Below are positions 1 to 64,000 of a stretch of 64,000 bases of DNA, piece by piece; positions within the stretch are counted from its first letter, which is position 1; every line of letters begins with the position of its first letter. The stretch covers positions 620,001 to 684,000 of the forward strand of contig MCFH01000019.1 in NCBI GenBank assembly GCA_002104945.1, written 5' to 3'. The stretch is from Piromyces finnis finn (taxonomy: Eukaryota; Fungi; Neocallimastigomycota). The notes under the pieces are model-generated. The model worked only from the letters and a program-made list of their open reading frames with translations, was not told the DNA's origin and did not search any database. The position numbers were made by a program, and so were the translations under genes.

Positions 1-1112
1 AAGCGTCAGGTTTACCATTAGCAGAACCCGACCGATAAACAATAATAAAATTAAACTCGGCAAGAAACAAAGACCAACGAACTAATCTTTGTGTCATTTT
101 TTCGGGTTTCTTCTGGTAAAGCAAATTTCTGTGATCCGAGAAAATTTTGAAAGGCTGAGCAGTCCCCTTAAGTAAATGACGCCAATTTTCTAAAGCAGCT
201 ACAATTGCTAAAAGTTCTTTATCGTAGATCGGATAGTTCCTTTCAGAAGAACTAAGCGATCTGGAGAAGAATGCTACAGGGTGAACCGTATTGTCTTTCG
301 GATTCGTTTGGGAAAGAATGGCTCCTATAGCAAAATTACTTGCATCCGTTTCAACCATGAAAGGTATATCACGATTCGGACGATTCGGGTATGCAAGAAC
401 AGGAGAAGAAGCAAATTTGGTCTTGATTAAATTAAAAGAATTCACACACTGATGAGAGAAGCAGAATTTAACATCCTTTTTAAGTAATGCATTAAGTGGT
501 TGTGCGAGATCAGCAAAACCGGCAATGAATCTTCTATAATAATTAGCTAACCCAAGAAACGCTTGAACCTCTTTAACATTTCTAGGAGTTGGCCATTCCA
601 GGATAGATGAAATTTTCTTTGGATCCATTAATATTTCATCAGACGATATACGATGACCTAAAAAATCGATAAATGGGACAAAGAACTCACATTTTTCAAG
701 TTTTGCATAAAGTCCGGCTTTTCTAAGTCTTTTAAGTACTTCTTTGACTTGTATAACATGAGTTTTAAAATTTTCCGAAAATATAATTAAGTCATCAATA
801 TAACTGAAGACAAATACTCCCAAGATTCCATCAAGCACATCATTAATGAAATGTTGGAATACTGCAGGCGCGTTCTTCAAACCAAACGGCATTACAGTAT
901 ATTCAAAGTGTCCATATTTGCAAGTAAAAGCAGTTTTGAATTCATCACCTTCTTTTATCCTCACAAGATTATAAGCTGATCTTAAATCAAGTTTGGAGAA
1001 GATGTTGCTTTTACCTAAGTGCTCCAACATGTCGTTAATTAATGGTAAAGGGTAGGAATCACGGACTGTGATTTCATTTAATTTCCTATAATCTTGACAT
1101 AGACGTAGCTCA
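1..1112 (-). pseudogene. pol: RT-RNase H continuation of the same pol (other frame, open to the window edge)
   Basis: Manual translation: NGELRLCQDYRKLN...SKLDLRSAYNLVR...MPFGLKNAPAVFQ...SYIDDLII...ETDASNFAIGAILSQ...DKELLAIV...SDHRNL. Confidence 0.9.
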
Positions 1113-2715
1113 CCATTTTTTTCGGAACAAAAAGTACTGGGGCACCTGCCGGTGATTTTGAAGGTCTGATGAAACCTTTTCGCAAGTTTTCATCAATGTA
1201 TTCCTTCAATGCCATTGATTCTTTATCCGTTAAAGGATAAATCGGTCCATAAAAAAGTTTAGAGTCCGGTTTAAGACGGATTTCACAGTCGTATTGCCTG
1301 TGAGGCGGCAATTGTTCAGCGGCTTTTTCATTAAATACGTCTTCAAAGGCTTGGAGTTCAGCAGGAAGAAAAACTTCTTTATTGCTTGGAGGGTTGATAG
1401 TGGAATCATTATTTTTAGGAAGATTTTTTGTTGAATCATGGATATAAGAATTTGTTGAAGTGCTACAAGAAGATTTGGAATCATTAGAAATAGAAGAAAT
1501 AGCATAAGTAGGGGCAACGTTAGGAATAACAGAGCAATGTGACAGACAGAAATTTGAATTAAAAGATAATTCTTTTTCAACGAAGTTAATATTAGGGTTG
1601 TGCTGATGTAACCATTCAGCACCTAAGATGCCACAATATCCCGGAAGGTCTACAATATAGAATATAGTTTTACATTGGTGGTTTTTGTATTTGATCGAAA
1701 TTGGGATAGATTTACCTAAGATTTGTTGTTCCCCACCAATGCCAGAGATTTTGTTGAAAGAGACGGATTTATCAAAAGGAATATTATTTTCTTCGGCAAA
1801 GACCACATCTAGTAGGTTAAGTTGAGATCCTGAATCAATTAGTAGTTTAGTATTTACGGAGACGTCGGAAGTATTGAGTTGGAACTCAAAGACTGGTTGT
1901 TTCAGATTGGGATTATCGGAGAATCTTATTCTAGGCTTCTTTTCAGGCGTAGTGTTAGAAATATGAGTCCCAGCTGATTTTTCATTTTTACTTCTTTTTG
2001 GGCAGTTACTTAACTTATGATCTGGAGAACCACAATACAGGCAGAGATTTTCCTTAATTCTTCTAGCTTTTTCTTCTGAGGAAAGCGGTCCATAAGTTTT
2101 CTTATTTCTTGAAGTGAAAGGTTTTCTATTTACTTCAGTTCTTCGGTTTTGAGTAGTGTTATTAGAATGATTGTTGTTGAAGAATCTTCTGTTGGTATCG
2201 ATTCTAGAATCGATTCTTGATGCAATAACTTGTAAATTTAATAGCGTTTGTGGACCGGGAAACATTTCTAAAATCCTATTGGCGACTTGATCTTGTAGTC
2301 CAGCTAAGAAGGCGTCCATTTTTGCACTTTCGTTCCAAGAGGAGTCATCGGAGTATCGGTTAAATTCAAGAATATATTTTTGAATCTCACCGATTTTTCT
2401 TTGCTTTATAGTTCGAAGTTTTTGATTAGCCACAAACGCTGAGTCGTTGTCACCAAACACAGATTTAAGCTTGGCAACAAATGAGTCATAATTTAATAGG
2501 CATTCATCATGATTGTGAATTAATGATGCAGCCCAATTCAAAGCTTCACCATATAGTCTCGAAATGATATAAACGATTTTTGTTTCGTCATCCGCGTAAC
2601 GCTCTGGGTAGACCATAAAAATTAATTCTATTTTGGCAAGAAAACCCTTAAAGAAACGACGATTTCCAGCGAAACCATCCTTCAACGTAGCATTATTCAT
2701 CAATTCTTCATCCAT
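1078..2715 (-). CDS. gag-pol: Gag-protease-RT N-terminus (gag-pol polyprotein, frameshifted near 1110)
   Basis: CLYCGSPDHKLSNC zinc knuckle, LLIDSGS protease, LPPHR...SKSPAGAPVLFVPKK RT start; the frame breaks at an A7 run. Confidence 0.92.
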   Translation of the reverse strand: MDEELMNNATLKDGFAGNRRFFKGFLAKIELIFMVYPERYADDETKIVYIISRLYGEALNWAASLIHNHDECLLNYDSFVAKLKSVFGDNDSAFVANQKLRTIKQRKIGEIQKYILEFNRYSDDSSWNESAKMDAFLAGLQDQVANRILEMFPGPQTLLNLQVIASRIDSRIDTNRRFFNNNHSNNTTQNRRTEVNRKPFTSRNKKTYGPLSSEEKARRIKENLCLYCGSPDHKLSNCPKRSKNEKSAGTHISNTTPEKKPRIRFSDNPNLKQPVFEFQLNTSDVSVNTKLLIDSGSQLNLLDVVFAEENNIPFDKSVSFNKISGIGGEQQILGKSIPISIKYKNHQCKTIFYIVDLPGYCGILGAEWLHQHNPNINFVEKELSFNSNFCLSHCSVIPNVAPTYAISSISNDSKSSCSTSTNSYIHDSTKNLPKNNDSTINPPSNKEVFLPAELQAFEDVFNEKAAEQLPPHRQYDCEIRLKPDSKLFYGPIYPLTDKESMALKEYIDENLRKGFIRPSKSPAGAPVLFVPKKMVSYVYVKIIGN

Positions 2716-2771
2716 TTTCTTTATTTTATTTATAATATCTAATTTTAATTTAATTTAATCAGTATAATAAA

Positions 2772-2895
2772 TCCAAAAGAATCCAAAAGAATCCAAGAGA
2801 ATCCAAGAGAGTCCAAAAGAGGGTTCAAAAGAGTCCAAAAGAGTTCAAAAGAGAGTCCAAGAGAGGGTTCAAAAGAGTCCAAGAAAATTCAGGAA
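2772..2895. repeat. Degenerate ~10-bp tandem repeat in the retrotransposon 5' leader
   Basis: About 12 units of (A/G)TCCAA(A/G)AGA-like sequence between the gag ATG and the PBS. Confidence 0.85.
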
Positions 2896-2976
2896 GGTTT
2901 CAATAAGTTAAAAAAATTTTTTTTTTTTTTTTAAAAAATAAACAAATTAATTAAGGTAAAGGGAATATGTTACAAC

Positions 2977-2988
2977 TGGTGTTTTTAT
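2977..2988 (-). promoter_or_regulatory. Probable self-priming primer-binding site
   Basis: ATAAAAACACCA immediately after the LTR end; 10/12 complementary to LTR 3153-3164, which lies ~30 nt downstream of TATAAATA (minus strand, 3200-3193). Confidence 0.6.
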
Positions 2989-3420
2989 TGTAACGCGATT
3001 CTATATAAAGAATTTATTAATGTAGGAATTAATAATATTTATATAGAAAAATAAATTTTGTATTCCCTATAAATCAATAAATTTATTTATTTAAAATAAT
3101 TTTTTTATTATTATTAAATTTTTTAAAAATAAATATTTAAATTTAAAAGTTAATAAATACACAACTATTTAATTTTTGATTCACATCACTTCTATTTATA
3201 CTTTTTCTAAATCTGATGTGGCTAAATTAAAAATTAAATTTTCTTTCTAAATTATTCTTTAAATTAATTAAAAATTACATAAAATGAATCTCGTGATAAA
3301 AATACATAAAATATTTAATTTTTCGAATATTCGAACTTATTCTTTTTCGAATAAGTTCTATAAGTTTATATGAGTCATAAATTAAATTGTTAAATAAATA
3401 ATTTAAAATAAATTTTGGAT

Positions 3421-3481
3421 CAAGGTGTGAGTCGAACCCGAGTGATCCAGATTAATGTCTTAAATACTAACCATTAAGACA
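3421..3481 (-). other. Degenerate tRNA-Gln-like sequence with Pol III A and B boxes, inside the LTR
   Basis: Minus strand: TAATGGTTAGTA (A box, 3476-3465) and GGTTCGACTC (B box, 3438-3429); acceptor stem not intact. Confidence 0.65.
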
Positions 3482-3503
3482 ATATTAATTTTCTAATAGA
3501 TTC

Positions 3504-4021
3504 TGATACGAAGAAAAATATTATCTTAATTCTATAAATGAATATAGAAAGTGATAATATTTGTATCTAAAATTTAATAAATAAAAATAAATAAGAAAAT
3601 AAAAATAGAATAAATGATTTTTATACTTGTTCATTTGCAAGTCTTTGTTAGTTTAAAATATAAAATTATTTTATTTAATTATAAAGTTTTAATATTTAAT
3701 AACTCTTGTATTATTAAATATATATATGTTATGGTTTAATACATCTTGAATGTATGTAAATATAATCACAACTATTATTTTAATAAAATTTAATATTATT
3801 ATCTAATTTTACTGGATTATTAGGAACATCTTTTAAAATAAAATAATTCTATCACTATTTATACAAAATTATTATTTTAAAGTATAATTATAAACAAATA
3901 TAAACTATTTAATTTAAAACTAAATAAACAATTAAATAGACAAAAAGTTTACATTTATAGTTTTTAATTTAATAATTTTATACATGTTAATTATTTTAAT
4001 TTTCAACTATCTGTGTTTTAA

Positions 4022-4052
<31 letters not shown>

Positions 4053-4084
4053 AATTCATAATTTATAAATTTAATTATTTATCA
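3504..4084. repeat. Solo LTR (family H, TGATAC...TATCA)
   Basis: 4-bp TSD ATTC (3500-3503 / 4085-4088); second copy at 45670-46243. Confidence 0.85.
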
Positions 4085-4090
4085 ATTCGT

Positions 4091-4858
4091 TGTAATAATT
4101 ATATTATATTTATTATATAATAATAATTATTAGCTTTAAATTAATAATATAAACTATTATTAAAATGTGAAAATAAAGGTAAAATTAGAAACTTAACTTA
4201 ATGAGTTTATTATAAGAAATTATAATAAACAAAACCAAATGTATCAGAATTATTTTGTGTATTTAATAGTTTTTTTAATATTTATTTTATTACTTATTAT
4301 TTTGTATAAAGTTATTTATTATAATTAATCTTATAATAATAACTCTTGATTTCTCAAATCGAACTCAAGAGTACTATTTATATGTTTTATTCTATTAAAT
4401 TAAAATTTCTAAGAACATTCTAATCTTAACAAGAATCTTTTTAGGAAAAGACTAGAAGAAAAACCTAAAAAGTTATTTGATTGATATTCTAATCATACCA
4501 ATCATCGTAATATTAAGTAAAACCGTTGATAACGGGTAAAACCTTAATATCCGATTTCCTATTACATACTAATATATAGTTGTATAATATTATTAATGTA
4601 ATTAGTATGTGTTTTATCTTTTATAATACAAGTATATATATAAATGAATGTATAAATACATAATTAAATAAATTAATTAATCTAATATAGCGAATGAATA
4701 ATTATTAACTAAATAAATATTTACAATATTTAACTTAACAAATAACTATAATAATAAATAAATATATTAATATAATCTAATGGATTAATGATTATTAACT
4801 AAATAAATTATTTGTAATATTTAATACTAAGAATAAATAATAAGTATTTATTCTTACA
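4091..4858. repeat. Solo LTR (family I, TGTAATAA...TTCTTACA)
   Basis: 5-bp TSD TTCGT (right copy split by LTR A); related to the LTRs of the element at 26403-32114. Confidence 0.8.
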
Positions 4859-4862
4859 TTCG

Positions 4863-5720
4863 TGTTAAGGAATGAACATAAATAGTTGAATTAGCTAGAA
4901 TTTTAGGAATTAACCATCAACTATTTATATTCCTTACTAGTGTTTAACTCTATTTTTAAAATATAAAAATTATAATATATAATTTTTATACATTTTTCTA
5001 GTAATTATTAATATTTTTATTATATAGTTATATTATTTGTATATAGTTATTTAAGACCTTTATTATTAGTATTAGTATAATTACTTATAATATTTTATAC
5101 TTATAAATTTTACAAAATTTTATTATTAAAATAGTTATAGGTATTTTATTATTATTTAAGGTTTATTTTATTAATTAACTTTATTGTATAATATTTTATA
5201 ATTTGAAATTATGACATAGAATTTAATTATAATTTTTACTAAAAGAGGCAACTGTTACACACAAAACAGAAGATACCTCGACAGAAAAATTATTATTTAT
5301 GTCTAAAAAAGGGCATAATTAATTGAATAATATAATTTTATTATATGTCATAATTAAATATATAATATATGATATGCAAAAATGTTACACATATCATAAA
5401 TTAAAATTTTATTAATTATAAATTAAAAATTTTTCTATTCAAATATTAAGAGATTATTCATAATATATATTAAGGATTTAATTAATATATGTTACAGTGA
5501 ATGATCCATATATTATGAATGAAATCAATTTAAATCCTTAGCTATCCAAAACCATTAAATTTCAAATAATGGATAGTTGGAAAAAGTACGAGGATTTTTG
5601 AGAAAAATTTTAAAAATTGAAAAATCAAAAATAAATTAAATGAATAAAAATTAAAATTAAATAAATTTTTATTTTTATAACTATTCAAGTGTTTTGTGAT
5701 ATCTTATTTGAACCGTAGCA
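4863..5720. repeat. Solo LTR (family A, TGTTAAGG...TAGCA)
   Basis: 4-bp TSD TTCG; near-identical inverted copy at 56093-56951. Confidence 0.85.
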
Positions 5721-5773
5721 TTCGTTACAGGATGGTTATTTATATATCCTTCATATGTACCAAATCCATCAAA

Positions 5774-5970
5774 TGTGAAGATATTAACTGGATTTAAAAC
5801 AAATTCAGATAATATCTATAATTAATTAAACATAATAACTGTGAAGATATTAACTGGATTTAAAACAAATTCAGATAATATCTATAATTAATTAAACATA
5901 ATAACTGTGAAGATATTAACTGGATTTAAAACAAATTCAGATAATATCTATAATTAATTAAACATAATAA
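5774..5970. repeat. Tandem repeat, 3 x 66 bp
   Basis: Units start at 5774, 5840 and 5906; identical; no spacers; stops in all six frames. Confidence 0.95.
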
Positions 5971-7034
5971 TTATAATTAAATAATTTCAATAATTATTTT
6001 AAAACACTTTTAAAAGTCACCTTTTAAATTTTGATTCAGTGAAAGGGTTATGATTTCAAAAATTTAATATCAATACACTATAACCCTTAACCAAAAATAA
6101 GCAAGTACGAAATAAGGTGTAACTCGCCAAAAACGATCGCTACGGCTGTAAGTGCTACGGTGATGAAACTAGGTTTATTGGAAAGCTTAGGAAGAAAGCT
6201 ACAATTTGGTACAATCGCGGTCCTTCTAACTGATCATTTAAGGAAGTTATGATCATTTAAAGATTTTATTAGGTAAATTAAAATCAATATGATATCAAGT
6301 ATGGATCATAAATATTTCTTATGACTTGATGAAATTAAAAATATATCAATAGGAATTTTAGTTATATTAATTTAATTAATGATAACGATTGTTACTAAAA
6401 ATAGAACTAGACCCATTTAGGTGTAACAGTTAACACCTATAAATTAAATAATCTTAATTATTATAAAATAGGTTAACGGCAAGTTTTATTAGAAATAATT
6501 TTGAAAATAATAATTATTTAATTATAACAAATATGTTATGGTAATATCAATTAATAATGATGAATTATTAATTGAATAGTTTTTATAATTACTAATTAGG
6601 ATCAACTGTTTAAATGATTAATCATATGTTTATTTTATTTTATGTCATGACAAACAAACAAACAAACAATCTTATTACTTATTTAATTATATTACTAATA
6701 TATTACATGTAATACTTTATTCTTATTAATATCAATTTAATAATCTGAACATAGAATATAAAAGAGAATGAATTGAATTCGATTTTAATTCTTTGTAAAG
6801 ATTATAGTTATAATCTTAATTATATAGTTACTTATAATATCATTTATATTATTCTTATTAAATAAATAAAAAATTTATAAAAAGTTATTTTAAAGTAAAT
6901 ATAAATTTTTCATTTTTCATTTGGGAGTTTAAGGTGTTATTTTATAATTAAACTTAATTTCTTAAAAAACATTTTTACTATATAATTAATAACATTCTGA
7001 CCTGGCCGCATAACCAAACCCAAAAAACTTAACA

Positions 7035-7945
7035 AGTAGCATGCTGTATTGTTAGCACAATTCATTTTAATTTTCTTATGGTAAAATTCTTAAGAATATT
7101 TTTATTATTTGTAACATGTTCCGAAGCACCTGTATCGTATATCCAGCATGTATGATATTTATTTATATTTTTATTTAAATAATTGTTTATTTGAATGGAA
7201 TTTATATTGTGTTTTTCTAGTGTTGGTCTAAGCTCATCTAGTGTAAAAATATCATTGTAATTATTGATATTTTGCTTGTTACTATCGTATGAGATATTGT
7301 TTACTTTTCCATTAAACATATTATATTGACTATTGTGGTATTATTTGTGGCTTGACCTTCTTATATTGTGGCTTGATTTCCTATTATTATTATTATTTTT
7401 TGAATTATAGTAGCAATTTTCAGTGTTGTGATTATTCTTTTTGCAAATATCGCAGTATTTATTTTGTTTAAAATTCTTTCTAAAATTATTATTTTTATTT
7501 TTATGGAAAAATTTATCAAGGTAATCGACATCCATTTTATCTTCAGTGTTTATAAATATTTTTGGAGGTGTTATTTCATCGGCATGGTTCATAGTTTTAA
7601 TTCTTTCTTTGATAGAGTTGAATAATTCTGATGGTGTATTATAGGTATTTGATAGGATTATAATATTTCTAATATTGCTGGGTAATGAATTATACATGTA
7701 CCGCATTTTTTCTGCTTCGGTAAGTTGTGAATTATTTGATTCCATTAATCTAAAAAGTTCCATCATGTTGCTCAGAGTTTTAATAATTTCTTTTTCATTT
7801 CTTGCCTTCATATTATTAATCTTGTTTAACCAGCCTTCAAGGTTTACATCATCGTCTTGTTTAAACAGTTCAGTTAACTTGCTCATGACTTCATAAGCTG
7901 TATTAAGTCCTTAGGTAGCTATGAATGTTATCATCTATACTTCCA
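7035..7945 (-). pseudogene. gag: Ty1/Copia gag + protease fragment
   Basis: ORF 7341-7886 with YCDICKKNNHNTENC knuckle; ORF 7062-7319 with WIYDTGASEHVT Copia protease motif. Confidence 0.85.
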
Positions 7946-7967
7946 TATTTAAATAAATATTTCAAGT

Positions 7968-10304
7968 ATGGAAGAATCTCAAAATATACAATATTTTCCT
8001 GTTGAGGATATTGATTATATATGTAACGAAATTTCTAAAAATTTTAAAGAAAATAAAAGATTGACACCTTATATTGATCAAGTAAATAATAAAGTAAGAA
8101 ATTATTTAAAGAAAAAAATCAAAGCAGAAGAAATTGACTGTGATATGTTTGCTAAAATAATTGTGGATAAAATCAAATTTCGTATGATAAAAGAAAATAC
8201 TCATGTTGGTATTTTAGCAGCTCAATCAGTTGGTGAACCTGTAACACAATCAGCATTAAGTTATTTCCACAAATTATACAAATGATAAAAATGAATTGAA
8301 AAAATTATAAATTAACCCATAATAAAATGGATTATAGTATAATTCATTTATATTTTAAACCAAATTATGATATTTTATTTAAGAAGAAAATAGCAAATCA
8401 AATGGAATACAGAATATTAAATGATGTTATTTTAAATGTTTTGTATAATGGATTTACACTTCGTTTTTATTTTTGTCGTCATTCCATATTTAATTTAAAA
8501 ATTCATCCAAAAGCTATTTTCGAATATGTAATTAAATATTTAGAAAACACCAATAATATATTGTTTACATGGGAATCATCTCTAAATCTTGAAGATCTTT
8601 ACATTAAATTTATTCAACCTGCTTAAAAGATTCTTGATTGGTTTGATGATCATAAAATTGATTATATAGTTGATTCAGATATGCTTTGTGTTTTTAAACC
8701 AGGAATTAATGAACATATTTGTAAAATATTGACCTTAAAACAGATTATATATTTAACAATAAAACAATTAAACACACGATAAAATAAAAACAGGAGTTTC
8801 TTTTTTAAAAATTATCTTCTTTATTAATGGTTAGAAATAAAATAACAATTACATCGATTCAATTGATAAAATTTACACGTATTTATATTTTTTCATAATT
8901 ATATTCTAATATATTATTCTATTTAGATAAACATATATTTAATATAAAATAAACAAAACTAATCTAATTAAATAATAAAATAATAAAACTAAACTAAAAC
9001 TAATTCATTATACTTTTAATTCAATTTGAGTAAACTCAAAATTGAATAAAGCTCATGTATTATCTATAAATTAATTTAATATTATCAATACTATTCTTAA
9101 TATATTTCCTATTGAAATATAAACACATCTATTTTTAAAACTCAGTTAAAATTATTAAACTATTCTAAATTTAAATAAGAAAGTATATTATTATTAAACT
9201 ATTCTAAAATTAAATAAAAAGTATTTAAAGTTATTATGAATATTTAAAATATTTGAAATATTTAAATTTAATTAAGATTCTTTTGTTCCTTAAATTTAAA
9301 TATTTATCTTTATTTAATTTTGACGGAATTATTATAAAATAATTTATTATTAAATTATTCCATTGAATATTAAAAATTTCATAGTTAATTTTAATAAATA
9401 TTAATTTATTATTTAATAATTAATAGTTAATTATTAAATAATCTAAAGATATATATTATATCTTTACAATATTAATAATAATGATAATGAAGAAAATAAT
9501 TATAATTCTGATAATAAAAATAATAATATTAATATTAATAATGATGTAGATATAAATAATAGCATTAATAACAGTATTATTGAATATGATGATAATGAAA
9601 GTAATTTCCTTATAGATTATTTTAATGAACAGAATTTTGAATTTGAAGAATTTGATAATATTGTTTACTTGATAAGTCATTTCGTTAATTTAGATAATGA
9701 AGATATTAACAAAGTATTAAATAATGTTGTATTATCAGGAGCTAAAGATATTGTTAAATTTACATTGAAAGCTATAGGTAATGAACATTATATAGAGATT
9801 ATAGGGTTAGATTTAGATAAACTTTTTAAAGAAGAATACATTGATAAGGAACAATCTACATATTTAGTCTATGCCAATTTATTCAATATTGATTTTGAAT
9901 TACATAAAAAGAATATTTTAAAGCAGTTAATAAAAATTGTTAATGCAGATATTACTTCATATAATATGCAACATATAGAATTATTAACTAATTTCATATG
10001 TCGTGATAATACGATTACACCACCGATGTCTTGTTTTGGAATGAAAAATGGTAATTATTCTTTTATATCTCGATTATCTTTTGAAGATCCTTTTAGGGTA
10101 ATTCAGGATGTCTTTTATGGTGTCAGAGATTATTTAACATCTATATCTTCAAAGTTAATTACCGGAATATTCAATGATGAAGAAGAAAAGAATGAAAATA
10201 CAATTAATAATGAAAACACTATTAATACTGAGAATATTATTAATAATAAAAATACAGAAAATAATGAAAACAATAAAAATATTGAAAATACTAAATATTA
10301 TTAA
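7968..10304 (+). pseudogene. RPB1: Viral-type DNA-directed RNA polymerase largest subunit, C-terminal part
   Basis: VGILAAQSVGEPVTQSALSYFH (trigger-loop region), HIELLTNFI, RLSFED...DYLTSISSKLITG. Broken by stops/frameshifts and a solo LTR; no CTD heptads. Confidence 0.88.
8720..9468 (+). repeat. Solo LTR (family B) inserted in viral RPB1
   Basis: TGTAAAA...TCTTTACA with 5-bp TSD ATATT (8715-8719 / 9469-9473). Confidence 0.88.
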
Positions 10305-10565
10305 TAATGAATAATATTTCATATTTTTAATTTTTATTTATTATATGTTATAATATTTTTTAAATAATATTAATTTAAATTTTTTTTTGTAATTTAAAAG
10401 TAAAATGTTTATGATATTATAATATTTGTAATAAAATAATTATAAAATTTTTTAAAAAATAAAAATATGAAAAGTTTTTAAATAATATTTTGTATATAAT
10501 AAATTATTTAAATATTTTAAATAATTTAAATAATTTTTATTGAATTATTAATAATATAAATCAAA

Positions 10566-13500
10566 TTATAATAAATCGCTAATATTATTATTTAATACCT
10601 TTAATAAATTTTTAAATCCTGTTTCTACACAATGATAATAATAATATTGATAATCTAGTTTAGGCTTGATGATATCTTTATTTTTAGTAGCTTTTTCACA
10701 TATATTCTTATACAAGTCTAAAGACATGATTTTATCACCTAATAAAGTTGAATTTTTATTAAATGAAAATGAATTGGTATCTATGATAATATAATCTACT
10801 TTTTCACCAATTTTGTAATCCAAATTATACATTTTATGATTATTAACAAATAATAAGACATAATAAGATTTGTTGACATACTTTGGTCCAATAGACAATT
10901 TCATAATCAACTTTTCTAATTGTACGTTACCAGAAAGAAATTTATTTTTCATTTCTAATACCTTATGACGTATCTCTTTTTCTGGATAATCAAAAAGAAT
11001 CATGTATAAAAATATTTTATAGTAATCTCTAATGAAAATACAAGTATTTTTTTTTAATAATATCTATTCCTTTAATATAAAACTCTGATGCATTTGCCAA
11101 AACACCACAATACTTTTTTTGGATATGATCAACATTCTTTTAAATGTGTTTTCATATTTTAAATGCATTCCATCTGGTAATTGATTGGTAACATATTCAG
11201 CTACTGAATGACAATCTTTAATAAAGCTGTTTACATCGAAATCTTTAGAATTACTTTTATCTTTATCACTTTATATATTATTATTATTACCATCATCCTT
11301 ATTAATATCCCTATTATTAGAGATATTATTTTTATTTAAATTATTTTTATTATTTAAATTATTTAAGTTTTCCAAATATTCTTTTTTGTATTCGATTAAG
11401 CATGAATCTGTATCACCATAAGTTACTCTAAAATTAGTATTTCCACAGATTAAATCAATAGTTTTATTTAAAGTAGTTTCTTCCCATTCCTGTAGTACAT
11501 TCAGCACCTGGTAAGAATCTTAAATATTTTAAGGAACTTGAACCAAGACATCCATAATGGTTCAATTATGGTAGCACCTTTATAACTAGAAATATCCGAA
11601 TTATCAATATCAACACATATATTATTGTCATAACAATATTTATATAACAAATTGGCAAACTTTTTATTCTGACCATTTTTATAAACTTTATCCACACGAA
11701 TTCTTGAAGTTTTAGCGATTTCTAAGAGTTGAATCCATTGATACGAAATGTTAAATATTTCCAGAGTTAAGATGGAATCATAATACAATACATGGCTACT
11801 TTATTTAAAGAATCATCAGTATTTTCATGAATTAAGTAAAACATATCTTTGTAGGGAAAATCAATCTTGTGCTTATTCAATAACTGTTCTGATACATAAT
11901 TTAAACTAGCAGAAGGTAAATTTAAAGATTTTGCACATTTGAAAATATCAATTGCTATTCTTTCCGAAATCTTAAGTTCAACTTCATTACTTGAGGTAGT
12001 TATAAATTTTGTAGGCATATTCCGAATTCTATTAGCTTTGAAAGATGAATCCTTATCATCAATGATTAAATGCATACTAGTTCTTTGTGCAAAATATCTG
12101 TAATCAAATTCAAAAGCATTATATCCAATAATCAAATCAGGATCTAAATTTCGAATTTGTTTAAAAAATTCACAAATTAAGTCATATTCAGATTCAATAA
12201 AAATAATATCATATTTATCATTTAAAACATTATTTTTTAAAAGTTTATCTTTTTTTGATTTTTCATGTTTAATAATAAATACTTCAATTGGTTCTAATAA
12301 AGTGGTAAAGATATCAAACGCCACAGACTAATATCTTTAATGTAACTTAAGCCATAAATATTATTATTTAAGTTACACGAATTATATTACAGAAAAAGAA
12401 AATGGGACATAATTTATTTATTAATAATTAAAGTTTAAAACAAAATAAATTATTAATTTGTTTTTAATGTTTAATAAATAAATTAAAATTCTCAATTCAA
12501 ACTCATAGTTTTAGTATTGTTTTTCATAGAAATAGATAAATAATATATATGATTAATATATCAATAATACATAGGCACATATTCAAATTGAATAATACTT
12601 AATTTGAATTGCCAATTGTATTTTATTAAAAATAGTTATAGTTTAAATATTTATTAATAATTAAGATTTTAGTGTAGATTTTAAATAATAATATATAAGA
12701 AATAAATAGTTATAATATAATATAAATGTATTGAGGAAAAATATAAATAGAAGATATTTTTCATCATTTTATCGATATAATTGTTATTAACAATTTTATT
12801 ACAATAAATTAATAAAAAACTATTTTTTATAAAACATATTTATTTTGTATTGTTATTGTGATAGGTTAGATATCCTAATCTATTCAGTTTAGTGTCTGAC
12901 TTAACAAAAGTTTCCTCTTTTACTGTATTGTCATTATTATTTAAAGAATCATCTTTAATTAACTTAACATTTACTACACTATTATTTAACATACTTTTTA
13001 ATTTATTATATCTTTTTTTAGTATCAGAATGATATGTAAAATTATTATTTAAAAGTTTCTTTAATCTATTATATCTATTTTTTACTTCAGTATTATTATT
13101 TATAATAATAGTGTCTTTATTAACATCATTACCTTTATTATTCATAACTTTATTATCGTTGATATCAATATTAATATTATTATAATTATCATTATTATTT
13201 ATATTAGATTTAATATTATAATTATTATTATTATCTGACTTATTATATATATTACTATTATTAATTACATTTTTATTATTATCATATTGATTATTAATAT
13301 CATTATTTTCACTATTATCATTATCTATATTATTATTGATATTATTTTCATCAAAAAAATTAAACTTTTTACATGAATCATTAAATTTATTAATATCAAT
13401 AAATGAAATAAATGAAGGATCTATTTCATTTAGTTTTAATTCGTTTACTATATTATTTTTATCTTTATATTTAACACAAATGGTAATGTTTCTTTGGATG

Positions 13501-14077
13501 TCTTTATAATGATATACAATACTAATAGTCGATATAAAATCATTATATAAATAACTATTTGGAAAAGATCCAAAATCATGAGACATACATTCAATATCAA
13601 ACGATAATATGGATGATTCTGGATATTTATCAATATTTTTTGCATGAATACTTTTATAGCTAACAATATATTCATTATTAAAAGTAGTATAATGATCTGA
13701 ATTATTTTCTTGATAACTTTTCGAATAAATCCATCCAATAGTATCCTAATTTTGAATGGAAAGAAAAGATGATACTATATCCACATTAAATAACGTTGAT
13801 TGGAATGAAACATATTCAGAATATTTTTTAAATACACTTTGTAAATTGTTTGTTCTCCATCAAGATAATGTCGTAATAATATTTTTTTCAAGACTTCTTT
13901 TTTATTATTAATATAATCGAAATTTCTATTTACCGAATCAGAATATTTAAATAAAGGAAAATCCTTAATCACAACAGCTATTTTACTATCATTTTCATTG
14001 TAACCAAATCCAATAATAATAGGATAATCATCCTTAATGAACAATTCCCAATTATAAATATAACAAGTTAATGACAT
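10566..14077 (-). pseudogene. polB: Viral-type family B DNA polymerase (RNA-primed), fragmented
   Basis: ExoI AFDI, ExoII PDLIIGYNAFEFDYRY, YKGATIIEP, YGCLG...AECTTGMGR, YGDTDS (11403-11420), KK/YCG, IKGIDII; no C-terminal Zn-finger module. Confidence 0.92.
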
Positions 14078-14315
14078 TATAATTAATAAATTATATTTTT
14101 GTTATTGTATTTATTTATTAAAATTATCTGTTTATTAATATTCATGTATATATGCATATATGTATATGTATATATATATGTATACATTTATGTATATATG
14201 TTTATGTATATATAATAACAATATATTTTAATATATATAATATCTATACCAAATACAATTATTTTTTTATATGTTTTCCATATATATATTTTAAATATAA
14301 AAAATCATTTATAAT

Positions 14316-14537
14316 TTACAATAAAATATATTTATCATTAATAATCAGATTATATATGTATAAATAGTGAATAATATCAAAAGTATATTCCATATAATCT
14401 TCATTAGCATTCATATTGATTATATCCTTAAAAAGTTCATTAACTTTATTCTTATATTCTGGATTATCAAGATTTTCGGAATCAAAATTAGAAAATTCAT
14501 AATTTTTAATAATAAAGATTACATATAACATTGGCAT
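14316..14537 (-). CDS. Hypothetical protein (possible viral orphan or fragment)
   Basis: 73-aa ORF with protein-like composition inside the viral cluster; no motif recognised. Confidence 0.35.
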   Translation of the reverse strand: MPMLYVIFIIKNYEFSNFDSENLDNPEYKNKVNELFKDIINMNANEDYMEYTFDIIHYLYIYNLIINDKYILL

Positions 14538-14539
14538 AT

Positions 14540-14755
14540 TTAATTTGCTAAATCGGATTTCATTTCATCGGAAGTATTCCTATTAATTATATGGACCTTT
14601 ATAAAATTTAAAAATTCTTTAATGTATAAAGAATTATTATACTTTCCAGTAGTAGTGCTTATCAGTTTGTACTGGATTTGTTGAAGTATAAATTTTTCAT
14701 AACCATTACTTTTTCTTTTTAATTGGTGAGTAATTTTAATAGAATCTATACTCAT
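14540..14755 (-). CDS. Hypothetical protein (possible viral orphan or fragment)
   Basis: 71-aa ORF directly upstream of the 14316-14537 ORF, same strand; no motif recognised. Confidence 0.35.
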   Translation of the reverse strand: MSIDSIKITHQLKRKSNGYEKFILQQIQYKLISTTTGKYNNSLYIKEFLNFIKVHIINRNTSDEMKSDLAN

Positions 14756-15085
14756 TATATTTATTAAATTATTTTATTAAATGAATTGGATTATATTAAT
14801 CATTTTATATTATTTTTTTTCAGTTACTTATTTAATAAATTAATTGATATATATATTACATACATAATATATGTATATTATGGATATATATATATTATAA
14901 TATGTTATTAAAATATAAATAAATATAATTATTTATATTCAAATTTTAAATTTGAAAATAGAAATAATAGAATTAATAAATATAAATAAATATTTTATTT
15001 ATAACAAATGATTTAATATTTTATATATTTAATATTTATAAACAATAAAAAAATAGACTAGTTCATTCTTCTTTAAAGAATTAGT

Positions 15086-15814
15086 TGTAAAGATATAAAA
15101 TATATCCTTAAATTATTTAATAATTAATTAATTATTAAATAATAATTTTGACATTTTAATGAAAATTTATTTGTAAAATTTATTATATAAATTTTATGGA
15201 ATAATTAAATAAAGATTAATTTTAAAATATCAAAGTTAGAAATAAAATTTGAATAAATATTTAAATTAATGGATAATTAAATTTAAATATTTTAAATATT
15301 CAAATTAAATCTTAAAAAGTTTTTATTTAATTAAAATTAGTTTAATAACTTTAGCGTAGTTTTAAATTAGCATTTTTAATAGCAAATATATAATAAATAG
15401 TATTATTAATATTTAATTAATATATAGAATATATAGGTAATACATGGACTGTATTCAATTTGTAGTTTACTCAAATTGAATCAAAAGTGTATTTAATTAG
15501 TTTTAGTTTAGTTTTATTATTTTATATTTAATTAAATTAGTATTAAATTAGTTTTGCTTATTTTATATTGAATATATGTATAATTAAATAGAATAGTATA
15601 TTAAAATATAATTTACAAAAAATATAAATACATGTAAAATTTCTTGATTAAAACAATGTAATTGTTATTAACTATTATTTAGTTAATAACTAAATAAAAT
15701 TAATAAAAGAGATATTTTAAATAATTTGTTTTCTTGTTTCTTTTTATTTATTTTGTGTTTGTTGTTTTATTGTAAAAATTTTATAATTTGTTTTGATATA
15801 TAAAACCTTTTACA
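15086..15814 (-). repeat. Solo LTR (family B)
   Basis: Diverged inverted copy of 8720-9468; TGTAAAAG start on the minus strand; flanks TTAGT / TTAGC (4/5 TSD match). Confidence 0.8.
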
Positions 15815-15848
15815 TTAGCATTTATCCAAATCACTACATTTTTAAGAA

Positions 15849-16439
15849 ATGTCTGAAGTTATTAAAATCGTATCACAAAAAAGATTAAACGAATTAAAGC
15901 GTACAGTAATTATTGATGATAATGATCTTGTTTTAAATACTATATGTGATAAAGTTTCAATAGATGAAAAGGATAAATCATTTACTGTTAAAAAATTGAA
16001 AAAAACCATAGAATTAATATATAAATTACTTGGTGATTTAAACAATGATGAATTTCCTTCAGAAATCACCAAGTCATTAAAACCTCATATTACAAGTAAA
16101 TTAAGTAATACATTTTGTTTTAAACAACCATCTGAAAATAATAACAGTAATAAAAAAATTATTTTTGAAAGAGCACCAATTATATTCTATTCAAATATTC
16201 AGTTAGCATTAGAAATTCCTTACAAAGAAATTAAGAAGGATATTAAACTTCAAAAATTACCAGAACATTACCATTTCTTTGTATTCCCATTAACCATGGA
16301 TGATAAAGAGTATATTATTACTTACGCTGAAGAAAACAAATATTCAAAAAGAGAAATCATTGAAATATTACTTGATGATGTTGAAGTTAGTAAAGACGTA
16401 CTTTCCCATGAAATTAAAACCAAATATGGATTTATTTAA
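15849..16439 (+). CDS. Hypothetical protein, 196 aa, intact (probable viral orphan)
   Basis: Uninterrupted ATG-TAA ORF with globular-type composition between PolB and D5. Confidence 0.6.
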   Translation: MSEVIKIVSQKRLNELKRTVIIDDNDLVLNTICDKVSIDEKDKSFTVKKLKKTIELIYKLLGDLNNDEFPSEITKSLKPHITSKLSNTFCFKQPSENNNSNKKIIFERAPIIFYSNIQLALEIPYKEIKKDIKLQKLPEHYHFFVFPLTMDDKEYIITYAEENKYSKREIIEILLDDVEVSKDVLSHEIKTKYGFI

Positions 16440-17119
16440 TAATATATGTTCTTTTTATTTATTTTTATTACTATATTAATAATATTAATAAACTATTTAA
16501 TAATAATTATATATAAATGTATGTAAATAAACCAATTATGATGTCATCTATTCATTCCTATATTATTATTATTATTATTAGATGAATAAGATACCAATAG
16601 GATATAAGTTATAAATTGAATATGAATAGAATATTAATAAATTATTAATAATATGAAATTAATATATTAATAAAAAAAATAAATATATATTTATAGGTAT
16701 ATATTATATATAAACTATATATAATTGTAATTTTATAATTTAAACATTTTATATATTTTATATATTACAAATCATTAAATTTTTTTAAAAATATATTATA
16801 AATAAATTAAATTAAATTATAAAGTAAACATTAAATATAATAATAGTAATAATATTATATATATTGATATATTAATATATATCAACATATATATATAATA
16901 TATTATTTTTTTTTAAAATGAAAATTTTTAATTTTACTTTATGTTTACAAAGTTTTTCATTAATAGTAAGTTTATTTGTCTATTAAATGGTAGCAGTAGC
17001 AATAAATACACAGGATATTGATACAAGTAGTATTAACATATACCATCCAATTGTATACTTTTTATTTATCCTTTTAAAGTATGAAGAAACTAAAAGAACA
17101 AAATCTTATTCTTTGATTT

Positions 17120-18730
17120 GATTGCTAAATACCTAGAAACCTACAATATAAAAGTTGATAATGATGAAAGTATTGAAAAGAATAGAATCCCAAATGAAGA
17201 AATTGGAATTCTTAATAATCGATTAAATAATATAAAGATTTAAGGAAACAATACTTTGGAAAATAAAAATTCAAAAATGACATTATTGATATTATTTATA
17301 GTTGTATTGATGAATTTGGTTTACGTATTGTAAATATTTCTCGATTAATAACTATTAAAAAGTATTATGGTAAAACTTCATTATCAAATCATTCTGTATT
17401 CAATATAATTTTAAATTTGGGATATTTCGTGTATTGTGACAAGGAATAAGGAATAGTATAAAATCTTTTACAGTATTAATGGATGGAAATCAATAAGTTC
17501 TTACGACATAGCTAAAGAAATAAATTTGTATTTGACATGAAATCTTAAGAATATGTGTATTGAATACAATATATCTTTAGATGGCATCACTAATGAATTA
17601 ATGAATTTCTTTACCAATCATACCATAACCTAAAATCTCTTGGAACTACTCGAAACCTTCTTTTACACCCATGATTTTATTAAACGAATTGACAAATGTA
17701 ATGTATTAAGATTCGAAGATTGCATTTATGACTTTGATATTGGAGCTCCACGTCCTGGACGTCCTAATGATTTTTGTCTTAAGTCAACCAATTACAATTA
17801 CTATAATGATAATAGGGATAAAATGGAAGAAGTCTATCAATTCTTAAGAGATATTTTTGTTGAGGAAGACTTGATAAATTATGTATTGAAAGTAATTGCT
17901 TCTACTCTTACTCTTGGTAATAAATTACGTTCCATTTCATTGGATCTGGTCGTAATGGTAAAACTACCTTTACCAATATGTTAAGACTTGTACTTGGAGA
18001 TTATGCTGCTACTCCAAACGTATCCTTATTTCTAGGAAAGTCCACCAATGCTGATAAACCAAGTCCTCATATGATGGATCTTAATAAATGTAGAATTTCG
18101 ATTTGTGAAGAACCAGATGCTCGATCCATTAATATCACCGGTGATGCTAAAGCCATTACAGGAAATGCCGGATATATTAAGACTAGATCTTTGTATAAAT
18201 ATTTGCAAACTGTTTATGTTGATTTATTACCAATTATCAATACCAATGATAAATTAATTATATCCAATTTGGATAATGCTTTAATTGATGGAATTTTGGT
18301 AATTCCTTTCACTCAACGTTTTGTTAACAAAATGAATATCTCAATATTATCATCCACTCAAAACATTAATAACTCTTCCATCAAGCATGCCAATACAATG
18401 TGGCAAGGCTCTCATGTTCAAAGCTATGCTGAAGCATTAATCCACATTTTGATCAAAAATTATCAAAAAGACTATACAAGTTGAGATACCTCATAGTGCA
18501 TCCATGCTACAAAGCATTTCATTATGAGATGTGACCATATAGCCAGATTCTTGGAAAAGTATATTATTGATAAAAATGATAACTCTGCCATTCCTATTGA
18601 TGATGTTTATTCCTTATGTAAAGGTTGGTTTAAAAATTTTGTTTCTACTAGAGTTCTAAGTTACAGTTTGGAAGATTTCCGTATGGATTTAATTAAATAT
18701 AATAAGAATAAAAAGTGTAATGTCATATGA
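17120..18730 (+). pseudogene. D5: D5-like primase / superfamily 3 helicase
   Basis: Walker A GSGRNGKT (17942-17965, across a frameshift), Walker B RISICEEPD, PIINTN, VIPFTQRF; degraded 5' part. Confidence 0.9.
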
Positions 18731-19364
18731 TCATTTAGTTGGATCTATTATTGGATATAGATTGGCAAAATTAAAAAAAATATTTAATTGCTGTTTATTA
18801 ATTAAAATAGTCTAAATTCTATATATTATTAGTTTTATTTAAATAATATGTGTTATTATTATTTTTAATTATTTATTAAAATAAAATTTTTAAATGTTTA
18901 ATTTTATTAAATAAATAATATTTGTATATTTTGCTTATATTTATTTTAGCAATATTAAAATTTTAATATAATTTTATTTATTTTTTAAAAAATAATTCAT
19001 AATATAAATACTTATTTATTTTTATTACTAATAATTATTGTATATATTATATGCAAAATATTATAATTAACTTAATTATTGACTGTTTATTTACATATAT
19101 ATTAATGTTTATTATATAGTTAAAATGTTGTTTATTATATTATAAAATACTTTAATTATGTTTTTAAAATTAAATCTAATACTAAGTATTTAATATGTAT
19201 TATAAATGGTATAAATATTATATATATGAATATGAATATATATATATGTATATATGTATTTGTTAATATAACTATTATTTTAAAATGTAAAAAATAAATA
19301 TTTGAATATATGTAAATTAATTTTTTTTAAAATATTTTTTTAATAATAAAAAAATAATTATAAT

Positions 19365-19849
19365 TTATTTTTCATTTAGAGTTGTATGTATTCCGATGGA
19401 ATCTAAATAAGAATTCATAATATTAAAACTATTTAAAATTGTTAAATATTTTGTTGTGGAATTACAACATGTTTCAGATATACTTATTGAATGACAAATA
19501 TTACAATATATAATTTCCATAACATCTGTATTATTTCAAAACATATCCTTTAATATGGCATTGACACCATGTGTTATTAAAGCATCCTTTTCCATTTCTT
19601 CGATTCTTAAGCCACCATTATATTAGCCTTTCCTTCCGTTGGTTGCTTACTAATAGAATTAACACTTCCGATAATACGATAAAACATTTTTTCTTCTTGA
19701 CGTTGTAAAGCTGTATAATAACAAACGCCTACAAATGCAGATCCTATATTTATTCCTGTTTTAGGATCTATCATATTTTCCATGATTGGTATTCTACTTT
19801 CAATAAATGTTGATCTGAAATTTTTTATATCTTTACTTTCTATGGAAGC
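19365..19849 (-). pseudogene. RPB2: Viral-type RNA polymerase second-largest subunit, C-terminal fragment (not in the ORF track)
   Basis: Manual translation: MIDPKTG...AFVGVCYYTALQ...KQPTEGKAN/NGGLRIEEMEKDALITHG...YCNIC...TCC; one frameshift and one stop. Confidence 0.85.
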
Positions 19850-21656
19850 CTGACTATCCTAACGGTACAAGAGAACAATATTATTACTATAAGAAACATC
19901 CGAGAATTTACGGAGAATTTACGGCTCCAAAATATCTAACAGTGCCGTTTCGTCCCGAGGATTTCAAAGATTTATCCGCCCTTAAAATCCAGAATAACCA
20001 AGTGTATTTCAAAATACTCCACCTCGATACAGAAACATAGATCAAGATTATAAGTACCTTAGATCACTCAAGACGTATTTACAGACCTACACACCCAGGG
20101 TATCTGAGTCACAAATCAGGGACGCCATTTTAGAAAGAGGGGGCAAGGAAGTTAAGCACTGGTATTACAACGTATTCAATAAAAAACTAGACAATCAAGA
20201 AGTCGAGTGGAATGGCACAACCACATGGAGAAAACTTAATTTATTCGTTCATCATTTTGAAAAGGAATTTTGTGAGAGTACTATAGATGAACAAGAATTA
20301 TTTTGGAGAAACATTAAACCTATTCATGAAATAAACGAAGAAAAATTCGAAAATCTAGTGGAAAACGAAGAACGATACGCCGATAATTTAAATAAATCTT
20401 TTTACAGTAGATTTTTAAAGATTTCAAAGAACTGTAATAACGTTCTCGTTAAAGAATGTTTAAAAAAACTATCTCAACTCCCAGCTTACAACCCACGGGA
20501 AGATTTCGATGAACAAAATTTAAAAAATACCCTAATAATATAGAACATACTCTACAATCAGGGGAAACTATTCCAACTGAGGGACCTACACAACATAGAA
20601 AGAAAAACTTCTATTATGACAAAATAATTCTAAATGATGACCTTATCTTCAAAATGAAAAAACTTAAGTTAGAACCAAACTACTACCCTTATTTCCTTAA
20701 TATTCAAGAAAATAGGTCGGATGAATCGAAAGAAATATTAAGTAAAAGAAACTATGTGGAAGATCCCGATTGGGATAAAAAATATCTCGACAGAAAACAG
20801 AGAATTATCATAAAGGGAATGAATATTCAAAATGACGAACAAACTCATAATATTGAATCAGTTATTAAGAGGAACTTCAAGAATTCATTATCAAGGAAAT
20901 TGAAAAACTTCCTGAGGAACTTCAACTATATAAAGAAGTTTTTCAAATTCCAAGAACTGGAAGAGGCAAATAAAATAGAGAAGACTAGGACTAGCTCAGC
21001 TTGCAATGTTTTTAATGTCCCTAAGAAAGATGGAATTTTAGAACTGTCTTCAACTATGTAATGGTTAATAACTGCTTTCATTACAATAGGTATCCTATCC
21101 CAAAAATAATTGAATTGGTCCATAGGGCTGTTATATACAAGTATCATATTCTCTTGGATCTTCGGAATGCATACAATCAAATATATTTGGAACCTAGATA
21201 CCGATTCCTAACTAGTTTTAGATTTAAGAATCAAACATATCAATGGAAAGTTTTACCATTTGGTCTTTCTACTGCCCCATCAATATTTCAATCAATACTT
21301 AATTTACTTTTGGCCAAACATCTAAACAAAGGAATCGACGCATATTTGGATGATATTCATATTTATGAAAATACAAAGGAAGAATGTCTTAAATTATGTG
21401 CTTTCACACTGAAGAAGTTTCAAGAAAATAATTTTTATTGCAAACTTGAAAAATGTGTATTTTTCCCTAAAGAGTTCGAATATTTGGGATATAAAATTAT
21501 TTTCGACCAAATCAAACCCATTTCAAACAAAACGGTAAACCTTAAAGAATGTTTTACATAAAAGGAATACCAACAATTATATGGATTCCTTAATTATTTT
21601 AAGGATTACATTAAAAACTTCACTGAGAAGACCAAAAATATTTCACAAGGACTTTC

Positions 21657-22060
21657 TGTAAAAGTATAAAATTTAAAACAAATTTTATACTTTTAATCAA
21701 TTTGAGTAAACTCAAAATTAAATAAAGCTCATGTATTATCTATAAATTAATTTAATATTATCAATACTATTCTTAATATATTTCCTATTGAAATATAAAC
21801 AAATCTATTTTTAAAACTAAGTTTAAATTTAAATAAAAAAAGTATTTAAAAAATATTTTAATTATTTAAAATATATGAAATATTTAAATTTAATTAAAAT
21901 TTTTTATTCCTTAAATTTAAATATTTATCTTAACTGAATTATTATAAAATAATTTATTATTAAATTATTCCATAAAATTTATTCAAAAATTATATAATTA
22001 ATTTTACTAAATATTAATAATTAATTATTAAATAATCTAAAGATATATTATATCTTTACA
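21657..22060 (+). repeat. Solo LTR (family B, internally deleted)
   Basis: TGTAAAAG...TCTTTACA; TSD CTTTC; removal restores QGLSNKTTKW. Confidence 0.9.
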
Positions 22061-22524
22061 CTTTCCAACAAAACGACAAAATGGACCCCTGAAATGGAAA
22101 GCGAATTAAAATTCTTTTGCAATCTAATCCCTAATCTCCCAAATCTAGCTCCTTTTAAATCTAACCTTGATATATTTATCCTAACTGTAAAGAAATGTGT
22201 CTTTAACAATAAAAACAAATTATAATATTTACTAAATAACTTAGTAATATTAACACTTTAAAATATTCTGTAAATTATTAATTTATAAAAATATCATTAA
22301 AAACACATAGAATTTAACTTAATAAGTTAGTGTTTAATAATATAATTATTTATTAATAAAATCTCGATTCTTTAAAATATTTGGGAAAATTCACTCGTAT
22401 TTATACTAAAAATTTTTAAATTAATTTATAAAATTTTTTCAACTTAAAATTCTTAACCAATCAATAATCTTCATATAAAATAAAATTTGAAAATAAAATA
22501 AAATTATAATTTTTTAAAATATTA

Positions 22525-22590
22525 TCTATGAGGTCTCGAACTAGTGTCATTCAGACTCAAAGTCTTAGCTACTAATCATTAAGGCAATTT
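22525..22590 (-). other. Degenerate tRNA-Gln(TTG)-like sequence with A and B boxes, inside LTR G
   Basis: Minus strand: TAATGATTAGTA-GCTAAGAC-TTTG-AGTCTGAATGACACT-AGTTCGAGAC. Confidence 0.7.
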
Positions 22591-22659
22591 AGTTATTTCT
22601 AGTATTCTGATAAATAATGAAATTAATAAATATAAAATTATTATTATACCTGATTTTTA

Positions 22660-25052
22660 TGTCACGAATACTAGTGAAATTACAATTTCAAGATCACTTG
22701 GAATTGTGAAATCACTTATGAAAATTCAAAATCAACAATTATTTTATTTTCAAATAAATTATAAAATTTTATTAAGAAATATTTAAAAATTTAGGAAAGG
22801 TTAAAATATGACCTTAACCCTTAATAATTTTTATAATAAATAACTTTAACCCTTATCGTTAAAATGGAATAAGAAAAAACACGCGTATCTCCTCAACGAA
22901 TGACGATTTTTGAATAAAAATGTTTTGGTTATAATTACGTTCGTTAGAAAGCCACGCTCGAGACAAACAACATATCTTAAAATCAGGTCAATATCTCTGC
23001 TGGTTCACGAGATATTCCAATTTAAAGATATTTTGTTAGCAATGATTAATTGTTTATTCAGAGAATGATCACCCCTGATATATCAAACATAAATCATTCA
23101 CTCAAAGTATAAAAAATTATTGTTTAATTAAATTAAAATTATTTTCCGGAACTGATTAACTTTATTTTATAATAATTATTTCAATAACATAATTTATAAT
23201 CTTTGAACTAGAAGATTATAATTATTAATATTATATTCAATGAATTATATTATAATTAAGAAATAATTAATATTATGAATATTATAAACAATAGTTATTT
23301 TTTTAATAATTAGGAATAAGTCTTAAGTTTAGTTTAAGTATTATAAAATATATTATGAATATAATCATGTATTGAAAAGTTATTTTATTATTAAATGTAA
23401 AATTACAAATAGTATAAATAGTTTAGAATAGTTATGAAATTAAAATCTTTGTAAAGATTATTAACTACAAATTATTAACTACAAATTATTAACCAAAAAT
23501 TATTAACCATAAATTATTAAATTATTAACTATTAATAATAATTAATACTTAATGAGTATTACTACTAAATAATCTTATTATTATATATTTAAGCAATATA
23601 TTATTAAATAAAATAAAAGAAATTATTTTAACCATAATATATAATTTAATTATTCATTTATAAATCAATTAAGATTATTTTAATAAAACATTTTTTTTTC
23701 TAACCTAGTTATCTTTTAACCTTTTATTTAATTTGATATTTTAATATTAAATTATAAGTTTAGTAAAACTTTTACATTTTATGTCAAGAGTTAGAGTGGA
23801 TTTAGAACTATAATTAAGTCTACTAGGTTAGGATAGGCTTAATTATATAGTAAATAATAAATTTTTATAAATAAAAGAGTAATAAATATAGTTTTTTAAG
23901 AAATATTTTATTTAATTTTTATAATATAAATAAATGATAATTATTAATTTTAAATATTGAATTTACTATATAAAAATGAGTATAATAATCTCACAAAGAA
24001 CTTCTTAAAGTTGTTCTTTGTTCAACTTATTTATACTTTCATTTTTAATATAATGTTGATATTAATAAAATATAATAATAATATAATTTAAGTTATACAT
24101 GTATAATAATATAAATATAAATATTAATAAAATATAATAATAATAATAATAATAATATAATTTTCTTTAAATATCAATATTAATAAGTTGTTAAAAATAA
24201 TATTAATAATTATTTAAATGAATCTTATTTTACTAATTGGTTTGTTTAATATTAATTAATTGTTACACTATTTATCTCCGGATAATAAATAGCTTTCCAA
24301 TTAATATTTATATTAAATAAACTATTATTAGTAAAATATTATTAAATTGATATTTTAATTAATTTAACTAATAATTCAAAATTATGAAATTTCATGAAAT
24401 GTCAAATTTCATGAATTGTGATTTTGACATTTTATGTCATGAATATTAGTGGATTCATGATTATTTATTTAATTAGTGTTTTATTCGTTTATTTAATTAG
24501 AAATATTTTATTATAAAACATAATTAAATAATATTTTAAGAAATATTAATTAATTATAATTATTAAGATTTTATATTTATTAAAGTTTGAATTAATATTT
24601 CTTTGTTCATTTGATTAAGAAGGAAATTAAAACTAAATTATAAAATAATCATTCCTTCTACAAATGATTGATAATATGACTTTTATAATTATTAAATTTA
24701 ACACGAGTGAAAAGTCATATATAATTAATATGTAATTAATTTATAGAATAGTTAATTAATATAAATAATTAGTCATGTATTAAATTTAAAATGTATTCCT
24801 TAATATTAGAGATAGTATAAATACTCGAGAAAATTCCTATCATTAGGAATTTCGAGAGTTCATTACATTTAATATTTACTCTAATTATAATATTTAATAA
24901 ATAAAAATTTTTCTTTAAATAAAAATTTATTAATAAATAAAGTTAATTAATAAAATGTTATTTATTTAAAATATTTATTTATTCATTTATTAAATTAATA
25001 AACTTAGGGTAAATATGTATATTCCGACCTAACTGAAGTGAAATCCGTAACA
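22660..25052. repeat. TG...CA-bounded insert (family E LTR, probably with further nested pieces)
   Basis: TGTCACG...CGTAACA; TSD TTTTA; LTR C sequence resumes seamlessly. Confidence 0.8.
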
Positions 25053-25086
25053 TTTTAAGTTAACCCTAAAAGTAACTTAAAACAAG

Positions 25087-25661
25087 TGATATAAGTTTCT
25101 TTTATGTTGTAGTAATTTAATATTAGTTTATTTATAATTTATTATATTAGGTGAAAAATATTTTATTACTATTAACTTCTCTCTTATTAATAATTTCACT
25201 TATAATATTTTCTTATTAATTATTAAAGCTCTTCCCTTTCTAATTATTAATTATTTTTACATGAATATTTTTATATTATAAAATTCCTATAATATAATTG
25301 AATATCAATTATATAATGTAATGTATTCATAATATATGAATAATAATTAAATAGGATATAGTATAATATATTTTACATTTTATATGAAATATTACTATAT
25401 AAGGAAAGGTAATGTAATACAAATAAGTATTACAATAAAATTAATACTAATATATAATATTAATATTTAAGAATATAATGAAATATGTACATGAATTCTA
25501 TAACTAATATATAAATAATGTATTATAATATATATCAATTATTATATTATTATTATGAAATATTATATATAAATTTTTAAAGATGAAATTGAATATTTTA
25601 AATAATAAAAATTATTTTAAATATTGGCTAATATGTAGCTAGACATATTAATTTCATATCA
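25087..25661. repeat. Solo LTR (family F, TGATAT...ATATCA)
   Basis: 4-bp TSD CAAG (25083-25086 / 25662-25665). Confidence 0.85.
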
Positions 25662-27079
25662 CAAGTTATAGTTTAATTAAGTACTTTACCAAAATTCTTA
25701 AATAAAATTAATCCTAAACACTGCATATATTTTGATTATTGAAAAGAAATAATAAACTTTAATTAATCGAGATCAAAATATATAACTTTTGTTAAATTAA
25801 TTGTTAAATTAAATATTTAATAACTTCGTTAGTAAATTACACTTTAAAAGTAAATAAATATAATAATTCATGTTATAAAATAATATAATTAAACACCTTT
25901 ATTAAAACATTAAAAATAATTATTACTTTAATTAATTGTAAAATAAACAACTTTTTATATTCTTTAACTTTTAATTATTTCTTTTATTGTTATTTCTAAT
26001 TACTTTTATTACTTTTATTGTAAATAGTTATTAATTTTATTATTTTAATGTAAATAGTTTAATTCTAAAAGAAAATATAAATACATGTAAATATTCTTAT
26101 TTTAATCATCATTATTATTATTAATAAAGAAATATTATATAGTTAGATTAATATTTTATAATTTTAATAATCACTTTTATACTTAAATAAATAAAATTTT
26201 AAATATTTAAATATTAGAAAAACAAGTGTTTCTAATAAAACAATTTAGTGTTTTAACAAAACAATTTTATTAATTTTTATAAAAACGATTTTAAATCTTA
26301 ATCAATATAACTTATATAGTTATAACAAAAGATATAATATAATAATCACTTTTTGAAGCAAAATTTAAAATTAAGATTATTATCAAATTATATCAATTCA
26401 TTTGTAATAATTTTATTATATGCATTAATATTTCACATAATAAAATTATTAGCTACATTTTAACACTAATTGTTAAAATGAGATAATGATAAGGAAACTA
26501 TTTATTAAAATAAAAAAAAAATAATTGTTAAAATGAGATAATGATAAGGAAACTATTTATTAAAATAAAAAAAAATATACTTATCAAGTTTATTATAAGA
26601 GCCTATAAATAACGTTTGTGTTAGGGTTTAAAATATTTTTTATTATAAGAATGTTTTATTAATGTTAAAAGTGTATCAATTTATTTATGTTGTTTATTAT
26701 AATTTCTTATAATAATAACTCTTGATTTTCAAATGAAACTCAAGAGGTCTTTTTATATAAAAACTTAAAGAATAAAAGAAAGTTCTAATCTTAATAAATT
26801 TCTTTTCTAGAAAAAGATTAGAAGAAAAAACTAGAAAAGTTTCGATTGATAATCTATTCTTATCAATCATTATATTATTAGATAAAACCAAATGGATTCG
26901 GGAAAATTCTAATAATCGATTTTTTCTAAATACAATAATTTACATTACATTTAAAATACATTATGTATTATAATAAAATTTAATAAAATTTAATAAAATA
27001 TTAAAGGTTAAATAAAAAATATAATAAATTAATTTTAATAAGAAATATAGATTATTTATTATAAAATAAATCTAATTTC

Positions 27080-30000
27080 TTACATTGACCCTTCTATATT
27101 TGTTTCTTCCTCTAATTCTGGGTTTCTTTTAGTATAAGGCTCCAACTGAGAGATATGAAATACCGGATGAATGTGAAGGGTTTCTGGTAATTCTAGTCGG
27201 TAGTTCATTCTGCCCTTCTCTTCAATGATTTTGAAAGGTCCTAAGTATTGATTAGAAAGTTTACGAGCTGGTTCATTGGAAAAATAGAATCTTTTGAGCC
27301 ACACTAGATCGTTTATTTTTAATTTTGGCCCAGTAGATTTTTTCAAATCGCCGAATTTTTTAAATGATGCTTTAGCTTTTTCCAGATGTGTTTTAATAGC
27401 ATTAAAGTGTGCAGACCAGTCCCTAGTTAAAGCTGAAGCATTGTCCTTAAGTAAGATTGGTGGGGAATCAATATTGCATACTGGATTAAATCCATAATTT
27501 GCATAGAATGGTGATACTTCAATCGACTTATGTATGGAGTTATTATATGCAAGTTCACAGAGAGAGAGGAAAAGACACCACTCGTTTTGTGCTGAGGAAC
27601 AATAACACCTAAGGTATTGTTCAATTACTGAATTAACACGTTCCACTTGGCCATTGGATTGCTGGTGATGAGGTGTTGCGAGACTAGCCTTAATATTAAG
27701 GGCAGAGCACAAAGAAGACCAAAATTCTGACGAGAATTAGGAGCCATGATCTGAGATAATAGTTTTTGGAAACCCATGATACCTAAACACGTTAAAAAGC
27801 AATAATTTAGCAGTCAATTCCGCAGAAGGAACATCCGAACAGGGAATAAGGTGTATCATCTTAGTAAAATGGTCAAATACCACCATTATACACGTACAAT
27901 CTTGTGAACTTGGAAGGTAGACTATAAAATCGACTCCAATTATTTCCCATGGTGCATTTGGAATAGGTAAGGGTAGGATTTCACCATAGGGCTTGTGTCT
28001 TCGTATCTTGTTTCTTCCACAGATAGTACAAGATTGTATAAAATTGTGAATGTCTTTCTTCATGTTTGGCCACCAGTAATATCTTTTGATTTTGTCAAAA
28101 GTTTTATCGACACCTTGGTGACCGTTTGTAGGGGTGCCATGAAACGATTTCAGAATTCTTGCTCTAAGGTTGGATGGCACAATTATTCTCTTTTGAAAGT
28201 GTAAAACGCCTTCGATCATACTGAAAAGAGAACTTTTGATCTTATCGCTATTGGTTGAAGAAATCTTTTTTAAAATTTCTCTACAATACTTATCTGACTT
28301 TTGAGAATCAATAAGACAACTAATATTGTCAATTGTTGAACAGCAAAACACATTATCATTTATTAGAGGTTGTGTGTTCAGACTTATACTTGATTTCTTG
28401 TAATCAGGCCTTCTTGATAAAGAGTCTGGTTTACCACCTTTGACCCCTGGCCTATAAGATATTCTAAAGTCAAATTTGGAGAGGAAAAGACTCCATCTGC
28501 CTTTGATTTAAGCTCTGAGGCTTTTTTAAATAGAGGAGATTGCGATGGTCGGTAATTACTTGAACTGGGAATTTGGCGCCTTCGAGGTGATGTCTCCAAG
28601 TATCAAAGGCTGTGATGATAGCGAGAAGTTCTTTATCATATATGGTATAATTAACTTCTGCATCAGTCAATGATCTTGAGTGGAAGGCAACTGGATGAAG
28701 ACAATTATCAGTATCACAAATTTGAGAAAGAATACAGCCAATTGCGAAATCACTCGCGTCAGTCTCGACTGTAAATTCTTTTTCATAATCTGGGTATTGT
28801 AATATATCTTCGGAGTCAAAAGCTTCTTTCAATTTATTGAATGCGGAGGACGCCTCATCATCCCAAATAAACGCATTACCTTTCTTGAGAAGTCGACGAA
28901 GGGGTTCCATGATTTTCGAAAAGTTCTTGATAAACTTCCTGTAGAAGTTACATAGACCAAGAAATCCTTGCAATTCCTTGGTATTTTTTGGTATCGGCCA
29001 TTCAGAGACTGATTTTATTTTGTCTTTGTCCATAAGAAAGCCGCTAGTGGATACAATAAACCTAAGAAATGATGTTTCCTTAACGTGGAAATCACATTTC
29101 TCTAACTTAATATAAAGACCATTATCGATAAGACGCTTTAATACATGACGGACGTGTTGTGCGTGATCGTTGACATTCATAAATAGATAATAATATCATC
29201 TAAATAAACCTGAACAAATTTCCCGATGGAATCCGAAAGAACATCTTGGATGAATCTTTGAAATACCGAAGGAGCATTTCTAAGACCAAACGGCATAACA
29301 AGGTACTCGAAATGCCCTATAGGAGTTCTGAAGGCAGTAAGGTATTCGTGTCCCTTTTTTACCCTTACCAGGTTATACGCGAATCTGAGATCGAGCCTAG
29401 AGAATATTTCAACCCCCTTAAACGATTCGATTAAGTCATTGATGCGTGGGATGGGATAACTATTACGGATCGTAATAGAATTCAATTTCCTATAGTCGAC
29501 ACAGAGACGTAAAGATCCATCAGGCTTCTTGACAAACAACACGGGAGCACCCGCAGGAGACTTGGATTTTCTTATAAATCCTTTTGCAATATTTTCTCTA
29601 ATATATTCTTTAAGTGCATTCATTTCATCGACAGTTAAAGAATAAATTGGACCAAAGAATAACTGGCTACCCGGAATTAGATCAAATGATATATCATACT
29701 GACGATGAGGAGGGAGCTTGTCAGCATTCTTCTTTTCGAAAACAGTCATCAAATCTGAGTAGTATTTTGAGAGAATTTTATCCTTACTAAAATCGTCGCG
29801 GCAAAATTCGACAGTATCTGGCATAGCTAGGCAAATGTCCGAATCATATAACTCATCTTCCGATATAGATGAGGGGATAATAGAATCGGTTGGTCCTTTT
29901 TCTGGAACAATTAACGCTGCGGCTATATTTTCTTCTAAAAAGGTCAGCTTCTTACCCTTTGAAGATGGGCAATGAGAAAGGCAGTGATTTTCAAGGAAAT

Positions 30001-31097
30001 AGATACTATTTTTTTAAAAGTCAATATAGGGTTTATGTATGCTCAACCAATCTCTCCCAAGAATAACAGAGATACCTTGTAATTGAAGATTAGCTACGCC
30101 GAATTCAAAGAGTTCTGAATGATCCAAGAAACAGAGCTTAATACGCTTGGTAACCTGTTTGATTGCCATTCTCTTGTTGTTTGGTAATTGAATACTAATA
30201 GAGGATGGAAGGCTAGATACTGGTAGTTTGTTCATAACAACGAAGTTCTTACAGAAGAAACTCCTTGCTGAGCCTGAATCAATTAACAGCTTAACTTTCA
30301 ATGTTTTGTTGTTCGTCTTGATGATGAAAGTGGAAGTCATCGTATTTGTTCTATTTGGCGTGTAATTGGCTGAAAGTATTTCATTGTTTTTCTGGTTTTT
30401 TTGAATATTTTTAATCTTCTTGTTGTTATCCATCTTGTTAAAGTTGTATAATTTCCTTCCGAAGGACTTCTCATCTTTACGGTCATTCTTGAGCTTCTTG
30501 TTATGTAAATTACAAATATTATTATTAATAAGACATTTTTTGTCGAGGTTAATAATAATATTAGTAGCTTCGAATAGCGTCTTGGGTCTGTCCACTTCGT
30601 CGAACTCCCTTTGCACTTCTTCGAGAAGGCCTCTCCTGATAAGATCAACGAATACTTCGTCAGGCCATCCGATTCTCTTAGAGAGTCTTCTGAACTCGAT
30701 TGTATAATTGGCTGCCTTCCTAAATGATGCTGTTTAAGGTTCAAAAGTTGTTCTATAAGAATATACTTTTGTTCCTTTGTATCCTCAAAGTTATCCAGCA
30801 ATAAGTACTAATAGTACTATCAGCAATGAGAGATAACCCCCATTTTCTTGCTGCACCTTGAAGTTTATTAACAACAAAAGAACATTTAGATTCATCCTTT
30901 TGAAATGTGTTAGAATGTTCCTTGAAAAACATTTCACATTGTCCAAGAATTTCACTTAAATTCATACTGTCGTTAGTTTTATTTTCAAGGGCTAAAACAC
31001 CGTTAGGTGCAAAGAAAGTAGAGATGTATTCGGTTATAGCCGAAATTAACTTCGAAGCATCCACATCACAAGGACTGCCGTCGCCAATTATATTCAT
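27080..31097 (-). pseudogene. gag-pol: gag-pol of the 26403-32114 element, in about nine ORF pieces
   Basis: Gag 31097-30337; PR 30616-30014; RT 29824-29177; RT/RH 29180-28470; IN 28351-27080 (H-H-C-C, DDE); no chromodomain. Confidence 0.93.
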
Positions 31098-31475
31098 TAT
31101 TCTAAAAGTTATAAAGTAAGAAAAAAAAATAAAATAAAAATTAAGTCGTATAGGGAAATAATAGATTAATAATGAAAATTATACGTAATAGTAATACTAG
31201 TGTTTTAATTCCAAATTTGATATTATTATTATTATTTTTTTTTCTGGAGAAAAAAAAAACAAATTCCTTTTTTTCTACAAAATTAAATTTTATTTATTAT
31301 TTTTATATTATTATTATTATTATTATATTTAATTGGTAAATTTTTTTTTTTGATTGGTAGGTTTTTTTTTTTTTTTTAAAAAATTTTCATTGGTGCAATT
31401 GATTTAAAAATTTTTTTAATGTATACTAGTTTTAGATTTATTATTTTATTTACATTTTTTAATTTTACTACATTG

Positions 31476-31487
31476 AAGAGTTATTAT
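31476..31487 (-). promoter_or_regulatory. Self-priming primer-binding site
   Basis: ATAATAACTCTT directly after the 5' LTR; 12/12 complementary to LTR 31742-31753, ~30 nt downstream of TATATAAA on the minus strand. Confidence 0.8.
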
Positions 31488-32218
31488 TGTAATAATTTTA
31501 TTATATGCATTAATATTTCACATAATAAAATTATTAGCTACATTTTAACACTAATTGTTAAAATGAGATAATGATAAGGAAACTATTTATTAAAATAAAA
31601 AAAAATATACTTATCGAGTTTATTATAAGAGCCTATAAATAACGTTTGTGTTAGGGTTTAAAATATTTTTTATTATAAGAATGTTTTATTAATGTTAAAA
31701 GTGTATCAATTTATTTATGTTATTTATTATAATTTCTTATAATAATAACTCTTGATTTTCAAATGAAACTCAAGAGGTCTTTTTATATAAAAACTTAAAG
31801 AATAAAAGAAAGTTCTAATCTTAATAAATTTCTTTTCTAGAAAAAGATTAGAAGAAAAAACTAGAAAAGTTTCAATTGATAATCTATTCTTATCAATCAT
31901 CGTATTATTAGATAAAACCGAATGGATTCGGGAAAATTCTAATAATCGATTTTTTCTAAATACAATAATTTACATTACATTTAAAATACATTATGTATTA
32001 TAATAAAATTTAATAAAATTTAATAAAATATTAAAGGTTAAATAAAAAATATAATAAATTAATTTTAATAAGAAATATAGATTATTTATTATAAAATAAA
32101 TCTAATTTCTTACATCATTACACTAACCGACGTGTCAGAAATTGGTATTGGTGTTGCTATTTTCCAATTGGACGAAGGAAATGACACAATTCGTAATTAC
32201 ATTACAAACAACATATAA

Positions 32219-35200
32219 ATGATAATAATCGTGAGAATATCGTACCCCTATTTGGTCACAAATACCGAGTTCAAGAATATCAAAAATTTAAGAAATCTTA
32301 ATTTCTTAGCCAAAGGAGAGACTCAAAACGACGAAATTCACGAAGAAAGTGAGGAGTCAAGCTCGGAGTCTATTCTACATTTAGACGAACAATATACTGA
32401 AACAATTAATAACACTCTTTATCTAAATACCGCTAAAAGAATAAACCAAAAGATGGAGCAAAGCCAGCTCGAAACATCAAATAAAGGAAAAAATATTCCG
32501 CATAAAGAAGAATACATGGAACTAGACCAAACTCAAAAGATAGGAAATGAGTTAGAACAGGTCTACAATAACTCTTCTAGTTCAGAAGGAACATCTAGTT
32601 CAGTCGAACAATATATCAATAATTTAGCCGATGATGTCCCAGATAACTGGACTATAAAGTCTCAGCAACTAAATCCCTATGGAGGAACTAGTCAAATTAA
32701 AACATACAATTCAAATAATTCGGGAGCCATCGTTCTGGAATCTACAAATAAAATGTATCAAGAAATGGAAACCCGAAGATTAAACGATAAAGAAGAATTA
32801 CAAGCAACCATGAAAAACTTCATGGATCAGATGACGGCGCAATTTGCCAATATGACGGCTACCCTATCCGCATCACTCCAAGCAGGAATAACGGAAAATA
32901 AGAACCAAATTGAAGTCATACGTCTGCAAATGGCAAACAAGGCCGAGAATATAGAGGTACAACAACTAGCCAATGTAATAGATAAAAATACGGTTAAACC
33001 CATGGACTTATCAGCGGCTGTAGGTGAGATGAAAGAAGAAATGCATAACAACAAACTTCTTACTGCTAAATCATCCGACCTCATTCCCATCGAACATGAA
33101 ATCAATGAGCAAGGAAAGATAGTAGATATGTCTGCTCGTGAGATTTCTGCTTTACAAAATCGATTAACTACCCTTCAGAAAGAAGTAAAAGAATTAACCA
33201 AAAAATCAAAAGAGGATAATATATATTCTCATAATATCACTAAAAATATTAATAACCAAATAGCTGAAAAGCTACAAGCTGTCCGAACAGATACAAAAAG
33301 GACAATTCAAGACTTGCATTACAAACTAATAAGCCTCTACAATATACAAGAAAAGGACAAAGAAGACTTCAGAAATGACTTTGCTAAACTTCAAAAAACC
33401 TTAGAAGATAACATAATTCTTCAAACCCAGTTACAAGAAAGGATTAAATCCTTAGAAAATGAAATTATGGAAAATCCTACTAACACTATTAAAGTTGAAA
33501 ACAACATAGCAGGGTTACATCAATTATATGAGAACATACTCATGAGATATGAGGAAATCTCTACCTTAATTAAGGATAAGGAACTCACTCACTGTATGAG
33601 TGAAATCGCTAAAATTAAAACTAAACTTAATACAATTAACCACTTAAAGATAGATAATTTACAAGAAGAATATAAAAGATTATTCCATGATAACGAAAAA
33701 ACCCATTGTTTATTTGAGATCGATCACGATTTCGACTCTATGAAAATTATTCTACATCCAAAAAATGAAAAATGCGAGAAAATAATCAATACATTAATCA
33801 ATGAAAGATACTTAATTAAAGCCGGATTTGAATTTCCTGACCAGAAGATCTCCCTAAGTAATATTTCTCAATTTAGACCAAGTAATTCTTTTATAGGACA
33901 ATCTACTTTTGTTGTTTTCCGCTTCACGATTATCTAGAGAATTAATCAGAAAATCAATGAAGGAAATAATAAGCTATACAAAAAACTATCTTCACTAGAA
34001 AGTAATCAAGATGTTTTCGGTGCTGAAATGGAACAAGGTAATGCTAAACATCAAGCTTTCGAAAAGGAAGTACTGGAACTCCAAACAAAGATGGAAAAAT
34101 TAATAGAACAACAAAATTACCTCATGAGAGATAACCAGTTCTTTAAAAACAGAACACCTTCAACCACATATCAATCAAGTATATCAAATAAAATACTTAA
34201 CAACTTATCTACCGAATCTAATCAGTTCAACGCATGTTTTAGTAACGAAGAGGAGAAACACGACTACTTCGATTCAAGATTCAAAAGAAATAAATTCAAA
34301 AATGAATCGGAAGAAGACTTTAGGGAAAGGTTCTCAAATTTAACGGAAAAAACCAAACCCGATCTCAGAAATGGATCCCGTAATGAACAGTATTACTACT
34401 ATAAGAACCATCCTAGAATCTTTAATTCTAAACTACAAGCTACTGTTCCCTTTCATCCTACAGAATTCGAAGACTTACCCACCTCGAATTCAACAGCGGC
34501 TTCAGGGTTCAGGTCTTTATTTAAAACCAGACCACCGTTGTACACCACCAAGGATAAAGGTTATGAATTCCTTGCAGATCTCAAAGCTTATCTTCAGACC
34601 TACACCCCACAAGTCAACGAAGCACAAATCAGGGACGCAATTCTTGAAAAGGGGGCAGAAAGGTCAAGCAATGGTACTACAACATATTCCTCAAAAAATT
34701 AGATTATAAATCAATCGATTGGAACGAAACTACGACCTGGAAAAAACTAAATATGTTTACCTACCAATTTGAACGAGAATTTTGCGAACTTTCCATAGAA
34801 GAACAGGAAGAAAAATGGAAAAACTTAAAACTAACAAACTCTATATATGAGGAAAACTTTGAAAAATTTATGGAACAAATTGAAAAAATAGGAGGAAATC
34901 TGAATAAAACATATTTTTCTAGATTTATTAAACTATCCAAAAATTTACCAAACGGTATAAACGAAAGATGCTTGGAAAAACTCCCACAATTACCCATTTA
35001 CAATCCAAAGGATGATTTTGACGAACAAAACAACTTCAACCAAAATATATATGAAAAATACATAAATATACTATTTAAATATATTGCCGAAGTTGAAAGG
35101 AAAAGAAATTTCAAAGAAGATATTAAAATCTTTATCAGTAATAACCGCATAAATCAACCCATAAGAACATTAAACCAGAATAAAAACACAAATCACCTCA

Positions 35201-35433
35201 GAGTGAAGAGTGAGAAACCTAAACCTCAAATAATAAGAAAATTCGAACCCAAAGCTCCAAATAAACATGTTAATCAGAATCATATAACCGAAGAAAATAT
35301 AATCGATGAAAACATTAAGGATAAAACACAATTTACATCAGGGGAAATCCACAATACTATTGAAAAGATTAAAGGATCCAAATATCTAAACAATCCACGT
35401 TCGGAGGAAGGATGCACTACAATAAAGCGTTAA
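32219..35433 (+). pseudogene. gag: Very long Gag-like ORF with N-terminal coiled-coil region (retroelement copy 2)
   Basis: ORFs 32219-33937 and 34028-34702 are the same frame, separated by one TAG; a frameshift in a G run near 34650 links them to 34753-35433 (copy 1 is continuous there). Confidence 0.7.
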
Positions 35434-37030
35434 TTCTAGATAGCAAATTAAAAGCCAAGTACGGGATAGTCATTCTGGATTCTGGATCGTCAGGAAACTG
35501 TATAGGTTCAAACCTTTTAAGTTCCTTAAATATAAAAAAATATCCGAATAATACAATTCATACACTACAATCAGGTGAAACAATTACACAAGTAAAAGAA
35601 AGCTGCTACTTAACCATAGGAATAGAACTAAAGAAAGATTTATACTTTTTTACTAATGTGAAGTTAAATATAATCCCTACAGACGGACCTACTTACCATA
35701 AGAAAAGAAATTTCTATTATGATAAAATTATCCTTAACGATGATCTCCTCTATTCAAAATGAAGAAGTTAAAAATCGACGCTAACTACTACCCATACTTC
35801 CTGAATAAGAGCGAAAACAGAACAGATGAAGCGAAATCTATATTATTAAAAAGAGAATACGTAGAAGATCCGGAATGGGACAAGAAATATCTAGATAAAA
35901 AACATAACATCATCTTGAATAATAAAGAAAAACATGATAATGATGCAGAAGTACATAATACCGAAACTATAGAACTTTCAAATGCTCAGAAAGGGAAAAT
36001 TGAGCAAGAACTTCTAAAACAAAAACAACAAAATCAAAGCTTTGTGATCTCTACAGATCATAAGAAAGGACTAGGTGAGTACTTAATTAAAAACATTGAA
36101 AACCTACCAGAAGAACTAAAGGGATACAAAGAAGTCTTTGAAACACCTCCGGAAGGAAAGTTTTTTAACAGGATAATAAGCAGACTTAACGCTTACCTTC
36201 CTTATAATAAAGAAAAGGTAAAAAGACTTCCAATGATGCCCCATATTAAGCTAGACCAGGAACAAGAAGAAGCCCTTGAGAAAGAATTCTTAGAACTAGA
36301 GAAAAATGGAAAAATTGAAAAGGTACGCGCTAGTGTCGCTTGTAACGTATTCAATGTCCCTAAAAAAGATGGAACATACCGAACAGTATTTAATTATGTG
36401 ATGGTTAATAATTGTCTTTATCACAACAATTATCCCATTCCCCGTATTATTGAATTAGTACACAGAGCTGCTAGATTCAAATATCATATCTTACTCGATT
36501 TACGAAACGCCTATAATCAAGTATACTTAGAACCTAGATATCGATTCTTAACAAGTTTCAGATTTAAAAATCAAACTTATCAGTGGAAGGTTTTACCATT
36601 TGAGTTATCCACGGCCCCCTCAATCTTTCAATCTATACTAAATTTACTTTTAAACAAATATTTAAATAAAGGTATTGACATTTATCTCGACGATATACAT
36701 ATATACGCGGACTCAAAAGAAGAATGCTTAAAACTTTGTGCATATACTCTAAAGAAATTCAAAGAACAAAATTTTTATTGTAAACTAGAAAAATGTATTT
36801 TCTTCCCAACTACCTTTGAATGTTTAGGATATAAGATAGGCTATAATAGTATTAAACCAATATCTACGAAATCATTAGACATCAAAAAATGTTATTTTCA
36901 AAAAGAATACCAACAACTTTTTGGTTTTCTTAACTACTTTAAGGATTATGTCAAGAATTTCACTGAGAAGACCAAAAATATTTCACTTAGACTCTCCAAC
37001 AGTACTACGAAATGAACTCAGGAAATGGAT
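35412..37030 (+). pseudogene. pol: Aspartic protease + reverse transcriptase (retroelement copy 2), truncated before RNase H
   Basis: VILDSGSSGN; VPKKDGTYR, LLDLRNAYNQ, VLPFELSTAPSIFQ, YLDDIH. Confidence 0.92.
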
Positions 37031-37124
37031 TAATACTGATTGGGGAAGAATATGTTTAACCACTAAAATGATGATTACTCGGAAGGTATAATTATTTGAG
37101 TAACTGTTATTTATTTTTATACTC

Positions 37125-37614
37125 TTATAATAAACTCGATAACGTTCGTGTTAGGTTTTAAAATATTTTTTATTATAAGAATGTTTTATTAATGTTAAAA
37201 GTGTATCAATTTATTTATGTTGTTTATTATAATTTCTTATAATAATAACTCTTGATTTTCAAATGAAACTCAAGAGGTCTTTTTATATAAAAACTTAAAG
37301 AATAAAAGAAAGTTCTAATCTTAATAAATTTCTTTTCTAGAAAAAGATTAGAAGAAAAAACTAGAAAAGTTTCGATTGATAATCTATTCTTATCAATCAT
37401 TATATTATTAGATAAAACCGAATGGATTCGGGAAAATTCTAATAATCGATTTTTTCAAAATACAATAATTTACATTACATTTAAAATACATTACGTATTA
37501 TAATAAAATTTAATAAAATTTAATAAAATATTAAAGGTTAAATAAAAAATATAATAAATTAATTTTAATAAGAAATATAGATTATTTATTATAAAATAAA
37601 TCTAATTTCTTATA
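37125..37614 (-). repeat. Partial LTR of the 26403-32114 family
   Basis: Near-identical to ~26600-27084; left end truncated. Confidence 0.9.
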
Positions 37615-37621
37615 GATTCTG

Positions 37622-38069
37622 TGTAAGAAATATAGATAAATTCTATATAATTTATCTATTTTCTTATTAATTAATATTTATTGTAATATTTATTATTTAA
37701 TACATTAATTAAATACATTGATTAAATACATTGTTTTATTACATTAATTTAGTTGTATCATTTTAACCAATCCATGTATAATGTATTAAATTAATTTAAA
37801 AGAATAATCTTGATTCTCTTTTTAAGAAATCAAGAGTTATTATTATATAAATTTATTGATAAATAAAGTATTATTATTAAAAAGGAATATTTTGTTTAAA
37901 GTGTGTTTTTATATTTATGTGTTAATATTAATATTTTTATTTATTAGTATTTTTATATAATAAACTCGAAATTAATATTTTAATTTTCTTTCTCAAATTA
38001 GTAATAGTTAATTATTTAATTATTATTAATTTGTAGAAGTTATTTATAATTCATAAGTAACTTCTTACA
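37622..38069 (+). repeat. Solo LTR (family D, related to I; TGTAAGAA...TTCTTACA)
   Basis: TSD TTCTG (37617-37621 / 38070-38074); contains the CAAGAGTTATTAT self-primer motif. Confidence 0.85.
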
Positions 38070-38072
38070 TTC

Positions 38073-38160
38073 TGATAAATAATGAAATCAATAAATATAA
38101 AATTATTATTATACCTGATTTTTAAGTTAACCCTAAAAGTAACTTAAAATAAGTTATAGT
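38073..38160 (+). repeat. 5' fragment of LTR family C
   Basis: TGATAAATAATGAAAT...GTTAACCCTAAAAGTAACTTAAAA, preceded by ATTC once LTR D is removed. Confidence 0.8.
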
Positions 38161-38506
38161 TTATTTTATTTTAATATTATTTTAATAATATTTCAATAAT
38201 AATTAATTAAATAAATTATAATACATAATAGTATAGTATTAATATAGTAAATTGATATATAAATATTATATATTATATAAATATTTTAAATAAGAAAAGA
38301 ATTTTATAAATATATCATAGACTAGATAAATAGTTATTAATATTATAAATAAGATAGTTGAAATAATAATTAATAATAATAATAATAATAAAATAGGTAT
38401 ATATACATTAGGTATATATACATAAAAACAAATATATAATAAAAATAAATTAAATTAATAATAAATAAAGATTTAAGTATATATATATAAAAAATATACA
38501 TACACC

Positions 38507-39310
38507 AAAAAAAAAATTATAAGTATAAAACTTTATAAATAAAAATACTTGAAAAATATACTAGAAACGTATAGATTCATATACAGAATTTCAGTGTACA
38601 AATAACTAGTTTCAGTTGGTTAGAAACTATAGCTGTTAATTGAAGTATTTGTAAAAGTAGGATGAGTGTGAATAGCATGCTTACTTGGGGGAAGGGATTG
38701 TTAGTGTGATAAAAAGCACGCAATACAGGACTCTCTAGTTGAATCTTTAACATACTCTGGCGAATAAGGAACTTTAGTCACCGAAGGCTAAAGGTTTATC
38801 GTGAAGGTAAAGCGACATAAAAATATATAGTTTTAATTTATTTTGAGGTCTAGTATATCACCTCTAGTTAGTAGCTTTTTCGGTTAATTAAATTGTTGTA
38901 AGGCATTATAAAGCAAAAAATAAATCCTGTAAATAAAGTTTTATATTTAATTATTTTTTTTAAGAAAAAGAAATACATAAATTGTAATTATAAAATATAA
39001 TCATCGGTCAAATAAAATTAAGAGTATTGTTATAAATTTTAAATAATAAAAGCAATCATATTGAGTTGTCTTTTTTAGTTAATTTTCAGCGAAAAATAAC
39101 TTTTGTTTATTTTTCGGTTAATTAATTACTGAGATAATTAAAGTGTTTTATAGTAAGTTAGTAAGAGTGCAGTTTTATCACATATCGTGGGGGAGTAAAG
39201 CGCTAACTAATAAGTAAATATTACACCACTTAATATTTATGACGGTTAGTTAGTGGAGGTCGAAAGGCACGGTGACGAAACTGTCGGGTACTCTGAAGGT
39301 ACTATAATAA
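38507..39310 (+). other. Relatively GC-rich, hairpin-rich non-coding repeat (candidate structured RNA)
   Basis: No ORF; several short stems; 38507-39113 recurs inverted at 52690-53348. Confidence 0.45.
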
Positions 39311-39739
39311 CATTATCAATATTATTTTCTGTTTTATAATAAAGAAATATAAATAAATATCCTACTCTAAATTAAATATTTTTTTTAACAATACTAATAA
39401 ATAAATAACTTAATATAAATAAAATATATTCTTAATATTTTCTCAAAAGTAAAATCTTCTTTATTACAATAAAACTAAAACAGATATCTACAAGTGTCTA
39501 CAAATAACAACCAATTATTTCTTCTTTTATATTAATAAACATTATATAATAATATATTTTATTAAAAAATATAATAAATAAAATACCTGTAAATAAAATT
39601 ATATTATTGTAAATAAAGATTATTGTAAATAAAAACATATTATTGTACTTATAACTAAATTGTTGAGAATAAATAAAAATTGAACTTTTAAATAAAATAT
39701 TAAAATAAAATTAAATAAATAATATAAAATAAAATATTA

Positions 39740-42700
39740 TAAAGTGATTATTAAAATTACAAAAATATTAACTAAACTATATAATATTTCTTTATTAATG
39801 ATAATAATGATTAAAATAAGAATATTTACATGTATTTATATTTTCTTTTAAATTTAAACTATTTACATTAAAATAATAAAATTAATAACTATTTACAATA
39901 AAAGTAATAAAAGTAATTAGAAATAACAATAAAAGAAATAATTAAAAGTTAAAGAATATAAAAAGTTGATTATTTTACAATTAATTAAAGTAATAATTAT
40001 TTTTAATGTTTTAATAAAGGTGTTTAATTATATTATTTTATAACATGAATTATTATATTTGTTTACTTTTAAAGTGTAATTTACTAACGAAGTTATTGAA
40101 TATTTAATTTAACAATTAATTTAACAAAAGTTATATATTTTGATCTCGATTAATTAAAGTTTATTATTTTCTTTCAATAATCAAAATATATGCAGTGTTA
40201 AGGATTAATTTTATTTTAGGATTTTGGTAAAGTACTTAATTAAACTATAACTTGTTTTAAGTTACTTTTAGGGTTAACTTAAAAATCAGGTTTAATAATA
40301 ATTTTATATTTATTAATTTCATTATTTATCAGTTTCTCGGCCTTTTAAGAATTAACTTCGTCCCTTGAAGTTAAATTTTGTTCTGGTAGAACATAAGGAA
40401 AAATATTTTTAATATGTACATTTCTATCAAGTAGTTTTCCTGTATGTGGATCTTCAAGTACAACAGTATTAAATTTTTGTTTATTAACAACTTTATAAGG
40501 ACCATAAAAATAAGGATTTAATTTACTTCTTCCTATTAATCTTATCATAACATAATCACCCGGTTTATAAGTTTTCTTTAAAGCTCTGGATAAACCTATT
40601 CTATGTTCCCAATATTGATTAGCATGATTAGAATATTCAGTAGCTTGTTTTACCCAATTTTGATGCCTTAAAAATCTTCTAAAAATATATTCTTCTTCTG
40701 TTTCATTAGGATCTTTATAAATATCAGGAAACATTATTTCTAATGGTCATGTGTCTCTTCTACCATATAATAGTTCGAAACTATTAAACTTAGTTTTTGA
40801 ATTTTTGGTAGTTCTAAGTGCCCAAAGTGCAGATGGTAAATATTCATCCCATTTGGATTCATTTTCAATTAAGAGTCTTAAAGTTTTTCCAATTTCTCTA
40901 TTACGATTTTCAATCATACCATTTGATTCTGGATGATGAGGAGAAATAAAATGTACCCATGATCCATATAAATCAATCATCATTTAGTAATATCAGAAAT
41001 AAATGAACTTCCATTATAAGTAACAATAATTTCTGGGGGTCCATGTCTTGTTATTACTTCTATTAAAAATTTTATTACTTCTTCAGATTTAATATTTGAA
41101 ACAGGTTTTGCTTCAATCCATTTGGTGAAATAATCAACAAGAGTAATTATATAAGAATTTCCTTGCTTAGTAATTGGTAATGGACCTACTATATCAAGTC
41201 CAACTCTAGTAAATGGTTGTTCAACTGGAGTAATATTATCTTCAACATTTTTAGGTAAATGTTTAGGTTTGCAAAGTTGACATTTTCTACAGGACTTTAC
41301 CCACATTCTTACATCATTCCAAATACCTTGCCAATAGTAAGATTTAAAAATTCAGTTTGTGGTCTTTTCAGTACCTTCATGGCCAACAGAATGAGCACGA
41401 CTAATAATATCTTATTTATATACATCTTTATAAATAATTTTAAGATATAATTCATCTTTTTTGTAATAAAGAGTATTATCAACAACTTGATAATTCTTTG
41501 TAAAATATTTTTTATTCCTTCAGGTAGGTCTAAATCTCTTGGATTAAAATCAGACAAAATTGCATAAGCACAATTTACTATTTCATCAGAATTTTTAGAA
41601 GGTAATCTTGAAAGGGCATCAGCAAAAACATTTTTCTTTCCTTTATCATATTTTAATTCATTTTTATATTTGTTAAATTCTTCGATCCATCTAGCATGTC
41701 TACCTTATGATGGGATATTCTTTTTATAAAATCCAAGTAATGGTTTATGATCGGTAATTAATATGGTAGGATTTTTATTACTTATAATATATTGACGAAA
41801 TTGTAAAATAGCATAATATATTGCTAATCCTTCAAGATCAGTAACAGAATAATTCTTTTCTGAAGTAGATAAAGTACGACTAATACAACAAATTGGATGT
41901 TCCAATTTGTCCCCCTCCACCTGTAAGAGTACAGCACCAATGCCATTAGTTGATGCATCGGTACGAATAATAAATTCTTTATTAAAATCAGGATAACTTA
42001 AAATAGGATCACTTAATAAACATTGTCGAATATCTTCAAAAGCATCATTACATTTTTGTGACCAAATATATTCTTGATCTTTCTTTAATAAATTAATAAG
42101 AGAATTTGCTCTAATAGAAAAATTTTGAATAAATTTGCGGTAGTAACTAGCTAAACCTAGGAATGATCTTAGTTCATTAACATTTCTTGGAGCATTCCAT
42201 AAAGCAATACTTTGAACTTTAGAAGGAACAGTTTTTAATCCGTTAGGTGTAAGTACATGTCCTAGTACTTCTACCTTTTCTTGAAAGAATTTACATTTTT
42301 GTAAATTAAGAGAAAGATTATATTTAGATAATATTTCAAAAACTTGTTGTAAATGATAAAGATGTTCTTCTGGTGATTTAAAATAAACAACAATATCATC
42401 GATATAAACAAAAAGACATTTACCAATTAATGGTAAGAGAATCCTATTCATTTCTCGCTGGAAAGTAGCTGGAGCATTAGTTAAACCAAATGGCATTACT
42501 TTAAAATTATAATTACCAAATTTTGTTGTAAAAGCAGTTTTCTCAATATCATTTGGGTTCATAGGAATTTGGTGGTAGCCGGAATATAAATCTAAAACAG
42601 AAAATATTTTTGCACCATTAACAGAAGAGATTAATTCATCAATAAAAGGAAGTGCATAAGAATCCTTAATAGTAATTTCATTAAGTCTTCTATAATCAAT

Positions 42701-45090
42701 ACACATTCTCCATTTACCATTTTTCTTTTGTACAAGTAAAACTGGAAATGACCATGGAGAGTGAGAAGGAGTAATTAAACCTTTATCAAGTAATGAAAGA
42801 ATTTCACTTTTTAAAATATCAACATGTTCCTTAGATAATTTATAAGGTTTTAATTTTATTGGTTTATAAGTAGTAGTAATTATAGAATGAGGTTCTAAAT
42901 CCGCAGTAGTTAATTGAGACATTGATGTAGCCATACAATTTTTATATTTATTTATTATATGTTCAAATTCTGATTTAATATTATCGGGTATTGAATTTAA
43001 GATTCCTTTAATGTATCTTGAAATTCTTGGTTTTCTTCTTTTGAAATAATTATAGAATTTATTAAGGGAATATCATTAGTATCATTATCATTACTATTGA
43101 TAATATTTGTAATTTTCTTTAAACCTTTTTTAGTTTTCTGATAGATATAATCATCATCAGGGTCAATAAATAAACTATATTTCTTTTGAATACCTCTTCC
43201 AAAAATTATATCAAAGTATGGATTACTTTGTTCAATAATATAAAATTTTTCTAAAATAGTACAACAATTATTAATATTTATTTTTAAAGTAGTAAAAACA
43301 TTTATAGGAACAATAGTACCATTAGCAATAGTTATATTTTGCTCCTCATCACTTTTTTCAATATTTTTATTAGGTAATTTATTAAAACCATTTGTAGTTA
43401 TGATAATGACATTTGCGCCAGTATCGTAAAGATTTTTTAAATATTTTCCATCTATATCACCAATTATTAATGGAATATTAGAGTTATTAAAGTAGTACAT
43501 CACTTTTTCAACTTTGGGTTTAAAACCTTGTTTTAATTCTTTTCTAAGTGATGGACTAGCAGAAAGTAATTGGGAAAGACTTATTTTTGGATATAAATTA
43601 TTTGCTTCTTTAATTATACTAAATTTATCTTTGGTTTTTAACATTTGTATTTCTGTCATATTTCTTTTTGTGGTTACTTTGGGTTTGACAGAATTTTTCT
43701 TTACTTTTACATCACTTGTTTCATTATTATTTTTAAAAGTTTCTTCATTGGTAGAATCATTAGAGTTATTAATTTCAATAGGTTGGATATGTTCTTTTGT
43801 ATTAGTAACTTCTTCTAAAGGTATTTCATTTGTATTATTTTGTTCTTCTTCACTTTCTATTTCTATTTTTTCATCTTGATCTTCACTTTTATTATTCGGT
43901 GATATTTTATTTTTATCTAGTGTTTTAACATTTATTTTCTTCTTTTGAGCCGCATTAATAGAATAAATATTTTATTAGAGAATTAGAATTTATTTGTATT
44001 TCTTGTGTATTTTGTGAACTGTTTGCTATTTTAGTTTTTATGGGAGATTGCTTACTCCCATTATTTAGTTTAAATGATTGTATTCGTCATCTAATTCTGG
44101 ACAATCATTCATTGTATGACCTATTCTTTTACAATTTAAACAAACATTAATTTTTAGGTCAGCAAGCTTTTGAGTTATTTCTTTTAGCTCATCCTCATTA
44201 TTTTGTGGATATTTAATGTACTTCTTTGCTCAACATTTTGGTTAATATTATTAAATCTTGAATAATTATTATTATCATTATTGTAGTTGTTATTTTGAAT
44301 ATTACTGTTATAATTATTATTTCTGTAATTACTAGTATAATTTCTGTTATTATAATTTTTATAACTATTTTGAGTGGTATTATTGTTATTCATTCGGTTG
44401 TAACTATTAAAATTATTTGAATATGTTCTATCATTATTTCTTTGAGCATTATTATCATTTGGAGACCTTTTAGAATTAATGGAGATCCTTATTTTAGGTC
44501 TATTTTTTTCAACTATATTATAAATTTTCTCTTTTTTAATAGTAATGTTTCTGGCTTCTTCTAAGCTTTTTGGTTCAGCTTCTAATAGTGCCTCATAAGT
44601 CTTGGTAAAGTTTCTAAAAGCATTAATGTAGTATGATATAACAATTTCATTTGACATTTTTAGATTTGTTTTATTTATTAGAGAGTCATATTTAATATTG
44701 AATTCAGATACTTTTTTTTCTTTATTGTAATAATAGATAATTCTAATAATCTAGAATTCTTTGGTATGGAACCTTTAAAATGATTTTTAAGGTTTTTGAT
44801 GATGGTATCATAGTCATCTAGTGTTTCTTTGTTTAATGCATTAACTACAATTGTTCTAGCTGTACCCGTAGTTAATGATATATGGTATTCTAGCTTTTCT
44901 TGTTCTGGTACCTTATATAAATTACACCAATGTTTAAAAGAAAATTCCCAACCATCAAATTCAACCTTTGTTGAACCCAAAATAGGTATTCTATTAAAGG
45001 TGATACCTTTAGTAGTTTTATCTATTATTATTTTATTTTTACTTTATAATATTTTATTTTATATTATTTATTTAATTTTATTTTAATATT
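39740..45090 (-). mobile_element. Ty3/Gypsy element (paralog of 56956-63827), degenerate, with partial 3' LTR (family C)
   Basis: Gag with CLNCKRIGHTMNDC knuckle, PR (LYDTGAN), RT (YIDD), RNase H, integrase, GPY motif; purine tract then TGATAAAT LTR starting at 40331. Confidence 0.92.
44040..44074 (-). promoter_or_regulatory. -1 programmed ribosomal frameshift signal (gag-pol junction)
   Basis: T TTA AAC in the gag frame, 6-nt spacer, then ATGGGAG-TAAGCAAT-CTCCCAT hairpin. Confidence 0.75.
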
Positions 45091-45094
45091 TTAT

Positions 45095-45500
45095 TTAAAA
45101 GTAAACAAATATAATAATTCATGTTATAAAATAATATAATTAAACACCTTTATTAAAACATTAAAAATAATTATTACTTTAATTAATTGTAAAATAATCA
45201 ACTTTTTATATTCTTTAACTTTTAATTATTTCTTTTATTGTTATTTCTAATTACTTTTATTACTTTTATTGTAAATAGTTATTAATTTTATTATTTTAAT
45301 GTAAATAGTTTAAATTTAAAAGAAAATATAAATACATGTAAATATTCTTATTTTAATCATTATTATTATTAATAAAGAAATATTATATAGTTTAGTTAAT
45401 ATTTTTGTAATTTTAATAATCACTTTTATAATTAAATAAATAAACTTTTAAATAATTAAATATTAGAAATTAGAAAAACGAGTGTTTCTAATAAAACAAT
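45095..45500 (+). repeat. Internal fragment of LTR family C, inverted relative to the adjacent element
   Basis: Matches the reverse complement of ~39745-40075 and matches 25845-26250. Confidence 0.8.
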
Positions 45501-45669
45501 TTAGTGTTAATAATTTCAAATATTAGAAATTTTATACTTTGAAATTTTATAAAATTTAAAAAATAAAATTTTTCACATTTTCAAATTTTCAAATTTTAAA
45601 AAAAATTTTAATTTTTTCCATGTGTCCAAATTTTTTAAATTTTTATATATGTTATTATGACATTATTAA

Positions 45670-46176
45670 TGATACAATAAGAATATATTATCTTAATTCT
45701 ATAAATGAATATAGAAAGTGATAATATCTGTATCTAAAAAAAATATTTAATAAATAAAAATAAAGAAAATAAAAATAAATGTTTTTTATACTTGTTCATT
45801 TTCAAGTATTAGTTAGTTTTATAAAATAAGTTTATTTAATTATAAATTTTGATATTTAATAACTCTCGTATTATTAAATATATATATATTTTATTATTAA
45901 TACATCTCGTATGTATATGAATATAATTATAAATATTATTTTAATAAATTTAATATTATATAATTTTGAGGGATTATTAGGAATAATTTTAAAAAGAACA
46001 TTTTCTATTACTATTTATACAAAATTATTATTTTAAAGTATAACTATAAACAAATATAAACTATTTAATTTAAAAAGAATTAAACAATTAAATAAACGAA
46101 AAGTTTACATTTATAATTTTTAATTTAATAATTTTATACATGTTAAATATTTTAATTTTAATCTGTGTTTTAAATA

Positions 46177-46212
<36 letters not shown>

Positions 46213-46243
46213 GTTTATTATTTATAAATTTAATTATTTATCA
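45670..46243. repeat. Solo LTR (family H)
   Basis: TGATAC...TTATCA; 4-bp TSD TTAA; homologous to 3504-4084. Confidence 0.85.
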
Positions 46244-47194
46244 TTAATGATAAATAATAATTATAAATATATTATAAATTTGATATTTGTAGAAAATATT
46301 ATTATAAAATAATTATCAAATAGTTTTATATAGCTTAGCAACAAAGCATAATTTACATAAAATCAAATATATTATAAATTTATATATTTGATTGGGTTAA
46401 ATTATAAAAACATTTTTTCCAACCTAGTTATCTTTAACCTTTTATTTAATTTAATATTTTAATATTAAATTATAAGTTTAGTAAAACTTTTACAATGACC
46501 TAATCCATTATTGTTCCTAAATGTATGAAAACTTTACAATATACTTATTTGTAAATTAATGTATACACTTAAATTATATTTAAAATTATTAATAATTATT
46601 TTTATTGAACTTAAATTTTATTTTGTTAAACTTTAATATTAATTTAGTAATAATAATATATTGAAAATTATAGTTTATTGAACTTTTAGTTTAATTTATC
46701 AAGTTAATGAATTTTTATTAATTAAAATTATGAATAATATTTCTGTAAACTAGTAAAATTCTTTAGTTAAATATATTTGAAGTAAACTTTTAATGTATGT
46801 TAATCAATTTAATAATATGTATAAATATTTATTATAATAGTAATGTAATTTTATTATTAATTTAAAAGTAATTTAAATACTAAAATTAATGTAAATAATT
46901 AAAGACTAATTCTTATGATTAATACTACTTAATTTTTTACAAAAAGAATAAAAAGGTGTATATTACAAAAATTAGAGAATACACATATATTTTTTTATTT
47001 TATTTTTATAATTTTATATTTATATCCTAATAAAACAAATTTATAAATAAAACAATTTTTCTTATTTCATTTTAATATTATTTTTGAGTATTAATAAATT
47101 TATTAATATTTTACAAATAAAATTAAATTCCTCAAACCGTAACATTTATGATTCGTTACAATAATACTTTTTTAGTGCATTCAGCCGTTCAAAT

Positions 47195-50100
47195 TCGGCA
47201 GTAAATGTGGCAACTACAAATTGCTTTTTAGATTGCCAACAGATAGGATCATTGTTCATTCGAATTATGTATTCGGAAGTAGATTTCCTATCTTTAAGGT
47301 CACCTCCAAAGTCTGCATCAGTATATGCTACAATTTCCCCCTGTCCTTTATATTCAATTTTATAATTTTTAGTATAATTTAAATATTTTAATATATTTAA
47401 TACCTTTTCCCATTCAGCTTTAGTTTGATGTTCTGAATTCCTTGCTACTTTATTGACTGCGAATGTTATGTCAGGTCTAGTGCATCTGGATAAACAGATT
47501 AAAGATCCGACAGCGCTTTTATATACGGTTTTGTCAAAATTTTCTTCTTCATATTTTGTTGAATAATCATCAGTACATGGAGTCTTTGCTTTTCGGATAT
47601 TTTTAACTTTGAATTTTTCTAATATATCTTTAATGAATTGATTTTGATTGAATTTTTCTAATATATCTTTAATGAATTGATTTTGATTAATAGAATATTT
47701 AAAATTGCTGCGTTCAATACTTATTCCTAGAATATATTCAGCAGGACTGCATTTTGAAATTTAAAATTTTTTCTTTATTTTGTTTATTATTTCTTGAACA
47801 TTTTTAATTTTTATTTATTCCTGTTATTAATAAGTCATCTACATAAACACCTATAATGCAAACTAATTTATCCCCCACCATTTTCTTAAAAATACACGGT
47901 TCAGAAATTAATTGATTGAATTGGTTATTTTTAAGGAAATTACTAAATAAAAAATTCCATTGACGACTATATTGTTTGAGACCATAGAGAGCTATATTAA
48001 GAAGCCAATAGCCACGTCCGTAGTTAATATCTCCTGGAGAGATAGAAACATATATTTCTTTGTCAAGTGGTGCATTAAGATAAGCTGCTTTAATATCAAG
48101 TTGCATAATAGGCCAATTAAATTTTGCAGCTATAGCTATAATAAACTTTAAACTATCAATGTTTAAAGTAGGATAAAAAGTAAGTTCAAAATCTATACCT
48201 TTTCTTTGGGTAAAATCTATTGCAACAAGTCGAGCTTTATATTTATTTATATTACCATATTGATCCCTTTTAATGGTAAAAATCCATTTGGTAGAAATAG
48301 CTGATTTTCCAGTAGGGAGTTTTTTAACAAAGGTCATAATATTATTATCATAAAATTTTTTATTTCAGAATTGATAGCAATGAGCCAAGATTCACGTTCT
48401 TTACAATTGATGGCTTGTTTGAAAGTTAAAGTATATCAATTGTAAAGTTTTGATTAGATGGTTCAATATAGTCTAATGAGATTTTATTTTCTTGTTATCA
48501 TTAAAAAATATAGGACTTCCTGGTCTGTTAATTGACTCATTAAAAGAAGGTTTTAATTTTTTATTAAAATTAGAAGATAAAATCCTTCCATGTCGTTTTA
48601 CTGAATCATTAAATGAGGATTTTAGTTTTTTATTGTTGAAAGAATTTGTATTATTTAATTTATGTTTTAAAGGATTAATATTCGAATTATTAGTTACTAA
48701 ATCATTTGTTTTGTTAATATCATTATTAGATGTTAAATTTTTATTTATAATGAAATTATTTGAATTATAAATATCTGATTAATTTGATGATTGAATGTAA
48801 TCGTCATCACTGGAAACACTAAGAGATTTAAAACTTGAAGCAATTTCATTAATAATATTATCAGTATTTTTATCTAATTTATTCTCTTCATTATTATTAG
48901 ACATATTTGAATTATTCACATTTTTATTATTTGTGTCATTTATTTCATTGTATATAATGTCTGATTTATCCTTATTATTTGATTTTTCATTTGTATTAAT
49001 TATCGAGGATTCAAATATATAATTATCATTATTAAAAATGTTAGTTTACATTGTTTTTGTTGACAGATAAACTAGAAGGGGTTTCTTCATCAAATATAAC
49101 TTCTCTTACTAAGTGAATATTATAATTCTTTAAGTCTAAAATCATATAACAATTAGATTCCATATTAAATCCAACAAAAACTCCTTTAATTGCATTACTT
49201 TTAAATTTTATTTTATCCTGAGAAAAATCTTTATAGTAAGCTATACATCCAAAAACTTTAATATATTTGAGATCAACTTTTTTATTATATAATACACAAT
49301 TTGGAATTTTATTTCTAATACCTTTATGTGGTGTTATATTATATAAAATATTAGCATACTTAATAGCATAATCCAAAAATTCAGTTCCATTTTACTTGAT
49401 TGTAATAAAAATTTTGTACAACTGATTAATGTATAATTAAAACGTTCAGCAATTCCATTATTTTGGGGATTATATGGAGGAGAAAACTTTTTGATAATAC
49501 CACTTTCTCTACAGTAATTAAGAATTTTCTTATTATTATATTCAGTACCCTGATCAGAATGAAATGTTTTAATTTTATACTTAAATTGATTTGTTAAATA
49601 TGTAAAAAAGTTAATAATTGCCCTAGGAATTTCTAACCCCCTAAGTTTTACCAGTAAATGATTTTTGGATTGGACCAATTACATCTGAATGTATTACTTC
49701 TAAAATTTCAGTAGCTTTTGGAGTTTCTGAGTTATGGGGTTTATGGTTTAATTTTGCTATTTTACAGTCATTATATTCAACTTCTTTAATATTGTGTAAT
49801 TTTAAGTATTTGTTTAAATTATCATGGTAGAAGTGTCCAAGCCTTTTATGCCATAATAGTCTTGAATGTTCATCAAGTTTAAATTTATTTTCATAAGATA
49901 TTGTGTCAATGTAAGTATCAGATTTTATTTTATTATATATAGGTATGCGTATGATATTATTTTTATCTGCCATAAATGTTCCTTCCTATATTAATAGTTT
50001 TATTCTTTTCATTTTTGATTTTTAGGTTAAGATATACATTTTCTTTCTTTGGTTTCATATTACAAATCATACCATTTTGTGAAAGCTTTATACCACTTAA

Positions 50101-51075
50101 TAAAATTTTACTAACTTGTTTTGAGTATAAGACGTTTTCAAGTATTATATTATATCCGTTTATACAGCCTTCATATGTTCCAATACCACTGAATTCACAT
50201 AATGAGTTATTTGCTCATTTTTCTCGAAAATTAGTAGGTATTTCTTTATTGTTGGTGATATGCTCTGATGCACCAGTATCAAATGTCCATATAGTCTTAT
50301 TATCAGATTCATTTTTATTTATATTTAAAATTAATTGATCTTGATATTCATTATTATCAGTGTGAGTGTTATCTTCAATTATTTCAATACTGTTTACTTC
50401 ATGATCATACATTGTTTTTAGTTCATCAAAAGAGAGTTCGGTGTCAGAATACTGATCATTATATTCCATATTTGAAATAGATTTATATCTATATTTACTA
50501 TTTTTCTTTTTGTTATTTTTATCAAACTTCCTTTTGTTATTATTATTATTATTTTCAGTTATCTTATTTTTCTTTTCTTTATTTATATTGGTTAATTGAT
50601 TATATTTGCACTCTTTGGTAGAATGACCATTAACTTCGCATATATGGCAAAATTTTGGTTTATAATTTTTATTCTTATATTTAGATATATATATAAGAAA
50701 TATCCTTCTCGCTTCTATTAATTAGGTCGATGTTCATTAGATCATCATTTACATTGATGCTTCTGCTATAATCAATAATGCTGTTAAGATAAATAAGAAA
50801 GTTTATTTTATTTATTGCTTGGTTCAGAAAATCTTCGACAGTTTCAGTACCATCAGGATGAATATAGTTTCTGAGGGTTTTAGGGAATTTCAAGCTTTTT
50901 CTTAAGTTCTTCAACTTTATTAGTTTTAACATAGCTTAAGATTTTCTTGGATTTGAGAATGTTGTTGATAAGGAATTCCCATTCTTCAAAATTATCCTTG
51001 TTAAGATGTTCTTCAGGTTGGAGTTTTAATTCTTGAGACATGTCGCAAATAAAGAGGAATTGAAACTCTTAACCT
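47195..51075 (-). mobile_element. Ty1/Copia element, degenerate, 3'-truncated within RNase H
   Basis: FCHICEVNGHSTKEC knuckle, WTFDTGASEH protease, LWHKRLGH, HSDVIGP / HSDQGTEY / PQNNGIAER integrase, then RT (YVDD) and WQSKKQ; order IN-RT. GGTTAAGAG at 51074-51066 resembles a half-tRNA-iMet PBS. Confidence 0.92.
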
Positions 51076-51099
51076 TTTATTAGTTAAAATATTTTATTT

Positions 51100-52250
51100 T
51101 ATTATTATTAATAGTTTATGGTAATTACAAAGAATTAATTAATGAGAAATTGAATAAATTTATACTATAAAATGTGACTAGTTATAAAACTAAAAACTAT
51201 TGCTAATAAATGTTCTTAGAACATGTGAATTACTAATACACTACTAATTATCATTAATACATTATTAAATATTACTAATACATTATTAATTATTTTAAAT
51301 AGAAAATAAAATTATTTTAACACATATTTAATTTATTCTAAAATATTATAACATAAATAATTAAATAAGAATTAATAATTATTCAATAAATAATTATTAA
51401 TTCTTACATCGCTCTCTTTATAAATGTTCCTTTAGTTCAGGATTTCTACTTGTATAAAGTTCAAATTGTGAAATATGAAATACAGGATGAATGTTAAGAT
51501 TTTCTGGTAATTCAAGCCTGTAATTCATACGTTCTCTCTTTTCAGAAATGCGTATTGGTCTTAAATATTGAAAAGCTAGCTTCTTAGCAGGTTTATTAGT
51601 GAAATAATGACGCTTGAGCCAAACCATATCATTGACCTTAAGTTCTGAACCCGTGGATTTGTGATTAGCTTGATTTAACTGTTTTTTAAAGCATTAAAAT
51701 GGGATAACCAATCTCTAGTAAGAGATGAAGCGTTATCCTTAAGTAGAATTGGGGGAGAATCAATATTACATTCCGGATAGAACCCATAATTGGCGAAAAA
51801 TGGCGACATTTCTATAGACTTGTGAAGAGAATTGTTATAAGCTAACTCACATAAAGGAAAATAAGAAAACCATTCATGTTGTGGCGAAGAACAGTAACAG
51901 CTAAGATACTGTTCAATCACTGAGTTAGCTCTCTCGACTTGTCCATTTGACTGCTGATGGTGAGCTGTAGCAAGTCGAGGTTTTACATGTAAGGCCGAGC
52001 AAAGCGAAGTCAATATTCGGAGGAAAATTGGGTACCGTGATCCGAAACTATTACCTTAGGAAATCCATGGTAGCGAAATACATTTAACAGTAAAAGCTTA
52101 GCTGTTAGGTCAACAGAGGGTAAGTCGGAACAGGGAATTAAATAAACCATTTTAGTAAAATGATCCGATACAACCATAATACAAGAGCAGTCCTTAGAGC
52201 TTGGAAGGTAGACAATGAAATTTACACCAATTCTATCATAGCGTTGCACC
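51100..52250 (-). pseudogene. Ty3/Gypsy integrase fragment with 3' LTR (26403-type clade)
   Basis: SDHGTQF, HQQSNGQVER, HPVFHISQ; purine tract AAAGAGAGCGA then TGTAAGAA at 51408; left boundary approximate. Confidence 0.85.
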
Positions 52251-52689
52251 AGTTATAGTTGTGGTCTTGAAATAATTGACACCTATACATAATACTTTGT
52301 TGTTTAGATATTATTAATAATCGGGGAATGTAATGTTGAACATTGAAAGAATAGATTAGGATATCTATTCTATTACAATAACACTAAAATTTTAAAATAA
52401 AATAAAAAATTGTTTTATAAAATGTCTTTAGTATAATTTACAATAATGCTTATATAATTTTATTTACAGGTATTTAGTATTATTTATAATAATTTATCCA
52501 CAATAAAATAATTTCATTTACAGATATTTTATATAAAAGATATTAGATTTTTTTTTATTAATAAAATATACTCTTATATAATATAATATGATATGAAGCA
52601 ATTAATTATTATGTGTAGACAGTTATTTTAATTTTATTGTTATTAGGGAACTTTATTCTTGAGAAAATTTTATTATTATTTATTATAAT

Positions 52690-53348
52690 TAGAAAAAAAT
52701 AACAAAAGTTATTTTTCGCTGAAAATTAACTAAAAAGACAACTCAACATTATTGCTTTTATTATTTAAAATTTATAACAATACTCTTAATTTTATTTGAC
52801 CGATGATTATATTTTATAATTTTTATTAAATAATTTTTATTTATAAATTATAATTATTATTTTATAATTACAATTTATGTATTTCTTTTTCTTAAAAAAA
52901 ATAATTAAATATAAAACTTTATTTACAGGATTTATTTTTTGCTTTATAATGCCTTACAACAATTTAATTAACCGAAAAAGCTACTAACTAGAGGTGATAT
53001 ACTAGACCTCAAAATAAATTAAAACTATATATTTTTATGTCGCTTTACCTTCACGATAAACCTTTAGCCTTCGGTGACTAAAGTTCCTTATTCGCCAGAG
53101 TATGTTAAAGATTCAACTAGAGAGTCCTGTATTGCGTGCTTTTTATCACACTAACAATCCCTTCCCCCAAGTAAGCATGCTATTCACACTCATCCTACTT
53201 TTACAAATACTTCAATTAACAGCTATAGTTTCTAACCAACTGAAACTAGTTATTTGTACACTGAAATTCTGTATATGAATCTATACGTTTCTAGTATATT
53301 TTTCAAGTATTTTTATTTATAAAGTTTTATATTTATAATTTTTTTTTT
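52690..53348 (-). repeat. Second, inverted copy of the GC-richer non-coding repeat
   Basis: Reverse complement nearly identical to 38507-39113, with a short internal duplication. Confidence 0.9.
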
Positions 53349-53589
53349 AGGTAAGTTTAAAATCCTACTTTTTTTATATACTTTATATATAAAGAATGTT
53401 GAAATTAGATGTTATGATTTCATCTAATCTTCATATATTTTTCTTATTTAATGAACAAACATAATTAATTATTAATTTATATATCATTTATATTATTATC
53501 ATTATTTTTCTATCATATATATATTATTAATAAATAAATTATGTCTCATTTTCTTTTTTTGTAATATAAATTGTGTAACTTAACAATAA

Positions 53590-54803
53590 TACTTGTGGCT
53601 AAAGTTACATTAAAGATATCAAGCTGAGGCGTTTGATATCTTTACAGGAAGAAAATTTAAAAAGTGAATCAAAAGAAGAAAATTTTTCAAGAAAGCGGAA
53701 ATTCGTTCCAAGTGAAGATACTATAGAAGAAAAAGTTAGTAAGCCACATGAACATGAACCAGAAAAGAAGAAAATTAAGGAAGTGGCGTTAACAATAGCA
53801 CAAATTAAGGAACCAAATTCTTATAGTGATATCTTTAAAAGAAAAGACAAGGATAAGTGGATAAAAGCAATAGAAGCTGAACTACTAAACATGAAAGAAA
53901 GAAAAGTGTTCCAAAGAATAGATGAAGTTCCAGAAGGCGCAAATATTATTGATTCAAGGTGGGTATTTAAAATCAAAAGGAATAGCACTGGTGAGATAGA
54001 AAAATACAAAGCTAGACTTGTAGCCAGAGGTTTCACACAAGAATATGGAGAAGACTACAATGAAACTTTTTCTCCCACCCTAAAACAAGACTCATTAAAA
54101 ATTCTAATAGGAATAGCAGCAATTAACAATTATAAAATCCATCAATTAGATATTAAGGCCGCATATCTATATGCTGATTTGAAAGAAGATATATATATGA
54201 AAGCACCTGAAGGAGATAAAATGTAAAAAAAAGGTTTCTGGAAATTAGATAAAGCGTTATATGGCCTGAAACAAGCAGCTAGAGAATGGAATAACAACAT
54301 CAGCAATACTCTCACGGAACTAGGATTTCAGAAATTAGTTAGCGAACCATGCATATTTATAAAAACCAAAAACAATAAATTAATTTGCTTAGTTGGAATA
54401 TATGTTGATGACATTCTGATAACTGGTAAGAAAGAAGAAATAGATAAAACAATTAAATTAATTAAAGAAAAATATGTTATCACGGATGTTGGTGATGCAA
54501 ACTTTATTATAGGAATCAAAGTAGAAACGTTAAAAGATGGGTATTTATTACATTAAGAAAGGTATCTAAAAGATATATTACACAAATTTGGTTTAGAAAA
54601 CTGCAGAGGATCAAAGACAACTACACCAATCAAGAATGATGAACAACTCAATCAGTCCTTTGACCCTACCACTTATAGAGCTGCAATAGGAAGTCTTCTA
54701 TACTTTGCCATAGGTACTCGTCCAGATATTTTATTTTCAGTAACCAAAGCATCTAGGTTCTCACAGAATCCTACTATCCAAAACTGGAAGAATGTATTAC
54801 AGA
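53590..54803 (+). pseudogene. pol: Ty1/Copia reverse transcriptase fragment
   Basis: EPNSY, RWVFKIK, KYKARLVARGFTQ, HQLDIKAAYL, ALYGLKQAAREW, YVDDIL; cut at 54804 by a TGTAACGG-starting insert. Confidence 0.92.
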
Positions 54804-55321
54804 TGTAACGGTATTCAGTATTGACACACGTTCAAATATACCTTAATTCTAAATAAGCTTAGAAAGTGGTATATTTGGTGTGTATTTGAATGATTTATTT
54901 TTACTTGCTCATTCTACAAGTTTTATATAATTTATAAATAAAATTTAAAGTTTTAAAAACACATCTTGTTTTATAATATTAGTTTATTTATTTAAAATAA
55001 ATGTATAATACATCTCGCTATGTATTATAAAAAAAAATATATTAATTTATTATAATTTTAAAATATTCTAATTTTCCTGGCTAATTAGTAACAATCTTTA
55101 AAAATAATATTTTCTATTTCTATTTATAATAAATAATTACATTTAAGTTTGTTTATAAACAAAAGTTGTTTATATTTTACAATTTTAAAATTTAATTAAA
55201 CATTTATATTTTATATTATTTTGATTATTTACTATTATTTTAATTTATATTAAGTTTATATAATTTTAAAATCAGCTATTCTATTAATTCATTATTTATA
55301 AATTTCATTCTTTATCAGTAT

Positions 55322-56089
55322 TGATATAATTTGATAATAATCTTAATTTTGAATTTTACTTCAAAAAGTGATTATAATATTATATCTTTTGTTATAACTA
55401 TATAAGTTATATTGATTAAGATTTAAAATCGTTTTTATAAAAATTAATAAAATTGTTTTGTTAAAACACTAAATTGTTTTATTAGAAACACTTGTTTTTC
55501 TAATATTTAAATATTTAAAATTTTTATTTATTTAAGTATAAAAGTGATTATTAAAATTATAAAATATTAATCTAACTATATAATATTTCTTTATTAATAA
55601 TAATAATAATGATTAAAATAAGAATATTTACATGTATTTATATTTTCTTTTGAATTTAAACTATTTACATTAAAACAATAAAATTAATAACTATTTACTA
55701 TAAAAGTAATAAAAGTAATTAGAAATAACAATAAAAGAAATAATTAAAAGTTAAAGAATATAAAAAGTTGTTTATTTTACAATTAATTAAAGTAATAATA
55801 ACATGAATTATTATATTTGTTTACTTTTAAAGTGTAATTTACTAACGAAGTTATTAAACATTTAATTTAACAATTAATTTAACAAAAGTTATATATTTTG
55901 ATCTCGATTAATTAAAGTTTATTATTTTCTTTCAATAATCAAAATATATGCAGTGTTTAGGATTAATTTTATTTAAGAATTTTGGTAAAGTACTTAATTA
56001 AACTATAACTTGTTTTAAGTTACTTTTAGGGTTAACTTAAAAATCAGGTTTAATAATAATTTTATATTTATTAATTTCATTATTTATAA
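55322..56089 (-). repeat. Solo LTR (family C)
   Basis: 4-bp TSD GTAT (55318-55321 / 56090-56093), overlapping the terminus of LTR A. Confidence 0.82.
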
Positions 56090-56092
56090 GTA

Positions 56093-56951
56093 TGCTACGG
56101 TTCAAATAAGATATCACAAAACACTTGAATAGTTATAAAAATAAAAATTTATTTAATTTTAAATTTTTATTCATTTAATTTATTTTTGATTTTTCAATTT
56201 TTAAAATTTTTCTCAAAAATCCTCGTACTTTTTCCAACTATCCATTATTTGAAATTTAATGGTTTTGGATAGCTAAGGATTTAAATTGATTTCATTCATA
56301 ATATATGGATCATTCACTGTAACATATATTAATTAAATCCTTAATATATATTATGAATAATCTCTTAATATTTGAATAGAAAAATTTTTAATTTATAATT
56401 AATAAAATTTTAATTTATGATATGTGTAACATTTTTGCATATCATATATTATATATTTAATTATGACATATAATAAAATTATATTATTCAATTAATTATG
56501 CCCTTTTTTAGACATAAATAATAATTTTTCTGTCGAGGTATCTTCTGTTTTGTGTGTAACAGTTGCCTCTTTTAGTAAAAATTATAATTAAATTCTATGT
56601 CATAATTTCAAATTATAAAATATTATACAATAAAGTTAATTAATAAAATAAACCTTAAATAATAATAAAATTCCTATAACTATTTTAATAATAAAATTTT
56701 GTAAAATTTATAAGTATAAAATATTATAAGTAATTATACTAATACTAATAATAAAGGTCTTAAATAACTATATACAAATAATATAACTATATAATAAAAA
56801 TATTAATAATTACTAGAAAAATGTATAAAAATTATATATTATAATTTTTATATTTTAAAAATAGAGTTAAACACTAGTAAGGAATATAAATAGTTGAAGG
56901 TTAATTCCTAAAATTCTAGCTAATTCAACTATTTATGTTCATTCCTTAACA
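56093..56951 (-). repeat. LTR family A, second copy (inverted)
   Basis: Reverse complement of 4863-5720; no matching TSD found. Confidence 0.88.
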
Positions 56952-56955
56952 ACAA

Positions 56956-58031
56956 TGATGCGTTGACCGATATATTTTTGAATAATATAATATTTTTAAT
57001 AAATAATAAATTCTAATATTTATGATGAAACAATAAATTTAAAATAAAATAAAATATGTTTTATAATTAACAAATAAATCACTCAAAAACTCGAAAATAA
57101 ACTCTTTTTATTATGTTTAAATTATCTCTTTATTATATTTATAATTTATTTATTGTCTATTTATTGTCCCCCCTTTATAAAGAAGAATTTTATCTTCCTT
57201 TTATACATTTTCATTTATTACATGTATTATTATTTTTAACTATTAAATGTTATTATTACTATTGTTATTATTTATTAAAATTAAAAGAATAAATTAAAAT
57301 TATGTCTTAGTATTATAAAATATTATAGAATATTACTTATTTGATTTTCTTATTACTTCAAAATGTTTAAATTTAGAAAAATTATTATAAATTATCATTG
57401 ACTATCATTAAATGTATAATACCTTGAATAAAATAATTAAAATTTAAAATTAAAATAATATTAAAATAAAATTAAAATGAAATTAAAATATTAAAAGTAT
57501 CAATTATTATAAACACTCATTTTATACAGAAACATAAAAGAGTTCTGTATTTTATCTTTGAAATTGTTATTATTGTTCTATTTCCAGGCTTTAAATTAAT
57601 CACTTTTAGTAATAATTACTCAGTTATTTATTTGTTAATTTATATATATAAGTTTGAAAGAATTTCTAAAGAACACTTGGATAAAACACTAGAATTAATA
57701 ATTTAATGTATATCATTTTATTTTTTTAGTTTATTTATTCATTTTTATTTACTTATTATTATTTTATTATTTTAATACATTTTTGGATTGAGTCGTTTTA
57801 TTTTATTTAATAATTTATTTTATTATTATCTCTATTAAGTCGTTTTTATTCATAATTTATTATTTAATAAAGAGAATATTATTTATTTAAAAGAAAGGGT
57901 TATATTTCCATAAAATTATTATTTATTCATTTTTAAGGGTTATTATCTTTTATTTTTATTATAAGTCGCTATGGGTTAAGTCGTGTTTATTCGGCTAGTT
58001 TTTATTACGTTTTTATGTGAGTAGCGTATCA
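56956..58031 (-). repeat. 3' LTR of the last Gypsy element
   Basis: Minus strand TGATACG...CGCATCA, preceded by purine tract AAGTGGGGGGA just after the pol stop. Confidence 0.78.
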
Positions 58032-58043
58032 AGATCCCCCCAC

Positions 58044-61000
58044 TTAAGTTTGGACTTCGTCCCTGGAAGTCTCATTGTGCCAAGTATGATAATGAACTAA
58101 ATTCTTTTGATGAACATTTCTTTCAGCTATTGCACCACTAATAGGGTCACATAATGTAGCAGTATTAAATTCCATTTTAATAATACGGAAAGGTCCCATG
58201 AAAAATGGATCTAACTTTCTTCTTGAAAAATTTCTAACAAGTACTAAATCACCAGCTGAGAATGCAGTATTCATTGAAGCTTTTTGTTTTCTTCTATTTT
58301 CCCATAATTTATTAGCATTCTGAATATTTTTGGTAACTTCAATAATCCATTCCCAATGTGTAGTAAATTTATTTATTAAATATTCTTCTGGAGTTTCGTA
58401 TTCATTTTTATTATTATATTCTATCATAAGTTCAAATGGTTGAAGGTCAGTACGACCATATAATAATTCAAAACTAGAAAATTTTGTTACTTCATTTTTA
58501 CAAGTACGTAGAGCCCATAGAGCAGATGGTAGAACTTCGTCCCATTCTTTATTTGAGTTTCCTAGTAGTCGAATATTTTTAACAATTTCTCTATTACGAT
58601 TTTCTACTTGCCCATTTGTTTCTGGATGATAAGTGCTAGAATATTGAACATATATACCATATAAATCAAGGAAGCCTTTAGTAGCATCAGAAGTAAATTG
58701 TGGACCATTATCAGTAATTAATATTTCCGGAGTACCATGTCTAGAAAATACATTTGTAAGAAATTTTATAACATCCGTAGATTCAATTGACTTTAGTGGT
58801 TCAGCTTCAACCCATTTGGTAAAATAGTCTACAAGTACTATTATATATTTATTATTATTTTTAGTTATTGGTAGTGGTCCAATAATATCTAAACCAACTC
58901 TAGTGAATGGTAGACCTGGTTTTGTAGCAAATGATTCAGTACCACTATTAATAGGTTGAGGTCTCTTTAATTGACAATCATGGCAAGTTTTTACAAGTAG
59001 TTCTACATCTTTAGACATATTTTTCCAATAATAATTTTTCTTTAATCGGTTATAAGTTTTATAAAATCCTTCATGACCTATTGAATGTGCAGCTAATAGT
59101 AATTCTATTTTCTCTTCTTTATCTTCGACAACTTTTCTGATATTGTCACCATCTTTATAGTACTTTATTCCATTTATTAAGATAATTTTCTTTTTAAGAA
59201 AGTCTTTAATTTTATTACTTCCTGGATATTCATTAGAATTATTTTCACTGGTGGTACCAATAGATGTATCAGTTACTTCAGTTACAAGTACAGCTTCTAA
59301 GTCAGTATCATTATCTAATACTTCTTCTTTTTCATTTTCAAATGAAACGGAGGATATTTTTATTTTATTTTCTATATTAAAATAATTATTTTTATCAATA
59401 TTAAAAATATTAGATGGTTCAAATGAATGAATTTTATTAAGATTATTATTATTGTGGATGTTAGAATTATAATAGTTAGTTGTAGTATTTTCATTTAATT
59501 TAGGAAAATCATTTTTATTTATATCTATTTTATTATTTAAGTAGCAAGTGTTATTTAAGTCATTGATATCACTATTCATTACTTCATTATAAACAATATC
59601 ATTATTATATTCAGATAATTCATTTATTTCGTTATTTTTAAAATAATTATTATTCTTGCTTTTATCAATATCATTTTTAAAATTTATATTTATATTTTTA
59701 CTCCCATGTGAATTATTATTAGTAGAGATATAATTATTTAAATCAACATTATTAAGTTTAGAATATTTAATTGAATTTACACTTTCATTAACACAAGAAT
59801 TTTTATTAAAGTCAATATTTTTATCAATATAAGGATTAATATTGTTATTTTTATTTATTTCATTATCATTAATACATGAATTATTAAAATTACAAGAATA
59901 AACTATATTTTCATTATTTTTAGAGTAAAAATCTTTATTTGAATTTAAAATATTATTTTTAGTAGTTTCACCATCATTATTATTAAAGGTAGCTAGTGAA
60001 ATTTTTATATCATTTTTATTGTCTGGTATTAGTCTAGATAATGCATCAGCGACTACATTTTTCTTTCCTTGTTCATATTTGACTTTTACCTTGAGCATAC
60101 TAAGTGTAGTAACCCAGCGTGTTTGACGAGCATTATTTGGTTCTTTATTATTAAATAAGCCAACTAAAGGTTTATGGTCAGTATATAATATCGTTTCTTC
60201 TTTATTCCCACTTATATAAGATTTAAATTTCTTACAACAATAAAAAGCTGCGGTTCCTTCTAAGTCAGTTATACTATAATTAATTTCACTATCATTTAAA
60301 GACCTACTAACATAATGAATTGGATGTTCAACATTATTTTCATCTTTTTGAAGTAATACACCACCAATACCATTAAGTGATGCATCAGTTCTTATAATAA
60401 AATATTTATCATAGTCAGGATATTTTAAAATAGGAGACTTAATCAGTCTTTCTTTTAGTATTTGGAAACTTTGTTCAGTTTCAGATGTCCATTCAAATTT
60501 CATACCCTTTTTTAATAATTTAAATAATGGATGAGCAATTTGGGCAAAATCTTTTATAAACTTCCTGTAATATCCTATAGCTCCTAAAAATGATCTTAGC
60601 TGTGTAAGGTTTGTTGGTGACTTCCAATTTTTAATAGTTTCAATTTTCTTTTCAACTGGTTTGACACCTTCTACTGATAGAATATGACCAAGGACCTCTA
60701 CTTCTTGTTTTAAGAAATGACATTTTGAAAGATTTGCTTTTATACCATTTTCTTTTATTATATTAAAAACCTTTTGAAGATCTAATATATGTTGTTCAAG
60801 ACTTGGAGAAAATACTAAAAGGTCATCCATATAAACAAATAAACATTTTCCAATAAGTGGTAGAAATATACGGTTCATTTCTCTTTGAAAGGTTGCTGGA
60901 GCATTACATAAACCAAAAGGCATTACTTTGTAATTATAATTTCCAAATATTGTTGTAAAACATGTTTTATCAATATCTTCTTTCTTCATTGGTATTTGAT

Positions 61001-62756
61001 GAAAACCAGAGAATAAATCCAATGTAGATAAATATTTTACATTATTACCAATAGAAAATAATATTTCTTCAATATATGGAAGTGGATATGAATCTTTTAT
61101 TGTTATAGAATTTAATTTTCTATAATCTACACACATCCTCCATTTTCCATTCTTTTTTGGTACTAATAAAACTGGAGAAGACCAAGATGATTGTGATGGT
61201 TCTATTAAATCATTCTTTAAAAGCTTTCCTATTTCTTCTTTTAGAATTTCCATATGTTCTTTATTAGAAATACGATACATTTTCTGTTTAATAGGATCAT
61301 CTTGATTTAATTTAATTTCATGAGCTAATAATTTTGATTTACCCAAATCATCAGTATCATTAGCTAGAACATCTATATTAGTTATTAAAAGATTCTTCAG
61401 TTGGTCTTTTGCTTCTTTTTGTGTTTCATCAACTATTTTATTAATAAGTTGTAATTTAGAATCACTAGTAGTTTTAATTTCTAAATCTTGATATTTATCA
61501 TTCTGACTAGTTAAGTAATATATTAATGCATCTTGATTAATTTCTTCATCAAATTCTTCTATTAAGTTAGTTTGATTCATTTCATTAATACTTTCAAAAG
61601 ATCCAATTTTGTGAATATCATCAGTTTTCTGATATAAAGTATGATCAGAAAAGTCCATAATTAATTTCATATTAGCTAAAGTTTCTACACCAATTAAGAC
61701 CTGGAATATATCTTCTTTTTCAATAAGTCTAAATATTTCTTTAGATGTTATATTACCAATAGTAATTTCAATTTCATATAGATGCGACTCAATAGTAGTA
61801 TTGGAATAAGCTTGATATAAAGTTTCTCTAATTTTTGAAACTGGTTTTAATGGAATATTATTTTCTAATAAGAATTTTCTAGTAATCATATTTATAGATG
61901 AACAGGAATCCAAATATACAGTAGTTTCTATTCCTTCTATTTTGCATTTTGATTTCACAACTTTATCTTTTCTTATGGTGGAAAGAATTGTAGATTCATC
62001 CTCAATAATTTTAGTAAATTTTAATGCTTTTGAAAGTTCTGTTTTTAATTTAGGACTAATTTCAAGTAGTTGACCTATTGTTATATTTGCAAATTTTTCT
62101 CCTATATCTTTAGTTATATTATATTTTTCTTGATCTGCTGATATAACTAATCTTTTTGTACCTTTTTCATTTGGTACATCTTTTTCTTTTTGACTTGGAA
62201 GTTCAATCTCTTTTGCTAATTCTATTATTTCCTTTTCTCGTTCTTTTTTATTATTTCGTTTAGCTTTATCTATAGTGGGTTGATTAATGAATGAAGGATC
62301 TAATTGTTTTAATGCTTCTGTTGAATTAGTGTTATTATTAATATTATTATCATTAATGTTATTATCTATTTTATTACTTTCATTATTATTTATATTAGTG
62401 TCATTATTCATACTCATATTATTATTAATATTATTATTATAATTATTATTAAGATTATTATTATTATTATTATTTTCATTTTCAATTACAGTCTCCATTT
62501 CTACTTCATTATTTGGAACTTCAATTATATCTTCATAAGTATTATTTAATGGTTCTCTAGTCTCATTACTTGGAACTCTAATTGGTTGTGGATTGTCACT
62601 TAATTTTTCTTTGGTAGTTCTTTTATATGGTTTAATATCAGTATTCTTTTTAGCTTTTCTTATTACTGGAATAGTAATTTCTTCATTTACTGGTACTGAT
62701 ATTGTAGCAAAAGTAGTATTGGTTTGATTTATGGGAGTATTCCTTCTCCCACTCAT
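58044..62756 (-). CDS. pol: Intact Ty3/Gypsy Pol polyprotein, 1570 aa (PR-RT-RH-IN)
   Basis: VYLDSCSS protease, YMDD RT, TDASLNGIG RNase H, HSIGH...CHDC zinc finger, DDE core, GPF motif; ~250-aa Asn-rich linker. Confidence 0.96.
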   Translation of the reverse strand: MSGRRNTPINQTNTTFATISVPVNEEITIPVIRKAKKNTDIKPYKRTTKEKLSDNPQPIRVPSNETREPLNNTYEDIIEVPNNEVEMETVIENENNNNNNNLNNNYNNNINNNMSMNNDTNINNNESNKIDNNINDNNINNNTNSTEALKQLDPSFINQPTIDKAKRNNKKEREKEIIELAKEIELPSQKEKDVPNEKGTKRLVISADQEKYNITKDIGEKFANITIGQLLEISPKLKTELSKALKFTKIIEDESTILSTIRKDKVVKSKCKIEGIETTVYLDSCSSINMITRKFLLENNIPLKPVSKIRETLYQAYSNTTIESHLYEIEITIGNITSKEIFRLIEKEDIFQVLIGVETLANMKLIMDFSDHTLYQKTDDIHKIGSFESINEMNQTNLIEEFDEEINQDALIYYLTSQNDKYQDLEIKTTSDSKLQLINKIVDETQKEAKDQLKNLLITNIDVLANDTDDLGKSKLLAHEIKLNQDDPIKQKMYRISNKEHMEILKEEIGKLLKNDLIEPSQSSWSSPVLLVPKKNGKWRMCVDYRKLNSITIKDSYPLPYIEEILFSIGNNVKYLSTLDLFSGFHQIPMKKEDIDKTCFTTIFGNYNYKVMPFGLCNAPATFQREMNRIFLPLIGKCLFVYMDDLLVFSPSLEQHILDLQKVFNIIKENGIKANLSKCHFLKQEVEVLGHILSVEGVKPVEKKIETIKNWKSPTNLTQLRSFLGAIGYYRKFIKDFAQIAHPLFKLLKKGMKFEWTSETEQSFQILKERLIKSPILKYPDYDKYFIIRTDASLNGIGGVLLQKDENNVEHPIHYVSRSLNDSEINYSITDLEGTAAFYCCKKFKSYISGNKEETILYTDHKPLVGLFNNKEPNNARQTRWVTTLSMLKVKVKYEQGKKNVVADALSRLIPDNKNDIKISLATFNNNDGETTKNNILNSNKDFYSKNNENIVYSCNFNNSCINDNEINKNNNINPYIDKNIDFNKNSCVNESVNSIKYSKLNNVDLNNYISTNNNSHGSKNININFKNDIDKSKNNNYFKNNEINELSEYNNDIVYNEVMNSDINDLNNTCYLNNKIDINKNDFPKLNENTTTNYYNSNIHNNNNLNKIHSFEPSNIFNIDKNNYFNIENKIKISSVSFENEKEEVLDNDTDLEAVLVTEVTDTSIGTTSENNSNEYPGSNKIKDFLKKKIILINGIKYYKDGDNIRKVVEDKEEKIELLLAAHSIGHEGFYKTYNRLKKNYYWKNMSKDVELLVKTCHDCQLKRPQPINSGTESFATKPGLPFTRVGLDIIGPLPITKNNNKYIIVLVDYFTKWVEAEPLKSIESTDVIKFLTNVFSRHGTPEILITDNGPQFTSDATKGFLDLYGIYVQYSSTYHPETNGQVENRNREIVKNIRLLGNSNKEWDEVLPSALWALRTCKNEVTKFSSFELLYGRTDLQPFELMIEYNNKNEYETPEEYLINKFTTHWEWIIEVTKNIQNANKLWENRRKQKASMNTAFSAGDLVLVRNFSRRKLDPFFMGPFRIIKMEFNTATLCDPISGAIAERNVHQKNLVHYHTWHNETSRDEVQT

Positions 62757-62765
62757 AAGTTTAAA
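62731..62765 (-). promoter_or_regulatory. -1 programmed ribosomal frameshift signal (gag-pol junction)
   Basis: T TTA AAC (62765-62759), 6-nt spacer, then GTGGGAG-AAGGAATA-CTCCCAT hairpin; pol is in the -1 frame. Confidence 0.78.
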
Positions 62766-63827
62766 TGATTTTGATTAGAGTTTATAAGGCCTTGTTTTTC
62801 CATTTCTGCAAGTTCTTGGAATGTATATTTGCAATCTTGCATTTTGTGGCCTACTTGTTGACATCTAAAACATTTATTTCTTTGAGACTGGTTAAACATA
62901 TTCACTTGACTTTGAGATGTAGTTTGATTAACTTTATTAGTAGTAGTATTCATTTTATTAGCATTAACATTATTAGAATAATTAGTGGAATTTTGATATG
63001 ATTTATTTTCTTCCATATTGGAATAATTATTGTTATTAAATGTACTAGAATTATAAGGGTATTTACTATAACCATTATTATATGCATTTTGATCACCTTG
63101 ATAGTTGTTATAATTATTGTTATAATTATTATTATAATTGTTACTATAACTATTATTATTAGTATTGAAATTATTTGGGTAATTATTTCTGTAATTATTT
63201 CTCTTATTAAAACGTTGATTTCTCATATTATAGTTTCCATTGAATCGCATATTATAATTATTATAATTATTATTATTATCATAATTATTATTATAGTTAT
63301 TATTGTAGTATCCATTATAAGTATATGGACTATCATTATTATTAAAATAATTATAATTAGTTCCACCACTATGTTGAGTAAATAGATTATAATTTTGGTT
63401 TTGATATGGATCAAAGTAAGGTTGGTTATCAGTAAACATATTTACATTATGATACTGAGGAACTTCAGTTGCTGATTCAGCTAATTCGGCAACCTTAAAA
63501 GCGGCTTCTATATCTTTAGGTTGGGCAGTGATTACTTGAGTTCTGATAAAAGGACGAGAAATAATGGAATTAGTATAATCCTTAACAGTAACGAATAGTT
63601 GGGATCCAACATTAAGATTTTTATATAAGTTTCCGTATCTCCAGTTGAAATCCTTAATACTTTCTCCTCTTCTAATTTTTAGAGACTTAACATTGAAGCA
63701 TTTTTCTTGAGGCGTGATTTCTAAGTATTCTTCAATAGCCTCTTTAATATCTTCGATACTAGGATAATTTGTTCCAGTATCACTTTCTGTTTTTAAGTCA
63801 TCAATGATTCCTTTTAATCTACCTTGG
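62753..63827 (-). pseudogene. gag: Gag, interrupted at its 5' end by a family B LTR
   Basis: KCFRCQQVGHKMQDC knuckle; the first ~16 codons of the tracked ORF are LTR sequence. Confidence 0.88.
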
Positions 63828-64000
63828 TGTAAAGTATAAAATTTAAAACAGATTTCATACTTAAAACAAAACAATTTTTATTAACACAAAAATAAAAAAA
63901 TAAAACATTAAATTTTTATTTTAAAAATCATTTTATTTAAAACTCTTAAAAAGATTATTAACTATATAATAGTTAATAATTAAAAATTGAAATAACAATT
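63828..64000 (+). repeat. Start of a family B LTR (runs off the window)
   Basis: TGTAAAGTATAAAATTTAAAACAGATTTCATAC matches the start of the LTR at 21657. Confidence 0.75.

Follow-up and report, generated by a model that had tools for sequence, protein, structure and literature searches.

A broken fundsalphavirus-lineage gene core among retroelements of the gut fungus Piromyces finnis

Identity of the relic and its published lineage

A window of 64,000 nucleotides of Piromyces finnis (contig MCFH01000019.1, positions 620,001 to 684,000) contains a broken core of the fundsalphavirus lineage, RPB2-D5-ORF197-PolB-RP1c, which likely lies in a Piromyces chromosome, where retrotransposon insertions, a deletion and point damage then inactivated it; we give this reading a probability of about 0.93. 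The identities of the genes, their order, the breaks, the repeat insertions and the nesting of the relic among published P. finnis copies were all observed directly. The features, in window coordinates, are as follows.

7062..7910, minus strand: Ty1/copia gag and start of pol (Retrotran_gag_2, Pol_BBD), next to the 5' end of RP1c and bounding the relic on the left
7968..10304, plus strand: RP1c, a broken gene whose product is the C-terminal subunit, encoded on its own, of an RNA polymerase with a split largest subunit
8737..9469, no strand assigned: interspersed AT-rich repeat that interrupts RP1c in its Asn-rich linker
10566..14077, minus strand: PolB, a DNA polymerase of family B, RNA-primed type (by Pfam, alignment and tree); dead
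12305..12885, no strand assigned: repeat inserted in PolB, its ends matching 53645-53523 (90%) and 52455-52349 (74%), beside a copia RT
14316..14755, minus strand: possible broken small gene, open in two frames, between PolB and ORF197
15085..15794, no strand assigned: second copy of the AT-rich repeat, inverted, intergenic
15849..16439, plus strand: ORF197, a gene conserved in the gut-fungal element, 196 aa and intact
16987..18766, plus strand: D5-like SF3 helicase with no detectable primase domain; dead
19368..19852, minus strand: last 160 codons of RPB2, broken, cut off by the gypsy element
19860..22250, plus strand: Ty3/gypsy fragment (RVT_1 at 21025-21558); right boundary of the relic, right end approximate

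An earlier note on this DNA, made from the sequence alone, had named four viral hallmark genes, and all four proved real, with Pfam matches for RNA_pol_Rpb1_5, DNA_pol_B_exo1/DNA_pol_B, D5_N and RNA_pol_Rpb2_6. Its view of a virus-derived, Nucleocytoviricota-related locus in an anaerobic gut fungus is likewise supported by the PolB relatives, the D5 fold, the tree and Gong et al. 2020 (PMC7017919), and the endogenous state that it proposed is probable. The lineage, which the note had thought possibly undescribed, is that of the fundsalphaviruses, Pithovirus-related endogenous elements of early-diverging fungi named by Gong, Zhang and Han 2020 (PMC7017919); lineage, host group and gene order have thus been known since then. 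The gut-fungal order given there is RPB2-D5-(small gene)-POL-RP1c, for Piromyces, Neocallimastix and Anaeromyces, and one P. finnis row has exactly the four hallmark genes with Ty3 domains on both sides; this row agrees with the window in layout and may be the same copy.

The window shares with the fundsalphaviruses the PolB clade, the host group, the split RPB1 (RP1n/RP1c), the order RPB2-D5-POL-RP1c, in which D5, RPB2 and RP1c flank POL, the stops and frameshifts and the retroelement neighbours; among the published features none sets it apart from the family. Moreover, the contigs of the named PolB relatives are equal in bp to those of fundsalphaviruses in PMC7017919 (246,453; 168,386; 127,315; 68,043; 64,180), and the contig of the P. 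finnis protein ORX42240 is equal in bp to one of the published contigs. In the accessible text of that paper no mention was found of a D5 without a primase domain, of intact metagenome copies or of a unit of ~42 kb; ORF197 was not found there as a conserved gene, the rows showing unnamed or loosely named genes thereabouts. D6/D11 helicase, SAM methyltransferase, RP1n and RPB5 gave no Pfam match among 54 window ORFs, the relic being cut by retroelements on both sides.

State of the core genes

Damage to PolB consists of about 7 frameshifts, of stops and of the loss of 108 codons at 11555/11556, with which motif A and most of motif B are gone. Pfam matches were obtained for DNA_pol_B_exo1 at 11770-12327 (E 1e-15) and for DNA_pol_B at 11274-11519 and 11067-11270, and an intact PolB relative matches these two families only. 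The exonuclease piece is 93% identical to ORX42240. Among 327 candidates, 17 PolB relatives were recognized, 7 of them named, all gut-fungal, and 10 metagenomic. The PolB tree places the window as sister to ORX42240 (SH-aLRT 99) within a 14-row gut-fungal clade (100), separate from the 10 PolBs of giant-virus metagenomes and the single archaeal one; as this tree was built without Pithovirus, cellular Pol delta and Mycodnaviridae rows, the deep placement leans on published trees (PMC7017919). The long branch proposed earlier is real, the stem measuring 1.7 changes per site. The end branch of the window is 0.13 versus 0.028 for its sister row, in keeping with decay.

RP1c has 1 stop, frameshifts near 8280-8310 and a 0.7-kb insertion; RNA_pol_Rpb1_5 was matched at 7953-8282 (E 1.2e-8). 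Over residues 4-497 it shares 48% identity with P0046, an intact protein of 500 aa from Neocallimastix, its N-terminus aligns best with archaeal A''/Rpo1C, and the GxxAAQS motif lies 80 residues after its start, versus 77 in whole 500-aa relatives. The gene had been read as the largest RNA-polymerase subunit; the RNA-polymerase identity stands, but only the C-terminal subunit RP1c is present, which relatives encode as a complete gene. An explanation of the short RPB1 by truncation was rejected, given the native stand-alone C-terminal subunit of ~500 aa in those relatives. Of the 57 members of the RP1c cluster 15 were listed, 12 of these being full length and many lying on small scaffolds, and the nearest RP1c proteins outside the lineage are stand-alone subunits of 416-496 aa on metagenome contigs.

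The D5 gene, with 5-6 stops and 5 frameshifts, is 86% identical to an intact 592-aa protein (P0121) and matches D5_N at 17634-17981 (E 3e-7). The primase part of its original description has to be dropped: D5_N is matched by 19 of 20 full-length D5 relatives (562-722 aa), and the 12 families matched at E<=0.1 in these 20 proteins include no primase. In the structural model the N-terminal 220 residues are mostly helical, leading into D5_N, and NCLDV D5 proteins are the best match of the fold. Missense decay of D5 does not exceed background, 3 of 80 invariant columns being changed and leave-one-out controls having 0-5 of about 90.

For RPB2, the portion present (RNA_pol_Rpb2_6 at 19610-19858, E 5e-7) comprises the final 160 of at least 884 codons and is 70% identical to the intact RPB2 of the metagenome locus L102. 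This locus, a mis-binned 5.1-kb contig obtained from the GTDB scan with D5, is collinear with the window over D5, spacer and RPB2 at 69% DNA identity for 2.6 kb; the collinearity spans 17228-19849 and ends at the gypsy element. No close PolB, RP1c or ORF197 was found in the genome of L102. Both shifted motifs pointed out earlier as a mark of a long branch, TQSALSYFH and GGLRIEEMEKD, are in the translation; the former is lineage-wide, but the latter is private to the window copy (GGLRIGEMERD in L102). A poxvirus or mirusvirus affinity, suggested only by motifs, was rejected, being contradicted by published trees.

The description of the genes as all decayed holds for the four hallmark genes, which have stops and frameshifts, but not for ORF197, a fifth conserved gene missed earlier, which is intact. 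Its homologues number 31 among 427 candidates, all the named ones from Piromyces, Anaeromyces or Neocallimastix, and their alignment has no break in the window copy; since a rate of 1 break in 90 codons leaves a chance of ~0.11 that there are none, this intactness is no sign of selection. The fold gave no clear match: no BFVD match at E<=0.001 was obtained, the best VIA Z was 5.2 (model pTM 0.45), and the best Atlas score, 0.81, is at lead level only. The small frame at 14316-14755 has no Pfam match at E<=1 in three frames and is not recognisable as the DnaJ of the published fundsalphavirus rows.

Insertions and decay

The AT-rich repeat in RP1c has copies 70-76% identical at 15085-15794 and 21659-22060, the latter within the Ty3/gypsy fragment; the repeat in PolB is likely the end of a copia element, to judge from where its ends match. 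Introns were rejected, as the note had also seen none: the two large interruptions, in RP1c and PolB, are repeats which recur in the window. Outside the relic, the Pfam matches of the long ORFs of the window are retroelement domains plus a few weak sub-cutoff matches. The retroelement context, the shared inserted repeats and the 93% identity to the P. finnis copy all fit endogeneity.

In total, 8 stops and 16 frameshifts were counted over 2,148 aligned codons. Errors of assembly may account for some of the frameshifts, but the window also has a retroelement frame of 1,576 aa without a break, which argues against a generally faulty assembly. Judged by its coding capacity, the window copy is unable to replicate or transcribe, because its PolB lacks motif A and its D5 is in pieces.

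Database scans yielded few further relatives: of 80 loci kept from a JGI metagenome scan, 1 was close (L001, 3.4 kb), the GTDB scan with PolB gave no match, and a sequencing-run search gave one DNA run with 0.56 of the words and listed no RNA run.

Nature of the parent element

The parent element would supply a PolB and a D5 helicase of its own for replication and would transcribe by its own split RNA polymerase (RP1n, RP1c, RPB2), aided by the methyltransferase and the D6/D11-like helicase of its relatives, a self-run replication and transcription that would be like that of cytoplasmic Nucleocytoviricota. One copy would have entered the nucleus, into a retroelement-dense region, where copia and gypsy elements would afterwards have severed the neighbouring genes.

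That this parent was a true large Pithovirus-like virus with virions, whose replication/transcription block alone was captured and later multiplied in the genomes of gut fungi through segmental duplication or retroelement activity, has in our judgement somewhat less than an even chance. It is near the published interpretation (PMC7017919) and agrees with the fold of the D5 model and with the stand-alone RP1c subunits on metagenome contigs. However, full-length genes are kept across lineages only 54-84% identical in PolB, a sign that an element which replicates is under purifying selection; the published rows repeat one small gene set, without a virion gene (PMC7017919); and IMG/VR scans with the window D5, with PolB, D5 and ORF197 alignments and with the intact RPB2, pattern-seeded and weak, found no close member. 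A giant virus, as the note had it, is not borne out, intact relatives pointing indirectly to units of about 40-54 kb.

Such units lead to a tentative and rather doubtful proposal, that the parent is a living compact (about 40-54 kb) capsid-less gut-fungal replicon of Pithovirus-like origin, an episome or tandem array shedding chromosomal copies, comparable to yeast virus-like plasmids. Three intact PolB alleles of 1,032-1,033 aa are present on 17, 7 and 5 Logan contigs, the longest being 42,473, 42,285 and 42,490 bp, and an intact D5 on 36 Logan contigs, the longest also 42,490 bp; these sizes are, however, those of the longest contig per allele, and a single study or strain may be the source of them all. 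In the same PolB cluster two other alleles reach only 28 and 37 kb, another lineage has 52.8 kb, and assemblers also break off at the edges of an integrated element present in many copies. In N. californiae a contig of 40,310 bp runs from POL to D5, a circular permutation of the order in a 31,850-bp contig (Gong Fig. S2, PMC7017919), but it comes from a different subclade and RP1n lies elsewhere in P. finnis, so rearrangement does occur; the figure rows were moreover taken from PDF text, whose layout can be off. One P. finnis contig has two same-strand copies 53.9 kb apart, with protein accessions 26 apart, and the many full-length RP1c proteins on small scaffolds fit as well. In the published capsid and A32 trees, 0 of 14 fundsalphavirus host species appear as tips (PMC7017919), yet Pitho-like viruses are without A32 anyway and their capsid gene is divergent, therefore a capsid may have been overlooked. 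Chitin-binding genes lie beside gut-fungal copies, and a zymocin-alpha-like chitinase adjoins POL in Zancudomyces (PMC7017919). Were the replicon proposal correct, at the same doubtful odds, the gut-fungal fundsalphaviruses would be living ~42-kb capsid-less self-replicating, self-transcribing plasmids from a Pithovirus-like ancestor, by a second, independent route from Nucleocytoviricota to fungal plasmids that kept the RNA-primed PolB and D5, perhaps carrying chitin-binding killer cargo, and the window would hold one of their dead chromosomal offspring and no giant-virus fossil.

It is unlikely that the parent was a chromosomal, self-synthesising giant transposon-like element spreading in the nucleus by its own integration. 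The many copies per genome (26 in N. californiae, 6 in P. finnis, including the same-strand pair on one contig) speak for it, but the gene set shared by the published rows has no integrase or transposase (PMC7017919). In the window copy no bounding terminal repeat was found. Having its own RNA polymerase, a feature of cytoplasmic life in NCLDVs and yeast VLEs, also suits the element better to such a life. That the genes are decayed host paralogues (Pol delta, Pol I-III), or that the locus is chimeric with contaminant DNA, is very improbable: UniRef calls the P. finnis relatives 'DNA polymerase delta catalytic subunit' and the RP1c profile scores highest in the PDB with Pol II RPB1, but RP1c stands alone, the D5 helicase is linked, the order is kept across genera, repeats from the rest of the window are inserted within the relic genes, and published trees group these proteins with NCLDVs (PMC7017919).

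The window locus itself adds little, its lineage, host group and gene order having been published in 2020. Possibly new are the intact PolB and D5 alleles on longest contigs of 42.3-42.5 kb, the permutation of the published order and the lack of any fundsalphavirus host in the published capsid tree. Should cultured gut fungi prove to contain replicating intact units of ~42 kb, few Nucleocytoviricota-derived replicons with an RNA polymerase and PolB of their own would be smaller; the units would offer a test case for the transition from giant virus to plasmid, and could serve as a native replicon for Neocallimastigomycota, a phylum that is hard to engineer.

Comparison with known systems

Pithovirus, Cedratvirus and Orpheovirus have giant genomes, virions and amoeba hosts, whereas neither giant size nor a virion gene has been shown for the gut-fungal lineage. 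They are the nearest named viruses to the fundsalphaviruses in the published PolB tree (PMC7017919); these Pimascovirales are without an A32 ATPase, and similarly short D5 proteins exist (Solivirus 608 aa, Cedratvirus 650 aa). A D5 with an archaeo-eukaryotic primase domain, a mark of Nucleocytoviricota, is not seen in the 20 full-length D5 relatives. Pfam found no double-jelly-roll capsid among the window ORFs, which a divergent capsid could escape, and tblastn with 749 ORFs from 106 loci, which may not have included a capsid, found none either.

Mriyaviruses possess capsids, and most of them are without RNA polymerase and PolB. These relatives of Nucleocytoviricota measure 35-45 kb (PMC11253617). 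The Mycodnaviridae are Nucleocytoviricota integrated in zoosporic fungi, of up to 350 kb, capsid-bearing and with Blastocladiomycota and Chytridiomycota as hosts (Myers et al. 2026, PMC13533422), where the main text does not name gut fungi; they are related to Imitervirales and Algavirales (PMC13533422), which differs from the fundsalphavirus placement in PMC7017919.

The pGKL-type virus-like elements of yeasts and zygomycetes are also fungal and capsid-less, with chitinase or chitin-binding cargo, and their RNA polymerase, helicase and capping enzyme derive from NCLDVs (Heneghan et al. 2026, PMC13348850). Their PolB, however, is protein-primed and accompanied by a terminal protein (PMC13348850), whereas the gut-fungal element has instead a DNA_pol_B/exo1 polymerase and a D5 helicase.

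Layout and decay of the window copy

Beyond the interval 7.9-19.9 kb, the long ORFs of this AT-rich window matched retroelement domains in Pfam, save for a few weak matches below the cutoff. Inside it they matched RPB1 domain 5, both the exonuclease and the polymerase domains of PolB, D5_N and RPB2 domain 6, as laid out below.

Features of the window
7.9-19.9 kb: relic, in the order RP1c (+), PolB (-), ORF197 (+), D5 (+), RPB2 (-)
15849-16439 (+): ORF197, conserved 196-aa gene
8737-9469, 15085-15794, 21659-22060: one AT-rich non-coding interspersed repeat family
58044-62774 (-): gypsy pol frame, 1,576 aa
5771-5970: short tandem array, three 66-bp units
2795-2891: short tandem array, units of ~10-12 bp, near the first gypsy gag

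In a frameshift-aware alignment to intact relatives, which covered 2,148 codons of the four broken genes, these carried approximately 8 stops and 16 frameshifts, one of the frameshifts falling within an insertion; ORF197, with 31 homologues among 427 candidates, had none of either. RP1c, which adjoins a copia element, and PolB are interrupted by repeats of 730 and 580 bp respectively, both with further copies elsewhere in the window. A deletion of 108 codons has also removed motif A and most of motif B from PolB, and RPB2 is cut by a gypsy element that leaves 160 codons. No functional polymerase, helicase or RNA polymerase can be made from the window copy. Missense changes at invariant D5 sites (3 of 80) were not above controls, thus inactivation may be recent, or part of the breaks may be assembly errors.

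The AT-rich repeat family, perhaps MITE-like or solo-LTR-like, has inserted into genes of both viral and retroelement origin. The gypsy pol frame is unbroken, the other elements of the window being broken, and is likely a recent insertion.

Relatives of the individual genes

The PolB exonuclease piece matched 17 related proteins among 327 candidates, the best at 93% identity; seven are named (Piromyces finnis, Piromyces sp. E2, Neocallimastix) and ten metagenomic. A 25-row tree combined the window with 13 relatives of gut-fungal or gut type, one archaeal outgroup and 10 giant-virus PolBs picked by eye for spread from 48 in metagenomes; in it P. finnis ORX42240 is the sister of the window, and the clade that holds them both has full support and a long stem. 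P0001, P0002 and P0005, which are virus-derived PolBs, are labelled host DNA polymerase delta in UniRef.

For D5, 31 relatives were obtained from 649 candidates (30 at E<=7e-25). Domain searches of 20 found D5_N in 19, together with an SF3 helicase and a C-terminal Pox_D5-like domain, and no match to a primase family; the best matches of the structure model were NCLDV D5 proteins. A metagenome locus of 5,134 bp (L102) carries an intact D5 and RPB2 pair collinear with the window as far as the gypsy element. This fundsalphavirus contig is mis-binned in a Methanosphaera metagenome-assembled genome (G001), hence the archaeal name of a database protein in the D5 cluster; searches of that bin gave no close PolB, RP1c or ORF197. 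Several gut-fungal genera also carry a second primase-less D5 group that is more distant (P0096-P0104, P0106, P0107, P0109; 55-61% identity), with one protein on 16 contigs of up to 687 kb; the group may be a domesticated gene or a separate element family.

The RP1c piece matched 26 representatives, the closest full-length one heading a cluster of 57. Since 12 of the 15 members listed, all from Neocallimastix, measure 500-503 aa, RP1c is a whole gene, and its split from the remainder of RPB1 lies close to the start point of archaeal A''. Two motifs had been put forward in the earlier note as strongly shifted here from the cellular enzymes: TQSALSYFH is common to all four full-length Neocallimastix RP1c proteins checked, while GGLRIEEMEKD proved private to the window copy, because the RPB2 of L102 reads GGLRIGEMERD. 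Among the nearest non-fungal matches are stand-alone RP1c subunits of 416-496 aa on metagenome contigs (P0054, P0058, P0059, P0065, P0069), which may mark free-living sister viruses.

A published lineage and the nature of its parent

The lineage, possibly undescribed according to the earlier note, was published in 2020 as the fundsalphaviruses, Pithovirus-related endogenous elements known from 14 fungal species, N. californiae having 26 copies and P. finnis six (Gong et al. 2020, PMC7017919). Their common genes are D5, D6/D11 helicase, SAM methyltransferase, RPB2, RPB5, RP1n (the N-terminal part of the split RPB1) and RP1c. The PDF text of Fig. S2 gives the gut-fungal order RPB2-D5-(small gene)-POL-RP1c, one P. 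finnis row having just these four genes flanked by Ty3 domains. The window locus is therefore already known in kind and in host group; contigs of the named proteins nearest to it agree in size with those tabulated there. The best-matching literature listed on gut fungi, giant viruses and capsid-less elements, subscription journals excluded, held no account of intact or extrachromosomal copies.

One reading, given a probability of roughly 0.3, is that the parent is a compact living capsid-less plasmid of ~42 kb. Three intact PolB alleles lie on 17, 7 and 5 Logan contigs, with maximum lengths of 42,473, 42,285 and 42,490 bp, and intact D5 on 36 (longest 42,490 bp); however, the figures are maxima per allele that one strain may supply, other alleles extend to 28, 37 and 53 kb, and assembly also breaks off at the ends of multicopy insertions. 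In PMC7017919, the gene order of a 40,310-bp contig is a circular permutation of another's, although it belongs to a different subclade, and two same-strand copies lie 53.9 kb apart. Chitin-binding genes accompany the gut-fungal block, and in Zancudomyces a zymocin-alpha-like chitinase adjoins POL. The published capsid and A32 trees have no fundsalphavirus host as a tip, but A32 is absent from Pitho-like viruses anyway (10.1101/455816) and their capsid gene is divergent (PMC9546926). A true virus of which one block was captured is the likeliest parent, at somewhat under even odds; a nuclear giant transposon seems improbable.

Whatever its nature, the parent probably copied its DNA with its own PolB and D5 helicase and made its own mRNA with the split RNA polymerase, the equipment of a replicon in the cytoplasm. 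One copy was probably caught in a chromosome region dense in retroelements, where its outer genes were lost and the remainder decayed. Mycodnaviridae (PMC13533422) are a different, capsid-bearing clade, and the fungal killer-type virus-like elements (PMC13348850), unlike the window lineage, have a protein-primed polymerase.
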